In this document: piece after piece, positions 1 to 64,000 of the stretch
How positions within the stretch are numbered: the first letter of the stretch is position 1
How the letters are laid out: each line of letters opens with the position of its first letter
DNA from: Escherichia phage vB_EcoM_JNE01
Sequence record: OR670491
Length of the DNA: 64,000 bases
Reading direction: 5' to 3' (one strand)
Position numbers and translations under genes: made by a program
The notes under the pieces: model-generated
What the model saw: the letters and a program-made list of their open reading frames with translations, nothing else
Told to the model about the DNA's origin: nothing
Database searches by the model: none

Positions 1-1
1 A

Positions 2-367
2 CAACAATCATTAGTTATTACTAAGAGTTCTTCTAAACCTAATGAACTAAACGTTTTCCCAATTGATGACGTAAATCCTGTAGATTCACAGAATCAAGGT
101 ACTATTCGTGAAGATATTTCTCCACAAGAACAGAATAGTGAAATCATGGGTGATGAAGGTATGGAAACTGCTGGTGATCCAGATTGCCGTTCTCCACTTA
201 GTGATGTACAGCCTGGTATGGGTGAGTTAATCCAATCTATTTCTCATATTGAAAAAGAAGATGATCTTTATGGTGATGATAGTGTAATGGGTAACAAGGC
301 ACAAAAAGAAAATGAAGACATGGTAGATCAAATTATTGACTTCTGTAATCGTATGCGAGGCCGTTGA
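2..367 (+). CDS. hypothetical protein, 5' end outside window
   Basis: Frame open from window start with no stop before the first in-window ATG at 146; acidic product. Confidence 0.4.
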   Translation, partial: QQSLVITKSSSKPNELNVFPIDDVNPVDSQNQGTIREDISPQEQNSEIMGDEGMETAGDPDCRSPLSDVQPGMGELIQSISHIEKEDDLYGDDSVMGNKAQKENEDMVDQIIDFCNRMRGR

Positions 368-585
368 TGAGAACCGTTCAAAATGTACATGGTCACAACA
401 CTATGGTATCCAATGAAGAGTACTCCGTATATTTGAAAATCAAAGCAAGTGGTTCCGTTCAGGCCGAACGTCTAAACGAATACTATCAGGAAATGGCTGA
501 TAAAATGGTATCTCGTGGAGTTCTAAATAAAGAAGAGAAAGATGACGGTACTGAAGTGTATACAACAGTTAGGAGTACTAAATGA
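364..585 (+). CDS. hypothetical protein
   Basis: ORF with ATGA stop-start overlap to upstream gene. Confidence 0.4.
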   Translation: MMRTVQNVHGHNTMVSNEEYSVYLKIKASGSVQAERLNEYYQEMADKMVSRGVLNKEEKDDGTEVYTTVRSTK

Positions 586-1256
586 ATTACGAACATGATC
601 CCAAAACAGTTAATATGATGGCTGACTTGTTGAGTGGTCTAAATGATATTGAAAGTGGTGAAGAAGTTACCATTAATGGTGTACCTCAACGTCCTGGTGG
701 TGATGTGGGTGCAATGCATGATATACTGTCTTCATTGAACGAAGCTGGTATGGCGTATGGCGAACCACTACCATCAGTACAACAACCTGTACAACAGATG
801 ACTAGTTACAATTCACCATACCAAACCACTCCACAACAAGCACCAGTGCCACAACGACAAGTAAAACCAAAAACTAATTGGAGTTTAGTTGAAGAAGTAG
901 TTGCTGGAACTAAATCCACAAAAGTATATAGTGTAAAATGTAATTACAGTTCACAGGTAATTATGAACAACATTATGATGTACGAAGCTGCATTAACATT
1001 AGTAAACTTACTAAATGAAGGACGTATGTTGACTGATGCTAAAGTTCTTGGTATTATAAGTTCCGGCTTACAGTTCACTGCTGTCATGACTGAAGCGTTA
1101 AAAGCTGCACAGAAACGACACAAGGTACTGAATGAATCTCGATATGATGATGCAAAAGAACTTGACATTATCATTGCTGAGAAGAAGGCAGAGGCATACA
1201 AACTCAAGGAACGAGTACTAAACTTTCTAAAGTCAGAAGGTTATATAAGTAAATAA
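582..1256 (+). CDS. hypothetical protein
   Basis: 224-aa ORF, start overlaps upstream stop; Q/P-rich central region. Confidence 0.5.
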   Translation: MNYEHDPKTVNMMADLLSGLNDIESGEEVTINGVPQRPGGDVGAMHDILSSLNEAGMAYGEPLPSVQQPVQQMTSYNSPYQTTPQQAPVPQRQVKPKTNWSLVEEVVAGTKSTKVYSVKCNYSSQVIMNNIMMYEAALTLVNLLNEGRMLTDAKVLGIISSGLQFTAVMTEALKAAQKRHKVLNESRYDDAKELDIIIAEKKAEAYKLKERVLNFLKSEGYISK

Positions 1257-1285
1257 ATTTAGTGATATTTTATAAGGAAATACAA

Positions 1286-1918
1286 ATGTCTAAATACAAG
1301 AAACTAATGGAATCCGCTTCTCGTGCAGAAGCAATGAAATTCATTCAATTGAATGAATCCAACATCGAAAAAGCTGAAATCGTTCTTTCCGTTAAAGGTG
1401 AGATTGTTGACAAGCTACAACGTCAATCCGAAGTAATCAACAACATGGGTGTTGACGTACTAGGTCCACTACTTGACCGTATCAAAGCGGAACAAGGTCT
1501 TGACGCAGCACAAAATTTCAGTGATAATGTTCGTCACCTATTACAACACGCTGTACAAACTCTAATGGATGTTAAAGACAAAATCAGTACTGAAACTCTA
1601 AAACTAACTGGTGACATTACTGATGCTCCAGCAGTTTCTGATATCGGTAGTGAAGATGTTGATATTGACATTGCAGCAGACACACCAACTTTCGACATGG
1701 ACGCTGATGCGGATTTTGAAGAAGATATTATTTCTGAACCAATCCCAACTGAGCGTGAAATGAAAGAATCCGTTAAACCAACTAAAATTGGTGTAACAAT
1801 GGAAAGTGTTAAGGGTACAGTCGGTACTAAATATTTCAGCAGCAAAAAAGAAATGTCACAATGGCTAACCGAAAACGAGAAGAAAGTTAAACGTGTTTTG
1901 GGATACACCAAAAAATAA
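1286..1918 (+). CDS. hypothetical acidic protein
   Basis: Track start 1262 is GTG; ATG at 1286 follows RBS AAGGAAA. Confidence 0.5.
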   Translation: MSKYKKLMESASRAEAMKFIQLNESNIEKAEIVLSVKGEIVDKLQRQSEVINNMGVDVLGPLLDRIKAEQGLDAAQNFSDNVRHLLQHAVQTLMDVKDKISTETLKLTGDITDAPAVSDIGSEDVDIDIAADTPTFDMDADADFEEDIISEPIPTEREMKESVKPTKIGVTMESVKGTVGTKYFSSKKEMSQWLTENEKKVKRVLGYTKK

Positions 1919-1930
1919 GGATATAATGGA

Positions 1931-2263
1931 ATGAGATTCAGTGATTTAACTGAAGAAGCTCCAGGAAAAGACATACGCAATATGATTACTACTATTGCGT
2001 TGTCTTTAGTATCTTCGGGTAGAGAAGAAGTTAACGTTCAGTCTTTAGTTTCTGAAATTAAAAAGAGAACCAACATTGACGTTCCTTACAACGTTTTGAT
2101 GGATATCTTAAACTCTCTACCATTTGTTCAGGATGCAAATTCTGATGTTGTTACCTTCGCAGGTAATGACTCACAGACTTCCGGTGATATGGAACAAAAT
2201 TCCGATGAACAAGTTGAAGACTGGGCTACTAAAGCTGCTGTGTCAGCTAACAAGCAAAAATAA
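1931..2263 (+). CDS. hypothetical protein
   Basis: 110-aa ORF, RBS AAGGA upstream. Confidence 0.45.
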   Translation: MRFSDLTEEAPGKDIRNMITTIALSLVSSGREEVNVQSLVSEIKKRTNIDVPYNVLMDILNSLPFVQDANSDVVTFAGNDSQTSGDMEQNSDEQVEDWATKAAVSANKQK

Positions 2264-2306
2264 TTTAGACAAACGAAAATACGATGCTATAATTAGGAGT
2301 ACATGG

Positions 2307-3026
2307 ATGTACATACCACCAATTGTTAGCAGATATACATATTTGGATTACAAGCGAATTGAAGGCGGCCCAGAAGGTCGCCTTTATTCAACTCCAACTG
2401 GGAATCTGCCGTCAGTAACAACAATCTTGAGTGCGACCTCTGATAACGAGGGTCTTAAAAAATGGCGAGAGTTTGTTGGAGAAGAGAAAGCTAATGAAAT
2501 AACATTAGAAGCATGTACTGTTGGAACATTCATGCATGAAAACTTAGAATTCCGTTTAGACGGTAAACCAGACCACCAAGGTGGAATGCCGATACGTGTA
2601 CTGGCTCGACGAATGGCAGATAAGATTCAGGAAGAAGCATGGCCTAAAATCAATGAAGTGTGGGGACAAGAAGTACCACTATTTTATGAAGGTTTGTGGG
2701 CTGGGACAACAGACTTAGTGGGGGTACATGACGGTATACCAACTATCATGGACTATAAGAATTCCCGTAAAATGAAAACATGGGAACATATTGAAAATTA
2801 TCGAATGCAGATTGCAGCTTATGCTCTTTCTCATAACCAAATGTTCGGGACTAATATCGAACGTGGTGTGATTTTCATCTGTGTAAGGAACGATCCTGCT
2901 AACCTTAAATATCAAGAGTTCGTTATTGAAGGACAAGACTTCAAAGACGCAGTTGATATGTGGATTGGTAGAGTTGAACAATATTATATTTTACGTGGAG
3001 AGATTGAATCAAATGGAACAGCATAA
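2307..3026 (+). CDS. PD-(D/E)XK family nuclease (Cas4/RecB-like exonuclease)
   Basis: Start reset to ATG 2307 after RBS AGGAG; motif VHDG...IMDYK fits the D...(D/E)xK catalytic core. Confidence 0.55.
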   Translation: MYIPPIVSRYTYLDYKRIEGGPEGRLYSTPTGNLPSVTTILSATSDNEGLKKWREFVGEEKANEITLEACTVGTFMHENLEFRLDGKPDHQGGMPIRVLARRMADKIQEEAWPKINEVWGQEVPLFYEGLWAGTTDLVGVHDGIPTIMDYKNSRKMKTWEHIENYRMQIAAYALSHNQMFGTNIERGVIFICVRNDPANLKYQEFVIEGQDFKDAVDMWIGRVEQYYILRGEIESNGTA

Positions 3027-3570
3027 AGAAATGAAACAAGACCTATATACAATTCGTGCACTAGAAAGCAAAGGCTACAAACTTGATGACGTAGTAAACC
3101 TAACTGATGAACAAATCGATGGTTTACAACTATCTCAAAAACTAATCACTAATATCAAATCCTATAAACAACGTGGTGCTAAACCTGTTGAAGCAATTAA
3201 AGTTCAGATTGCTGATGATATTAGTATTGATGAAGAATCCCGTAATGTTGCACCAGAAGTTATTGAAACCTACGTAGAAAATACACCAGAACATATCGAA
3301 GTTGCTAAAGAAGTAGAACGTGTAGCTGAAGAACTAGCACCGACTATCGAAGAAGAAGACGTAGTTGTAGTTGAACACGTTGAAGCGGCGAAAGAAGATC
3401 TAGATATTATTACCGCAGCACTTCAAGAAAAAGAACTTAAAACTGTAGCAAACTACATCAAACATCTCAAATCTTCCGTACCAGAAGCAATTCTTGTATC
3501 TGTTGAGAGTTCTGTTGTATCTCGTCTAATCAACGAGCGTATTGCTGAAGTTAAAGAAAACGCTAAATAA
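3013..3570 (+). CDS. hypothetical acidic protein
   Basis: Internal ATG at 3013 (MEQHKEM) after GGAG; overlaps upstream gene end. Confidence 0.45.
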   Translation: MEQHKEMKQDLYTIRALESKGYKLDDVVNLTDEQIDGLQLSQKLITNIKSYKQRGAKPVEAIKVQIADDISIDEESRNVAPEVIETYVENTPEHIEVAKEVERVAEELAPTIEEEDVVVVEHVEAAKEDLDIITAALQEKELKTVANYIKHLKSSVPEAILVSVESSVVSRLINERIAEVKENAK

Positions 3571-3598
3571 TCCTATAATACTATAGGAGTGAGTTATT

Positions 3599-4180
3599 AT
3601 GGCACAACAACAAGTCGCGTTACAGCAAGTACGCACAGGAAAGCAACGTGATTTACCAGATGCCTTAGAAAAAGGACAAATCGGATTCAGTACTGATGTA
3701 GGTCGTGTATTCATAGGTTTACCGTCTACATCAGACCCAGCAAGTTTAGTTGCTGGGCGTACTTGGGTAACTAATCCAAATTCTGGTAAAGAAAACGTAG
3801 AAATTATTACAGAATTTTCACCGTGGCAAACAGTATCAGGGATTGTAAACAGACCATTCGCAGTAGAATTACTTCAGGGTCAACAATCTATTGATGTATT
3901 CATTGATAGTCAGAGTCGAGTATTCTTAGACTACATTGCATATAATACCAATGGCACAGTGTTAGAATCAGGTACAGTACAAATGGTAGCAGTTGGTACT
4001 AATACCTTGATTTCACAATTTAACAACACGAGCCGAAGTGATGCAGTACTTTCAATACTATTTTCTAATCCAGTTTATAATACATCAACTGGAAGTATGC
4101 AATTTAGTATAGAGAATACTGATTACGTTAACTCCGGTTATAACATAGAATTTGTATATCGTGGGTGGGACAAACCTTAA
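3599..4180 (+). CDS. hypothetical protein
   Basis: 193-aa ORF, RBS TAGGAGTGAG, followed by a terminator hairpin. Confidence 0.5.
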   Translation: MAQQQVALQQVRTGKQRDLPDALEKGQIGFSTDVGRVFIGLPSTSDPASLVAGRTWVTNPNSGKENVEIITEFSPWQTVSGIVNRPFAVELLQGQQSIDVFIDSQSRVFLDYIAYNTNGTVLESGTVQMVAVGTNTLISQFNNTSRSDAVLSILFSNPVYNTSTGSMQFSIENTDYVNSGYNIEFVYRGWDKP

Positions 4181-4199
4181 AGGCGTCCCGCCTTTTTCT
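4179..4199 (+). terminator. rho-independent terminator
   Basis: AAAGGCG-TCC-CGCCTTT hairpin followed by T-rich tract. Confidence 0.5.
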
Positions 4200-4245
4200 T
4201 CCACTAAATTTAACGAAATTAAAAAACATAAGAAAAGGATGACAC

Positions 4246-6564
4246 ATGATCAACGTAACCAAGCGTAATGGAACAAAAGAACCATTAGATTTGGATAAAA
4301 TCCATCAGATTTTATTTTTTGCTGCTGAAGGTCTTAGCGGTATTTCTGTATCAGAAATTGAAATTCGTGCACAGCTTCAATTCTACGAAGGAATCGAAAC
4401 TAAAGAAATCCATGACATTTTGATTAAATCAGCTTCTGAGCTAATTACTGAGGAAACTCCAAACTACCAATATGTTGCTGGTCGCCTGTTGAACTATAGC
4501 ATCCGTAAGCAAGTGTATGGTGATTACGAGCCAATCAAATATTCAGCACATGTTCAGGAAATGGTTGACATTGAAATCTATGATGCTGAGATTCTAGAAA
4601 AGTATACTCTTCAAGAAATTGAAGAACTTGGTAAGTACATCAAACATAAGCGTGATGATAAATTCACTTATGTTGCAATGCGTCAATGGGAAGGGAAATA
4701 CCTTTACAAAAACCGTGTAACCAAAAAAATCTACGAAACTCCACAGATGGCATATATGACTATTGCAGCAATCATCTTTATGGAGTATGATCGTTCAATT
4801 CGTATGTCTTACGTTAAGAAGTTCTATGATGCAGTAAGTAACTTTGACCTAAGCCTACCAACTCCAATCATGGCAGGACTACGCACAAATACGCGTCAGT
4901 TTAGCTCATGTGTAGTACTGAACGTTGGTGATAGCCTAGACAGCATTGGTTCCTCTAACCATGCCATTCTTCGTTATATCTCCCGTAAAGCAGGTCTAGG
5001 TGTCAACATGGGTCGTATCCGTGCACTTGACTCTGAGATCCGTGGTGGTGATGCAGTGCATACTGGTTTGATTCCATTCATTGCTGGTGTTGCTAAAACA
5101 GTTAAAAGCTGTTCACAAGGTGGTGTTCGTGGTGGTGCAGCAACTGTACACTTCCCGTTATGGCATCTTGAATTTGATAGCCTAATTGTACTGAAGAACA
5201 ACAAAGGTACTGAGTTCAACCGTGTGCGTCAATTGGACTATTGTTTCCAAGTGAATAAAACACTATATCAACGTTTAGTTGATGGTAAGAACATCACCTT
5301 CTTTAGTCCTAATGAAGTTCCAGGGCTATATGAAGCATTCTGTTCTAACCAAAAAGAATTCGAACGTCTATACAAAAAATACGAAGCTGACCCAGCAATT
5401 CGTAAAATCAGTAAACCAGCAGTTGAAGTGTTCTCTACACTAATGACTGAACGTTCTGAAACTGGTCGCATTTATATTCAAAACATCGATCATGCAAACA
5501 CTCACTCAACATTCGATGAGAGTATTGCACCAATCGAACAATCCAACCTTTGTCAAGAAATCGCATTGCCATCTGTGCCATTCGATGACATTAACACTGG
5601 TGACGGACTGATTAGCCTATGTACACTAAGTGCAATTAACTGGGGTAACTTTGATAAGCCAGAAGATATGGAAACTGCATGTGATCTATCCATCCGTGCT
5701 CTTGACTCCTTGTTGGATTACCAAGACTATCCAGTAGTACATGCTGACCGTGCTACCAATCTATATCGCCCACTAGGTGTAGGTATCATTAACTTCGCAT
5801 ACTTCCTAGCTAAACGTGGATTGAAGTACAATGAGCAAGCACTTGAAACTGTAAACACTTGGGCTGAAGCATGGTCTTATTACTTGCTTAAATCCTCTGT
5901 TCAGTTAGCAAAAGAAAAAGGTCGTTGTGAAGGGTTTGAAAACCTAAAATATGCTAAAGGTATTCTACCAATCGATACATATAAATCAGATATTGATGAA
6001 CTAGTAGGTACTGAATTAAAACAAGATTGGGAATCTCTACGTGCTGATATCAAAACTTACGGTATCCGTAACGCTACAACTATGGCACTAATGCCAGCAG
6101 AAACCAGTGCACAGATTAGTAACAGTACTAACGGTATTGAGAAACCTCGTTCACTAGTATCTACTAAACTATCTAAAGATGGTATCTTGCGTCAAGTAGT
6201 TCCAGAGATTCATAAGTTGAAAAACAAATATGATTTACTATGGGATCAAAAAGATAACATTGGTTATCTACAAATTTGTGGTGTACTACAAAAATACATT
6301 GACCAAAGTATTAGTGTGAATACCAGCTACAACCCAGCACATAGTCCTGATGGTAAAATCTCTATGACTACACTTCTAACTGAAGTCATGTATGCATATA
6401 AAGTTGGTTTGAAAAACTTGTATTATCACAATACAAATGATGGTTCAGATGAAATTGATGTTGATAAAGCACTAAAAGATGCATCAACTAAAGAGAACAA
6501 CGGTCTAGTACTTCCTGACCTATCAGGTGAAGACCTAGATGGTTGTGATAGCTGCAAGATCTAA
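4246..6564 (+). CDS. nrdA: ribonucleotide reductase class Ia large subunit
   Basis: 772 aa; ATP-cone N-terminus (VTKRNGTKEPLDLDKIH), SSCVL active-site region, GGVRGGAAT, C-terminal Cys pair; collinear with E. coli NrdA as recalled. Confidence 0.95.
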   Translation: MINVTKRNGTKEPLDLDKIHQILFFAAEGLSGISVSEIEIRAQLQFYEGIETKEIHDILIKSASELITEETPNYQYVAGRLLNYSIRKQVYGDYEPIKYSAHVQEMVDIEIYDAEILEKYTLQEIEELGKYIKHKRDDKFTYVAMRQWEGKYLYKNRVTKKIYETPQMAYMTIAAIIFMEYDRSIRMSYVKKFYDAVSNFDLSLPTPIMAGLRTNTRQFSSCVVLNVGDSLDSIGSSNHAILRYISRKAGLGVNMGRIRALDSEIRGGDAVHTGLIPFIAGVAKTVKSCSQGGVRGGAATVHFPLWHLEFDSLIVLKNNKGTEFNRVRQLDYCFQVNKTLYQRLVDGKNITFFSPNEVPGLYEAFCSNQKEFERLYKKYEADPAIRKISKPAVEVFSTLMTERSETGRIYIQNIDHANTHSTFDESIAPIEQSNLCQEIALPSVPFDDINTGDGLISLCTLSAINWGNFDKPEDMETACDLSIRALDSLLDYQDYPVVHADRATNLYRPLGVGIINFAYFLAKRGLKYNEQALETVNTWAEAWSYYLLKSSVQLAKEKGRCEGFENLKYAKGILPIDTYKSDIDELVGTELKQDWESLRADIKTYGIRNATTMALMPAETSAQISNSTNGIEKPRSLVSTKLSKDGILRQVVPEIHKLKNKYDLLWDQKDNIGYLQICGVLQKYIDQSISVNTSYNPAHSPDGKISMTTLLTEVMYAYKVGLKNLYYHNTNDGSDEIDVDKALKDASTKENNGLVLPDLSGEDLDGCDSCKI

Positions 6565-6575
6565 TAATTATAATT

Positions 6576-6600
6576 AATCCCACTTCGGTGGGATTTTTCT
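6576..6600 (+). terminator. rho-independent terminator
   Basis: ATCCCAC-TTCG-GTGGGAT hairpin plus TTTTCT. Confidence 0.6.
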
Positions 6601-6615
6601 TAAAGTGGAGATATA

Positions 6616-7389
6616 ATGAAAATTGATTATCACAATCCAATCCCATTAGATTTCATTGAGGAATTTTGGGACGAGCTTGACATAGATCTTATTGCAAGGT
6701 ATCAAAAATTACCGGAAGATTTCATAAAGAAACATTTTGATAAAATGAATCCTAATATGTTAGTTCGATATCAAACAATGACTACCGATTTTATTAAAGA
6801 AAAATGGGAATGGTTTGATAAAAACGTAATTGCAACGTATGTGGTTATGCCATTGGAATTGATAATGGAAAAGTGGGATGATTTTAAAGGTAATTTTCTT
6901 GATACCGTTGCGAAATATCAAACAATGACTGTGGATTTCATTAAAGAAAAATGGAATGACCTTACTGAATTTTCCGATGGTGTAATGTCAGAAATATCCA
7001 GATATCAAAAATTAACTCTTGACTTCATACAAGAAAAATGGGATTATATTGATAAAAATTATATCTCTTATTATCAAACACTAACAGTTGATTTTATAAA
7101 AGAAAATTTAGCTGCATTAAATGTCGCTGCCGTATCCGCATTCCAAATTATGGAAGACGATGTTCGAGCTATGCTAGGATTAAATTCACCTGCTGAAACG
7201 ATCACAGGAAAACAAATTCTTGCTTTTGATCCGTGTGCTGATGGGATGGCACGATATCATGCACATACGCCAGATGACAACACTGTACTGACGTGGAATG
7301 AACTTTTAGAAAAACATTTAGGTACACAAGCTGGCATCAGTGACATTCACTGGTTGTCGTATAAATTGGGTCATAAAATTAATACATAA
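6616..7389 (+). CDS. tandem-repeat protein, unknown function
   Basis: Six degenerate ~24-aa repeats of type xxYQ(K/T)(L/M)TxDFIKEKWxxxDKNxI; sits between nrdA and nrdB. Confidence 0.5.
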   Translation: MKIDYHNPIPLDFIEEFWDELDIDLIARYQKLPEDFIKKHFDKMNPNMLVRYQTMTTDFIKEKWEWFDKNVIATYVVMPLELIMEKWDDFKGNFLDTVAKYQTMTVDFIKEKWNDLTEFSDGVMSEISRYQKLTLDFIQEKWDYIDKNYISYYQTLTVDFIKENLAALNVAAVSAFQIMEDDVRAMLGLNSPAETITGKQILAFDPCADGMARYHAHTPDDNTVLTWNELLEKHLGTQAGISDIHWLSYKLGHKINT

Positions 7390-7398
7390 GGAAATGTA

Positions 7399-8523
7399 AT
7401 GTCCGTATTTAAAATTAACGAAAAATCGCATCTAGAAAAAAATATGTTCTTTGATGAAAGTGTTGACATTCAACGCTTTGAGAGTGTAAAGTACTCTGCA
7501 CTTGAAAAACTCACTGAGCAACAGAAAAGCTTTTTCTGGACTCCAGGTGAAGTAGACGTTTCGAAAGATAAGATTGACTTTGCATCTCTTTCTGTAGCTG
7601 AGAAGCATATCTTTACATCTAACCTAAAACGTCAAATCCTTCTAGATTCAGTACAAGGACGTGGCCCGAATCTAATGCTACTTCCATATGCGTCACTGCC
7701 TGAACTAGAAAACTTTATTGAGACTTGGGCTTTCTTTGAAGGTGCAATTCACAGTAAATCATATACACATATTATTCGTAACATCTATCCTAATCCTTCT
7801 GAAGTATTTGATACTATGTTGGACATTCCAGAGATTACTTCATGTGCTGCTGATGTATCTAAGTATTATGATTCTCTAGATGAACTAGGAACTCTATACA
7901 AATTGTTAGGTGAAGGTACACATACTATCAATGGTAAAGAAGTTATTGTTGATATGTACGAACTTAAAAAGCGTATGTGGTTGTGCCTGAACAGTATCAA
8001 CATCCTTGAGGGTGTACGATTCTATGCGAGCTTTGCATGTTCATGGGCGTTTGCTGAAAATAAACTAATGGAAGGTAATGCTAAAATCATCCGTCTAATC
8101 TGTCGTGATGAGAACCTTCACTTAGCAGCAACACAAATGATCTTGCGTTTGCTCAAGAAAGAAGATCCAGATTTTGCTAAACTTGCAGAAGAATGTGCAG
8201 ATGAAGTTCAAGACATGTTTATGCAAGCAATCAAACAAGAAGAAGAGTGGGCTGACTTCCTATTCAAAGATGGCTCCATTATCGGTTTGAACGCAGAAAT
8301 CCTTAAACAGTATGTACGTTATATCGGTGCTAAACGTATGAATGCGTTAGGTATTAAACCTCCATTCACTGTATCTAAACATAACCCTATCCCTTGGACT
8401 GAACACTGGGTTAGTGGTGGTTCTGTACAGGTAGCTCCACAAGAAACTGAAATCAGTTCTTACATCATCGGTGGTATTGTGAATGATGTAACTGAAGGTG
8501 CATTTGCACCATTCAAACTATAA
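7399..8523 (+). CDS. nrdB: ribonucleotide reductase class Ia small subunit
   Basis: 374 aa; FFWTPGEVDVSKD and LLDSVQGRGPN regions typical of R2; RBS AAGGAAA. Confidence 0.9.
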   Translation: MSVFKINEKSHLEKNMFFDESVDIQRFESVKYSALEKLTEQQKSFFWTPGEVDVSKDKIDFASLSVAEKHIFTSNLKRQILLDSVQGRGPNLMLLPYASLPELENFIETWAFFEGAIHSKSYTHIIRNIYPNPSEVFDTMLDIPEITSCAADVSKYYDSLDELGTLYKLLGEGTHTINGKEVIVDMYELKKRMWLCLNSINILEGVRFYASFACSWAFAENKLMEGNAKIIRLICRDENLHLAATQMILRLLKKEDPDFAKLAEECADEVQDMFMQAIKQEEEWADFLFKDGSIIGLNAEILKQYVRYIGAKRMNALGIKPPFTVSKHNPIPWTEHWVSGGSVQVAPQETEISSYIIGGIVNDVTEGAFAPFKL

Positions 8524-8532
8524 GATTAAACG

Positions 8533-8555
8533 AGGGATTCACATGAATCCCTTTA
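8533..8555 (+). terminator. putative terminator hairpin
   Basis: GGGATTC-ACAT-GAATCCC hairpin, short T tract. Confidence 0.4.
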
Positions 8556-8570
8556 CTATGGATTAAGAAT

Positions 8571-8756
8571 ATGAAAGATATTTTCACGATAGATCCTGGC
8601 GTTGTCTATGACTTCTATCTCGTTGGTGGACTTAAGGTTTCTGGTCCAGTTATCCAAGCTGCCCCAAATGGTCTAGTACTGATTGATGGCACACACATTG
8701 TTCAAGAGCACATCATTATGTTTAAACCGCAATATGATGAAAATTCTGGACAATAA
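8571..8756 (+). CDS. hypothetical protein
   Basis: 61-aa ORF. Confidence 0.35.
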   Translation: MKDIFTIDPGVVYDFYLVGGLKVSGPVIQAAPNGLVLIDGTHIVQEHIIMFKPQYDENSGQ

Positions 8757-8784
8757 CAAGCACTGTGATATAATTATTTTGTAA

Positions 8785-9036
<252 letters not shown>

Positions 9037-9048
9037 GAGGATATAATA

Positions 9049-10172
<1,124 letters not shown>

Positions 10173-10173
10173 T

Positions 10174-10210
10174 AAAAAAAGGGAGCAACATAAGTTTGCT
10201 CCCTTTATAG
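10174..10210. terminator. bidirectional rho-independent terminator
   Basis: 10-bp perfect stem GGGAGCAAAC-ATAA-GTTTGCTCCC flanked by A-run and T-run, between convergent genes. Confidence 0.75.
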
Positions 10211-10211
10211 T

Positions 10212-10883
<672 letters not shown>

Positions 10884-10890
10884 TTATTAA

Positions 10891-11562
<672 letters not shown>

Positions 11563-11564
11563 TT

Positions 11565-11615
<51 letters not shown>

Positions 11616-11703
11616 TTGTTAATCTCCAATCTTATTGTTATTTTTATAAAGTATTTACCTAAATTTATTAAATTTTGATAGTTAATAGGAGGCGAAGTAT
11701 TAT

Positions 11704-13022
<1,319 letters not shown>

Positions 13023-13044
13023 CACATAATCAGTTGAGGGAACA

Positions 13045-14385
13045 ATGACTAAACTTAAGCTTACGGATAAGCAACAATCAATTTTTGATCACTTTATAGA
13101 TCGTGTACACAACTTCCCAGGAAAAACCGAAGCAGTACTAGCTGCTCCAGCAGGGACAGGTAAAACGTTCACGACTGCGGAGATTGTTAAGGCTTTATGT
13201 AAGAATTACAATATCGCTGTAACATCTCCAACACATAAAGCCAACGCTGTAATTAGAGAAATGCTAATTAACAATGCTGGTCTAACCAAAGAAGATGCAC
13301 AGGTCAGTACTATTCACTCTTTTCTAGGATTGAAACTAGTCTATGAAAAGAACCGTCAAGTACTGAAACATGACCCACAAAGTAAAGTAAGTAATACTAA
13401 CGTTGATATTCTAATTGTTGACGAATGTAGTATGATTTCTGAAGAACTATTTCAGCATATCAAAGATCAGTTGTGGCGTGTTCGTAGGGCTGTTTTGTTC
13501 ATTGGGGATAGATGCCAGTTGCCACCAGTTGAAGCTGAGGGTACGCTAGGAGAAACAAAACTATCACCGTCCTTTGATGTTAGTACACAATACGAATTGA
13601 CAGAAGTTCTTCGTCAAGCATTGGATAACCCGATTCTTGCAATTGCTACTTCTATTCGTGAATGCATCGGAACTTCTAAGAACCCGTTTGATATTATGCA
13701 TCAAACCTACGGTCTTAGTACTATCACTCCAATTGAAGATGAAGACTTATTTCTTGAAGTCTATCGTGAATTCATTATGGAGAACAAAGGTTCTGCGAAG
13801 AAAATCTTTGAGTTCGTGAATGATAACAAAATCTTGGCATACACTAACTACAGAGTAAACCTTGCTAATATCTTCATTCGCAGCCAACTATTTGAAGTAC
13901 CAGAAGAATTCACCAAAGGTGAACCGATTGTATTTGAGAGTATTACAGAGAACAGTCCATACGTTGTCCAGCAGATCATTCAATGTCCTGAAGTGAAGCC
14001 TGAGAGTTTTATGGGTATTGAATGCTGGCAATTCAGACTCCCTAATGGTAGTTACATTTTGGGTGTTGGACCAGAGACACGTATTGCAATGGAAGCAAAA
14101 CTTGATGAGTTAGTGAAAAACATCGAGAAGAAAGAAAAAAATCCATTGACGCAGAAACCATACATGTGGCAAGATTACTATGTAATTAAAAACAAATTAC
14201 ATATTATCAACTATCCATATGCAACAACTGTTCATAAGTCTCAAGGAAGTACGTTTGATAACATTTGGTTTGATCCTGACTTCATTGAACGTATTGGAAG
14301 TAATGACACTAAGTGTCGTATCCTTTACACTGCAATGACCAGACCACGTTACAACGTTATGCTAAGACAAAACGCTAGATTCTAA
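13045..14385 (+). CDS. SF1 DNA helicase (Dda/RecD-like)
   Basis: 446 aa; Walker A AAPAGTGKT, Walker B IVDECSM, C-terminal VHKSQGSTF motif. Confidence 0.85.
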   Translation: MTKLKLTDKQQSIFDHFIDRVHNFPGKTEAVLAAPAGTGKTFTTAEIVKALCKNYNIAVTSPTHKANAVIREMLINNAGLTKEDAQVSTIHSFLGLKLVYEKNRQVLKHDPQSKVSNTNVDILIVDECSMISEELFQHIKDQLWRVRRAVLFIGDRCQLPPVEAEGTLGETKLSPSFDVSTQYELTEVLRQALDNPILAIATSIRECIGTSKNPFDIMHQTYGLSTITPIEDEDLFLEVYREFIMENKGSAKKIFEFVNDNKILAYTNYRVNLANIFIRSQLFEVPEEFTKGEPIVFESITENSPYVVQQIIQCPEVKPESFMGIECWQFRLPNGSYILGVGPETRIAMEAKLDELVKNIEKKEKNPLTQKPYMWQDYYVIKNKLHIINYPYATTVHKSQGSTFDNIWFDPDFIERIGSNDTKCRILYTAMTRPRYNVMLRQNARF

Positions 14386-14466
14386 TCACACAATTTATAT
14401 ACACAAATAAATTTGATTTTTAATAATAAATAATCAAAAGTGTTTTGTATTATGGAGAAATATACA

Positions 14467-15033
14467 ATGAACAATTTACTACACATGTTCCAGATTGACG
14501 TAGCAGGTACGAACCTAGACAACATCCCTTACTACAAGTATGAGGACTATGATTCATCTTCCCCTACTACTGCACCAACCGACCAACAAACTATTGATAA
14601 GTCCGTGGCACTACTACGTTACTTACAAGTAACACGTTTGCTATCCACCTATTCTGTACCAGTTTACTACACAATTGAGTTTGCAACCCCAGGAACTGCA
14701 AAGACAATTCCTACTGGTGCAACCCTAAAAGTTGGTTACATTAGCTATGAGCCATTCCTAAGCACTCTAAGTGAAGAAGAATTAGATGCTCTAAACACCG
14801 AAGATCTTAAAACTGCAAAAGCAGCCGAGATCATCAAGGAACTAATCAACAATTCACTAAAAGGTGACGGTACTAATTCTATTGAGAATGAACAAATCAC
14901 TGTACAAAAAACCATCCAACGTGTTAACAACGCACTGGATCGTACCAATGTTGATTTCATTGAACTAGAAAACGTGTACCTAAACGTACCTTCTGTTGCT
15001 GATGCAAGTACTGTAGCTTACATCAAACTATAA
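14467..15033 (+). CDS. hypothetical protein
   Basis: Track start 14440 is GTG; ATG 14467 follows GGAGA. Confidence 0.45.
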   Translation: MNNLLHMFQIDVAGTNLDNIPYYKYEDYDSSSPTTAPTDQQTIDKSVALLRYLQVTRLLSTYSVPVYYTIEFATPGTAKTIPTGATLKVGYISYEPFLSTLSEEELDALNTEDLKTAKAAEIIKELINNSLKGDGTNSIENEQITVQKTIQRVNNALDRTNVDFIELENVYLNVPSVADASTVAYIKL

Positions 15034-15055
15034 TTTTTTACATGGAGTTCTTGAC

Positions 15056-15250
15056 ATGACTGACAAAACCTTTTATGATCGTATTATTGAAGACAAGGGT
15101 GTGTTTGATAAAGTAATCTATGATTTGGAACTAATGATCAAAGATTCCCCTAACCCACGAATGCGTACACAGGCTGAGTTTGCAAAAACTTACTTAGTTC
15201 AAGTTCAAGCAATTTGTGAAGCGATTAAAAAACATAACGATGGTGCTTGA
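15056..15250 (+). CDS. hypothetical protein
   Basis: 64-aa ORF, RBS GGAG. Confidence 0.35.
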   Translation: MTDKTFYDRIIEDKGVFDKVIYDLELMIKDSPNPRMRTQAEFAKTYLVQVQAICEAIKKHNDGA

Positions 15251-15275
15251 CATTACCACCATCAAAATATATAAT
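15247..15275 (+). promoter_or_regulatory. sigma70-type promoter (TTGACA-17-TATAAT)
   Basis: Perfect -35 TTGACA at 15247 and -10 TATAAT at 15270, 17-bp spacer, just upstream of the IF3-like gene. Confidence 0.6.
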
Positions 15276-15319
15276 TATTACCGTAACGAACATTATAAAA
15301 CATTGGAGCTTTTTATTAC

Positions 15320-16379
<1,060 letters not shown>

Positions 16380-16395
16380 AAAATAATTTACTAAA

Positions 16396-18559
<2,164 letters not shown>

Positions 18560-18560
<1 letters not shown>

Positions 18561-19348
18561 TGCCAAGTAAGAGCAAAAGTCAAGCTAAATTCATGGCGGC
18601 GGCCGCCCACAATCCTGAGTTTGCAAAGAAAGCTGGGATTTCCCAGGATGCAGCAAAGGAGTGGAACAATGCTGACGAGAAAGAAGGTAATTTGAAGAAA
18701 GGTTCCAAGTTGCCTAACAAGGTAAAAGAATCCAGTATGCGTGGTTTGGTTGATATCATTCAAGATGCAGAAATTTCTCAAGACATTGAAGAAACATGTG
18801 ATACAATGGTTGAACCTGAAGATAAAGAAACACTAGAAGAAATGCCACAACGTTTTGATAGTTTCCAAGGACAAGACCGTGATGAGTTCGTTGATAAAAC
18901 TGCTGAACTCACTGGTAAACACAACATGGTTCCATTTGCAAAGCATAAAGATTTTGATGTTATGATGAGTAAAAACGGAACGGGCTTTATTGCTTATGAT
19001 AAGAAAGGTAAGCAGTTGGGTATTGTCAGTGGTCATCTATCTAATGATGCAGTGGTTGGTGTTCGACAAGTGTTTGAGATTGCAGCAACAGCATCTAAAA
19101 CAGGAACAAAAGGTATCATCTACAATATCTTTATGGATATGGTAGCAAATGGTATCGCAGTACTAAGCGACAGCTTACATACTGATGACGCAATTAAATT
19201 CTGGACACGACTAATCGGGTCACATCAGGTTTATATTGTGGGTGGTGGCGAAGTTCTCGCCAAAGCAACTCCAGAGAAAGTACACAAGTACTGGAGTGAT
19301 GATGAAAACAGCCCAAGTGCTGAACTACAATTACTATTAGTAAAATAA
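18560..19348 (+). CDS. hypothetical protein
   Basis: 262 aa; RBS GGGAG; N-terminal SKSQAKFMAAAAHNPEFAKKAG segment. Confidence 0.5.
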
Positions 19349-19351
19349 ATT

Positions 19352-19385
19352 ATATCGGGGCATTATATGCCTCGATATTTTTTTG
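19352..19385 (+). terminator. rho-independent terminator
   Basis: ATATCGGGGCAT-TAT-ATGCCTCGATAT hairpin followed by T7. Confidence 0.7.
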
Positions 19386-19411
19386 GAACAACAAAAACGT
19401 CAATGATATAA
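19383..19411 (+). promoter_or_regulatory. putative promoter
   Basis: TTGGAA, 18-bp spacer, TATAAT upstream of the topoisomerase gene. Confidence 0.4.
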
Positions 19412-19449
19412 TTTGATGAGACAAAGAGACATTGAAAAAAGGAATTATA

Positions 19450-21414
19450 ATGGCTAAGAAAGAAAGTGCAGTTCTTCAAGAACATGACGTACAACGATTG
19501 AATGACTACCAACATGCTCGACTACGTACAGAGATGTATCTTGGCTCTCGCTCTATCCACGAAAGTCAAGTACTGATTTTTGGTGAAAACGGATATGCTG
19601 TTAAAAATGTAGAATGGGTTCCGGCTATTCTTACTGCAACCCGTGAAATCATTGATAATAGCCTTGACGAATTCAAGAAAGCTGGTACTAAAGAACCAGT
19701 TCTTCGTGTCGAGTTTGATGAAGAAAACCTGTCATTCGAAATTAGTGATAATGGTCGTGGTATTCCTATTGACTACGTTCCTGAGTATCAGAAAAACCTT
19801 TGCACAATGGTAATGACTGAAACTAAAACTGGTCGTAACTTTGACGATTCTAAACGTGATGAAACTATCGGACAGAACGGTCTAGGTGGTTCAGTAGCGA
19901 TGATTGTTAGTTCTAAAGCTGAACTGGAAATTCATCGTCAGGGTCGCCCTTATAAAACACAGACCAGCAATGACCAATATGATGGTTTCTATAAGTACAA
20001 CCAGAAGTTTGAAGAAGGAACTATTATGTTCCCTGAGCTTCATGTACATGAACCAACCATTCGTAAGGTACAAACTGACAAAACTGGTACTACTATTCGA
20101 TTCACTCTAAGTACTGAAGTATTCCCGAATCGTGTATTACCAACAGAATTACTTTTTAGTATTCTAAAAGAAATGGCAGCAGCGAACCCTACGTACAAGA
20201 TTTTCCTTAATGGTAAACGTATGACTATCAAGGGTAGTACTGAAAAAGCACTGTTCAATGCATCTAAGCTGATGACCCTTAATGTTAAGGATGAGTCATT
20301 CAACTTTAACAGTACTTTCTACATTGTACCGAATGCTGTTTCCGACATGAACACAAACTTCCATATGCATGGTCTTGTGAACAACGCCCCTGCATTTGAT
20401 GGTGGTACACATCTTGACACGTTCAAGAAGTTCTTCTCGTTGGGTGTTGGTTCTGCTCTGGAGAAAGAAGCCAAGAAGCGTCGTATGAAGCCTAACCGTT
20501 CTGACATTGAAGAAGGTTTGCTAATCTATAACGTAACAACAATGAAAGCACCATCATTCAACTCACAGATTAAATCTAAACTAACAAACGAAAACGTTAT
20601 TCGTCCAATTCAACAAGCGATGAGTACTGAATGGTTTGATGAATTAGTTAAGAAGAACAAAGAATGGGTTGATGAAATCTTTGAACGTTGTGCAGCACGT
20701 ACCAACAAGAAAGATGCAGAAGAAGATCGCCGTCTTGCCAAAAAACTACTAAAAGGTAAAGTTGCAAAACTACTGGATAGTACTGGTGTTGACCGTAGTA
20801 ACTGTATTCTGTTGATTGCTGAGGGTGATTCTGCTATTTCAAACATGGCAAGTGCTCGTGATCCTAAAGTTCATGGTATTCTACCTTTACGTGGTAAAAT
20901 CATGAACGTAAGTGGTTCTGAGAAAACAAAAGAACTTATGGATTCTATGGCATTGCATGATATAATGGCGAGCATCAACTTGATCCCTGGTGTGAAAGCT
21001 GAACGTGCAGACCTTAACTACGGTAAGCTTTATATCTGTGCGGACGAAGATGAGGATGGTAAAAACATTGGTGCATTGGTTTGTAACTTCCTATACAAGT
21101 TCTGGCCTGAACTGTTCCAAGATCCAGAGAACCCATTTGTTTATGTGTTCAAAACACCATTCATCATTCTAGAGAAAGGTAAAGAATCCAAGTACTTCTA
21201 TGGTCATGATGTTGACCAGTACAATCCAGATGACTGGAAAGGCTGGAAAGCAACGCGTGCGAAAGGTCTTGGTACACTAGAGAAAGCAAACTTCCGTGAT
21301 GCTTTCACAAACAGTGTTGCAGTAGCAATCACCGATGATGGACGCTTAGGTGAAACACTGGATTTGATTTTCAACAAGAAACGTGCAGACGACCGCAAAG
21401 CTTGGATGGAATAA
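19450..21414 (+). CDS. DNA topoisomerase II large subunit (GyrB-like ATPase plus Toprim)
   Basis: GHKL N-box EIIDNSLDE, Toprim ILLIAEGDSA; ATG 19450 after AAAAGGA (track start is TTG). Confidence 0.9.
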   Translation: MAKKESAVLQEHDVQRLNDYQHARLRTEMYLGSRSIHESQVLIFGENGYAVKNVEWVPAILTATREIIDNSLDEFKKAGTKEPVLRVEFDEENLSFEISDNGRGIPIDYVPEYQKNLCTMVMTETKTGRNFDDSKRDETIGQNGLGGSVAMIVSSKAELEIHRQGRPYKTQTSNDQYDGFYKYNQKFEEGTIMFPELHVHEPTIRKVQTDKTGTTIRFTLSTEVFPNRVLPTELLFSILKEMAAANPTYKIFLNGKRMTIKGSTEKALFNASKLMTLNVKDESFNFNSTFYIVPNAVSDMNTNFHMHGLVNNAPAFDGGTHLDTFKKFFSLGVGSALEKEAKKRRMKPNRSDIEEGLLIYNVTTMKAPSFNSQIKSKLTNENVIRPIQQAMSTEWFDELVKKNKEWVDEIFERCAARTNKKDAEEDRRLAKKLLKGKVAKLLDSTGVDRSNCILLIAEGDSAISNMASARDPKVHGILPLRGKIMNVSGSEKTKELMDSMALHDIMASINLIPGVKAERADLNYGKLYICADEDEDGKNIGALVCNFLYKFWPELFQDPENPFVYVFKTPFIILEKGKESKYFYGHDVDQYNPDDWKGWKATRAKGLGTLEKANFRDAFTNSVAVAITDDGRLGETLDLIFNKKRADDRKAWME

Positions 21415-21467
21415 TATAGATTTTAGGGAGTGCAGGGTGTACTCCCTCATTACAAAGAGACAATGGA

Positions 21468-22880
21468 ATGGCTAAAAGTAAAAAGACAGACGATCAACAA
21501 ATTGTAAACACTAATCTAACACTACTAGACTATAATAGTTCAGACTATGTAAACACTACATCTCTTGAGTACTCAATGTACACATTAGACCGTGCAATCC
21601 CTGGTATTGATGGCCTTAAAAGTTCTCAACGTAAAGCAATCTTTACTTTATCTAAGGTCAGTGGTGAAATCAAAACCGTATCTTGTGCTGGTAAGATGAT
21701 TAGTGATGGTATCTATCTACATGGTGATATGTCCGCATCTGGTACATTACAGAACCTAGCATCACCTGTAGCAAACAACTACCCTCTCATTGGTAAACGT
21801 GGTGGCTTCGGTACTCAAGTTAACAGTACTCCAGCATCTGCTCGTTATACCTATGTGAAAAAGAATAAAAGTACTGAAATGCTTGTTCTCCGTGATATGG
21901 ATATTATTCCTATGAAAGAGAACTATGACGGTACAACAATGGAACCTATGTATTTCCTACCAATCATCCCACTATCTTTATTTGGTAACGATAGTATGTC
22001 AGTAGGTTATAAGAGTACAATTATGCCTCATAAGATTGAGGATGTAATTGATAACTGTATCCGTGCTATTGAGAAGAAGAAACTTAAAGAGATGACTCCT
22101 TATTATGTTTCTTGCGGAGCAAGTGATATCGTAACTAAGCTAGATGAGAACAAATATGAGTTCTACGGGAAAGCTGAAATCATTGATGCAAGCACTGTAA
22201 AAGTAACAGGTCTACCACCAAACTACGGAATTGAGAAGTTCATTGAGAAACTAATCAAGATGAGCGATGATGGTGATATCCGTGATTATGACAATGACAG
22301 TACTGATGTTATTGACATTACAATCAAGCTACCTCGTGGTACATCACAGAAGTGGGTTGAAAAGGATGCTATTGAGTATTTCGGCTTGCACAAGAAACTA
22401 ACCCAGCACTTAACCGTACTAGGTGAAAATGGTAAAGTTAAGGTGTATGATGATACATTGGAGTTGATTAAAGACTTCGTAAACTTCCGTTTCCAGTACT
22501 ACATTAAGCGTTATGAACGTAAACTACAGGAATGTGATGCTGAAGTTCGTTATAAAATCCTTATCAAAGAGTGTTTTGATAATGATATGATTGGTAAAGT
22601 TAAATCCTTTGCTAACCGCACCGAGATGGTAAACTTTGTTACATCAATGAATGGTGAAATTGAAGCAACTCCTGAAAACATTCAGAGTATTGTGAACTTC
22701 CCATCATATCGTTGGACACAGGACAACTACGCAGCAGTACTGGATGATATCCAAACCAATCTAGATCTCATGGATAAGTACAATGCTCTATTGGCTAACC
22801 ATGATTCAATATGGGATATCTATAAAGAAGAGTTAAAAGAACTACGTAAAGTCGATTTCACTCCTAAATCAGACGGTTAA
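21468..22880 (+). CDS. DNA topoisomerase II medium subunit (GyrA-like cleavage subunit)
   Basis: N-terminal LDRAIPGIDGLKSSQRK matches the GyrA/ParC N-terminal motif; directly downstream of the large subunit. Confidence 0.8.
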   Translation: MAKSKKTDDQQIVNTNLTLLDYNSSDYVNTTSLEYSMYTLDRAIPGIDGLKSSQRKAIFTLSKVSGEIKTVSCAGKMISDGIYLHGDMSASGTLQNLASPVANNYPLIGKRGGFGTQVNSTPASARYTYVKKNKSTEMLVLRDMDIIPMKENYDGTTMEPMYFLPIIPLSLFGNDSMSVGYKSTIMPHKIEDVIDNCIRAIEKKKLKEMTPYYVSCGASDIVTKLDENKYEFYGKAEIIDASTVKVTGLPPNYGIEKFIEKLIKMSDDGDIRDYDNDSTDVIDITIKLPRGTSQKWVEKDAIEYFGLHKKLTQHLTVLGENGKVKVYDDTLELIKDFVNFRFQYYIKRYERKLQECDAEVRYKILIKECFDNDMIGKVKSFANRTEMVNFVTSMNGEIEATPENIQSIVNFPSYRWTQDNYAAVLDDIQTNLDLMDKYNALLANHDSIWDIYKEELKELRKVDFTPKSDG

Positions 22881-22892
22881 CATATAATAGCG

Positions 22893-22920
22893 AGAAGACC
22901 TTATGGGTCTTCTTGTTTCT
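22893..22920 (+). terminator. rho-independent terminator
   Basis: AGAAGACC-TTATG-GGTCTTCT hairpin followed by T-rich tract. Confidence 0.6.
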
Positions 22921-22968
22921 TTATATAAATAATCTATAGATAATCGTAGCGAGCTATGGAGAAATGAA

Positions 22969-25362
22969 ATGGCAATTTTTACCCCTCAATGGGATATAAA
23001 AGCTGATGCACGATACATACAAGAAGGACAGGATATTCTTGTACGCCTAAGTATCAATAAAGAAAGCACAACTAATGATAGCTATACTCTAAATGCTGAT
23101 GAATACTTAGAAATGATTCTGAATATTCAATGCTTAGATAGTTCAGGTGCAGTATTTTCAGCGGAATCACATTATACTATTAATGTTGGTGATGATTTAA
23201 ACAATTTACAACCTTTATCAACTGGTATCACAGGGAACAAACTAATCAATGGTAAACATAAATGTAAGATTACCAAGACTAGTTTTGAACTATCCAGTAC
23301 AGAACAATCACAAGACGTATATTACATAAAACTACACTGTATTGATGATGGTACATTTAACAGTACTGAACAAATAAACTTCTTTTTACAAGCAGTGAAT
23401 GTAATGTATTTTGGTAATATTTCACCTAGTGGTGAATTGCGTAATACTGAAGTGACAGTTACATATGATAGTCAAGAAGTATGGGTAACACCAGGTGTAG
23501 AGATTGGTGATGACAAGCAGCTATATTGCATTGGGGATGTTGAATACGGCTCTAACAGTACTTTATTCGTTCAGGGCTTTGGTCGCCGCAGACCGTTTAT
23601 TATCGGAACTGACACCAGTGATGACATTACCCCTAGAGTATTTTTTCCTGCATATCGTTTATTGGATATGGATATTTCTGAAGTGCCATCAAGACACATC
23701 ACTAATGATTATGCTATACTGCGACCATTGCCTGCCACATGGCCTTTGAATGGTATCAATAAAGAAGTTAAAGTTAATATCGAAGACAAGCAACGTAATG
23801 TTACAAACACTGGGCTGGTCTTTAACCCGAATGGTCAATTCCTGCAAACTTTCTTGTATGAATCTGATGCATGTGACTTGTACTTTAAAGTTGAAATAGT
23901 AGATATTCTTTCTATGTACACTGATGATAGTGAACGATTTGCAATTAACCAACGTTATAAAGCCTATCAGATGTGGGTATGTCCAGAAGACATTGATGGT
24001 ATATATGCAACTTCTGATAAACCATTACCGAATCATTTGTATCAATTAAAAGATAACGTAGTTTATCCATACGTAATCGTCGGTGAATATGACCTTGGTG
24101 AAACTAAACCAGTCTTTAATAGTTCCGACTGGAATGACTTAGGGTACTATGATGCAACGTTAGGTGAAAATATTATTGGTGAAACCAAAATGTTCAGAGT
24201 ACTAATGAACGCAGAAGAAGGAAGTACGATTAACTTCATTACTGATAGTGATTTAGGTACAGTTCACGTTGGCGAATACTTCGGTCATACAAACGTTGCA
24301 CAAATTCAAACTAACAGTACTAATCAGGTGTCTTATGTACTTGATGGTGGTGATAGTATTCAGAAGTATGGATTATATCTAACTCCTGATGGTTATATCG
24401 CAGGTACAGCTTATGCTAAAAGTATGGATTTTAGTGCAAATGATGATATAAAATTAGAATTCAAAGTGAAAGCATATGACACCACTGGTGCATCAGCTAC
24501 ACAAACATTCAAGCTGTCAATCGTTCGTGGATTTGGTCAGAACTATATAAGTGCACATATTGTTCCTTCAGTATCTTTGGAACGAGATTGGTTTAAATGT
24601 ATCAGTACTGCATCGTTTACTAACCAAGCATACCATCGTCAATCGGATGATAGATATGGATTACAGAAAGTTCCTCGTATGCTATTGAAAGAAAACTTCT
24701 TAAACCAGAACTATATCTATACAACACTAGGTAATCTGAAGAAAGTTCTAAGAGATAATATTGTAAATCCTGATGGTTCAACTATCCCTGATGGGAAGTT
24801 CAAGATGGTTTTAGGTAACTACAAAATCATGTCAGCACTTGACAACCAAGGTAACTTACAGTATGATTTATTATATCGTGAAGTGTTACCAGAAGGTTCA
24901 TTAGTTTCTGTGTCTAGAAAGCCACGCACCTACACCGATATACCTAACGGTTCCTTGGGTGAGTTGTTTGGATTGAGACAGAACATATATGATGTTATTG
25001 GTGAAGATACTACAAACTTACTGAAAGACCCAACGGATCTCCAAAACCGTGGTTTGTATGTAGATGCTATATCTGGGTTAAGTGAAGAAATGCTGGATAC
25101 TGTTCCAAGATTCATGAACCACCCATACCAAGAAGATGGTATTGTTAAACGCTTTATGCCTATAATTCCGGTTGCGTACTGTGCACCTGGGAAGGCAGAA
25201 GCATTCTTTAACACTTTACTTATGAACAATGAACATGCTAACATGGTCGGTGTGGAATTTGAAATTACCTCTGTTGAGTTCGGATACTGGACTAATGACG
25301 ACAATAATTATCTACATGATACATTCTTGATATCATTACAAAACAACAACTTAGGAGGATAA
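22969..25362 (+). CDS. large protein with Ig-like domain, unknown function
   Basis: 797 aa; segment LTPDGYIAGTAY...FKVKAYDTTGASATQTFKLSI resembles bacterial Ig-like domains. Confidence 0.6.
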   Translation: MAIFTPQWDIKADARYIQEGQDILVRLSINKESTTNDSYTLNADEYLEMILNIQCLDSSGAVFSAESHYTINVGDDLNNLQPLSTGITGNKLINGKHKCKITKTSFELSSTEQSQDVYYIKLHCIDDGTFNSTEQINFFLQAVNVMYFGNISPSGELRNTEVTVTYDSQEVWVTPGVEIGDDKQLYCIGDVEYGSNSTLFVQGFGRRRPFIIGTDTSDDITPRVFFPAYRLLDMDISEVPSRHITNDYAILRPLPATWPLNGINKEVKVNIEDKQRNVTNTGLVFNPNGQFLQTFLYESDACDLYFKVEIVDILSMYTDDSERFAINQRYKAYQMWVCPEDIDGIYATSDKPLPNHLYQLKDNVVYPYVIVGEYDLGETKPVFNSSDWNDLGYYDATLGENIIGETKMFRVLMNAEEGSTINFITDSDLGTVHVGEYFGHTNVAQIQTNSTNQVSYVLDGGDSIQKYGLYLTPDGYIAGTAYAKSMDFSANDDIKLEFKVKAYDTTGASATQTFKLSIVRGFGQNYISAHIVPSVSLERDWFKCISTASFTNQAYHRQSDDRYGLQKVPRMLLKENFLNQNYIYTTLGNLKKVLRDNIVNPDGSTIPDGKFKMVLGNYKIMSALDNQGNLQYDLLYREVLPEGSLVSVSRKPRTYTDIPNGSLGELFGLRQNIYDVIGEDTTNLLKDPTDLQNRGLYVDAISGLSEEMLDTVPRFMNHPYQEDGIVKRFMPIIPVAYCAPGKAEAFFNTLLMNNEHANMVGVEFEITSVEFGYWTNDDNNYLHDTFLISLQNNNLGG

Positions 25363-25363
25363 T

Positions 25364-25675
25364 ATGTTCAATCCATTTTTTGACCCATCAACCTTTACTG
25401 ACAAAGAACTTCAGTTGAAGATTAACGAACAATCTATGCGTATTGCATCAGCCAGAGCAGCAGGGATGGGTGATGCTATTGTATCTAACATGCAAGTAGT
25501 ACTAAATCAGTGCTATGATGAAATTGAACTACGTCAAGGTACTAAAGAGAAAAGTACCTATGATGACGCAGATCCTTGTGTGTTTGATATGGAATCGTAC
25601 TTAACTGATAACGATGAGGATAGTAAGAAGAAAAATGAAAGTTCAAGGAAACAGATTTATAAGTCCCAATGGTGA
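25364..25675 (+). CDS. hypothetical protein
   Basis: 103-aa ORF, strong RBS TAGGAGG. Confidence 0.45.
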   Translation: MFNPFFDPSTFTDKELQLKINEQSMRIASARAAGMGDAIVSNMQVVLNQCYDEIELRQGTKEKSTYDDADPCVFDMESYLTDNDEDSKKKNESSRKQIYKSQW

Positions 25676-26153
25676 TGTAAAATGTAACCTGAACTCTGTT
25701 GTGTATGCAATCAACTGTGGTGCTGATATTCAGTACTTGCAGTTGGTTGACATTGATGAACCAGAACGACAGAAATTCAATGATAACTGTAGAAAATTCG
25801 GGTTAGAGCAGCGTATGCTGGATTACGAAATTGAGCATGATAAAAATCATGAACTTTGGCGTTATGATGCGGTATACGATAAGATTAACCTACGTGATTT
25901 TTTCCTGGAAAAATGTACATCTGACGCAGCACGTGAACGTGTTATGTATGAAATTGATTTATTCGAACACTACAATATGACCAAATTATTGCGTTGTATG
26001 ATTTGGCTAGTGGACTACATGGAAGACCATGAAATCTTCTGGGGCTTAGGTCGTGGTAGTTCAGTAGCTTCATATTGTTTGTTCCTGATTGATTTGCACA
26101 TGGTTGACTCACTGAAGTATAACCTAGATGTGAATGAATTTTTGAAATGGTAG
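25635..26153 (+). CDS. hypothetical protein
   Basis: Start uncertain (track 25614 overlaps upstream gene); C-terminal GLGRGSSVASYCLFLID segment. Confidence 0.4.
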   Translation: MKVQGNRFISPNGDVKCNLNSVVYAINCGADIQYLQLVDIDEPERQKFNDNCRKFGLEQRMLDYEIEHDKNHELWRYDAVYDKINLRDFFLEKCTSDAARERVMYEIDLFEHYNMTKLLRCMIWLVDYMEDHEIFWGLGRGSSVASYCLFLIDLHMVDSLKYNLDVNEFLKW

Positions 26154-26212
26154 AGAAACACGTGATATAATGTTCGATGTGATGTTATATCTCAATTAAA
26201 AAGGATTTTTAT

Positions 26213-26557
26213 ATGTCTAAACATACAACTTATCGCGGTACTATTATTGATATGGATATGCTTAAGTATCAGAACCAACATCAAGTTGCATTAGGTAATG
26301 CAAACCTAAATGCTCGCGGTGATAAAATCGGTTCCGGTGGTACTGTGATTAAAACACGTGAAGAACTCATTCAAGAGAAAGAACGTGAAATGCAAATTCC
26401 TGACTTTGTTCCTGAGCACCAACTTCACAGTACTGAAATCGGTACAGACGATGGTTGGGATGATTCTAGCTTTGAAGTAGAACCATTCGAACAGGTAGAA
26501 CAAGTTTCTGAAGAGAAAAAAGCACCACGTCGTGCAAAAACTAAAGATCAGGAGTAA
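26213..26557 (+). CDS. hypothetical protein
   Basis: 114-aa ORF, RBS AAAAGGA. Confidence 0.45.
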   Translation: MSKHTTYRGTIIDMDMLKYQNQHQVALGNANLNARGDKIGSGGTVIKTREELIQEKEREMQIPDFVPEHQLHSTEIGTDDGWDDSSFEVEPFEQVEQVSEEKKAPRRAKTKDQE

Positions 26558-26560
26558 TCA

Positions 26561-26887
26561 ATGGCTGATAAAGTTATGGTAGCATGTAAAGGTAAAGTAC
26601 TGGTTACTGAGCTTGAGCATGGTGAACGTAAAACTGCTGGTGGCATTGTACTAACCAGTGATGATGGTAAAATTCGTGGCATTCGTTGTCGTTGGGCGAA
26701 AGTCTATTCTGTTGGTGAAGACATTACTGACATTAAAGAAGGTCAATGGATTCTAATTGACCACGGTCGTTGGTCACGTACAATTGAGATTGATGGTATT
26801 CAACTAAACCTAGTTGATTATCCCGCAGCAGTAAGCCTGGTATCTGATGAAGACCCACGTATCAAAGCACAAACCTTTGGTCGTTAA
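26561..26887 (+). CDS. GroES-like co-chaperonin
   Basis: 108 aa; KVLVTELEHGERKTAGGIVLT mirrors the GroES mobile-loop region; RBS AGGAG. Confidence 0.7.
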   Translation: MADKVMVACKGKVLVTELEHGERKTAGGIVLTSDDGKIRGIRCRWAKVYSVGEDITDIKEGQWILIDHGRWSRTIEIDGIQLNLVDYPAAVSLVSDEDPRIKAQTFGR

Positions 26888-26902
26888 TACAATATAAAGA
26901 TA

Positions 26903-26930
26903 GCTCTGAACTATGTTCAGGGCTTTTTAT
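26903..26930 (+). terminator. rho-independent terminator
   Basis: GCTCTGAAC-TAT-GTTCAGGGC hairpin plus TTTTT. Confidence 0.7.
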
Positions 26931-26943
26931 TTGAGGTGTAAAA

Positions 26944-27213
26944 ATGATAACAGATGATGATAAATTCAGTTTCTGTGATGTGCAGTTAGTATCCAAAACT
27001 GGGCGATTTATGTTCGAAGACCGAAAGAACAATAAGTATGTTTATGAAGTTTCGCATGATATGTTTCGTGCATTATTAGTGATTGCAGCAAATTCACAAG
27101 CTACTGGACACAAGACCAAATACAATTCGTTTGATTTTCTTTTTAATCAACTAGAAATAACTGAAGATTTGTTTACTGCCCTTCTTTATGACCATAAAGA
27201 TTGGGTTCAATAA
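26944..27213 (+). CDS. hypothetical protein
   Basis: 89-aa ORF. Confidence 0.4.
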   Translation: MITDDDKFSFCDVQLVSKTGRFMFEDRKNNKYVYEVSHDMFRALLVIAANSQATGHKTKYNSFDFLFNQLEITEDLFTALLYDHKDWVQ

Positions 27214-27242
27214 CCTGTTTATATACAAAAAGGAAAAACACT

Positions 27243-28196
27243 ATGACTACATTATGGACTGAAAAATACCGCCCAGCTACAATGGAAGATTACGTATCCA
27301 AGAATGATGCTCTACGTCAAAAACTAGAAGAGTGGATTCGCACTGGTGATATTCCACACATTGGGTTCTTTGGTCCCGCTGGTACTGGTAAAACCTCTGC
27401 TATTAAGGTTCTACTAAATGGTCTAGAAGCAAATGGTCATCTTGATCCAAGTGACGTTACTATCCTGAACATGTCCGATGAAGGTATCGATGCAGTTCGT
27501 GATAAAATCGATGCAGCAGCAAAACTGTCATGTTTCGGTCGTTACCGTATCTTCGTATTAGAAGAAATGGAGCAGATGAACCACAAAGCACAAGGTAGCT
27601 TGAAACGTGTAATGGAAGATTATCATGAGAATGCTCGCTTTATTCTTACTTCCAATGAACCCCATAAAATTCAAAAACCTATCATTTCTCGTGTACAGGT
27701 AATTACCATTGAGAAACATGATATGGAACAGTTCATGACTCGTATCATCAATATTTTGCTTGCTGAAGGTGTTGACCTAAGTTCCGAAGAAAGTATTGAC
27801 CAAGTTCAACAGTACATCAACGCTTCATATCCAGACTTCCGTAAAACACTAAACGTATTGCAGAGTTCGGTAGTTGATGGTAAACTTGTAAAACTTGAAG
27901 ACAGTATTGAAAACTCTGCTGGTTATCGTACTGCAATTGTAGATGCACTAAAAGCTGGTAACATTCGTCAGATGCGTGAACAAATCGTTCAGAACATCCC
28001 TGATGATGATATGGATGCGTTTTTCTCTTATCTATATCGTAATGCAGAAATGTTCAGTACTGATGAAATTACCCTGATGAAAATCAAGGTTAAGATTCGT
28101 GATGCAGTAGTTAAGCAAGCAACCGTATCTGACCGTGAGATGAACCTTAGTGCATTGCTGTGTGAAATTGACCTAATCTGTTCAGGGAACATGTAA
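27243..28196 (+). CDS. sliding-clamp loader ATPase (RFC/gp44-like)
   Basis: Starts MTTLWTEKYRP (RFC box), Walker A GPAGTGKTS, SRC-like SNEPHKIQKPIISRV; ATG 27243 after AGGAAAAA. Confidence 0.85.
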   Translation: MTTLWTEKYRPATMEDYVSKNDALRQKLEEWIRTGDIPHIGFFGPAGTGKTSAIKVLLNGLEANGHLDPSDVTILNMSDEGIDAVRDKIDAAAKLSCFGRYRIFVLEEMEQMNHKAQGSLKRVMEDYHENARFILTSNEPHKIQKPIISRVQVITIEKHDMEQFMTRIINILLAEGVDLSSEESIDQVQQYINASYPDFRKTLNVLQSSVVDGKLVKLEDSIENSAGYRTAIVDALKAGNIRQMREQIVQNIPDDDMDAFFSYLYRNAEMFSTDEITLMKIKVKIRDAVVKQATVSDREMNLSALLCEIDLICSGNM

Positions 28197-28813
28197 TGAA
28201 AAAGAAATGTGCCGTTTGGGATTGTGACGAAGTATTACTTGACCATATCGGTGGGTTGTATTGGTTTGTTAAAGACCATTATGATATTCACCCAACTTCA
28301 CAATATCCAGTGAGTTACGATTTGCGTGCGTGGTTAGGTGGTATTACCTCCGTTGAAGTACAAGAGATTATCAAACACTTCAATCAAAACTCATATGAGT
28401 TTGGACTGCTTGAACCGTTAGAGCACAATACGGTTCAAATTATGCAAGAATTACGTGATAAGTTTCCTGATGTTCATTTTGCAGTACTGACAAAATCGGG
28501 AACACGTGGTCATGGTGAGGTTCTCCGCAAAGTAAACCTAATGAATGCCTTTGGTAGTTTGTTTGATGATATTATCATCGTTGAAATGCAAGAATCCAAG
28601 AAAGCTGCTTTACAGAAACTACAGAACCAGTACGATGTAAAATTCTTTGTGGATGATTACATTAAGAATATTGAAACTGCGATGGATTTGGATATTCCTG
28701 CTGTTATGATGCGTTCAAGTCATAACTTGGATTATAAAAACAACCACGAAGGATTCAAATATTGCAATAACTGGGCTGACTTACGTCTAGAAATTTATTC
28801 AATGATGAAGTAA
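28196..28813 (+). CDS. HAD-family hydrolase, 5'(3')-deoxyribonucleotidase-like
   Basis: N-terminal VWDCDEVLLD (DxD motif I), LTKSG (motif II), FFVDDY (motif IV). Confidence 0.5.
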   Translation: MKKKCAVWDCDEVLLDHIGGLYWFVKDHYDIHPTSQYPVSYDLRAWLGGITSVEVQEIIKHFNQNSYEFGLLEPLEHNTVQIMQELRDKFPDVHFAVLTKSGTRGHGEVLRKVNLMNAFGSLFDDIIIVEMQESKKAALQKLQNQYDVKFFVDDYIKNIETAMDLDIPAVMMRSSHNLDYKNNHEGFKYCNNWADLRLEIYSMMK

Positions 28814-28819
28814 AAATAA

Positions 28820-28842
28820 GGGGAACATAGTTCCCCTTTCAT
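28820..28842 (+). terminator. rho-independent terminator
   Basis: GGGGAAC-ATA-GTTCCCC hairpin plus T tract. Confidence 0.6.
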
Positions 28843-28900
28843 TGTTTTTTAAAGTAGTAAATAGTATTATATGTGCTAGTTTTTAAGGATAATATAAAAC

Positions 28901-29476
28901 ATGGATGATTTAAATTATACAGATAATGCAATCCAACAGCTATATGATAACAGTGGTATGTTAGATATACTATTGGCTGTAGAGAAATACTTTGATGATA
29001 ATGATTTGTATGCATATCATGGAATCATTGAAGGTGAATTAGTTGAGGGTCCAATTGTAAGTAAGTACTGGTGTACTGTTACTTTCAAATATTACAGAGA
29101 GAATTTCCCTGATCCAACAGCTTTCTCAATTTTGGAAAAGCACGGAACAAAAGTCTACGTTAAAGCAGACTATGAAATCACTCCTATTAAAGCACCCAAC
29201 CGTCAACAAGATATGGAAAGTGTACCTACACAATCTGGTAGTGTTCGTATTCCAAAGAACGAAAGAATTCCTGTACTATTAGTTCGTGTACAAATTCCAC
29301 GTAACCTAATAAATCCAGAAAGTTTTGATGAATATAAATTGATGGCTGCTGAATTCAATAGCAATCCAATGAATGCACCAGAGCCGGATGTTACTGCTGA
29401 TGGTGGTGAAGACATTGATTTAGATGTTGATGTACAAGAGCAGGAACAGCCAAATCAACAAGAGGGTAATATGTAA
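28901..29476 (+). CDS. hypothetical protein
   Basis: 191-aa ORF, acidic C-terminus. Confidence 0.45.
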   Translation: MDDLNYTDNAIQQLYDNSGMLDILLAVEKYFDDNDLYAYHGIIEGELVEGPIVSKYWCTVTFKYYRENFPDPTAFSILEKHGTKVYVKADYEITPIKAPNRQQDMESVPTQSGSVRIPKNERIPVLLVRVQIPRNLINPESFDEYKLMAAEFNSNPMNAPEPDVTADGGEDIDLDVDVQEQEQPNQQEGNM

Positions 29477-30156
29477 TGAAAAAGAAACTAAATGAACAGG
29501 GACTACGCCCTAAAGTACTTAAAGACTTAATTCATCCTATTATCAGTGTTGATGAGTATACACCTAAGATTGAAGATGCAAACATTGTTGTTATGTTTCA
29601 AGTACTGAATAACTTCGATGCTGCATATGATTTATCTTCCTTTATTGAGAAGTCACCAATCGACGCAGTGGATACTGAAGCTTCCGAAACTCCAAACCTT
29701 GATGGTCGTTATCAGGTGTTTGTTGAGATGGAACGCAGTGGTGAGTTTCCAGAAAAACTTCTAACATTAATTAAGACAATTGAAAACATTTGTCCAGACC
29801 CAGGCTGGAAGATTCAATTATACGGTGTGAACGATCCTATTGATGTAGACTTTGATGAAGTTCAGGAACGTATTGATTTGGGTATGCCCGAAAAGATTAG
29901 CGAGTTCTTAGACTTTGCTGGTGTATCAGTAATCAAAGAAGGTTCGATGATAACACTACAAACCGCGTATGGTGATTTACATTACAGTACTGGTAGTGGT
30001 TTCGTAAGTGAATCTTATGTACAATCAAAACTAGCTCAAGACACTAAAGTTGATACATCCCGTCTAAGTTCTATCTTAGGTGAAAGCTACAGTGTTCTTC
30101 GTAGCGGTAATCAATACATTGTTGGTAAAGAAGGGAAATACTTGGTGCTGCGATGA
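29476..30156 (+). CDS. hypothetical protein
   Basis: 226-aa ORF, ATGA overlap with upstream. Confidence 0.45.
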   Translation: MKKKLNEQGLRPKVLKDLIHPIISVDEYTPKIEDANIVVMFQVLNNFDAAYDLSSFIEKSPIDAVDTEASETPNLDGRYQVFVEMERSGEFPEKLLTLIKTIENICPDPGWKIQLYGVNDPIDVDFDEVQERIDLGMPEKISEFLDFAGVSVIKEGSMITLQTAYGDLHYSTGSGFVSESYVQSKLAQDTKVDTSRLSSILGESYSVLRSGNQYIVGKEGKYLVLR

Positions 30157-30971
30157 GAATTTTAAACATGTTAAAATCTCTTCACGAAAGTACCAAACTT
30201 CACCAGGATGAGAAGTACAGAAGAAGTACTACAAAAGATTTAGCATGTAGGATGTATATGCGTAGATTTGAAATATCCAGAATTGGGAAGGGATGGGATG
30301 ACATAAAACGTGAAGACATAGATCCAGATGCCATATTCAAAGCTTATATGGCACGAAAGGTTTTCATAAACGAAAAGACATTTTATATTGACAGTGATAA
30401 AGAACTTGAGATAAAATTCACTAAAGGGCTATGGAAGATTTGGAGTTTGGAGACATTTGGGGAATTGCTCCCTGAACCACCAATCCCTGAAACTTACAGA
30501 GAACTGAAAAATATATTTGACAATGGGCACATTCATAGTACATACTCTCTATATGACACAGTTTCTGAAGCTGTGTTTCATGGAGAGTTGAATGGACATA
30601 ACCAGTACTTTAAGAGTATGGTTGAATTTGATTTGTTCTGTCACTTGCCAGGTATCTCTAGTTGGACTTCTGACCAGTACAGAGCCAGTAAAATAGACAA
30701 GCGTAAGTTCTCTGCACAGCGTTTTATGCAAGCTGCAATGGGTATGTACAAGCTAGACTATTTGGGCTGTAGTGAGCCATACAAGCACTTCTGGAAGGAA
30801 CGTGCACAACAGTGTTTGAACTATTGTATAGTACGACTCATGGATGCTTACATCCTTAAGTTCAGAAACGCAACAGTGTATGACATGTCTGAGCCACCAA
30901 AGAACGAAAAGTACCCTCCTGTGAAGAATTTCGCATGGTACAAGGAAAAGAGTAACAAAAGGACGCACTAA
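30153..30971 (+). CDS. hypothetical protein
   Basis: 272-aa ORF. Confidence 0.45.
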   Translation: MRILNMLKSLHESTKLHQDEKYRRSTTKDLACRMYMRRFEISRIGKGWDDIKREDIDPDAIFKAYMARKVFINEKTFYIDSDKELEIKFTKGLWKIWSLETFGELLPEPPIPETYRELKNIFDNGHIHSTYSLYDTVSEAVFHGELNGHNQYFKSMVEFDLFCHLPGISSWTSDQYRASKIDKRKFSAQRFMQAAMGMYKLDYLGCSEPYKHFWKERAQQCLNYCIVRLMDAYILKFRNATVYDMSEPPKNEKYPPVKNFAWYKEKSNKRTH

Positions 30972-30987
30972 TGTGCGTCTTTTTTTT
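30962..30987 (+). terminator. rho-independent terminator
   Basis: GACGCAC-TAAT-GTGCGTC hairpin plus T8, overlapping the stop codon. Confidence 0.75.
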
Positions 30988-30997
30988 CATTTCAGTG

Positions 30998-31026
30998 TTG
31001 ACAGACAAATGAGTAGTCTGTATACT
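30998..31026 (+). promoter_or_regulatory. sigma70-type promoter (TTGACA-17-TATACT)
   Basis: Consensus -35 at 30998 and -10 at 31021 with 17-bp spacer. Confidence 0.65.
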
Positions 31027-31067
31027 CTTTTATATCGCAAAACATTTAATCTATAAGAGGTCTGGTG

Positions 31068-32189
31068 ATGAAAGGTAAATTCTTCTTCATTGAAAATGGC
31101 AGAGAAATTGAGATTCAAGAGTTTGATTATGACTATGTTCTGAATAGCTTACTTGCAAATTACAAATGGTCAGGTACTAATACTTACACCTATAATGTAA
31201 TTGTAAGTCGTACCTATGATTCATTGGGTAATCCACATTATGATACAAGGAATCTCCCGTTAAATCAGATTTACTTTAACAATCGCAATCTATCTATTTT
31301 TGATATTATGCGAGATGAAATTCATTTCAAAAAACTTACAATTCGCAATCTCCCTTTACCGCCACTAGAGAAAGAATATCGTGAGTGGAAAGAAGGTCGT
31401 ATTGTAAGGAAAAAAGTTGATAACACTCAAGTGGCTGTACCTGCACCTGTAGTGTTACAGAAAAAGAAATTAGATCCTGCTGACCCACGCCTTGCGGATA
31501 TTGATTCTTGGATTAACTATCCAGATTCAGTGAAGCCGGATTCTACCAAAGTACTGGACTGGTTTGTAAACCTACCAGTGTGTGCACAAGAAGTTGGTAC
31601 AAAGATTCAAAAACTGTCAGAACGCCAGATGGATTTGAACTCTGCATTGCATCAGCACAGTGATTATATTCGTTTACTCATGAATAACCTCACTACTGCA
31701 CTGGAGAAGTTGTTCCCATTGAAGCCGTCTTTCACCCAAAAGCTTTTTGGTAAAACGGATATCAAAGTATCATCTGACGATCTACCAAAAGTTATGAAAG
31801 CACTAAACGAAGCAGTGAAGTACGATACTAATAAGTTTAGTGGTTTAGAAAAGCTGTTCGAAGAAATTAAAACTGAAGCAGCAAGTGTTAAAGAAGATCT
31901 TGAATATGGTAAACTCGGATGTGAGTATGCTTTGCGTCGTGTGGATGACCCATTCGAGTATGAATTAACACAAGAACGAATCATGAAGATGAGCATCATC
32001 TCGTCTATGACAGAAACGAGTATCCTTACTGATAGTAAACAATATCAGATTGATATGAACCGTATGATTGATATTCAAACGACTACAATTCCTTTGATTA
32101 TCATGCGTTTACGTTCACAGTTAGGCAAAGCAGTAGATGAGAATACTGCTGATATTATTCGTAACTTAGCTTACGGTAATAAAGAATAA
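31068..32189 (+). CDS. hypothetical protein (early gene)
   Basis: ATG 31068 after AAGAGG; 374 aa. Confidence 0.5.
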   Translation: MKGKFFFIENGREIEIQEFDYDYVLNSLLANYKWSGTNTYTYNVIVSRTYDSLGNPHYDTRNLPLNQIYFNNRNLSIFDIMRDEIHFKKLTIRNLPLPPLEKEYREWKEGRIVRKKVDNTQVAVPAPVVLQKKKLDPADPRLADIDSWINYPDSVKPDSTKVLDWFVNLPVCAQEVGTKIQKLSERQMDLNSALHQHSDYIRLLMNNLTTALEKLFPLKPSFTQKLFGKTDIKVSSDDLPKVMKALNEAVKYDTNKFSGLEKLFEEIKTEAASVKEDLEYGKLGCEYALRRVDDPFEYELTQERIMKMSIISSMTETSILTDSKQYQIDMNRMIDIQTTTIPLIIMRLRSQLGKAVDENTADIIRNLAYGNKE

Positions 32190-32197
32190 AATAACTG

Positions 32198-32226
32198 TTG
32201 ACAACCCTAGGTGCTGTGCGTATAAT
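32198..32226 (+). promoter_or_regulatory. sigma70-type promoter (TTGACA-17-TATAAT)
   Basis: Perfect consensus hexamers with 17-bp spacer. Confidence 0.7.
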
Positions 32227-32273
32227 GTTTATCACTGAGCAGCACTTATCTTAACTTAAATGAGGAACACATA

Positions 32274-33407
32274 ATGTCCGAGAAAGAAATCAACCCTAAA
32301 AAATCAACTGCTAAAGCCGCTAAAACTGTACGTCGCACGACCAAAGCAAAAGGTAATACTTTTGATTCGAGTGATATCTTTGAACAGACAACTAAATCTC
32401 TACCAGTACTGAAAGATGCCAAAGGCAACAGCATGTCTCTTACCGTTGAGAACATCAATACCATCGGTACTTCTGCTGGTGCTAACGTTGGTCGCCTGGC
32501 AGACCAGATTATGTCTAAAGTGAACGTAACTGATGACAACTCTGAGTTTGGTCAGTCCATCACTACTATTCTGTCTCTGACCCGTGCTGTTGATATTGAC
32601 AGTCTTCAGGATGATAAGTCCATCGTTGGTTGGGTACGTAAACTCTTTGTTAATGCTAAACAGAAAGTTGGCGACCAGTACAAAAACAGTAAAGAGCAGA
32701 TTGATGAAATCATGAACACTCTCCAGACTGGCATTAACCGTCAACATGGTGAATGTGAGTGGCTTGATACTGCTTACAATGAAAACAAAAACTACCTTTT
32801 CGAACTGCGTGATACCTTAGCAGAACTGGAAGTAGTAACCAAGTCACAAGATGAACGTCTAACTGAAATGCAAGCAGATAGCGAAACTGATACCTTCGCA
32901 ATCCAAGAGCAGAAGATGATCTGTGAAGCCCTGTCTAAGCAGGAAGATAAGATTCGTCGTCTGATTATCATGTGTGAGCTAAGTGCTCCACGTCTGATGA
33001 GCATGAAGAAAGTAAACCTGAACACTGTTTCTAAGTTTGAAGATCTGAAATCTGTTGTTATTCCAGCATGGAAATCCCAACTGGCAGAGCAGTTGATTTC
33101 TGAACGTCAACGTAAAGACAATGAATTGGGTAATTTGATTGATAACGAAACTAACCGTTTGTTGGAAGTCAACTCTAAGATGGTAGCAACTAACATGCTA
33201 GATGCTGCTAAAGCAAATAACCGTGGTATTGTGGATATCAAAACATTGCGTAACGTACATAAAACTACAATCGACGGCATCGAAGCTGTACTGATTGAAG
33301 AGAAGAAAGGCAAAGAAGAACGTGAGCGTGCTAAAGTTGAGCTACTACAGCTTTCTCATGACCTCGAAAACACTCTGCGTGAAATTGCAGATAAATCTAA
33401 CAAATAA
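32274..33407 (+). CDS. coiled-coil protein, possibly TelA-like
   Basis: 377 aa, basic N-terminus then long helical/coiled-coil regions; TelA assignment is from architecture only. Confidence 0.5.
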   Translation: MSEKEINPKKSTAKAAKTVRRTTKAKGNTFDSSDIFEQTTKSLPVLKDAKGNSMSLTVENINTIGTSAGANVGRLADQIMSKVNVTDDNSEFGQSITTILSLTRAVDIDSLQDDKSIVGWVRKLFVNAKQKVGDQYKNSKEQIDEIMNTLQTGINRQHGECEWLDTAYNENKNYLFELRDTLAELEVVTKSQDERLTEMQADSETDTFAIQEQKMICEALSKQEDKIRRLIIMCELSAPRLMSMKKVNLNTVSKFEDLKSVVIPAWKSQLAEQLISERQRKDNELGNLIDNETNRLLEVNSKMVATNMLDAAKANNRGIVDIKTLRNVHKTTIDGIEAVLIEEKKGKEERERAKVELLQLSHDLENTLREIADKSNK

Positions 33408-33410
33408 TAG

Positions 33411-33439
33411 TTGACACTAAGGTGCGTTTCAAATATAAT
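33411..33439 (+). promoter_or_regulatory. sigma70-type promoter (TTGACA-17-TATAAT)
   Basis: Perfect consensus hexamers with 17-bp spacer. Confidence 0.7.
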
Positions 33440-33489
33440 ACTCTTATTGAAACGCACCTTCTTTTTTAAATTAATGAAAGGATAAAATA

Positions 33490-34176
33490 ATGAAACGTCG
33501 TCATGTTGCAGTTGATATCGAATGTTTGGGTACACCAGAAAACTCCGGTTATGACATTATTATTCCTAACTATGCAGTTGTTATGGTTCCATCCAAACCA
33601 ACTCACAACATCACTAATTTTTTCTATGTTAAACAGCCTTACCAAGCACAGGTAAATGCTGGTTTGAAATCCGATGCTTCCGCTATGAGCTTTTGGATGA
33701 ACAAATGTGCTAAAGAGTATCCAGGTGCTTATGAAGAAGTAGCCAGTACTATGGATTTGGCAACTGCTGAAATCTACACCTCAAATGGTAAAGCGAAGAA
33801 AATCTTCCCAAATGACTTGATTGCAGAATTTTGGGATGAATTGCGTTATCATTATGGTGAAGAAGTTCCACATTCGGTATGGGGTAATGGTTGCCACTTC
33901 GATTGTAGTATCCTTGAAGCTAACCATCGCAAACTTTACGGCAAAACCGGAATGTGGAGTTACGATGCACCAGATAATGCTCGCACTATCAAACGCTTAC
34001 TGAATGATGCAGCACGCCAGGAAATGGATGAAATTGTGGCAGTACAGTTACCTAAATTTGTACAGTTCGCAGAATCCTGTGATGTTAAGGGTTTAGAGCT
34101 ACATCACCCACTGTTTGATGCTGCACGTGAAGCAATTCAGATTTCTTACTGTCTCAATAAATTGAAATTGGATTAA
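33490..34176 (+). CDS. DEDD-family 3'-5' exonuclease (DexA-like)
   Basis: 228 aa; N-terminal VAVDIECLG (Exo I D-x-E), later WGNGCHFDCSIL. Confidence 0.6.
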   Translation: MKRRHVAVDIECLGTPENSGYDIIIPNYAVVMVPSKPTHNITNFFYVKQPYQAQVNAGLKSDASAMSFWMNKCAKEYPGAYEEVASTMDLATAEIYTSNGKAKKIFPNDLIAEFWDELRYHYGEEVPHSVWGNGCHFDCSILEANHRKLYGKTGMWSYDAPDNARTIKRLLNDAARQEMDEIVAVQLPKFVQFAESCDVKGLELHHPLFDAAREAIQISYCLNKLKLD

Positions 34177-34177
34177 T

Positions 34178-35275
34178 ATGATGAATTTTGTTATCTTACT
34201 TATTCCGTCTTTGATTGTTGTTCTGGTTATGAAGTACATGTACGACCACACTATCAGTACTAAAGAGTTTTTCATTCATCTTTGTTCTTGTGTCGTGGGT
34301 GCATTATTGGTTCTTTGTGTTTCATATGCAATTAACTACAGTCAGCTTCATGATGTTGAAATCCTTAATGGACATGTAACATCAAAATACAACCACACTG
34401 AGTTCTGCACACCGAGTAGTTCATGTAAGCACTATACTTGGCATAAGAAGTGTCATACCAGTTATGATAGTAAGGGTAGAACACATCGTGAGTGTGAATC
34501 ATATAAGGTCTTTGATTATTCATACGAAGTTGATTGGTACGTTGACAGTACTGTAGGTAAGTTCGAAATTGAACGAGTGAATCGTCAAGGAACAATGACT
34601 CCACCAAGATGGAGTGTAGTTAAGATTGGTGATTATGCCGCCGCAGAGCATAACTATATCAACTATCTATTTGCTGATGAGCATTCATTGTTTAGTGAAA
34701 AACAAATCACTGAAGTATACGATCCTGAATACTTAGAACGTATTCCGACTTATCCATCGATTAGTAATTATTATAAAACATACCATGTTATTAATAAAAC
34801 TAATTATGATGTATCTGGTTTGAATGAGTATTTGATTGAAGAACTAAAAACAATGGGGGAACGTAAACAAGTAAACATTCAAGTACTTGTGTATCCTTAC
34901 CTTGATGTGAACTTTGTTGATGCTACATTAGCTGCATGGCGTGGTGGTAAGAAGAACGATGTGATTATGTTCTTTGGTATTGATGGTGATGGTACAGTGA
35001 AGAAATTCGATAGTACTTCATTCGCTAAAGGTATGAATAACGAAGATCTGCATTCTCAAATGCGTATGGATTCGTTAAATGAGAAATTATCGCTTGACTT
35101 GTTGAAGGTTCAGGTGCATAATATTGATACAAAGTTCCAGAGACTATCCAATCAAGAATTTGAATATCTCTCTGTTAAAATGGAACCACGTAAGGATGTT
35201 ATGATTATCGCTTCATTCATCCTAATGCTACTGTCAATCGTAATTGGTAATTACATGAGGAAAGTTGATTTATGA
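34178..35275 (+). CDS. membrane protein with N- and C-terminal transmembrane helices
   Basis: 365 aa; hydrophobic N- and C-termini, Cys-rich segment CTPSSSCKHYTWHKKCH. Confidence 0.5.
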   Translation: MMNFVILLIPSLIVVLVMKYMYDHTISTKEFFIHLCSCVVGALLVLCVSYAINYSQLHDVEILNGHVTSKYNHTEFCTPSSSCKHYTWHKKCHTSYDSKGRTHRECESYKVFDYSYEVDWYVDSTVGKFEIERVNRQGTMTPPRWSVVKIGDYAAAEHNYINYLFADEHSLFSEKQITEVYDPEYLERIPTYPSISNYYKTYHVINKTNYDVSGLNEYLIEELKTMGERKQVNIQVLVYPYLDVNFVDATLAAWRGGKKNDVIMFFGIDGDGTVKKFDSTSFAKGMNNEDLHSQMRMDSLNEKLSLDLLKVQVHNIDTKFQRLSNQEFEYLSVKMEPRKDVMIIASFILMLLSIVIGNYMRKVDL

Positions 35276-35826
35276 ATACTAAAGTAATGGTACTACTGGG
35301 CTTCTTGGTTGTTGTTATGATTGGTTGTTTTGGCGTAGTAAGTATGTTTACTGGTGCTCATGACCGTGCAGTAGAGTTTGAAGGAAATATTAAGAAGTAC
35401 TATGATGCTTCCGAAAGTCAACTAAGTAATTACACACTGAAAATCCAAGAGAAAAACCAAATAGCTGATAAGTACAAAGACGCACTAAAAGATACTATTG
35501 AAGCATATTTCCGTGGACGTGAAGGTGTTGACCAGAAATTTGTAATGTCACAGATTCAGCAACAGATTCCAAATCTTGATCCTAAGATTTATCAAGAAAT
35601 GATGGTTACAATTGATGCGGGTCGTGATAAATTCAACAACCTCCAGAAAATGAAAATTGACCAGTGTACCGATTATGAAAAATTCCGTAAAGGGTTCTGG
35701 AACTCCAAACTTCTAGATACCGCCGTGTTCCCTGGTAAAGACATTGAGCATCTATGTACTGTAGTTTCTGATGTACGAACTAAGAAAGCAATGCAAACTG
35801 GTATTCAAGAAGTAATTAAACTGTAA
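35272..35826 (+). CDS. membrane-anchored protein (weakly LemA-like)
   Basis: 184 aa; N-terminal TM helix; QQIPNLDP segment. Confidence 0.45.
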   Translation: MNTKVMVLLGFLVVVMIGCFGVVSMFTGAHDRAVEFEGNIKKYYDASESQLSNYTLKIQEKNQIADKYKDALKDTIEAYFRGREGVDQKFVMSQIQQQIPNLDPKIYQEMMVTIDAGRDKFNNLQKMKIDQCTDYEKFRKGFWNSKLLDTAVFPGKDIEHLCTVVSDVRTKKAMQTGIQEVIKL

Positions 35827-35834
35827 CTAATGTT

Positions 35835-35858
35835 GGGAGTTCATTGTGAACTCCCTTT
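35835..35858 (+). terminator. rho-independent terminator
   Basis: GGGAGTTCA-TTG-TGAACTCCC hairpin plus TTT. Confidence 0.65.
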
Positions 35859-35873
35859 ACTATAGGTGAATGT

Positions 35874-36476
35874 ATGTTTTTTAAAGAAACTCTAGAAGTG
35901 TTTGATATTGTCAAAGCATTGTATTACAGTAATAATATGGTAGAATGTATCTTACCATATGAATATAGTAATGATGCTGGACACAGTTTACGCATTGAAT
36001 CGGTTAATGGTTTTCACGGATACTATCAGTTTACCAAAAAACTTTCAGTACCGGAACATACCGTTCAATCCGTTCAAAAGCCACTAGGCCAGCATGTACA
36101 CTCTATTCCCAATCCAATTACCAATACCAATAACATATCAATATCAGGTGGCATCGCGTTTAATACAGTGACTACACCACAACGCTATACTATTAAAGTT
36201 AAAGTGGATAGAAATTTACGTACTTTATTAAGTGTTGATTGGTATGAATTAAAAGGTACTGGTTATTATATTAATAGTAATGGAACGGCTGTTGCAACTG
36301 ATGGGAACTTAATCGCATCTGCATTATATCTAGGTGAATCAACTATAGTTGATGGTGTATTATATGGAAATGATTCAGCCGAAGCATTTTTGAAAGATGT
36401 AGCCAGTGATGATAAAATAAGTATTCTTTCACTTATTAATCTACGTAAGGATGCAGATGAAATATTTAAAAAATGA
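35874..36476 (+). CDS. hypothetical protein
   Basis: 200-aa ORF, RBS AGGTGA. Confidence 0.45.
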   Translation: MFFKETLEVFDIVKALYYSNNMVECILPYEYSNDAGHSLRIESVNGFHGYYQFTKKLSVPEHTVQSVQKPLGQHVHSIPNPITNTNNISISGGIAFNTVTTPQRYTIKVKVDRNLRTLLSVDWYELKGTGYYINSNGTAVATDGNLIASALYLGESTIVDGVLYGNDSAEAFLKDVASDDKISILSLINLRKDADEIFKK

Positions 36477-37056
36477 TTATAAGCACCAAGAAATACTAAA
36501 AACCGTAGAACAACAAGTTAATGCGGATTTAATGAAACTTAGTAATTTTGATCTTACTATATTTCATTATCTTGAATTGGAAAACCAGTTCGATTCATTT
36601 AATATTACCGTACATCCTAATAAGATCGTTGCAAAAAGTAAATTATATTACCCAGTAAAAGTTACTGAACTGCAATATAATAGTCCTTATATTAATCATA
36701 TAAGTGCTATTGCTAATGCAAAATCTTATAATAATAATTCTTGGATATCAAACACAATACAACAATCGATGCAATCTAAAAACCAACAGACTTTCGATAC
36801 AACTGTAAAAATAAAATACGAATACATTTTTGATACAGATGGTGTTTTTATGGGGTATAGTGTATTTGAAAATCTCAATGAGATGATACACCAGGTCGTA
36901 CTTGGTAAACATAAAGTTTTCGTAGATGCAGAGTGGTATCAGTACGAGGATTTTCGAGCAGTTGCATTTCAGAAAACATTAGTACAAGATGAAGCATTCT
37001 CTCTATTATTTGTTTGTGATATTATTTCCACACTAAGAGGTGACTTATGTATTTGA
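36457..37056 (+). CDS. hypothetical protein
   Basis: ATG 36457 after AAGGA. Confidence 0.45.
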   Translation: MKYLKNDYKHQEILKTVEQQVNADLMKLSNFDLTIFHYLELENQFDSFNITVHPNKIVAKSKLYYPVKVTELQYNSPYINHISAIANAKSYNNNSWISNTIQQSMQSKNQQTFDTTVKIKYEYIFDTDGVFMGYSVFENLNEMIHQVVLGKHKVFVDAEWYQYEDFRAVAFQKTLVQDEAFSLLFVCDIISTLRGDLCI

Positions 37057-37394
37057 TTGTTGTAGGAATTTTTTTAGTACTTTCTATCATTGCAGTTAAA
37101 TTGGCTGCTGTAGTTCGTTCTAAGTTAGTTGTAGGTGAAGATGGTTCAGTACTGGATTTTGTTATGGACTATCCAAAAACGTGTGCTATAATTGTACTTG
37201 TATTCCAGTTGTTTGGTGCATTTACAGTACGCCATCATCTGTACAATTTATATGATTGTAGTGTTCGCTCTGCATCACAAGGTGTAGAAACAGATTACAG
37301 TTGGTACTATGAGAAGTGCCGATTCAAAAACCAACATGGTATTTGGGTTGACTTTGATAAATTACGAGGAACACCATCTGGTGAAGAAGAATAA
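37047..37394 (+). CDS. small membrane protein
   Basis: 115 aa, N-terminal hydrophobic helix. Confidence 0.4.
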   Translation: MYLIVVGIFLVLSIIAVKLAAVVRSKLVVGEDGSVLDFVMDYPKTCAIIVLVFQLFGAFTVRHHLYNLYDCSVRSASQGVETDYSWYYEKCRFKNQHGIWVDFDKLRGTPSGEEE

Positions 37395-37876
37395 TGTTTG
37401 AATTCCCTGAAGAAGAAAAGAATTACATCGATGCTACTGATGATGGTTATCGTCACATTAACATCTATAGTAAAGCAAAAACTAAACTTGGAAGGGATCT
37501 ATCAAACTTTTCTAATCATAGCTTTAGACTAGAACCTTATGGTTGGTTCCCGTCAGTAGAGACATTCTACTTCTGGTTCTTAACAGGACAGAAGCATGAT
37601 GATCTACGTAAAGTATCAGGGGCAGCGGCGAAAGCTGCTGCTAACAAGTACATGCATGACCGTATTGAGATGACAGATGAATGTATATCTATCATCCAGG
37701 ATGCTATTTGTGCAAAGATAATGCAAAATCCAGAATTAGCTGAACGCTTACGTAAGAGTAAATTACCATTTTGTCATTACTATGTGTACGCTGGGAAAGT
37801 TGTAGATGTTTCTGGTGAGCACTCATGGTTTGTTCAGACGTTCGAAGACATTAGAACAGCATTGAGGGAATTATGA
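37394..37876 (+). CDS. NADAR-domain protein (YbiA-like)
   Basis: 160 aa; LSNFSNHSF, SVETFYFW, AICAKIMQNPELAERL, EHSWF resemble NADAR/YbiA signature blocks. Confidence 0.5.
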   Translation: MFEFPEEEKNYIDATDDGYRHINIYSKAKTKLGRDLSNFSNHSFRLEPYGWFPSVETFYFWFLTGQKHDDLRKVSGAAAKAAANKYMHDRIEMTDECISIIQDAICAKIMQNPELAERLRKSKLPFCHYYVYAGKVVDVSGEHSWFVQTFEDIRTALREL

Positions 37877-38166
37877 GTAAATTATTCAGTACAGAAGGAT
37901 GTTGGTGCTGTTTTTCGAAAAATGTAAACTACGATATGGTAATGGAGATTGTTGGTAGAAATTATATTATAAGCGATTACTCTTATAATTATGATACTCT
38001 ATCAATAGTGACGTATCAATGTATATGTAATAATTGTTGGGCTAACGGAATATATGACAAATTAGCATGTTCTACAAACGAATGGATAGTATTATGTTTT
38101 AGTGAATATGTTTCAAACAACAAAGAGTTCTTTGAAAGGAGAGTTGATGCCAGAAAAAATGTTTAA
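37873..38166 (+). CDS. Cys-rich hypothetical protein
   Basis: 97 aa with multiple CxxC-like pairs. Confidence 0.4.
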   Translation: MSKLFSTEGCWCCFSKNVNYDMVMEIVGRNYIISDYSYNYDTLSIVTYQCICNNCWANGIYDKLACSTNEWIVLCFSEYVSNNKEFFERRVDARKNV

Positions 38167-38386
38167 TTCTTACAATATGGATTCACTGCTTATTCCAAGT
38201 AATGACAGTACTGTTAAGATGAACATGTATTGGATTGTTAAAAATGGAAAAGTATTTCAGCACAAGATTACCAAAGTATGGCAATGTAATTCCAATAAAA
38301 TTATTGTACAATGCATTTCTAATGAATTCCCAGATACTGAAGTGGTTTTCATGCCGTATGCATATGTGCCAAAGGAAAAATTATGA
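38147..38386 (+). CDS. hypothetical protein
   Basis: ATG 38147 after AAGGAGAG. Confidence 0.4.
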   Translation: MPEKMFNSYNMDSLLIPSNDSTVKMNMYWIVKNGKVFQHKITKVWQCNSNKIIVQCISNEFPDTEVVFMPYAYVPKEKL

Positions 38387-38541
38387 AAACGATGTTGACA
38401 TTATTCTTAGTACCACTTATAATGATTGTATTGTCTATTGGTGTTCCACAAACGTATGTGGTACAATTAAATATAATTGAGATTATATTGTTCGTGGTGC
38501 ATTGTTTATTATGCCGTAGTTATGTCAAGAAGAGGACTTAA
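38383..38541 (+). CDS. small hydrophobic peptide (52 aa)
   Basis: Not in track (under 60 aa); ATGA overlap upstream, stop overlaps next ATG. Confidence 0.3.
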   Translation: MKTMLTLFLVPLIMIVLSIGVPQTYVVQLNIIEIILFVVHCLLCRSYVKKRT

Positions 38542-38963
38542 TGAAATACTTTAAAACACAATTGGTTGTCAGTTCTGGTAAATCGCCGTGGGAGTTCTAT
38601 GAAGTTCCAGACGATTGGGACGAAGAATATTTAAAAGATTATGTACTTGAAGTAAATCAATGGGTTTACAACGCTGAATGTTTCACGTATAATGCAGTTG
38701 AAATCACAGAAACAGATTATCGTTTCGGTGTACAGGCAGTACAGTACTACGCATCTGATAGCAAGATGCTACAAGAGAACGTATTTCCTGTAAGAGAATG
38801 GGCGATTCTGCTTGCAAATCCGAATAAACCTGTTAGAATAGGTTATCCAAATATGCATCAGGTATATCGTATGAATGACAAACGTGAATTAAGTTATCAG
38901 TACGATTACAATGCTGCTAAATTTGGAATTCTTAAACAATTTCTAAAGGCATACCCAGTATGA
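38541..38963 (+). CDS. hypothetical protein
   Basis: 140-aa ORF. Confidence 0.45.
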   Translation: MKYFKTQLVVSSGKSPWEFYEVPDDWDEEYLKDYVLEVNQWVYNAECFTYNAVEITETDYRFGVQAVQYYASDSKMLQENVFPVREWAILLANPNKPVRIGYPNMHQVYRMNDKRELSYQYDYNAAKFGILKQFLKAYPV

Positions 38964-39298
38964 AAGAAGTAGAAAGTAAAGAGTGGATTGTTCGTTGCCA
39001 CTGCCATGACAAATCTGACCATGTTATTCATATTGCACAATATGACTTGACAGATGAGCACGGTGATGATAAAATGGGTCAATGTGTTATCACAACTCGT
39101 TTAGACCCACGAGCAGGATTATTTAAAAGAGCATGGATTGCGTTGAAGTATATGTTTGGTGTTGGGTGTTATCAGTACGTTGAAACAATAATTGATGTTG
39201 ACATTCTGAAAGAAGTCGTGTTACAATTAGAAGATAAACGAACTGATGACGAAAAAAAGGATGACCGCAGTTGTCGAACTGAAGTGAAAGTTTTATGA
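38960..39298 (+). CDS. hypothetical protein
   Basis: 112-aa ORF, ATGA overlap. Confidence 0.45.
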   Translation: MKEVESKEWIVRCHCHDKSDHVIHIAQYDLTDEHGDDKMGQCVITTRLDPRAGLFKRAWIALKYMFGVGCYQYVETIIDVDILKEVVLQLEDKRTDDEKKDDRSCRTEVKVL

Positions 39299-39489
39299 GT
39301 ACTGAACTTTATGAAAAAAAGTACTGTACAAGTTGTCTAACAGAGTATACAATACAAGGTATGGTGATTTGCACAAAGTGTCAGTCATCAAAATCATCAA
39401 CGTTTTTAGTCGATGACCGATTTAGTGATTTGAAACAGTTCAAAGCAAATCGTGTTCTTCGTGAATTTAGCAAACTAAATAAGGAATAA
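39295..39489 (+). CDS. small zinc-ribbon-like protein
   Basis: 64 aa; CTSC...CTKC four-Cys pattern. Confidence 0.4.
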   Translation: MSTELYEKKYCTSCLTEYTIQGMVICTKCQSSKSSTFLVDDRFSDLKQFKANRVLREFSKLNKE

Positions 39490-39492
39490 TCA

Positions 39493-39921
39493 ATGAATAT
39501 CGAACAAGTAATCCGCTCTAACGCTTTCTTCTCTGCTGAATCTGGTCGTGTTATCGAAGATATCAAAATCGAAGAACTGATGATCAACGTTAAGTACAAA
39601 GAACAGAACGAAGAAATGTCCAGCAGCATCTGTGCTCTACGTGCTCCATTCCGTAGTGAAAAAGCTAAGAAGCCAGCATATGTTCTAGCGATTGCTCTTG
39701 GTTGTGTAGTGAAGAAAGCAATTGACTCCAACCAACTAAATATCAAAGTTGCTCCAATGAACGATGAAGAGAACATCAACCTGGACTTCGACGGTCAACT
39801 GTCTGAAGAAGAATTCTTCCAGCTTTCTCTGATTCATGACTTCCGTAGCATCAACTTTGACCACATTCACTTCATCGACGAAATGGTTGAATTGGTTTCT
39901 CAGTACGAAGCTGAACTGTAA
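39493..39921 (+). CDS. family-A paralog (C-terminal EExFFQxS motif), unknown function
   Basis: C-terminal SEEEFFQLSLIHDF; RBS AAGGA. Confidence 0.55.
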   Translation: MNIEQVIRSNAFFSAESGRVIEDIKIEELMINVKYKEQNEEMSSSICALRAPFRSEKAKKPAYVLAIALGCVVKKAIDSNQLNIKVAPMNDEENINLDFDGQLSEEEFFQLSLIHDFRSINFDHIHFIDEMVELVSQYEAEL

Positions 39922-39935
39922 TAAGTAATAAAACA

Positions 39936-39960
39936 AGCCTCCTTGAAAGGGGGCTTTTGT
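39936..39960 (+). terminator. rho-independent terminator
   Basis: AGCCTCC-TTGAAA-GGGGGCT hairpin plus TTT. Confidence 0.55.
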
Positions 39961-39975
39961 CATAAGGATATGTAA

Positions 39976-40533
39976 ATGAAGTTAATAGAACAAATTCAAA
40001 CCCTATCAAATCAGATTGCAGAGTTCTTGTCTGATAAAGAAGGATTTAAAGTAGAAATCACACACCACGGTGTAGGTATTGTTGTAACTTATCCAAGTGG
40101 TGATACAATGGATTATGATGTGTATGAGCTATTGCTATACACCCTAGCAGTGCGTAAGCTCGGTAGTGATATCGAACTTAAAATCAACAAAGATGAAAAT
40201 GGTAATGAAGTTTTTGCAGTAAACACTGATGCTAAACTTGACATTCCTGCTGGATTCACTAAAATCAATGAATCATTTATTGGTTTTAAACATGATTCTA
40301 TTCAGAGTGTTTTTATTGGTCGTCAAATTGCAAACACCCAATTCCCATACACTGTTATGACATTGTATAAAAACGGCAACTGGATGCGTCAGGATTTGGT
40401 AATGGCTGAAGTACTGTATGCACTAACCCATGACCTAAGCCTTGAACTCGTTGATAGTGCATTCTGCTTTAAACGTATTCGCAAACTATCTGCTGACATT
40501 CAAGCGGAACTAAAAGAACTAAATGATAAATAA
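39976..40533 (+). CDS. hypothetical protein
   Basis: 185-aa ORF, RBS AAGGA; lacks the family-A motif. Confidence 0.5.
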   Translation: MKLIEQIQTLSNQIAEFLSDKEGFKVEITHHGVGIVVTYPSGDTMDYDVYELLLYTLAVRKLGSDIELKINKDENGNEVFAVNTDAKLDIPAGFTKINESFIGFKHDSIQSVFIGRQIANTQFPYTVMTLYKNGNWMRQDLVMAEVLYALTHDLSLELVDSAFCFKRIRKLSADIQAELKELNDK

Positions 40534-40649
40534 ATGTACCAGAAATGGTTAACATAATCATGTTACTTTCCTCCCTTATACAATAATGATTTGTTATTCC
40601 ACATTTTATTTTTTCATTTCTCTTTTTTCGTACAAATTCTTTTTCGTAC

Positions 40650-40672
40650 TGCCCCTACTTAGGGGCATTTTT
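40650..40672 (+). terminator. rho-independent terminator
   Basis: TGCCCCT-ACTT-AGGGGCA hairpin plus T5. Confidence 0.6.
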
Positions 40673-40690
40673 ATTGCCTAAAATAAAGTT

Positions 40691-40718
40691 TTGACATTTG
40701 GTGATTAGGTGATATAAT
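40691..40718 (+). promoter_or_regulatory. sigma70-type promoter
   Basis: TTGACA, 16-bp spacer, TATAAT. Confidence 0.6.
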
Positions 40719-40745
40719 ATTCATATACATCTTAGAGGATACATT

Positions 40746-41174
40746 ATGATTTTCGATTTGCATTCATTTTTTAATAAATTCAACGAAGCTGATATCCCTA
40801 CGTGGGACGTAAAAATCAATCACACTAATAAATCATTGTGGCTACATAAAGGTAATGAATCGATCCAGATGATGATTAATGATGATTATGATATCACCCG
40901 CTTCTACCACATGGAAGAAAACAAAACCTTCGTTAAGGTTGCTTTCGACATATCTGATGATAATCTGTTCATCAACGTTCTGTCAGCCGGTTCTCATGTC
41001 CTGGTTGATGCTAAAATCAAAGAGATTAGTACTATCAAAAGTGAGGAAGGATTGTTTCAACGATCTGTTATTGAAGACCTGTACAATGTAGAATACTCTG
41101 ATATTGTGAAGCTGAAGGCAATCGTGGATAGTCTTAAAGCAAAAGCAAAAGAACTCATCAAAGAGGTATACTAA
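40746..41174 (+). CDS. family-A paralog
   Basis: C-terminal SEEGLFQRSVIEDL. Confidence 0.5.
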   Translation: MIFDLHSFFNKFNEADIPTWDVKINHTNKSLWLHKGNESIQMMINDDYDITRFYHMEENKTFVKVAFDISDDNLFINVLSAGSHVLVDAKIKEISTIKSEEGLFQRSVIEDLYNVEYSDIVKLKAIVDSLKAKAKELIKEVY

Positions 41175-41641
41175 TGAAAAGCATTCTCCAAAACTGGAAT
41201 CCAGACACAATTAGTACTGAAACTAAATCGTCTTTTGCGTTCTCTATTATTAACATTGACGTTATAGATTATCTATCTATTGATTCGATGGACGCAAAGG
41301 AATGCACACATCGTGTGTGGTATGATTATGACCAAGGCGTAGAACTGACACTTACGTATAACACAGAAGATTTGGTTCAAAGTGAACAATACAGTGTGTG
41401 CCTTGATGGTACTATTGGTATTCGAAAGCATTACTTGAATGATGATGGGAAAGTTATTTCCGAAACAATCAATATCACAGATCATGGTTTTAATGAAGAA
41501 TCTTTCTTCATGGAAAGTACTATGCAGAATTTTGGCACAATGACTTTTGAAGATTATGTACATCTTAAAATTCTATATCGCAAAGTACTGGAAGTTGTTG
41601 CCGAACTGGAAAAGGTGAACAAACATGATCAACATTCATAA
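41174..41641 (+). CDS. family-A paralog
   Basis: C-terminal NEESFFMESTMQNF. Confidence 0.5.
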   Translation: MKSILQNWNPDTISTETKSSFAFSIINIDVIDYLSIDSMDAKECTHRVWYDYDQGVELTLTYNTEDLVQSEQYSVCLDGTIGIRKHYLNDDGKVISETINITDHGFNEESFFMESTMQNFGTMTFEDYVHLKILYRKVLEVVAELEKVNKHDQHS

Positions 41642-42002
41642 AGAATTGGCATTATTAAAAAAAGATTTCGATGAAAATACATTAACACTATCATTAAATG
41701 CTGGTGTAATTAAAGTTGGTGTTTCCACGTCATACCTTGTTTACCGTAAGAACAGTAAAGAGGTCTTATATCATAATGAATCTGGTATAATTTGGGTGTA
41801 TGATATGGAAAAGAATGTCATCAATTACGTTACTGATTTTTATGCACATAAAACAGTTAATTTTGATGTTACTGAAGAGGAACTATTCCAACAATCTCTG
41901 ATAGAAGCTGATGTATTAATGCCAGAGGAAATTAAAATAATCACAGATGCGGTGCAGTATGTATTTGATAGTGTTCAAGAACATGAAGGTACTGAAGGAT
42001 AG
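41625..42002 (+). CDS. family-A paralog
   Basis: C-terminal TEEELFQQSLIEAD. Confidence 0.5.
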   Translation: MINIHKELALLKKDFDENTLTLSLNAGVIKVGVSTSYLVYRKNSKEVLYHNESGIIWVYDMEKNVINYVTDFYAHKTVNFDVTEEELFQQSLIEADVLMPEEIKIITDAVQYVFDSVQEHEGTEG

Positions 42003-42005
42003 TCC

Positions 42006-42461
42006 ATGAATAAATTACAGGTTTTTGAATATCTAACACGTACATCAATGATGGATTTACCAGAAGTAACATGTAAGAACCCAAAAGAATTAATACGAAT
42101 CTATCATATTGTTGAGGATTTACAATACAGAATCAATACTGAATATGATTATGTTACTGTGTCTGTACAAAACTTAAACTGGAGTGGTTCAGCAGCGGAA
42201 ATGTTCAACATTTCATACGATACAGCTAATGATTGTTTAAGGGTATTCATTCGAGAAAGTTCTTATTCCCATATGGATTTTACTGAAGTTCGTGAGGTTA
42301 GTAATTGCCTAACGGAAGAAGGGTTTTTCCAAGAATCATTGGTACAGAATTTAGTGTTCACTCAAGATGAATTAAAATCTGTTATTGATATTTTGGAGTA
42401 TATACAGCTAAAAGCCAGAGCGAAATACAAAATAACAGAACAGATTCCGCGAGGTATATAA
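42006..42461 (+). CDS. family-A paralog
   Basis: C-terminal TEEGFFQESLVQNL. Confidence 0.5.
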   Translation: MNKLQVFEYLTRTSMMDLPEVTCKNPKELIRIYHIVEDLQYRINTEYDYVTVSVQNLNWSGSAAEMFNISYDTANDCLRVFIRESSYSHMDFTEVREVSNCLTEEGFFQESLVQNLVFTQDELKSVIDILEYIQLKARAKYKITEQIPRGI

Positions 42462-42908
42462 ATGTTTTTTAATCCAGTACCTTTTTTTAATTTGTTAGGT
42501 GTAACATCAATCCCAGATTTAAAGATTGGTGAAGATTATTCTAATAATTACATACTTGCCCTGGAAATTGAATCGGATGATTTCAACTGCTATGTAACAT
42601 ACGATGCAAATGAAAATTCAGTAGCGGAACTGGTATTTGTATACATATATAACGTTTATAGCGGTGATGGCACTGGGGTTAAATCAGTTGAGGTTGAATC
42701 ATATGGCATCAAAGGTTCATTGATATTGAATGAAAACAACGTCGAATTCAATCTGGATGATTACAGTACTGAAGAAGCATTGTTTCAACTTAGTACTATC
42801 CAAGATTGCTGCTTAACTTTGAAAGATATAAAAGAATTCAAAGAACAGGTTGACAGTGTATATGAGATGTTATACAATGCTTATCCTGAATTTGAGATTA
42901 GAAGATAA
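42462..42908 (+). CDS. family-A paralog
   Basis: C-terminal TEEALFQLSTIQDC. Confidence 0.5.
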   Translation: MFFNPVPFFNLLGVTSIPDLKIGEDYSNNYILALEIESDDFNCYVTYDANENSVAELVFVYIYNVYSGDGTGVKSVEVESYGIKGSLILNENNVEFNLDDYSTEEALFQLSTIQDCCLTLKDIKEFKEQVDSVYEMLYNAYPEFEIRR

Positions 42909-42917
42909 GGTATAAAA

Positions 42918-43178
42918 ATGACTAAAGTAGTTCGCAAACGCCACATGATGAACATGGATGAATTCCGTACTTTTGACAAATATCGTACAATGTTCCGTAT
43001 GCTGTCTAAGGGCCACCCTATTGTTATTGTAACTGAAAGTTACATGTCACCAGAGATGATGTTTGGAAACTATGAAAAGGTCTTTATGCTTTATGTGAAG
43101 CGTGAACTTCTAACTATTAAAACATTAGCAGAAGCCACTGATGAAGATATGGATGGTGATAATACATTCACCATGTGA
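42918..43178 (+). CDS. hypothetical protein
   Basis: 86-aa ORF, RBS AAGG. Confidence 0.4.
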   Translation: MTKVVRKRHMMNMDEFRTFDKYRTMFRMLSKGHPIVIVTESYMSPEMMFGNYEKVFMLYVKRELLTIKTLAEATDEDMDGDNTFTM

Positions 43179-43255
43179 GGATGTTATGCAAGATAAACCG
43201 AAAGAACCACTTGACCGTGACGATGATTTCTATGATGAACGATACGGAGAGAAAG

Positions 43256-43513
43256 ATGAATGAGCATAATGCAGTACTGAAAAAGATTATGTCAGAACTT
43301 GGCAGTGAGCTTGCTGTAACTGAAGAAGAATACCAATCATGGAAGAAAGATTTCGAACAACTTCCTGAACATGATAAAGTGTTTAATCTTCTTGGCGTAA
43401 TCAGCCAGTACTTACTAAGTGCAGGTGAAAGTAAAGCAGCATCTTCAATCCTTGCATCTGCAATCATTTGTACTTCACGTTGGTGTGACGAAAAATCTCT
43501 GGATGATTTCTAA
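43256..43513 (+). CDS. hypothetical protein
   Basis: ATG 43256 after GGAGAGAAAG; track start 43175 overlaps upstream gene. Confidence 0.4.
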   Translation: MNEHNAVLKKIMSELGSELAVTEEEYQSWKKDFEQLPEHDKVFNLLGVISQYLLSAGESKAASSILASAIICTSRWCDEKSLDDF

Positions 43514-43565
43514 ATACTGTGCTATAATGAATTTATAGTACAACAATATAAAAAAAGGATTTTAT

Positions 43566-45455
43566 ATGAAACCAATCAGAGTACTGTCACTTTTTAATGG
43601 AATGAGTGTGGGATACATGGCACTTCAAGATGCTGGTATCCCAGTTGAAACGTATTACTCTTCCGAAATTGATAAGTATGCTATTGCTGAATCCCAAGAG
43701 AATTTCCCTGATATTATCCAACTAGGTGACGTTACCAAGTGGAAGGATTGGGATATTGAATGGGATAAGATTGACCTCCTTATGGGAGGGTTCCCGTGTT
43801 TCCCTGAAGGAACAATGATAATGACCGACAAAGGTCACAAAGATATTAAAGACATTCAAATTGGTGACATGGTACTAACTCATACTGGTCAATATCATCC
43901 AGTATTGAGTACAGGTGTTAAAAAAGCCCCTACGCGTATTATTTCAGGGCAAGGACATTTACCTATTGAATGTACTGATAATCACCCATTTTATTCTAGA
44001 AAAATGTCGTCTAGCTGGAATAACAGCATTAGACAATATGAACGTTCCTTCACTGAACCTGAGTGGATTGAGGCACACGAATTAACATCTGAACATTTTC
44101 TTTGTAATGTTAAATCAATTGAATCAGGTAAATCAACAAAAGATGAAAAATTCTGGTATTTTATGGGCCGCTTTATGGGTGATGGATGGACTTATAAAGT
44201 AAAGCGAAATAATAGAAAGAATAGTTACCAGTATAGAGTTTTCATCTGTTGTGCACATGATGAATTTGATGAATTGATTTCATGTTTTGAAGGTATGAAC
44301 ATGAAATATAATTATGTCAAAGAAAGAACATCATATAAATTTTATATATGTTCAAAAGAACTAGTTGAATTCTGTGAACAGATGGGTAAAGGTGCATCTA
44401 ATAAGAAAGTTCATCCTAATTTATTCAATGAATGTGTACAGAACCAGAAAGCATTCATTGATGGATATTTTGACGCAGATGGTCATGTTGATAGTAATTG
44501 TTATAAATTCACAACAACATCAATAGACTGCGTATTAGGTGTCCAACAATTAATAATGAATGTTTACGGAAGACATTCCAACATAAGCCTTACAGAACCA
44601 GAAAAAACTAAAGTTATTGAAGGACGAATTGTAAACCAAAAACCGTATTATGTTTTATCATATAAAAAAGACCAACCTAAAAAAGAGGAAGCTTTTTATG
44701 AAGAAAATTATTCATGGGTTAAAGGTGTAAAAACGAGTATTTCTACTGGTGAATGGAAAACTGTATATAATTTTGAAGTTGCCGTTGACAATACTTATAC
44801 CGCAAATAACATAGTTGTTCACAATTGTCAAGCCTGGTCGGTTGCAGGTAAACAGGGTGGAATAAATGATCCAAGAGGAATGTTGTTCCATACAATGGTT
44901 GATATTTACGAGCACATCAAAAGTCTCAATCCAGACTTGAAAGTACTGTTCGAGAATGTTAAAATGAAAGACGATTTCAAGCAATACATCAACAGTATTC
45001 TTGATATGACACCAGTACTGATAAATTCCCATAATTACACGCCTCACTTCAGACAACGTTATTATTGGTACAGTTCTGATAAATTACTAACTCCACCTGC
45101 ATTAATGAATGCACCTGTGCTTCAGGACATTCTGGATGATGGTTGGTATACTGACCGTACCGCTTCGTACTGTATAGATGCCAACTACTTTAAGGGTGGT
45201 GATTGTAATCAATACTTCAATAAGTCCAGGCGACAATTGGTGTTCAAGAACCCTGATATCAATCGTCAGTACTTACTTGAGAATGGTAAAAGAAACATTG
45301 ACTACCGTCACTTAAGTGTAGTAGAATGTTGTAAATTGCAAGGTGTACCAACTGATTATTTCAAGTTATCTAGTAATACACAGGCATATAAAATGCTAGG
45401 GAACGGTTGGACAATGCCAGTCATTTCACATTTGCTTAAAGAGATATTCTTTTAA
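43566..45455 (+). CDS. C5-cytosine DNA methyltransferase interrupted by an intein
   Basis: Extein motifs: SLFNGMSVG (motif I), GGFP...CQAWSVAGK (motif IV PCQ restored after splicing), LFENV (motif VI), FRQRYYW; 629 aa precursor. Confidence 0.8.
   Translation: MKPIRVLSLFNGMSVGYMALQDAGIPVETYYSSEIDKYAIAESQENFPDIIQLGDVTKWKDWDIEWDKIDLLMGGFPCFPEGTMIMTDKGHKDIKDIQIGDMVLTHTGQYHPVLSTGVKKAPTRIISGQGHLPIECTDNHPFYSRKMSSSWNNSIRQYERSFTEPEWIEAHELTSEHFLCNVKSIESGKSTKDEKFWYFMGRFMGDGWTYKVKRNNRKNSYQYRVFICCAHDEFDELISCFEGMNMKYNYVKERTSYKFYICSKELVEFCEQMGKGASNKKVHPNLFNECVQNQKAFIDGYFDADGHVDSNCYKFTTTSIDCVLGVQQLIMNVYGRHSNISLTEPEKTKVIEGRIVNQKPYYVLSYKKDQPKKEEAFYEENYSWVKGVKTSISTGEWKTVYNFEVAVDNTYTANNIVVHNCQAWSVAGKQGGINDPRGMLFHTMVDIYEHIKSLNPDLKVLFENVKMKDDFKQYINSILDMTPVLINSHNYTPHFRQRYYWYSSDKLLTPPALMNAPVLQDILDDGWYTDRTASYCIDANYFKGGDCNQYFNKSRRQLVFKNPDINRQYLLENGKRNIDYRHLSVVECCKLQGVPTDYFKLSSNTQAYKMLGNGWTMPVISHLLKEIFF
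43797..44825 (+). mobile_element. intein with LAGLIDADG homing endonuclease domain
   Basis: 343 aa; starts CFPEGTMIMTDKG, ends VVHN followed by extein Cys; two LAGLIDADG-like motifs FMGRFMGDGW and FIDGYFDADGHV. Confidence 0.75.
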
Positions 45456-45456
45456 T

Positions 45457-45936
45457 ATGAACTATTTCCAAGACCGTAATAAAATACAAATTGCTCGTAA
45501 TCACAGAGCGAAGAAGGAGACTTTACGTTTCAATACACATTACCCTTTCGTCGGTGACACAGTACTGTATGAATGTTATACAAAAAAGAAAGTGTTTGTT
45601 GGCTCTGGTATTGGTACGGTCTTGGATATTAAACAATATTATTCGGATAAGATGCGTGTCAAATACACCGTACAGGATAATACAACAAACGAAGTATACG
45701 AGGTTATGTACAACGTCCATGTTTATCCATTGGATACGGTTGTTCTACTTACAAGAAGAGAAAAAACTATGTTTTACAGTGGCTATGATAAACTAACTAA
45801 TCAAATTATTCCTAATACTTTAGGTAAATTTAAAACTGACACAGAACAAGCACTCGTTAGTAAACTGGGTGTGGACTGGAAAAAAGAAAATTCTTTTATT
45901 GAAATTCGTCTAGTTGAAGTTACACTAAAAGACTGA
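45457..45936 (+). CDS. hypothetical protein
   Basis: 159-aa ORF directly after the methyltransferase stop. Confidence 0.45.
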   Translation: MNYFQDRNKIQIARNHRAKKETLRFNTHYPFVGDTVLYECYTKKKVFVGSGIGTVLDIKQYYSDKMRVKYTVQDNTTNEVYEVMYNVHVYPLDTVVLLTRREKTMFYSGYDKLTNQIIPNTLGKFKTDTEQALVSKLGVDWKKENSFIEIRLVEVTLKD

Positions 45937-45945
45937 TATAATACT

Positions 45946-45973
45946 ATCCACGTATACAATGCGTGGATTTTTT
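45946..45973 (+). terminator. rho-independent terminator
   Basis: ATCCACG-loop-CGTGGAT hairpin plus T6. Confidence 0.6.
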
Positions 45974-45999
45974 ATACCCCCAAAAAAAGGTCAAATTAA

Positions 46000-46452
46000 A
46001 TGAAAATTGATGAGTTGGTGCATTTGCTTCCAAATGTTTACAAGAATGTTTTATTCACTAAAGAACTACATAAGCAAGGTTTCTCTGTTCGCCCAGCATT
46101 ACTTGCATCATCGTATCGATATGTAACAACATATGGAACGGTAGAATTCATTTCATATGACTATGAAGTAGACCCCGATTGTTATACATTATCTATTAGT
46201 ATATACAGTGAAGAGGAAGATTCTGGTCGTGAGATTAAAAATATTTCATATGATACTGATGGACAGTTTAGTCTTGAGTACTGTGATGATAGTATAGAAG
46301 AATTCTATTTAGAAGATGTAAATCGTTTGTGTGATGATGATTTTGTGTTCCAACAATCAACACTAACACCATTGGGTAATACTAATGGTAAAACATGGGA
46401 AACCTGTTTGTATTATCTGCAAGCAATTTGCACAGCTTTTAAGGGGGTTTAA
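46000..46452 (+). CDS. family-A paralog (divergent)
   Basis: C-terminal DDDFVFQQSTLTPL. Confidence 0.45.
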   Translation: MKIDELVHLLPNVYKNVLFTKELHKQGFSVRPALLASSYRYVTTYGTVEFISYDYEVDPDCYTLSISIYSEEEDSGREIKNISYDTDGQFSLEYCDDSIEEFYLEDVNRLCDDDFVFQQSTLTPLGNTNGKTWETCLYYLQAICTAFKGV

Positions 46453-46854
46453 ATGAGTAAGTATACAATAAAAGTAATCTATGAGACTGGTGATACCAGC
46501 AGTAGTAGCATTATCGAAGAAAACATTGACTTACAATGGGAAACCATTGAAGGTGCACGTAATGCATTGCAGGTTCTTAAAGAACACTGGGAATACACTA
46601 TTAGACGAGATAAGTGCCGTACTCGTGATGAAGTCACTGGCCTTGATAGTGAGATGCATACCAAGACTTGGTACTCACCAAGTGGAGGTGAATATCTTTT
46701 TCGAGTGGATGTGGATGGTACAATGTGTTCATGTCATGCACCCTGGGTTGGGTACTTTGAAGTATTGAATAGTGCTGAAGTGGTTCCGGTCGTTGAAGAA
46801 GTAGAGAATCCTGATAAGATCAATTTTGATGCTCTGCGTTGGAATATAAAATGA
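46453..46854 (+). CDS. hypothetical protein
   Basis: 133-aa ORF. Confidence 0.4.
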   Translation: MSKYTIKVIYETGDTSSSSIIEENIDLQWETIEGARNALQVLKEHWEYTIRRDKCRTRDEVTGLDSEMHTKTWYSPSGGEYLFRVDVDGTMCSCHAPWVGYFEVLNSAEVVPVVEEVENPDKINFDALRWNIK

Positions 46855-47279
46855 CAGTACTGAAAAATCTTGCTAAGATAAAGCACCCTGTTGTCTATGG
46901 ATTGTGGAAAAAAGTAGCAACTGATGTTCCAGACAAAACTTGGCGTGGATTAAGTCGTGTTTTAAGTAATGTTAATGACATGACATATTCAACAAAAGAT
47001 GAACTAGTCATTGACATGCGTTTCCACCCAAAACCCAAACTGAGAATCAAGTACATAATCAAGATTCGTGCAACTTCGTTTGACATTAGTATTGAAAAGT
47101 ATTATGATGGCAATTGGTGGGATGACCCAGTTACAGTAATGTCTATGCTTGAAATGAAGTATGAAAATTTCGAAGAAATGATATTTCAGCACTTGACAAC
47201 GCAACAATATATGGGTATGATAGGTACTCAAGAGTTAGAGATGATTAACGAAATTCGTGACATTTACTTCAAGGAGTAA
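46839..47279 (+). CDS. hypothetical protein
   Basis: 146-aa ORF. Confidence 0.4.
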   Translation: MEYKMTVLKNLAKIKHPVVYGLWKKVATDVPDKTWRGLSRVLSNVNDMTYSTKDELVIDMRFHPKPKLRIKYIIKIRATSFDISIEKYYDGNWWDDPVTVMSMLEMKYENFEEMIFQHLTTQQYMGMIGTQELEMINEIRDIYFKE

Positions 47280-47281
47280 TA

Positions 47282-47425
47282 ATGCCAATACGTAACAGTA
47301 CTTCACGATTTACACTACAACAGAAAGCAGATCTTCTTAATATGGTAAACAAAGAACCGGACTATCATTATCTGGTAATTGGTGGACGTGTTGAGAAGAT
47401 CAATCTTAAAGAATGTTTAAAGTAA
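47282..47425 (+). CDS. small hypothetical protein (47 aa)
   Basis: Strong RBS AAGGAG 7 nt upstream; not in track (under 60 aa). Confidence 0.35.
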   Translation: MPIRNSTSRFTLQQKADLLNMVNKEPDYHYLVIGGRVEKINLKECLK

Positions 47426-47435
47426 GGGGTTAACA

Positions 47436-47609
47436 ATGAGCTTGTCTGAATCATGGAATCAATTTAAAGAAGAAATCGGTTATTCACCAGTTAAGATTGA
47501 AGAAATCAATCGTACTGAAAGTATCAAAGCAAGTACTAATGGTACTACGTATGACCGTTATGACCCAAAATATGGTCTTCATGAAGAAATCACCAAGGAC
47601 AAAAACTAA
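47436..47609 (+). CDS. small hypothetical protein (57 aa)
   Basis: RBS AAGGGG; tightly packed with neighbours. Confidence 0.35.
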   Translation: MSLSESWNQFKEEIGYSPVKIEEINRTESIKASTNGTTYDRYDPKYGLHEEITKDKN

Positions 47610-47752
47610 TGGTTTACACTAACATCTTTAGTGGTTTAAAACGTAAATTCGAAAATGGTGTTGGTTATGCTTCAAGTGATGGTGGTGTAACCTGGGTTAA
47701 GAACAATACACCTGAAGGTCTGATTAAGAATCTTCCTTACTATAAAGCTTGA
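47609..47752 (+). CDS. small hypothetical protein (47 aa)
   Basis: Stop-start overlap TAATG; ends at the downstream promoter. Confidence 0.3.
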   Translation: MVYTNIFSGLKRKFENGVGYASSDGGVTWVKNNTPEGLIKNLPYYKA

Positions 47753-47778
47753 CATGTAAATCGGGAGTACGTATAATA
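47749..47778 (+). promoter_or_regulatory. sigma70-type promoter
   Basis: TTGACA, 18-bp spacer, TATAAT. Confidence 0.55.
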
Positions 47779-47810
47779 CTCCCATATTAATCCAAAATGA
47801 GGTATGCAGA

Positions 47811-48368
47811 ATGGCTGGTATCGATAAAATTTGTGAATTCAGTGGTGATTATGAACCAATGGGAATGTACGAAGCAAAGCGTAACCATATTCAAGTACTG
47901 TCAAAGTACCGTAAAGAATTTCGTGGAGCAGAAGCTACTCTGTACATTTTTGAAGGTGATTTACATGAGGTAAGTCCAGGAGGTTCATATTGGAAAGCTG
48001 AACTGGATGCTATCGTTTCACAACCAACCGAAGAGGATTGGAATAGTGGCAACGGATACCGTTATGGTCTTTATGAATATGGTCGCCGTAACATTTATCA
48101 GGTATTCTTCGATAACTTAGCTGGCTATAAGAAATTTGCTAAAAAACAACGCAATTTGCGTGTTATCCCAGAATACACATATGTTCTATCCGTTCCGTCA
48201 GTCCCTGGTAAAGTGGGTGGTATTTATATTAACAATACCTTTGCAATTAGCGATGTTAAACGCCGAATGAAACGCTTAATCGGTAAAAATTTGAAGATTA
48301 AAAAAGTACAAGGTGATGCATACGATTATGCACGTAACTATCTCCAACATGTTATGGTAACAGAATGA
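47811..48368 (+). CDS. hypothetical protein
   Basis: 185-aa ORF, RBS GAGG. Confidence 0.45.
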   Translation: MAGIDKICEFSGDYEPMGMYEAKRNHIQVLSKYRKEFRGAEATLYIFEGDLHEVSPGGSYWKAELDAIVSQPTEEDWNSGNGYRYGLYEYGRRNIYQVFFDNLAGYKKFAKKQRNLRVIPEYTYVLSVPSVPGKVGGIYINNTFAISDVKRRMKRLIGKNLKIKKVQGDAYDYARNYLQHVMVTE

Positions 48369-48559
48369 ATACACTAATCTTTATTAAAGATGTAGTACTT
48401 GCATTTTTGTTAACAATCGGTCTAGTTTTGATTGGTCTTATCCCACTGATTATATATCTATTAATGGGTGGTACAGATCCAGACGCGGATTATTGTTTAC
48501 GAATTTTGGGATTTGTTATCGTTGTTTTATTGATGGGTTACGTGTGTAACAGGAAATAA
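48365..48559 (+). CDS. small membrane protein
   Basis: 64 aa, two hydrophobic helices. Confidence 0.4.
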   Translation: MNTLIFIKDVVLAFLLTIGLVLIGLIPLIIYLLMGGTDPDADYCLRILGFVIVVLLMGYVCNRK

Positions 48560-48560
48560 T

Positions 48561-49367
48561 ATGGATATAGAAGAACTAGTTCTCAGTGAGTTCCGAAAAT
48601 ACATTGCATCTTGTGACCGAAGTGTGATTCGTTCATTCAACGAATACTTATTAAAATACAATGTATTAATGTTTGTTCCTATGTTTTTAGATGACAAAAG
48701 TACAGAGGAAGATGTTCCAAAGACTTTGTATATAGCCTTCTGTCATCGTAAATTGAATATGGATGAGTACGAGCACGCCGACATATGGACGGAAACAGAT
48801 GCGAACGAAACGAATACATTTTATTTGTATTCACCTTTAGCTAATGTTGTATACACTACTGAAACTAAGGCACTCTTTATCGAATCGTCTAAGATAGAAC
48901 CCATTTATCTTGAGCCAGTACCATTCAGTACTGTTGATAAGTTTCCTAAAGTTGGTGAATCACCAGACGGCTTAATGGAGTATCTAGTACTGGATTATAT
49001 GGAGTGCGATAGGATAACTTCAGAAGTAGAGGAACTAATTACATCTACCATTAATGTATTAATGACTAAATCATTAGAAGTGTATGATATATATCAAGAT
49101 ATTCATGTAACATCAAAATGTATACCTACTGGTGAATGTACATCGGTGATTAAGTTCAATGCAGAGATCTTAGGATTCGTTCGTTGTAAAGGTTATGATT
49201 TGTACAATCGTGAAATCTATGTCTTTGATAAGACTAAATGGAATGATTTGATGCAATTAATTGTAGACAACAGTGGTGTACGTGATATAATTCATTCATC
49301 AGTTCATGTGATTGATGTTACTAAAGACTGCGATGTATATTTCAAAATACCACTTTCAAAGAAATAG
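48561..49367 (+). CDS. hypothetical protein
   Basis: 268-aa ORF. Confidence 0.45.
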   Translation: MDIEELVLSEFRKYIASCDRSVIRSFNEYLLKYNVLMFVPMFLDDKSTEEDVPKTLYIAFCHRKLNMDEYEHADIWTETDANETNTFYLYSPLANVVYTTETKALFIESSKIEPIYLEPVPFSTVDKFPKVGESPDGLMEYLVLDYMECDRITSEVEELITSTINVLMTKSLEVYDIYQDIHVTSKCIPTGECTSVIKFNAEILGFVRCKGYDLYNREIYVFDKTKWNDLMQLIVDNSGVRDIIHSSVHVIDVTKDCDVYFKIPLSKK

Positions 49368-49375
49368 GTAAACAT

Positions 49376-49648
49376 ATGAAGATTCTTGAAGTTTTACATA
49401 CTTACATGGCACAGAGTACTCTTTACATTGGTAATGAGTTCAGTCCAGATCCACTTGACATGTTAGAACGTGTTAAAGCGATTTACCCTCAACTCGCGTC
49501 AAAAGAAGCGTTCGAACGTGAGATTGTACTGAATACTGACAATAAAGTACTCGATGACCAAGTTCAACAAGATGTAATTAATCTCTTGACAAAGAACGGA
49601 TATGTAGAGTATAATCCTTGTACTGTAATCATTGACTGTGAGTTATAA
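49376..49648 (+). CDS. hypothetical protein
   Basis: 90-aa ORF. Confidence 0.4.
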   Translation: MKILEVLHTYMAQSTLYIGNEFSPDPLDMLERVKAIYPQLASKEAFEREIVLNTDNKVLDDQVQQDVINLLTKNGYVEYNPCTVIIDCEL

Positions 49649-49649
49649 T

Positions 49650-49916
49650 ATGAGTACTAAAGCTGAAATGAAAGAACGTTTGGTTCTTCTAAAAGAAGAA
49701 CGTCGTATTGTACGTCTGGATTGGGATATTCTCAATGCTAAAGATGATCAGTCCTATGCAACATGGAGCAATGAGAAGGTTCGTAACGAGCGTTCTAAAG
49801 AAGATAACAAACAGTTCATGGCATTGTCCAAACGTCTATCTTCATTGAACAGTGAGATTCGTGGCCTTCAGCGTAACATCACTGATATTCTTCTAGATGA
49901 AATGAAGGATCTCTAA
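49650..49916 (+). CDS. hypothetical protein
   Basis: ATG 49650 right after upstream stop; track start is a non-ATG codon. Confidence 0.4.
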   Translation: MSTKAEMKERLVLLKEERRIVRLDWDILNAKDDQSYATWSNEKVRNERSKEDNKQFMALSKRLSSLNSEIRGLQRNITDILLDEMKDL

Positions 49917-50212
49917 TGAATAAACATGAAGTATTAGTTCTGGATGGGACATTCTTTGTCCCTACCGAAGATGCACTGAATTGTTATGACCTAATCAATA
50001 AAGTTATGGCAGCAACTAAAACATGTTGCCGTCAGACACCAGGTGAATACGAGTTCAGTCAGATGAATGGCTTTATTCGTTACCAAGAAAAAGATCATTT
50101 TGAAGTTGATAAGCAAAAAGTTATTGACATTCTGAAAAAGAACGGATATAATGAATGTATAAATAACGATACGGATTTACCAGTTGTTCGAGTTCTTTTG
50201 AAAAATACATAA
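49916..50212 (+). CDS. hypothetical protein
   Basis: 98-aa ORF. Confidence 0.4.
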   Translation: MNKHEVLVLDGTFFVPTEDALNCYDLINKVMAATKTCCRQTPGEYEFSQMNGFIRYQEKDHFEVDKQKVIDILKKNGYNECINNDTDLPVVRVLLKNT

Positions 50213-50219
50213 AAAACTC

Positions 50220-50247
50220 TGGACAAAACCTGAAGTACTGATATAAT
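50220..50247 (+). promoter_or_regulatory. putative promoter
   Basis: TGGACA, 16-bp spacer containing AGTACTGA, TATAAT. Confidence 0.4.
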
Positions 50248-50331
50248 GTATGTCATCGGCAGATACAAAAATGCAATCCATTCCTCAATGATGAGGACTT
50301 TCATAAAAAAGAAATAAAAGGGTATTATAAA

Positions 50332-50535
50332 ATGGCTAAAGAAACTAACGCACAAGTACTAGACGTAACCGACTTCGACCGCACTGTGAACTACATCAAG
50401 TTCCAGATTTCTCAAGCTGAAGAAGCTCTGGCTGAATTCCACGGTACTGGTGCAAGGCCAATCCGCTTTGCTCATCTAATCTCTTGGAAAAAATCTCTCC
50501 AAGAAGAACTAAAACGCCTAACTCACGGCGAATAA
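50332..50535 (+). CDS. hypothetical protein
   Basis: 67-aa ORF followed by terminator. Confidence 0.4.
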   Translation: MAKETNAQVLDVTDFDRTVNYIKFQISQAEEALAEFHGTGARPIRFAHLISWKKSLQEELKRLTHGE

Positions 50536-50547
50536 GTATTAACCGTC

Positions 50548-50572
50548 GCCCTGTCATATGACGGGGCTTTTT
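50548..50572 (+). terminator. rho-independent terminator
   Basis: GCCCTGTC-ATAT-GACGGGGC hairpin plus T5. Confidence 0.7.
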
Positions 50573-50603
50573 AATCACAATCAAATCCTAAAGGTAAAAA
50601 TCA

Positions 50604-51080
50604 ATGGGTATCGAATATATGTTTCTCTTCTTCTGCTTAGGTACACTGGCAGTGATTACATCAGGGTTAGTACTGAACACTTTAATCAGTGGTTCGAAGT
50701 ACTTTGTTACATTCCAATTGCTCATGTCTGCGACTCAATATAACAAAACATCTGAAGAAACTATTTCTTTACTACTCGAAAAGGTTTCAGCAAATTTAGT
50801 GGTTGCGAGTTTGTCATCGACTGAATCCAGAATTGAGTTTATGGATATAAATACAAACGAAGTAGTTGCAGAGATTTTTATTGGTAACAAATATTATTTC
50901 TATGGTACATTACAAAAATACTATGGAAAAACAATGACTGAATTATCAAGAAAACGCCCAGCAATCAAAACACTGAAACGTATTATCAAGTTGGAAAAAC
51001 AACTACTAGGTGACCGCACCGAAAATAAAGAACCACCAGTACAAAATAATAAAAAGAAAAATGTTGTGGAGCTACAATAA
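50604..51080 (+). CDS. membrane protein
   Basis: 158 aa, two N-terminal hydrophobic helices. Confidence 0.45.
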   Translation: MGIEYMFLFFCLGTLAVITSGLVLNTLISGSKYFVTFQLLMSATQYNKTSEETISLLLEKVSANLVVASLSSTESRIEFMDINTNEVVAEIFIGNKYYFYGTLQKYYGKTMTELSRKRPAIKTLKRIIKLEKQLLGDRTENKEPPVQNNKKKNVVELQ

Positions 51081-51373
51081 TGACACCAGAAGAATCCAAA
51101 CGAATATTGATTGATGTTCAAGAAGGTCTACTCAATATTATGGGATTAGTAAAAGATTTACCTCAAGGTTATCAGTTTAAAGTTCGTGAAATGTTATCAT
51201 GTGCAGAGACAGTAGTTTCAATGTATAATGATATTCAGCATGGTACTATCCCTGATATCCTAACTGAAAAATCAGAGAAGATTGAAGTTTTAGAAGTACC
51301 ACCTGAAGTTAAACAAGAACCACTTCCACCACGAACTGTATTAAAAATCGAAGACTTCGATTTAGACGACTAA
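51080..51373 (+). CDS. hypothetical protein
   Basis: 97-aa ORF. Confidence 0.4.
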   Translation: MTPEESKRILIDVQEGLLNIMGLVKDLPQGYQFKVREMLSCAETVVSMYNDIQHGTIPDILTEKSEKIEVLEVPPEVKQEPLPPRTVLKIEDFDLDD

Positions 51374-51384
51374 CAGGAGAAATA

Positions 51385-51528
51385 ATGAGTAATCAAACGT
51401 GTGATTTAGTACAAAAACTTTTAGAGATTCAAGCACAAGGAAAGCAGCTTGACGAAAAACGAGCCAAGATGATTGATGACCTATGTGCTTCTATCCTAGC
51501 AGTATTTGCTGATAGCAAGAAAGATTAA
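51385..51528 (+). CDS. small hypothetical protein (47 aa)
   Basis: Strong RBS AGGAG; not in track (under 60 aa). Confidence 0.35.
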   Translation: MSNQTCDLVQKLLEIQAQGKQLDEKRAKMIDDLCASILAVFADSKKD

Positions 51529-51544
51529 TCATTATTTTAAATAG

Positions 51545-51571
51545 CCCAGTCTTAGTACTGGGTATTTTTTT
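51545..51571 (+). terminator. rho-independent terminator
   Basis: CCCAGT-loop-ACTGGG hairpin plus T7. Confidence 0.6.
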
Positions 51572-51583
51572 AGGTAAATTATC

Positions 51584-51970
51584 ATGAACAAAGAAGAGAT
51601 CACGAACCTTATTAAATCAATATATGAAGAGGTCCAGGACGCAAAGAATATTTGTCAACACAGAACAGGTTACTCAACCGTAGGTGAAGTAGAAACTTTG
51701 AAGCTTGCGTTATGGACACCTGACCATCTTAACTACGTGGATTGTATAATCCATCGACAAGACACAGGTGGTTATTACTTTATATCCAATTATAACGCAG
51801 ACAAACAATCTCATTTTTATGTGGAGTTTTATCCACATGCGTTTCATCTAGTACAATCCGAAGAGGATGAATTTCAAAAACTCACCACTATAGGAACTGA
51901 TGAGAAATGCATTCCCTTTGAACTCTATGAAAAGATGCAGTACATTACTAGTGTTATGATGGCATATTGA
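51584..51970 (+). CDS. family-A paralog (divergent)
   Basis: C-terminal EEDEFQKLTTIGTD. Confidence 0.45.
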   Translation: MNKEEITNLIKSIYEEVQDAKNICQHRTGYSTVGEVETLKLALWTPDHLNYVDCIIHRQDTGGYYFISNYNADKQSHFYVEFYPHAFHLVQSEEDEFQKLTTIGTDEKCIPFELYEKMQYITSVMMAY

Positions 51971-52020
51971 CTAGTACTGAAAACTGTGCTATTCTTGTGT
52001 TTTAAATAGGAGATATTTTT

Positions 52021-52524
52021 ATGCTCATTACACATGTACCTGAAAGCATTACTGAAATTCTAAACAAAGTTAATGTTAATGAATTTGAACGAACTGTAAG
52101 AAAACATGATACTTACCACTATAAGCACAAAGATGGCGAACACCAAATAAACATAGATCTTAGTTATCAAACACTAACAATTAAAATGGTAACACGTTGG
52201 AACTTTGTTCGCAAAGACAGTATTATGCTTAATTTGGATAAAGGTATTATTAGAAAATTCTTCTCTGAATCAAATGGTATCTATCCAAACAATAATAGAA
52301 TTTTAACATATCAGTACTTAACTGATGAAGCTGTACATTTCCAGGAGAGCTTAATTTGTGATAACAAGTACTTTCCTAGTATGTCTGATGTTTTGAAATT
52401 AAAAGAACTATATGACTATTACTATAATGATACTAACCTTTGGGATGAAGAAATGGAAAAACGTCAAAGGGAACGTAACAAAAATAAAGTCTGGACTGGT
52501 TCACATTGGATGACACGAAAATGA
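52021..52524 (+). CDS. family-A paralog (divergent)
   Basis: C-terminal DEAVHFQESLICDN; RBS AGGAG. Confidence 0.45.
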   Translation: MLITHVPESITEILNKVNVNEFERTVRKHDTYHYKHKDGEHQINIDLSYQTLTIKMVTRWNFVRKDSIMLNLDKGIIRKFFSESNGIYPNNNRILTYQYLTDEAVHFQESLICDNKYFPSMSDVLKLKELYDYYYNDTNLWDEEMEKRQRERNKNKVWTGSHWMTRK

Positions 52525-52934
52525 ATCAATGCTACGAAATTAATGTAACAAAACCTGAAACAAGCACTTTGGAAGCGTTGGAAGACACATTAACAGTACT
52601 ACAATCTCCTGACAAAGAAACATCATTAGTAACCATTGAATACAAGGATTGTACGGTTGATGCTGGGAAACATCCAGAGTGGAAAGCACACCAATATTAC
52701 TCAATATACATTCGCTATGAAAATTTCATAACTGATATGGCCTACGCAGAGGACTATCTGTTACTGGAGAATCATTTTGTATTCAAACAAAAAGAATACA
52801 TGTATTGTACTCCTGAATATCTCGAAGAAGAAGAATTTCAGTATTCTTTGGTGCAGGATGAAGTTGAGTACAACAAAGTATTAGTACTGTCAAAAATACA
52901 TAAAATACTAAAGGATAAATATGTCACACAGTGA
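52521..52934 (+). CDS. family-A paralog
   Basis: C-terminal EEEEFQYSLVQDEV; ATG 52521 overlaps upstream stop. Confidence 0.45.
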   Translation: MNQCYEINVTKPETSTLEALEDTLTVLQSPDKETSLVTIEYKDCTVDAGKHPEWKAHQYYSIYIRYENFITDMAYAEDYLLLENHFVFKQKEYMYCTPEYLEEEEFQYSLVQDEVEYNKVLVLSKIHKILKDKYVTQ

Positions 52935-53091
52935 ATGGATGTACTTTATGAAACAAAAATATGCACCGCCTTTAAACGAAAGTATTAGCTACATTCACTG
53001 GAATGTAATCAAAAACCCTTCGTTATATAAACGATATTTCGTAGAACCAAATACTGGTTGGTTTTTAATGGAACTTATTTTTAGGGATTAA
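52921..53091 (+). CDS. family-B mini-protein (MSHSEWM...)
   Basis: 56-aa ORF, first of a tandem array; not in track. Confidence 0.4.
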   Translation: MSHSEWMYFMKQKYAPPLNESISYIHWNVIKNPSLYKRYFVEPNTGWFLMELIFRD

Positions 53092-53093
53092 TC

Positions 53094-53255
53094 ATGACAC
53101 ATGAAATTTGGTTAAACTTAATGGCACACGATTTAAAACGAAGTATTAAACACTGGGATCTATATCTGATGATGACTATCAATTCACCTGTGTACTATAA
53201 ATCTGTACTAGATGCTTCGGCCCTTACTTTCATTGCAATTTCTATGAGTAGATAA
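53094..53255 (+). CDS. family-B mini-protein (MTHEIWL...)
   Basis: 53-aa ORF; not in track. Confidence 0.4.
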   Translation: MTHEIWLNLMAHDLKRSIKHWDLYLMMTINSPVYYKSVLDASALTFIAISMSR

Positions 53256-53256
53256 T

Positions 53257-53421
53257 ATGTCATACGATGAATGGTTTGGTATGTGTCTCAAGAGATATTA
53301 CGGAGACATATACTATTTTGAGAATTTCATTTATAATTGTTTACGAAATAAAGATGAATACTATTCTAATATAGTTGTAAATGACGATTTCAGTACTTAC
53401 ATAGGTATATGTTTATCATGA
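53257..53421 (+). CDS. family-B mini-protein (MSYDEWF...)
   Basis: 54-aa ORF; not in track. Confidence 0.4.
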   Translation: MSYDEWFGMCLKRYYGDIYYFENFIYNCLRNKDEYYSNIVVNDDFSTYIGICLS

Positions 53422-53429
53422 GGTAACTA

Positions 53430-53615
53430 ATGACATATCAAGACTGGATTGAACGAATGGACAGAATCTTTGCCAATGACGTTTTTTATTTCAGAACAGG
53501 GGGTCTGGATAAAAGCATCAAAGACGATACTCTGTTTACCAGATGTATCATTGACTATCTGGATTGTTATGGTACAATGTATGGTATTGCCCGTACTACG
53601 GATAAAGATGAATGA
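53430..53615 (+). CDS. family-B mini-protein (MTYQDWI...)
   Basis: 61-aa track ORF. Confidence 0.45.
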   Translation: MTYQDWIERMDRIFANDVFYFRTGGLDKSIKDDTLFTRCIIDYLDCYGTMYGIARTTDKDE

Positions 53616-53785
53616 CACATAAAGAATGGTTGGTACAAACTAAACACTCGGTTATACCAGGTATGAAATTTTGGAATGAACAGTTGATGCACTTCGTAAG
53701 TAATAAAGTGTATTACGATGCATTCTTTGGAAAACATGCTACAATTGAGGTTCATGTGTATTATGCTATTGCATTTAGTGATTAA
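53612..53785 (+). CDS. family-B mini-protein (MTHKEWL...)
   Basis: 57-aa ORF, ATGA overlap; not in track. Confidence 0.4.
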   Translation: MTHKEWLVQTKHSVIPGMKFWNEQLMHFVSNKVYYDAFFGKHATIEVHVYYAIAFSD

Positions 53786-53788
53786 TTT

Positions 53789-53953
53789 ATGAAATATGAC
53801 CATTTAAAATACTATGCTGATAGAATAAATTATTATCCCTTTTATATAAGAAGCTTAGATGCATTAATATCAAAAAAAGTTGTATATAAACGATCTCAAG
53901 CTGATCTAACCAATATAGCATTCATTCTTGCAGTACTGTCTAAAATGGGATAA
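53789..53953 (+). CDS. family-B-like mini-protein (MKYDHLKYY...)
   Basis: 54-aa ORF, same size and aromatic-rich composition, divergent N-terminus. Confidence 0.3.
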   Translation: MKYDHLKYYADRINYYPFYIRSLDALISKKVVYKRSQADLTNIAFILAVLSKMG

Positions 53954-53978
53954 TGTTAAATTAGGATGAATACAAAAT

Positions 53979-54170
53979 ATGACACATGAACAATGGATGA
54001 AACAATTCAGTGAGGATTATAAAGCTGCCATATCCTTTTATGGAAAAAGATTCAACTATCTTTTTTGTAGTGAATATCATTATAGAAATATAGTTCTTTA
54101 TGAACAAACAGAAGGTGAAAAAGCTGCCGACCATTGGGTTGTAATGTACATCCTTGCTATGTCAAAATAA
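53979..54170 (+). CDS. family-B mini-protein (MTHEQWM...)
   Basis: 63-aa track ORF. Confidence 0.45.
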   Translation: MTHEQWMKQFSEDYKAAISFYGKRFNYLFCSEYHYRNIVLYEQTEGEKAADHWVVMYILAMSK

Positions 54171-54281
54171 CACAAAAAATATTTTAATAAATATATAGAC
54201 AATAGCGTTATATGAGATATAATGTTTGTCGTGAAGGAGAAAAGCATGATCGATGAATTCGACGGCTTTTAAATAATACAT

Positions 54282-54455
<174 letters not shown>

Positions 54456-54459
54456 TTTT

Positions 54460-54849
54460 ATGCATAGTACTGATGTGATATTACACGGAGTGAGATGTAC
54501 AAATTTACTTTTGGTATCATATATACCAGCACGTGTAAATCGCCAAGACATGGTATATCCAACTTCTAATACAGCAGTGCTAAAAGATGATACACAACTC
54601 GCCTACCGTTATACATTCGCTTATTCACCATATAGTGCTTTGCATGTTATCTTCAAAGAAGATGGTACAGTACAAGTGAAATATGTTGATAATGATCAGT
54701 TTAACGATGCTATCATCTCCAACTTCACTATACATGATACTGAAGAAGAGTTATTCATGAAAAGTACTATACAAAATGATTTTGGTATAGGCACTAAAGA
54801 AATTGAAACATTTCGCTTGATCTGGGATGAGTATTTTGGTACAATTTAG
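54460..54849 (+). CDS. family-A paralog
   Basis: C-terminal TEEELFMKSTIQND; ATG 54460 (track GTG start would lie inside the tRNA-like element). Confidence 0.5.
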   Translation: MHSTDVILHGVRCTNLLLVSYIPARVNRQDMVYPTSNTAVLKDDTQLAYRYTFAYSPYSALHVIFKEDGTVQVKYVDNDQFNDAIISNFTIHDTEEELFMKSTIQNDFGIGTKEIETFRLIWDEYFGTI

Positions 54850-54881
54850 TACTGATAAATATTAATGAAAGGTATAGAGAA

Positions 54882-55079
54882 ATGACTAAATCCGAACTTC
54901 TGGCTTTATTAGAAAATTATCCAGATGATGCATGTATTGAAGTAGTTCACACTGCACAACATTTTGACATTGAAGATGTTGTACGATACAATGACAAAGG
55001 TGTGATGATTATGGAACTATGTATCGGTGCTTTGAAAACTGTGCCAGAATCAACTAAACGAAAATCCCAAAAGGAATAA
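54882..55079 (+). CDS. hypothetical protein
   Basis: 65-aa ORF, RBS AGGTATAGAG. Confidence 0.4.
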   Translation: MTKSELLALLENYPDDACIEVVHTAQHFDIEDVVRYNDKGVMIMELCIGALKTVPESTKRKSQKE

Positions 55080-55085
55080 AATATT

Positions 55086-55319
55086 ATGGAAACTAATACA
55101 ATTTTAGATGTAGTAAACAGTGTTAATACTGGTGACTTTGTTCACATTCTTTTATCCAACATCCGCGTTAAGGGTATTGTTGAAAGTGTTGATTCTGAAG
55201 TTCTAACTATTGTTGAAGTTGATCCATACGACAATAATAAATCAGTTCGTCTGTGCATTGATGTTTCCAAAATTGTAGCACTCGGTACAGAAATTATTAC
55301 TGAAGAAACTAATCTATAA
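55086..55319 (+). CDS. hypothetical protein
   Basis: 77-aa ORF, RBS AAGGA. Confidence 0.4.
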   Translation: METNTILDVVNSVNTGDFVHILLSNIRVKGIVESVDSEVLTIVEVDPYDNNKSVRLCIDVSKIVALGTEIITEETNL

Positions 55320-55330
55320 AACGACAATAA

Positions 55331-55407
<77 letters not shown>

Positions 55408-55460
55408 CTTAAGAGGATTTAATATGTTTAAAGATGAACGTCCAGATTTGTAAATAATCA

Positions 55461-55489
55461 TTGACTAAATAATCCAGTACTGATAAAAT
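55461..55489 (+). promoter_or_regulatory. tRNA promoter, variant of the 29-bp repeat
   Basis: TTGACT, 17-bp spacer containing CCAGTACTGA, TAAAAT; tRNA-Ser 5' end lies 7 nt downstream. Confidence 0.6.
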
Positions 55490-55495
55490 AAATTT

Positions 55496-55582
<87 letters not shown>

Positions 55583-55589
55583 TCAATAT

Positions 55590-55671
<82 letters not shown>

Positions 55672-55692
55672 ATTTTAATTTAAGGTGTATCC

Positions 55693-55857
55693 ATGACGCA
55701 TGAAGAATGGATGAATGATATTAATTTTAGATATTCGGGTATCGGTAGTTGGCGAAAATATCATTGGGAAATTATATCAGACCCAGCAGAATACGATAAA
55801 CTTATAAACCATGAAGTATATCCGTGGTTCTTTATTGAAATAATGGTACGAATATGA
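55693..55857 (+). CDS. family-B mini-protein (MTHEEWMNDINFRY...)
   Basis: 54-aa ORF; near-identical 5' end to the next two copies. Confidence 0.45.
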   Translation: MTHEEWMNDINFRYSGIGSWRKYHWEIISDPAEYDKLINHEVYPWFFIEIMVRI

Positions 55858-56018
55858 CGCATGAAGAATGGATGAATGACATTAATTTTAGATATTCGGG
55901 TTTCGGTAAATGGCTAAAGTATCATTGGGAATTTATTACTGATCCTCAAATGTACGATAAACTTATAAATGATCAAGCATATGAAATTTACTTATTTGAA
56001 ATACTGGTCAGAACATGA
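55854..56018 (+). CDS. family-B mini-protein (MTHEEWMNDINFRY...)
   Basis: 54-aa ORF, ATGA overlap; tandem duplicate of the previous gene. Confidence 0.45.
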   Translation: MTHEEWMNDINFRYSGFGKWLKYHWEFITDPQMYDKLINDQAYEIYLFEILVRT

Positions 56019-56179
56019 CGCATGAAGAATGGATGAGAAAACAAAAGCTAACATGGAATCCTTATTGTTACCAGTTAGACCCAAGAATGTGGGATGTGAT
56101 ACGTATTAAATGTATGTACAAATCATTTCTTGGTGATATAATGGATGTTGAAGTACTGATGAATTTAGTACATCGATAA
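56015..56179 (+). CDS. family-B mini-protein (MTHEEWMRKQK...)
   Basis: 54-aa ORF, ATGA overlap. Confidence 0.45.
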   Translation: MTHEEWMRKQKLTWNPYCYQLDPRMWDVIRIKCMYKSFLGDIMDVEVLMNLVHR

Positions 56180-56209
56180 TAAAAATCTTATTTAAATGGG
56201 ATTGATATC

Positions 56210-56571
<362 letters not shown>

Positions 56572-56575
<4 letters not shown>

Positions 56576-56600
56576 CTAAATAGTTCAGTACTGATAAAAT
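56572..56600 (+). promoter_or_regulatory. copy of the 29-bp promoter repeat
   Basis: TTGACTAAATAGTTCAGTACTGATAAAAT; -35 TTGACT, 17-bp spacer, -10 TAAAAT. Confidence 0.6.
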
Positions 56601-56757
56601 GGTAAGGCGTGGAAATATGTTTACAGTAGTTACATAGTAGCCTGTACGCCCCACGTCAAGGTAGCCGAAAGGCAAGTTAAAAAGGGTGGTTATAAAGCTG
56701 AATTAACAGCGGCGTTTAAAAGCGTCACCATCCATTTTTTTAATTAAAGTTGGTGAT

Positions 56758-57259
<502 letters not shown>

Positions 57260-57264
57260 AAATC

Positions 57265-57354
57265 GGTCCCGTTGCCTAGCGTCCGAAGGCAGCCGACTCA
57301 TAATCGGTCACAGTTAATGACACGCCACTGGTTAGAATCCAGTCGGGACCACCA
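57265..57354 (+). tRNA. tRNA with CAT anticodon (Met or Ile2), atypically long
   Basis: Perfect acceptor GGTCCCG/CGGGACC, anticodon stem GCCGA/TCGGT with loop CTCATAA, T-arm ACTGG-TTAGAAT-CCAGT, encoded CCA; 18-nt variable region. Confidence 0.5.
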
Positions 57355-57358
57355 ATTA

Positions 57359-57431
57359 GACTCTGTAGTTCAGTTGGTAGAACGCTTCACTCATAATGAA
57401 GAAGTCGCTGGTTCAATCCCAGTACTGACCA
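57359..57431 (+). tRNA. tRNA-like gene with CAT anticodon, acceptor stem unpaired
   Basis: Textbook D-arm GTTC-AGTTGGTA-GAAC and anticodon arm CTTCA-CTCATAA-TGAAG, T-loop TTCAATC; 5' and 3' acceptor strands do not pair as read. Confidence 0.4.
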
Positions 57432-57439
57432 CAAAAAAA

Positions 57440-59137
<1,698 letters not shown>

Positions 59138-59218
59138 AATATTCTCCTGAATTTTCTAAAAGTTATAATAATATTTAGTTACAATATTTATGATATAGAT
59201 TAAAAAGTTGAAATGTGT

Positions 59219-59247
59219 TCAAAAATGTGGTATAATACCTCTGTTGT
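59219..59247 (+). promoter_or_regulatory. sigma70-type promoter with extended -10
   Basis: TTGAAA, 17-bp spacer, TGG-TATAAT. Confidence 0.55.
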
Positions 59248-59252
59248 TCACG

Positions 59253-59486
<234 letters not shown>

Positions 59487-59559
59487 CTTTTTAATTTAAA
59501 AGTACTTTACTGTAGTGTTTAGTATCGTATATTGTAATCAAAAGGATATAATAAAACTC

Positions 59560-60084
59560 ATGGAGAGAGTTGAAGAATGGCGTGATGTTGTTGGTTATGA
59601 AGACCATTTCCAAGTTAGTAACAAAGGTAGAATTTACAGCAAAAGAACAAATAAAATTTTAGTTCAAGGTACTAATAAAAAAGGTTATAAAGTATTAAGT
59701 ACTAGAATTGGTGGAAGAACTGGAGTATGTAAGTGTTTTAGGGTTCATATTTTAGTGGCTCAAGCATTTATATCAAATCCACATAATAAGCCCATTGTAA
59801 ACCATAAAGATGGCAATAAACAAAACAACGAAGACTGGAATTTAGAATGGTCTACATATAGTGAGAATACTAATCATGCTTATAAAAATGGTTTAACAAT
59901 ACCATTAAAAGGAACTGAACAAGTTCAATCCAAATTAACCGAAGATGATGTTAGATACATACGTTCAGTGTATAAACCATATGATAAAACATATGGTGCA
60001 TCTATGTTAGCAAAACAATTTGGTGTACATCATAGTTTAATATCGGATATAGCATCACATAAATCATGGAAGCATGTTAAGTAA
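59560..60084 (+). CDS. HNH homing endonuclease
   Basis: NUMOD4-like GYEDHFQVSNKGRIYS, HNH core VNHKDGNKQNN...ENTNHA, C-terminal HTH; ATG 59560 (track start 59515 is GTG). Confidence 0.8.
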   Translation: MERVEEWRDVVGYEDHFQVSNKGRIYSKRTNKILVQGTNKKGYKVLSTRIGGRTGVCKCFRVHILVAQAFISNPHNKPIVNHKDGNKQNNEDWNLEWSTYSENTNHAYKNGLTIPLKGTEQVQSKLTEDDVRYIRSVYKPYDKTYGASMLAKQFGVHHSLISDIASHKSWKHVK

Positions 60085-60103
60085 TAAAAAAACAGTACTG
60101 AAC

Positions 60104-60135
<32 letters not shown>

Positions 60136-60146
60136 CAAACATATTC

Positions 60147-60222
60147 GGCCCTGTATACAATCCAGGAATGTACTCTGCTCATAACAGATGTAAGGTCGGG
60201 GCAGCACCGACCAGGGCCACCA
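60147..60222 (+). tRNA. tRNA-like gene with CAT anticodon and non-canonical T-loop
   Basis: 76 nt incl. CCA; perfect acceptor GGCCCTG/CAGGGCC, D-stem TACA/TGTA, anticodon loop CTCATAA, T-stem GTCGG/CCGAC with loop GGCAGCA. Confidence 0.45.
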
Positions 60223-60382
60223 ATTTTGGACACATTAATCTTCGATGGTAATGCTGGTTAATATCTTACGGCTGTAAAATGCAATACATTACATATTGCT
60301 TCAGGTACAGAGATATAAAGATTAATTAATAAGGTATCCTTATTTTGTCCAATCCTTAATAACTAGAAATGGTGGGAAAGAA

Positions 60383-60829
60383 ATGAAAGGTGTTTCAATT
60401 TTTTACGATTACCATGAACAAGGTTTACCACATCAGATTGCTGGAATCTATTCTACGTCTGATAAAACCGAAGAAGAGATGCGTACTGAATTATTGTCGC
60501 TAATTGGTGAGAGAAGTTTCCATGAACGTGATCAACCAATTTTCATTAACCACACACATTTGTATGCAAAAAGTTTGCTAGGTGAAGAACTTGATAAAAA
60601 GGTGGAATACACTTTGAAACAGTTCTTCCCAATCGCACTTGATGTAGTTGGTTTCAAATCATCGGATTTCAAGTTCATGTACTATGATGTTGAAGCATAT
60701 GAGTTCGCTTGGAACAATCGTTATCATAAACAATTACACCAATATCGTTTAGAACTTCAACATGAAGCGGCTGAAGCATATAAAGCAAAACGAGCAGCAC
60801 AGAAGCTTGAAGGTAACGTACAGAAATGA
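60383..60829 (+). CDS. hypothetical protein
   Basis: 148-aa ORF, RBS GGTGGGAAAG. Confidence 0.45.
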   Translation: MKGVSIFYDYHEQGLPHQIAGIYSTSDKTEEEMRTELLSLIGERSFHERDQPIFINHTHLYAKSLLGEELDKKVEYTLKQFFPIALDVVGFKSSDFKFMYYDVEAYEFAWNNRYHKQLHQYRLELQHEAAEAYKAKRAAQKLEGNVQK

Positions 60830-61128
60830 TAGAATCTATCTTATGTGTACTGTTGCCAATTTTAGTAGTTGCTTTGATATGTCTTTATTATGGTTACAGT
60901 ACTGTAATTGATAAAAAGCAAGTTTACGTCATTACATTCAGTACTACACATATTGAGTTTGGTAATGTACATACCGGTATCACTTATATTGCATATCGTT
61001 GTAAGTACTTCCATAAGTTCAAATCTTATGATATGATCTATTACTGTGATGAATCCAACGTGAACCGTTATATTGACATAAACGATGAATCAAAAAAATC
61101 GTTTTACAGTTTTAAAGAATTAAAATAA
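60826..61128 (+). CDS. small membrane protein
   Basis: 100 aa, N-terminal hydrophobic helix. Confidence 0.4.
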   Translation: MIESILCVLLPILVVALICLYYGYSTVIDKKQVYVITFSTTHIEFGNVHTGITYIAYRCKYFHKFKSYDMIYYCDESNVNRYIDINDESKKSFYSFKELK

Positions 61129-61142
61129 ATGTAGACGGATGT

Positions 61143-61156
61143 ATTCAGTACTGAAT
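61143..61156. repeat. 14-bp perfect palindrome ATTCAGTACTGAAT (copy 1)
   Basis: Self-complementary; part of a GTATTCAGTACTGAAT motif seen three times in an ORF-free region. Confidence 0.7.
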
Positions 61157-61208
61157 CACCAGGGGAGGTTGTAATTCCCGATTCAGTAGCTTTTTAAGCG
61201 GTTTCGTG

Positions 61209-61255
<47 letters not shown>

Positions 61256-61256
61256 G

Positions 61257-61309
<53 letters not shown>

Positions 61310-61327
61310 CGAGGTACTCCGGTATGC

Positions 61328-61360
<33 letters not shown>

Positions 61361-61406
61361 AATATTGTTGCAACAGTATTCAGTACTACTTTTTAATTGA
61401 CACAAC

Positions 61407-61435
61407 TTTGAATGAGGTGTATTATGTTCCAAGAA
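61407..61435 (+). promoter_or_regulatory. sigma70-type promoter
   Basis: TTGACA, 17-bp spacer, TATTAT. Confidence 0.5.
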
Positions 61436-61468
61436 GAAAACTGGGGTTTTTAACATAAAGGGGAATGT

Positions 61469-61576
61469 ATGAAAGTGAGTAAAGAAACGGCTAAACAGCT
61501 TGAAGAACTTTGTTCAGCACAACCTATGCCTACACTTGCTTTAATCAAGTTAATGCGTCGAAATAAGCAAAAATAA
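61469..61576 (+). CDS. small hypothetical protein (35 aa)
   Basis: RBS AAAGGGG; not in track. Confidence 0.3.
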   Translation: MKVSKETAKQLEELCSAQPMPTLALIKLMRRNKQK

Positions 61577-61659
61577 AAATGATAAATAATACAGTAAGAT
61601 GACCTCCCCTCAATACGAAAGAGTATGGAGACTTGTTGGTTATCTTACTTCTTAAATTA

Positions 61660-61732
61660 GCCTTCTTAACTCAGTTGGTAGAGTAATCGCCTTGTAAGCG
61701 ATAAGTCATCCGTTCAAGTCGGATAGAGGGCA
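61660..61732 (+). tRNA. tRNA-Thr (anticodon TGT)
   Basis: Acceptor GCCTTCT/AGAGGGC (one GU), D-arm ACTC-AGTTGGTA-GAGT, anticodon stem ATCGC/GCGAT with loop CTTGTAA, T-arm ATCCG-TTCAAGT-CGGAT. Confidence 0.8.
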
Positions 61733-61734
61733 CA

Positions 61735-61816
<82 letters not shown>

Positions 61817-61828
61817 TAAAGGTGAACA

Positions 61829-62260
61829 ATGAAAATGAACATTGTAAAATTTGTTGATTATGTATTACAAAACGAAACATGGTCACTACACGATGTACAA
61901 GTAGAAGACGTTGGTGAAGTGCGTGTTTTTTGCTATGATCCAGAATTGAATGAAATCACTGATTTGAGTAAATGTTTTAATATTTTTATGGCTTATGAAC
62001 TCAATAAGAAGTTTTATTCAATTGATATGTATTTGAACACTGTTACATTTAGAATTTCTGAATATGATAATTTTAATGAAGATTATTATATTGATGAAAG
62101 CATTGAATTTAATGTAGATGATATAGACACTGAAGAAAAATTCTTTCAGTACTCTCTTGTTAATGACACATTGGGCTTGACATTTGATGACGTTAAAGCT
62201 ATACTTAAAGTTCAGAAATTGATTCCTGAAGATGTCCAAAATCCCTTACGTGAAGAATAA
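61829..62260 (+). CDS. family-A paralog
   Basis: C-terminal TEEKFFQYSLVNDT; RBS AAGGTGA. Confidence 0.5.
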   Translation: MKMNIVKFVDYVLQNETWSLHDVQVEDVGEVRVFCYDPELNEITDLSKCFNIFMAYELNKKFYSIDMYLNTVTFRISEYDNFNEDYYIDESIEFNVDDIDTEEKFFQYSLVNDTLGLTFDDVKAILKVQKLIPEDVQNPLREE

Positions 62261-62273
62261 TCTGGAGATATAA

Positions 62274-62468
62274 ATGTTTTTGAATTTACTAACTGTGTTT
62301 GGACGTACCTTACTATTAGCAGTAATTCATACACCTGGTATCACGAAGTTAGTTTCTTATAAGTTCAAAGAAGATTTACATAATGGTACTGAAAAGTATC
62401 TTCGTAAATTGAATAAAGATTTAGGTGTTAAAGAAACAACACCATTCAAGAAGTATAGTGACGATTAA
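62274..62468 (+). CDS. hypothetical protein
   Basis: 64-aa ORF, RBS GGAGA. Confidence 0.4.
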   Translation: MFLNLLTVFGRTLLLAVIHTPGITKLVSYKFKEDLHNGTEKYLRKLNKDLGVKETTPFKKYSDD

Positions 62469-62726
62469 AATATATTACCGAATAATTCAGTACTGGATAT
62501 GCTGTACTGATAGCTTCTAGCCAGTACTGGATTCCTCCTTTTTCACTAGAAGCTGTCACTTATTCATACGTTTGTTACCCTCATAGCACTCGTTGTTTCA
62601 AAAGGTATCTTATTACCCCCCTCTCGTAAGATACTTGAATTTAGTAGTTGACTTTTCAACTTCTTATATGTTATACTTAGGCTGAATCAAATGATTCGGC
62701 CTTTTTCTTTTTTAGGAGTGCTTTTA

Positions 62727-63149
62727 ATGAATTTCAGTACTACAAAAGAAGCGATAGCACATGCAACAGTTTCTATGTGTAAAGCCATTGCAGATGGAAA
62801 TTTTAACAAGGATATATACTACCAATTAAACGAACAACAAGTTGATATTAATTGTTATAATGAAAACGGTATGTGTACTTCATACGATAAAGCCAGTAAT
62901 ATCTTCTTTATGATCCGAGAGTTACCAAATGAACAATTATGTAAGTTCTATGCTGAAATTGATATGTATAAGAACTATATTAATTTCCAATTCTTGGATA
63001 TAGATCTATTTCGATTGGATATCACTTCTGATATGTTAAACCTAACAGAAGAAATGTTTTTCCAAATGAGCTTAGTTTACGATTTTAAGTACTTCGAATA
63101 TGAAACATTACGTAAGATATTTCAAGTAGCGGGGACTCTACATGAATAA
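62727..63149 (+). CDS. family-A paralog
   Basis: C-terminal TEEMFFQMSLVYDF; ATG 62727 after AGGAG (track start 62691 lies inside an upstream hairpin). Confidence 0.5.
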   Translation: MNFSTTKEAIAHATVSMCKAIADGNFNKDIYYQLNEQQVDINCYNENGMCTSYDKASNIFFMIRELPNEQLCKFYAEIDMYKNYINFQFLDIDLFRLDITSDMLNLTEEMFFQMSLVYDFKYFEYETLRKIFQVAGTLHE

Positions 63150-63561
63150 TAAGATTCTCAAGAAAATTTTAGATAGGACTGATATCTTCATTAAAGGTAG
63201 TGATGAAAATTACAACGTTCTGCATGATGGTGATATCGATACGCACATCTCATCTTATCTAAACAACTACCGTTGTAGTGTAAGTTATTGTAATAATATA
63301 GTTTTCGTAACAACATCTGAAACATTAGGATCGATTGGTTGGATTGACATTTTGGAGGATGGATTCACTTATGAAAATGAAGTCCTGGATTATACACTTG
63401 AATTCTACGACATTCAGGACTATAATTTAACAGAAGATGTGTACTTCCAGTTGAGTACTATCTATGATTTTGATATCATCGAATTTGAAGATTTGAAGAG
63501 AATCTTTAAGATTTGTGATTTTTTAAAAGGGAACCGAAATGAATCGACAATCGTTGCCTAA
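63142..63561 (+). CDS. family-A paralog
   Basis: C-terminal TEDVYFQLSTIYDF. Confidence 0.5.
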   Translation: MNNKILKKILDRTDIFIKGSDENYNVLHDGDIDTHISSYLNNYRCSVSYCNNIVFVTTSETLGSIGWIDILEDGFTYENEVLDYTLEFYDIQDYNLTEDVYFQLSTIYDFDIIEFEDLKRIFKICDFLKGNRNESTIVA

Positions 63562-63982
63562 AGAGCATGAGGACAACATCCTAAAGCGTTTGGATGAGAT
63601 CACCAACACCCCATTAAGTGTTCTGGAAGCGAACTACGATGCCAAATTCAAGCAGTTCTTGTTCAACAATAGTGAATGGTGGTACAGTACTCCAGAATTG
63701 GTTTGTGCTGTTAATGTGGGCGTAGGTGAGTATGAGTATGCTATTCACTATAACCAGAAGAACATAAGCATCATTGTTGATGAAATTGCAGAGTCTGATA
63801 AATGGCGTGATGATAACAGTATCTTAAGTATGGCTTTGAATTACAAAAATGATTCTGAATACTTTCAAGATAGTACTATCAAAGAGATTGAAGTATCTTA
63901 TAATGTAATAGAAAAGATGCGTGAATTTTGTTTGTACATACTAAAAGTGACAGAGGATCTCCAATGCAAGCATCCGAGATGA
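63539..63982 (+). CDS. family-A paralog
   Basis: C-terminal NDSEYFQDSTIKEI. Confidence 0.45.
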   Translation: MNRQSLPKEHEDNILKRLDEITNTPLSVLEANYDAKFKQFLFNNSEWWYSTPELVCAVNVGVGEYEYAIHYNQKNISIIVDEIAESDKWRDDNSILSMALNYKNDSEYFQDSTIKEIEVSYNVIEKMREFCLYILKVTEDLQCKHPR

Positions 63983-64000
63983 GAAAACTGATTGAGAAAG

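Follow-up and report, generated by a model that had tools for sequence, protein, structure and literature searches.

ORF257, an accessory tryptophan-repeat gene in the variable nrdA–nrdB slot of RaK2-like jumbo phages

The DNA analyzed here is a 64,000-nt stretch of Escherichia phage vB_EcoM_JNE01 (sequence record OR670491; hereafter the window), which is from a RaK2-like (Asteriusvirus-type) jumbo coliphage. The features around its ribonucleotide reductase genes are listed in Table 1. The large subunit NrdA contains the Pfam domains ATP-cone, Ribonuc_red_lgN, and Ribonuc_red_lgC (E = 6e-118), and the gene that follows it, here termed ORF257, is separated from nrdB by 9 nt. A tight ORF–nrdB junction (9–13 nt) is common to CBB, Ecwhy_1, and the viral contigs described below. 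The initial annotation had reported a 257-aa ORF between nrdA and nrdB, and this was borne out by the ORF coordinates and the Pfam matches of the neighbors; within the observation as a whole, the ORF, its location, and its repeats stood, whereas the repeat number and a pair of terminators did not. The product of ORF257 has a mass of 30.3 kDa, a pI of 4.7, and a net charge of −17, and its acidity lies mostly in the repeat region. The GC content of the gene is 32.8%, versus 35.5% for the window, and no paralogue was found within the 64 kb.

Table 1. Features of the nrdA–nrdB region (window coordinates)
Feature	Position	Strand	Remarks
nrdA, class Ia ribonucleotide reductase large subunit	4246..6564	+	772 aa; upstream of ORF257
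Terminator-like hairpin 3' of nrdA	6576..6595	+	8-bp stem, UUCG loop, then UUUUUCUU U-tract
Shine–Dalgarno of ORF257, GGAG	6607..6610	+	5 nt 5' of ATG; read from sequence
ORF257, accessory repeat protein	6616..7389	+	257 aa; ATG start, TAA stop
Seven helix-loop-helix repeats	6628..7137 (aa 5–174)	+	23–29 aa each; repeat statistics, AlphaFold
Degenerate eighth/capping repeat	7138..7185 (aa 175–190)	+	
C-terminal non-repeat domain	7186..7386 (aa ~191–257)	+	~65–70 residues; conserved; overlooked in the initial annotation
Shine–Dalgarno of nrdB, AAGGAA	7388..7393	+	overlaps the ORF257 TAA stop; read from sequence
nrdB, ribonucleotide reductase small subunit	7399..8523	+	374 aa; Pfam Ribonuc_red_sm, E = 1e-49
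Hairpin 3' of nrdB	8532..8553	+	−12.8 kcal/mol, z = −3.4; weak U-tract

ORF257 had been described as lying between two strong terminators. Only one terminator-like hairpin flanks the gene, namely that downstream of nrdA, which folds with an MFE of −13.8 kcal/mol over a 47-nt stretch (z = −3.0). The hairpin past nrdB is probably the "second terminator" of that description, and no fold was found at the ORF257–nrdB junction (z = −0.3). Counterparts of the post-nrdA hairpin with compensatory stem changes are present in PBECO4, vB_Ec-M-J, CBB, and Ecwhy_1. Because it is found in filled and empty alleles alike, this hairpin belongs to nrdA and not to ORF257 or a cassette, and the picture of a terminator-bounded cassette is wrong. 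A moron with its own promoter and terminator was also considered and rejected, as the hairpin is upstream and not downstream of the gene, is shared with the empty alleles, and has no equivalent before nrdB. The distance from the hairpin to the ATG of ORF257 is only 20 nt. Matches to σ70-like promoters were at chance level (17 found versus 19.5 expected), and no promoter is claimed; the single match near ORF257 (6545–6574) falls within the 3' end of nrdA. No Rfam RNA family was detected in positions 4000–9000. Since the space between the hairpin and ORF257 is too short for a separate promoter and the gene abuts nrdB, ORF257 is probably expressed on the same transcripts as nrdB. These transcripts would arise by transcription through the hairpin or by initiation within the 3' end of nrdA, and ORF257 would be expressed alongside nucleotide-metabolism genes.

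Six degenerate repeats of ~24 aa had been noted in the initial annotation. The repeats were confirmed by self-alignment, in which the two halves of aa 1–190 gave a Smith–Waterman score of 130 versus 27.9 ± 5.5 for 500 shuffles, but the count was not: seven clear units (aa 5–27, 28–50, 51–73, 74–99, 100–128, 129–151, and 152–174) are followed by one degenerate unit. The repeat motif is x-I-S-x-Y-Q-x-L/M-T-x-D-F-I-K-E-K-W. At the DNA level, a 35-nt core occurs five times with spacings of 69, 147, 87, and 69 nt. Tandem Repeats Finder detected nothing in ORF257, and the repeats are therefore considered old and diverged. Repeats 4 and 5 contain insertions and show the lowest conservation across the orthologues (15–28% invariant).

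Conservation within the protein is highest in the C-terminal domain, where 53% of the positions are invariant among 14 orthologues, versus 35% in the repeats. The same domain closes short proteins of two to five repeats from metagenomes, forming a small subfamily. In one alignment with these short proteins, which begins at aa 189 in ORF257 numbering, the invariant residues are Ile201, Pro206, Cys207, Gly210, Arg213, Tyr214, Trp227, Asn228, Asp243, Trp246, and Leu247. No match to the domain was found in Pfam, NCBIfam, or PDB, including a profile search of PDB and a Pfam scan of the alignment, and the Cys-bearing domain was not detected beyond the phage and metagenome subfamily. A search for distant members of this subfamily gave only RaK2-like phages among viral contigs and none among metagenome and genome contigs. 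The C-terminal domain of ORF257 has not been described before.

The structure of ORF257 was predicted with AlphaFold from a 30-sequence alignment (pLDDT 93.9, pTM 0.84); this alignment was hand-picked and repeat-rich, which may inflate the confidence of the solenoid. A run with only five close orthologues gave a pLDDT of 61 and was discarded in favor of the 30-sequence run. In the model, each repeat forms two short helices, and the repeats are stacked as an α-solenoid. The C-terminal region is predicted to be an α/β domain with the order strand–helix–helix–strand–helix–helix, in which Cys207 begins a helix. A Foldseek search against PDB gave no match at E < 0.5 (best 0.55), indicating a family with no representative solved structure, and the full-length profile found nothing significant among PDB sequences. 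The structural scores against known α-solenoids, such as the leucine-rich repeat variant protein 1lrv, the HEAT-like PBS-lyase protein YibA (1oyz), and HEAT/ARM scaffolds, are at the level of generic solenoids. No sequence-profile relation to LRV, HEAT, or ARM proteins was found; no HEAT, Arm, or LRV Pfam match appeared even at E ≤ 1.

In PHROGs, ORF257 falls in phrog_3532 (E = 5.8e-37, aa 3–231), and no credible family was found in Pfam, NCBIfam, or PADLOC. A profile built from five orthologues matched 1545 representative proteins at E < 1e-3, 214 of them at E < 1e-10, among 1.84 billion. These family proteins are long arrays of the 23-residue unit x-I-S-x-Y-Q-x-L-S-E-x-F-I-x-x-x-x-D-x-x-x-W. 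Almost none of the 115 representatives scanned had a known domain; IBR, RuvC_1, DUF3310, and DUF7666 were single cases. When the model was compared with viral structures by Foldseek, with predicted structures on both sides, the matches were to the entomopoxvirus proteins AMV029 (E = 1.6e-9, TM 0.61), MSV027 (4.6e-9), and MSV205 (1e-8), and also to MSV029, phage G gp558–563 (gp563, 1.1e-8), and proteins of Pithovirus, Orpheovirus, and Marseillevirus (E from 1e-9 to 1e-4). ORF257 is a member of the tryptophan-repeat/PHROG 3532 family by its profile, its ~23-residue repeats, and its fold.

The entomopoxvirus tryptophan repeat family (MSV027/029/205 and AMV029) likewise has ~23-aa tandem repeats with conserved aromatic or Trp positions, and the predicted solenoids match that of ORF257 (E from 1.6e-9 to 1e-8, TM 0.57–0.61, 18–26% identity). 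On both sides the proteins are uncharacterized and modular, with a repeat array and an optional extra domain. The entomopoxvirus proteins differ in that they come from eukaryotic viruses and are usually multigene, whereas ORF257 is a single-copy phage gene with a Cys-bearing C-terminal domain and no F-box. AMV254 has been reported to combine Trp repeats with an F-box (PMC7728225). Tryptophan-repeat genes of phage G have also been described, with no known function (PMC12484599), and our literature searches did not find a functional study of the family.

A multigene or tandem arrangement is typical of the family, although not strictly defining, and ORF257 lacks it, occupying one place per RaK2-like genome. 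Weak tblastn matches to the repeats alone were found in 13 places in Listeria phage LPJP1, eight in Bacillus phage BpSp, and six in Bacillus phage G, with identities of 30–32%; the BpSp copies are annotated as "tryptophan repeat gene family protein." Phage G (gp556–563), BpSp (vB_BpuM-BpSp), LPJP1, and metagenomic contigs have arrays of 2–13 paralogues, whereas RaK2-like phages have one copy, always located between nrdA and nrdB. Of the distant homologues that share the C-terminal domain, some are in arrays with one or two further paralogues (L016, L019, L022, and L025), and others adjoin a DHH phosphoesterase, M15 peptidase, or Acb2/Tad1-like gene; none of them was found beside reductase genes. 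An apparent reductase link, a weak "Thioredoxin_17" match beside the homologue P0158, was spurious, the neighbor being another repeat paralogue.

The locus is 98% identical at the nucleotide level to that of Escherichia phage Turkey5 and 81–82% identical to those of other jumbo coliphages of the Asteriusvirus type, such as PBECO4, 121Q, and Ecwhy_1. When 50,697 phage records were searched with tblastn, 18 had full-length orthologues of ORF257 (65–82% aa identity). Eight of the carriers are of the Asteriusvirus type (80–82%), and 10 are more distant RaK2-like phages (65–67%), including CBB, fHe-Yen9-03/04, XaC1/XbC2, Kaldavass, and EJP2; the CBB orthologue is gp304 (65% identity, same slot). 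Each of the 18 phage records, and each of nine viral contigs that carry the gene, has it between nrdA and nrdB. For the phage records, this was determined with a query running from the end of nrdA through the ORF into the start of nrdB, of which exactly 18 records covered ≥80% in one place, and the position was confirmed gene by gene for CBB, Ecwhy_1, and the nine IMG/VR contigs. ORF257 is absent from PBECO4, 121Q, most other Asteriusvirus-type records, and Erwinia phage pEa_SNUABM_44. In GAP32, the slot contains a different gene of 245 aa, GAP32_299, which matches MUG113 (GIY-YIG superfamily) and phrog_681, "endonuclease" (E = 3e-53). In fHe-Yen9-04, nrdB is split by an insert of ~1 kb with an endonuclease-like ORF.

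Two pairs of near-identical viable phages differ in the presence of the gene. Turkey5 and the window share 98% nucleotide identity in nrdA and nrdB (99.5% and 99.7% aa identity for NrdA and NrdB, respectively), but Turkey5 has a 94-nt spacer in place of the ORF. Similarly, nrdA and nrdB of vB_Ec-M-J and Ecwhy_1 share 99.4–99.5% identity, also over the final 300 nt of nrdA and the initial 300 nt of nrdB, and only Ecwhy_1 has the ORF. These pairs uphold the original designation of the gene as accessory: ORF257 is dispensable, as viable near-identical phages lack it. Its presence in relatives is patchy rather than universal, and none of them has an assigned function for it.

Pairwise identities of the ORF and of NrdA are strongly correlated (r = 0.96; 45 pairs from ten ORF-bearing loci); relative to the window, the ORF and NrdA identities are 82 and 90% for Ecwhy_1, and 65 and 75% for CBB, respectively. 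The dN/dS ratio of ORF257 is 0.05–0.11, comparable to those of nrdA and nrdB, with dS saturated. These sequence comparisons indicate that ORF257 is under purifying selection and is a real gene. A recent foreign insertion, as implied by the word "inserted" in the initial annotation, is not supported, given that the slot is always the same, the divergence tracks nrdA, and the protein is under purifying selection. In that interpretation, the accessory nature of the gene holds and the scaffold idea fits the predicted solenoid, whereas the recent insertion falls away. The simplest history is that of an old slot resident with several independent losses or replacements. The slot has been occupied since before the split of RaK2-like genera with ~75% NrdA identity, and loss or exchange has been repeated with no change in the reductase. 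There is weak evidence for a deletion scar in Turkey5: its spacer is similar to the final ~25 nt of the ORF, a suggestive match (p ~ 0.013) that may simply be the shared nrdB leader, and no significant similarity was seen on the 5' side (p ~ 0.13). In vB_Ec-M-J, the empty spacer is closer to that of PBECO4 than to what a precise excision from the Ecwhy_1 allele would leave, a hint that alleles were exchanged by recombination in the short conserved flanks.

Here, we propose a function of ORF257 based on the predicted fold, the domain architecture, and analogy. With moderate confidence, we favor ORF257 as a genuine, functional, and dispensable accessory gene of RaK2-like phages whose product is likely a non-enzymatic adaptor for a host or phage target. 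The variable surface of the solenoid would capture its protein target, while a constant contact or effector function would fall to the conserved C-terminal domain. The conservation pattern, which is high in the C-terminal domain and low in repeats 4 and 5, fits a constant docking or effector end combined with an adaptable binding surface. The target is more likely to be a host factor, or one related to host range or defense, than the reductase itself. The earlier suggestion of a protein-binding scaffold fits the α-solenoid model.

A similar logic is seen in large DNA viruses in the poxvirus ankyrin-repeat/PRANC (F-box-like) host-range proteins, in which a variable N-terminal array captures the target and a small conserved C-terminal domain follows. 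The likeness is one of logic only and not of membership, as both the repeat type and the C-terminal domain differ from those of ORF257, and bacteria are not known to have a ubiquitin system. Within the tryptophan-repeat family, the F-box of AMV254, the one IBR-bearing protein among the 115 representatives, and the assorted C-terminal domains of others support such an adaptor logic. The F-box and IBR fusions stem from eukaryotic-virus members and need not hold for phages. Other observations also point away from an adaptor. The invariant Cys at the helix N-terminus could mean redox or catalytic chemistry, and the nrdA/nrdB synteny down to ~75% NrdA identity, with the tight nrdB junction, could reflect a link to the reductase.

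Such a link would make ORF257 a reductase-specific accessory protein, whose solenoid binds NrdA and/or NrdB for tethering to a dNTP/replication complex, allostery, or shielding, with the Cys domain possibly having a redox role. The strict slot in the 18 phage records and nine viral contigs, the 9–13 nt junction with the nrdB Shine–Dalgarno sequence overlapping the stop codon of the ORF, the co-divergence with nrdA (r = 0.96), and the invariant Cys that begins a helix are all consistent with this function. However, viable phages with 99.5–99.7% identical NrdA and NrdB lack the ORF, as do most Asteriusvirus-type records, and the distant homologues of the C-terminal domain are never beside reductase genes. 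Moreover, no Pfam or NCBIfam likeness to NrdI, NrdH, YfaE, or thioredoxin/glutaredoxin was found, nor any match to families of the flavodoxin, glutaredoxin, or 2Fe-2S ferredoxin kind, and the predicted fold is a solenoid with a two-strand mini-domain. Synteny in phages is also frequently historical and not functional. A reductase-specific role is unlikely on these grounds.

A broader form of the adaptor proposal can be considered, in which the repeat array is a pan-viral target-capture module of jumbo phages, entomopoxviruses, and giant viruses, the C-terminal domain is a new effector or docking domain, and the copy in the reductase operon couples dNTP supply to the neutralization of a host factor, with host-dependent losses. 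This extension is speculative, and we regard it as doubtful in its full form. If it were true, the host factor could be, for example, a nucleotide-depleting or reductase-sensing defense.

The variability of the slot also raises the possibility of a selfish or hitch-hiking cassette, which would be spread by recombination or trans-homing at a hot spot of mobile DNA, in the manner of mobE and I-TevIII in the T4 nrd locus, and give no benefit to the phage. The nrdA–nrdB spacer is a known landing site: T4 mobE is a free-standing homing endonuclease gene located between nrdA and nrdB, within their transcription unit (PMC2790892). ORF257 resembles mobE in being an optional occupant of this spacer, and its presence at this fixed site is patchy among close relatives. 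In T4, the nrdB promoter lies within mobE. The endonuclease-like gene in the GAP32 slot, the endonuclease-like ORF in the nrdB insert of fHe-Yen9-04, the variable presence of the ORF between near-identical phages, and the possible allele exchange at the empty site of vB_Ec-M-J are in line with such behavior. However, MobE is a mobile HNH nuclease, whereas ORF257 has no nuclease motif or nuclease family match in Pfam, PHROGs, or NCBIfam. The low dN/dS over deep divergence argues for selection on the protein, its divergence is concordant with that of the flanks, and its GC content is near the average. In addition, the terminator of T-even phages accompanies only mobE-bearing alleles, whereas the hairpin of RaK2-like phages is present in filled and empty alleles. 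A selfish cassette is improbable.

The low pI, the negative charge, and the elongated shape of the helical repeats could also suggest an acidic DNA mimic or anti-restriction decoy, the solenoid of which would block a host nuclease or DNA-binding defense protein, and one distant homologue is near an Acb2/Tad1-like anti-defense gene. Nevertheless, the charge varies widely (P0151, +8; P0102, −1; P0006, +9; orthologues, −5 to −10), and PADLOC gave no match to known anti-defense or defense models. As charge is not a conserved property of the family, this role is not favored and appears very improbable. A chance ORF or decaying pseudogene in the spacer, for which only the absence from many relatives speaks, is effectively refuted by the full length of 257 aa across genera, dN/dS well below 1, a proper Shine–Dalgarno sequence, and a confident fold.

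For annotation, these results indicate that RaK2-like phages vary in what occupies the nrdA–nrdB spacer, which may be empty or contain a repeat protein or an endonuclease-like gene, and a repeat protein found there should not be taken as a reductase component. The functionally uncharacterized tryptophan-repeat family extends from phages to poxviruses and giant viruses with more than 1500 representative clusters. The two pairs of viable coliphages, which are 98–99.5% identical around the site and differ by ORF257 alone, constitute a natural experiment in a tractable E. coli host. These near-isogenic pairs put the phenotype, the partner, and the structure within reach and would allow the first functional test of the tryptophan-repeat family.

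In the Cronobacter phage GAP32, the nrdA–nrdB spacer is occupied by GAP32_299, a gene other than ORF257, the repeat protein found at this position in vB_EcoM_JNE01. The product of GAP32_299 matched phrog_681 "endonuclease" with E = 3e-53 and, in Pfam, MUG113 of the GIY-YIG superfamily with a score above the cut-off; its match to DUF723 was weak. GAP32_299 is probably a free-standing homing endonuclease, and T4 mobE occupies the same site. In the Yersinia phage fHe-Yen9-04, nrdB itself is in two pieces, which encode residues 1–236 and 237–374 and flank an ORF-containing insert. This arrangement is probably an intron or a fractured gene.

The terminator-like hairpin with a UUCG loop that follows nrdA is conserved between genera, and its stem shows compensatory changes (CCCAC/GUGGG, CCCGC/GCGGG, and CCCGUC/GACGGG). 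In the near-identical relative Turkey5, one pair is broken by a G-to-A change, and the hairpin is predicted to be less stable (−5 kcal/mol against about −14). The reductase genes are flanked by genes for a PD-(D/E)XK-type exonuclease and a MazG/PRA-PH-type nucleotide pyrophosphohydrolase, and the gene order surrounding them is conserved in all RaK2-like relatives examined. The best sigma70-like match of the region is TGGACA-16-TATAAT (11/12, with an extended −10 TG), and the overall number of promoter matches is at the chance level. This match lies directly upstream of a small ORF.

Features of the reductase region and of the comparison loci
Feature	Position	Source	Remarks
GAP32_299	L005:2320-3057	Cronobacter phage GAP32	245 aa, nrdA–nrdB spacer
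nrdB, first piece	L007:5220-5927	Yersinia phage fHe-Yen9-04	
Insert between nrdB pieces	L007:5931-6970	fHe-Yen9-04	~1 kb
Insert ORF	L007:6068-6805	fHe-Yen9-04	245 aa; phrog_59 "HNH endonuclease", E = 2e-6; N-terminus looks GIY-YIG by eye
nrdB, second piece	L007:6971-7384	fHe-Yen9-04	
Post-nrdA hairpin	6576-6595	window	
Post-nrdA hairpin	L001:4079-4098; L002:3983-4002; L003:4963-4983	comparison loci	
PD-(D/E)XK-type exonuclease	2124-3026	window	weak Pfam PDDEXK_1; MGME1-like exonuclease in Turkey5 annotation
Sigma70-like match	8747-8774	window	
Small ORF	8803-9036	window	
MazG/PRA-PH-type nucleotide pyrophosphohydrolase	9435-10172	window	Pfam, E = 7e-10
Repeat-family paralogues	L019:287-3498	Logan contig SRR19753085_5677	228, 188, and 257 aa; all phrog_3532

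Among predicted viral structures (BFVD), the ORF257 model matched A0A1L2CVN3 (CBB, 264 aa), K4FBA1 (GAP32, 254 aa), and A0A2C9CY59 (fHe-Yen9-04, 264 aa) at 14–15% identity and TM scores of 0.25–0.47. These seem to represent a second, very distant solenoid protein encoded by RaK2-like phages; a profile search detected no counterpart of it in the 64-kb window.

Four metagenomic phage contigs (L016, L019, L022, and L025) each carry two or three side-by-side paralogues of the repeat family. An Acb2/Tad1-hairpin gene (anti-CBASS/Thoeris sponge-like) is located ~3.4 kb downstream of those in L019. The NCBI entry "hypothetical protein, partial [Escherichia coli]" (P0157) is an orthologue fragment with 84% identity to the C-terminal domain of ORF257. 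Because its contig (355,566 bp) is of jumbo-phage size, the source is probably a phage genome carrying a host label in public databases.

Follow-up and report, generated by a model that had tools for sequence, protein, structure and literature searches.

A highly diverged NADAR-superfamily protein of Escherichia phage vB_EcoM_JNE01 and its possible role in removing ADP-ribose

The region analyzed here (the window) is a 64,000-nucleotide stretch of Escherichia phage vB_EcoM_JNE01 DNA (sequence record OR670491). It contains a small gene that starts with ATG and encodes a protein of 160 amino acids, and its boundaries, TGA stop codon included, were placed exactly in an earlier note made from the sequence alone (Table 1). 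The stop codon of the preceding open reading frame (ORF) overlaps the start of this gene (TAATG), its own stop codon overlaps the ATG of the following ORF (ATGA), and it is a real gene, translationally coupled to both neighbors. On its upstream side, the transcription unit containing the gene is likely delimited by a terminator-like hairpin found by pattern scanning; the unit would comprise ORFs 35874-36476, 36451-37056, 37047-37394, and 37394-37876 and continue onward. Promoter scanning gave no overall excess of sites, and no promoter was therefore assigned to the gene.

The gene lies in a plus-strand block alongside replication and nucleotide metabolism genes. None of the ten ORFs flanking it has a credible Pfam domain, and the only match of the downstream ORF is a subthreshold one to PLA2 (E = 0.037). 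No gene for DarT, an ART, or another ADP-ribose function was found adjoining it, and the window contained neither a second copy of the gene nor a match to ad hoc HMMs for DUF4326, SLOG, and Macro. The Vi01 homolog is flanked by a histone-like protein on one side and MazG/topoisomerase II on the other, and T4 30.3 is located close to DNA ligase and alt. Two metagenomic contexts were uninformative, except that one of them has a DUF4326 gene at a distance of about 6 kb.

Table 1. Positions of the NADAR-like gene, its conserved motifs, and neighboring features in the window
Feature	Position	Strand	Basis
Terminator-like hairpin, 9-bp stem with 5 GC pairs	35835..35855	+	Pattern scan only
Upstream ORF of 115 aa with hydrophobic N-terminal half	37047..37394	+	ORF list; no Pfam family
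CDS for 160 aa plus TGA stop, predicted NADAR-fold protein	37394..37876	+	ORF with ATG start
DGYRHINIYS, aa 17-26, N-terminal strand motif	37442..37471	+	hhalign, opposite YbiA IINFYS
LSNF, aa 36-39, equivalent of NADAR (F/L)SNF motif	37499..37510	+	Profile alignments
E56 codon	37559..37561	+	184/184 domains; three profile alignments
L63 codon, no Lys	37580..37582	+	hhalign columns
K80 codon, G76-x-x-A-K80 motif	37631..37633	+	184/184 domains; opposite AKKLGR of P. nicotianae NADAR
HYY, aa 128-130, start of C-terminal beta-hairpin	37775..37783	+	Conservation, hhalign, AF2 model
Downstream ORF, 97 aa, Cys-rich	37873..38166	+	ORF list; no credible Pfam family

The earlier note had called the protein NADAR-like because four sequence blocks resembled the YbiA/NADAR signature, namely, LSNFSNHSF (aa 36 to 44), SVETFYFW (aa 54 to 61), AICAKIMQNPELAERL (aa 104 to 119), and EHSWF (aa 142 to 146). 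All four are present, and the resemblance goes beyond chance, with three blocks aligning with canonical motifs in profile alignments. In the EHSWF block, W145 is the sole family-conserved residue (179 of 184 domains). When searched as a single sequence, the protein had no Pfam match at E ≤ 10, and thus neither PF08719 nor PF08010, and none in NCBIfam, PDB, or PADLOC; its PHROG matches, families 652 and 11222, are both annotated as of unknown function. PADLOC is insensitive here, since T4 AdfN is also negative in its library. The lack of a significant NADAR profile hit, which the earlier note had named as counting against the assignment, was indeed the result for the single sequence, yet it is due to model sensitivity and not to missing homology. 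The Pfam gathering thresholds are 35.1 bits for PF08719 (YbiA control, 133 bits) and 36 bits for PF08010 (T4 gp30.3 control, 237.5 bits). PF08719 matched none of 79 multidomain relatives at E ≤ 1e-3, and PF08010 gave subthreshold matches to the N-terminal third of the relatives P0022 (20.4 bits) and P0008 (15.9 bits), with E values of 5e-4 to 0.01.

Profiles built from the family recover the relationship. A 36-sequence family HMM matched the solved NADAR structures 8BAU (E = 4e-4) and YbiA (2B3W; E = 3.6e-3) in the PDB. An hhalign comparison with the T4 gp30.3/AdfN family gave a probability of 97.2% (E = 3e-11) over 138 columns, and the values were 85.8% for YbiA and 81.6% over 139 columns for the YbiA family. 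In the profile alignments, LSNF lies opposite the FSNF of YbiA/NADAR, SVE opposite TSEHYFQA, and AxxAKIxQNPEL opposite ALRAKFEQHAEL; three independent profile comparisons returned identical motifs in agreeing register. The NADAR-like assignment is upheld by the family HMM and hhalign matches, and membership of the window protein in the NADAR superfamily is close to certain.

The predicted structure confirms the NADAR (YbiA) fold for the window protein. The AF2 model (pLDDT, 90.5; pTM, 0.84) has strands at residues 21-23, 44-46, and 50-52, a hairpin at 129-132/135-138, and helices at 55-63, 69-73, 76-89, 95-110, 113-121, and 144-159. Foldseek matched it with a probability of 1.00 and TM scores of 0.56 to 0.59 to three NADAR structures only, and in two independent structure comparison programs NADAR structures alone were ranked, with the next match far behind. 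Beyond the protein's own family, its BFVD neighbors carry annotations as NADARs of giant viruses.

Residue conservation was assessed across 184 family domains. D17, G18, H21, N23, Y25, and S26 of the N-terminal strand motif are invariant or nearly so, and N38 and F39 are kept in 180 and 174 domains, respectively. E56 lies opposite the catalytic, ribose-binding Glu of T4 AdfN (E36), YbiA (E48), P. nicotianae NADAR (E43), and E. coli C7 NADAR (E88); the roles of these residues have been described previously (PMC11543638, PMC11257639). Seven residues past this Glu is the phosphate-binding Lys (T4 K43, YbiA K55, P. nicotianae K50, and E. coli C7 K95), which is essential, as K43A kills AdfN in vivo and K95A inactivates the E. 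coli C7 enzyme (PMC11543638). This position is L63 in the window protein, and its commonest residues in the family are S (42 domains), L (41), and G (33); the essential Lys is missing family-wide. At the second phosphate-binding position (R79 in P. nicotianae), approximately 72% of the family has R or K (72 and 60 of 184, respectively) and the window protein has N84, while the preceding residue, G in 171 domains, is A83 here. Substitutions of the clade at otherwise conserved positions are G57T, W59Y, G83A, R84N, and F97C. Candidates for occupying the place of the lost Lys in three dimensions are the conserved basic residues K80, R34, R72, and K108. The protein is mildly acidic, with a pI of 6.1, versus a median of 9.4 in the AdfN family. 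The catalytic position of the C-terminal strand is Glu in YbiA/NADAR, Asp in DarG1, and His in phage NADARs (PMC11543638, PMC11125620). In the hhalign alignments, H128 falls opposite the phage NADAR His (T4 AdfN H123) and the YbiA-family catalytic Glu (E125), and H128, Y129, and Y130 are kept in 182, 181, and 176 domains, respectively.

The best profile match of the window protein, over its full length, is T4 gp30.3/AdfN (PF08010), a glycohydrolase acting on guanine-ADP-ribose in DNA and countering DarTG1. Both are small, stand-alone, core-only proteins of about 150 to 160 aa with a common Glu (E56/E36) and with His replacing the YbiA Glu (H128/H123), and both are encoded by large myoviruses amid DNA metabolism genes. 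However, the window protein is below the PF08010 threshold, lacks K43, and is less basic, and its family additionally carries an invariant N-terminal DG-x2-HINIYS strand and a C-terminal HYY-hairpin-W, shows frequent fusion to DUF4326, SLOG, or Macro, and occurs in phage groups other than the T4-likes. Canonical NADARs, including YbiA (PF08719; 2B3W and 8BAU), have the INxYS, (F/L)SNF, S-x-E, A-K-x-x-G-R, and A-x-x-A-K-F/I-x-Q-x-P-x-L motifs in common with the family, in the same order. They differ in that the window protein has no PF08719 match and lacks the Lys of SEHYFQAQK, and its family has His instead of the VEH Glu and HYY plus a beta-hairpin instead of the E-x-x-x-x-D-x-x-W-G loop. In contrast to DarG1, the DarT1-associated NADAR antitoxin (8BAT), the window gene has no adjoining DarT toxin, and its product lacks the Lys and the N-terminal extension that forms the electropositive channel of DarG1 (PMC12945103); the family has His where DarG1 has the catalytic Asp of the C-terminal strand (EcC7 D171). 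The viral NADAR-SLOG-Macro-DUF4326 fusions that Iyer, Burroughs, Anantharaman, and Aravind presented in 2022 (PMC9503650) show the same architectures and large-myovirus bias as the window family, although the window protein stands alone and the DUF4326 of phage Turkey5 is a separate, distant gene.

The gene is under strong purifying selection, with a dN/dS ratio of about 0.05 (0.058 in the comparison with Turkey5 and 0.044 for the UE-S1 ortholog versus that of 121Q). Relative to the window, both UE-S1 and 121Q have saturated synonymous sites. Homologs were found by tblastn in 508 phage records, and the family comprises 36 close homologs and 2,147 clusters at 50% identity. Members occur in jumbo Asteriusvirus-like phages, Ackermannviridae, and many Vibrio, Erwinia, and Pseudomonas phages and not in T4-likes. 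Canonical NADARs are carried by 641 phage records, with a phage host range largely unlike that of the family. Yersinia phage fHe-Yen9-03 carries one canonical NADAR and one member of the window protein's family, which suggests nonredundant roles. The validated NADAR-Bas32 and NADAR-Bas60 probably lie outside this family, since a DELTA-BLAST match to the canonical NADAR domain is what identified them and the tblastn organism counts look too small to cover Vequintavirinae. The clade is large and phage-dominated, is captured by no Pfam model, and has the T4 gp30.3/AdfN family as its nearest profile relative.

In the 79 multidomain members, the domain partners are DUF4326 (28 members), YAcAr SLOG (23), DprA-like SLOG (11), and Macro (5). 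The arrangement with DUF4326 before and SLOG after the family domain is recurrent, and Macro-DUF4326 followed by the family domain is also found. Turkey5 (97% identical) encodes a stand-alone DUF4326 (PF14216; E = 7.5e-25) distant from the NADAR-like gene and, elsewhere in the genome, a SIR2 and Nudix pair; about 255 kb of its 351 kb was screened, with 150-233 kb and 298-351 kb lying outside the screen. A candidate Macro gene of Turkey5 at 120,065-120,541, matched by an ad hoc HMM, was rejected, as Pfam gave no confirmation.

Some ADP-ribose N-glycohydrolase activity of the window protein is probable. We tentatively favor, at somewhat less than even confidence, a small stand-alone NADAR-superfamily enzyme that erases ADP-ribose from a base of phage nucleic acid and thereby undoes a host defense. 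The ADP-ribose part of an N-glycosidic adduct would be held where the helical core and the C-terminal hairpin form a cleft, with the distal ribose flanked by E56 and H128, and hydrolysis of the ribose-nitrogen bond would release ADP-ribose. The likeliest substrate would be ADP-ribose joined to a phage nucleic acid base at an exocyclic amine, with DarT1-type guanine-N2-ADP-ribose on DNA as the prototype, and the jumbo phage would remove this host mark during replication. T4 AdfN, NADAR-Bas32, and NADAR-Bas60 counter DarTG1 and rescue phages (PMC11257639), and every NADAR so far tested, across all four recognized families, removes guanine-ADP-ribose from DNA (PMC11125620, PMC12945103). The counter to DNA ADP-ribosylation proposed in the earlier note is still an inference. 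A role against DarT1 may be plausible, with another base adduct or a soluble derivative of ADP-ribose about as likely. The lost Lys (L63), N84, the pI of 6.1, the fusion partners, the lack of an adjoining ADP-ribose gene, and the co-occurring canonical NADAR in fHe-Yen9-03 all argue against the nucleic acid and DarT1 reading. It is conceivable, though rather unlikely, that the Lys-less, His-type clade is a functionally distinct fifth NADAR family and a new class of counterdefense enzyme with a substrate other than DarT1-made guanine-ADP-ribose; candidates for such another ADP-ribose conjugate include an immune signal derived from ADP-ribose and, in RNA or DNA, ADP-ribose linked to adenine-N6 or cytosine.

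The same fold and N-glycosidase chemistry may instead serve a soluble ADP-ribose-derived molecule, such as a TIR/Thoeris-type signal, a toxic ADP-ribose metabolite, or an RNA repair by-product, in a pathway with DUF4326 (a predicted phosphatase), SLOG (a nucleotide sensor or glycosidase), Macro, and Nudix proteins. This is a possibility of some weight, albeit on the doubtful side. The fusions in the 79 multidomain members and the recurrent DUF4326-SLOG arrangement around the family domain point to it, as do the stand-alone DUF4326 and the SIR2 and Nudix pair of Turkey5, and Iyer et al. tied DUF4326, SLOG, and Macro fusions to soluble ADP-ribose derivatives (PMC9503650). YbiA acts as an N-glycosidase on small molecules (cited in PMC11125620), and loss of the canonical Lys and a nonbasic pI fit an altered, non-DNA substrate. 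However, cleavage of an immune signaling nucleotide has been shown for no NADAR, the experimentally tested phage NADARs all act on DNA guanine-ADP-ribose, Macro-type partners fit removal of macromolecular adducts equally well, and the partner genes do not adjoin the NADAR-like gene in the window phage. The family-wide loss of the Lys, together with the five clade substitutions, would also suit a protein that has lost catalysis and serves to bind or soak up ADP-ribose-containing ligands or ADP-ribosylated nucleic acid. Such a function is improbable, because the polar residues E56, H128, K80, H21, N23, and D17, described as invariant in 184 very diverse sequences, look like an active site, the dN/dS ratio is low, and T4 AdfN is active with His at the third catalytic position.

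A housekeeping N-glycosidase of the YbiA type, detoxifying riboflavin pathway intermediates or ribosylamines and unrelated to defense, is very improbable. The Glu and the E-x5-D-x2-W-G segment that define YbiA are replaced, riboflavin genes are absent near the NADAR-like gene, the phage-dominated family is fused to domains of the ADP-ribose network, and hhalign matches the AdfN family far better than YbiA. The empty single-sequence searches and the uninformative PHROG annotations could be taken to mean that the NADAR likeness is spurious and that the gene encodes a small helical phage protein without relation to NADARs; this has hardly any likelihood given the structure comparison rankings, with their large gap after the NADARs, the constant motif register, and the subthreshold PF08010 matches in relatives.

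The gene encodes a highly diverged but genuine member of the NADAR superfamily, a kind of protein that is already known. The defeat of DarTG1 by phage NADARs is a recent finding, and those tested are limited to T4-type and canonical NADARs; the gene represents a third, large phage clade. No literature specific to this clade or to NADARs in Asteriusvirus was found, and neither was an assay of any clade member. The clade keeps the Glu/His pair without the supposedly essential Lys, which bears on the extent to which the NADAR active site is really required and on whether phage NADARs act on DNA guanine adducts only or also on predicted soluble ADP-ribose signals. If the clade were a fifth NADAR family, some 500 of the large phages sequenced would carry a new class of counterdefense enzyme. 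The protein from a 97%-identical phage is already labeled "NADAR domain-containing protein," and the annotation in nearly all genomes is "hypothetical" because standard domain models miss the family, which merits a profile model of its own.

The four peptide blocks from which the earlier note had recognized a NADAR-like protein all lie within one ORF of the window (amino acids 36 to 44, 54 to 61, 104 to 119, and 142 to 146). This ORF shares bases with both neighbours, at its start with the upstream stop codon (TAATG) and at its stop with the downstream start codon (ATGA), which places the gene inside a tightly packed plus-strand unit. Escherichia phage Turkey5, a jumbo phage of 351 kb, matches the window at 97% identity, and the window's local identity with Asteriusvirus UE-S1 is ~78%. 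The gene differs from its Turkey5 orthologue by 8 synonymous and 2 nonsynonymous changes (dN/dS, 0.058), and the orthologues of UE-S1 and 121Q gave a dN/dS of 0.044; between the window gene and these two, synonymous sites are saturated, with a dN of ~0.08 to 0.09. The gene is real and constrained, and purifying selection on it is strong.

Searched as a single sequence, the protein had no match in Pfam at an E value of ≤10, neither to NADAR (PF08719) nor to Phage_30_3 (PF08010), and none in NCBIfam, PDB sequences, or PADLOC. In PHROGs, it matched phrog_652 (E = 1e-42) and phrog_11222, both of "unknown function." By tblastn, it is present in 508 phage records, virtually all labelled hypothetical, including Asteriusvirus (121Q and PBECO4), Ackermannviridae (Vi01 and many Salmonella, Klebsiella, and Dickeya relatives), and jumbo phages of Erwinia, Serratia, Yersinia, Cronobacter, Vibrio, Pseudomonas, and Ralstonia. 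The exception is the near-identical Turkey5 orthologue (XMR01922.1), already deposited in GenBank as a "NADAR domain-containing protein." A search of 5.8 billion proteins yielded 36 homologues, none with a precomputed NADAR domain and one (P0024) with DUF4326 at its N terminus; their alignment was used for the family HMM, hhalign, and AlphaFold2.

The NADAR-like call, which the single-sequence search against PF08719 did not recover, was borne out at the family level. The only noncollagen matches of the family HMM among PDB sequences were the NADAR of P. nicotianae (8BAU; E = 4e-4), Escherichia coli YbiA (2B3W; E = 3.6e-3), and a Geobacter NADAR (8BAT; E = 0.67). With hhalign, the family matched the family alignment of T4 gp30.3 (AdfN), which counters DarTG1, at 97.2% probability (E = 3.3e-11; 138 columns), YbiA alone at 85.8%, and the YbiA-family alignment at 81.6% (139 columns). 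The AlphaFold2 model (pLDDT, 90.5; pTM, 0.84) has a helical core surrounded by two small beta-hairpins, and Foldseek placed it with the same three NADAR structures (probability, 1.00; TM, 0.56 to 0.59), everything else scoring ≤0.05. Among viral predicted structures, its own family was followed by annotated NADARs of giant viruses and nidovirus polyproteins. As positive controls, T4 gp30.3 matched PF08010 at 4.6e-71 and YbiA matched PF08719 at 1.5e-38; with PF08010, the scores of two relatives of the window protein were only subthreshold. The protein genuinely belongs to the NADAR superfamily, and its family is recognized by neither Pfam model. A "DprA-like protein" of Erwinia phage vB_EamM_RAY (A0A173GE06; BFVD; 293 aa) aligned with the model over 151 columns at a TM of 0.89; this label evidently reflects the SLOG half only, with the NADAR-like half unannotated.

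In 184 family domains aligned to the family HMM, D17, G18, H21, N23, Y25, S26, T30, G33, N38, G50, F52, E56, G76, A79, K80, L124, P125, H128, Y129, Y130, and W145 are invariant or nearly so (E56 and K80, 184/184; H128, 182/184), followed by K108 (175/184) and R154 (170/184). E56 aligns with T4 E36, YbiA E48, P. nicotianae E43, and E. coli C7 E88, the Glu that serves in catalysis or ribose binding in all characterized NADARs, and H128 aligns with T4 H123 and YbiA E125, a position where YbiA/NADAR proteins have Glu, DarG1 has Asp, and "phage NADARs" have His (PMC11543638, PMC11125620, PMC12945103). The Lys 7 residues past the Glu (T4 K43, E. coli C7 K95, and P. nicotianae K50) coordinates the ADP-ribose phosphates and is essential by mutagenesis (PMC11543638); its position is L63 in the window protein and S, L, or G across the family. 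The equivalent of P. nicotianae R79 is R or K in ~72% of the family and N84 here. Asteriusvirus-type proteins, including that of the window, depart from the family consensus (G57T, W59Y, Y60F, G83A, R/K84N, and F97C) and retain every strictly invariant residue. The window protein thus shares homology, fold, Glu, and His with NADARs in general but lacks the Lys and falls below both Pfam thresholds. DarG1 identity was ruled out by the lack of a DarT neighbour and of the catalytic Asp.

An HMM search of 1.84 billion representatives found 2147 family clusters at an E value of ≤1e-3 and 724 at ≤1e-30, many of them multidomain. A Pfam scan of 79 multidomain members identified DUF4326 in 28, YAcAr (SLOG) in 23, DprA-like (SLOG) in 11, DUF488-N3a in 6, and Macro in 5, and PF08719 in none. 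Recurring architectures were DUF4326-[family domain]-SLOG, Macro-DUF4326-[family domain], and [family domain]-Macro; for viral NADARs, Iyer et al. 2022 (PMC9503650) described exactly these DUF4326, SLOG, and Macro combinations and noted a bias toward myoviruses of medium and jumbo size. A role of phage NADARs against DarTG1 has also been published (Nat Commun 2025; PMC11825919). The NADAR call is correct, and with these publications and the GenBank label its kind is already known; what remains new is a large clade with an atypical active site. Canonical YbiA-like NADARs occur in 641 phage records, a set largely different from that of the family. The jumbo Yersinia phage fHe-Yen9-03 carries both a canonical NADAR (g167; COG3236) and a family member (g348), a hint of nonredundancy.

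The window protein is predicted to work like a NADAR, and the best-supported reading is that of an N-glycohydrolase with an ADP-ribose conjugate as its substrate, in which E56 and H128 would lie at the catalytic ribose. That the resemblance is spurious is less likely, as is a noncatalytic binder or a YbiA-like housekeeping enzyme. The putative substrate would be a base-linked nucleic acid adduct, with DarT1-type G-ADPr as the prototype. Every assayed NADAR of all four recognized families removes G-ADPr (PMC11125620, PMC12945103), three independent phage NADARs counter DarTG1 (PMC11257639), AdfN is the nearest relative, and the gene travels with DNA metabolism genes, all of which favour this substrate by a small margin over a soluble ADP-ribose derivative. 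The latter is suggested by the absence of the essential Lys, a pI of 6.1 compared with the AdfN-family median of 9.4, fusion partners that point to small molecules, and the presence of a family member and a canonical NADAR in one genome. The anti-DNA-ADP-ribosylation role proposed in the earlier note is plausible. We consider it rather unlikely that these proteins form a fifth NADAR family acting on another ADP-ribose substrate.

Features of the window, of Turkey5, and of fHe-Yen9-03
Feature	Coordinates	Strand	Remark
NADAR-like ORF	37394..37876	+	ATG start, 160 aa, stop included
Terminator-like hairpin, strong	35835-35855		Pattern scan
Terminator-like hairpin	40650-40667		Pattern scan
Perfect 12/12 sigma-70 consensus	33411-33439, 38395-38423, 40691-40718	+	TTGACA, 16-17 nt spacer, TATAAT
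Cys-rich ORF	37873-38166	+	97 aa
Eight tRNA genes	54282-61813	+	
Turkey5 stand-alone DUF4326	92,016-92,345		PQ471516.1 (L014:42016-42345)
Turkey5 SIR2 + Nudix, RNA ligase + PNKP	80,978-82,278 and 61,771-64,953		PQ471516.1 (L014)
fHe-Yen9-03 NADAR-type genes	95,574-96,035 and 256,650-257,126		LT960552.1

The 10 flanking ORFs had no credible domain, and no DUF4326, SLOG, or Macro domain or paralogue of the gene was found in the window. Judged by the annotation of Turkey5, genes for ribonucleotide reductase, helicase, topoisomerase, and polymerase/clamp loader are located upstream; downstream are a small-ORF block, a cytosine methyltransferase, and a tRNA cluster. The Vi01 homologue is flanked by a histone-like gene and MazG/topoisomerase II, just past rIIA and rIIB, and T4 30.3 is near DNA ligase and alt. 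Outside the region matching the window, Turkey5 encodes a stand-alone DUF4326 (PF14216; E = 7.5e-25), annotated as hypothetical, whose gene lies between that of the anaerobic ribonucleotide reductase and that of a radical-SAM activase-like protein with the label "antiviral protein"; in other viruses, the NADAR-like domain is fused to DUF4326 more often than to any other partner. A SIR2-family protein adjoining a Nudt16-like Nudix hydrolase, together with an RNA ligase and a kinase/phosphatase of the PNKP type, adds to the NAD/ADP-ribose and RNA repair toolkit of this lineage, in which several components of the NAD/ADP-ribose network are thus encoded separately.

The strong hairpin probably opens the transcription unit of the gene. 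The perfect sigma-70 matches, none assignable to the NADAR-like gene, may be early, host-RNAP promoters of the jumbo phage; in total, 41 promoter-like sites were found in the window, compared with 41.9 expected from shuffles. The coupled downstream ORF is unusually Cys-rich (CWCC...C..C.NC...C), and its sole match, a subthreshold phospholipase A2 (E = 0.037), is probably a compositional artefact. The tRNA genes are Leu-TAA, Gly-TCC, Ser-TGA, Ser-ACT, two Met-CAT, and two Thr-TGT. The annotation of the matching Turkey5 region differs somewhat (Leu, Ser, Ser, Asn, Thr, and Thr) and places an HNH homing endonuclease between tRNAs.
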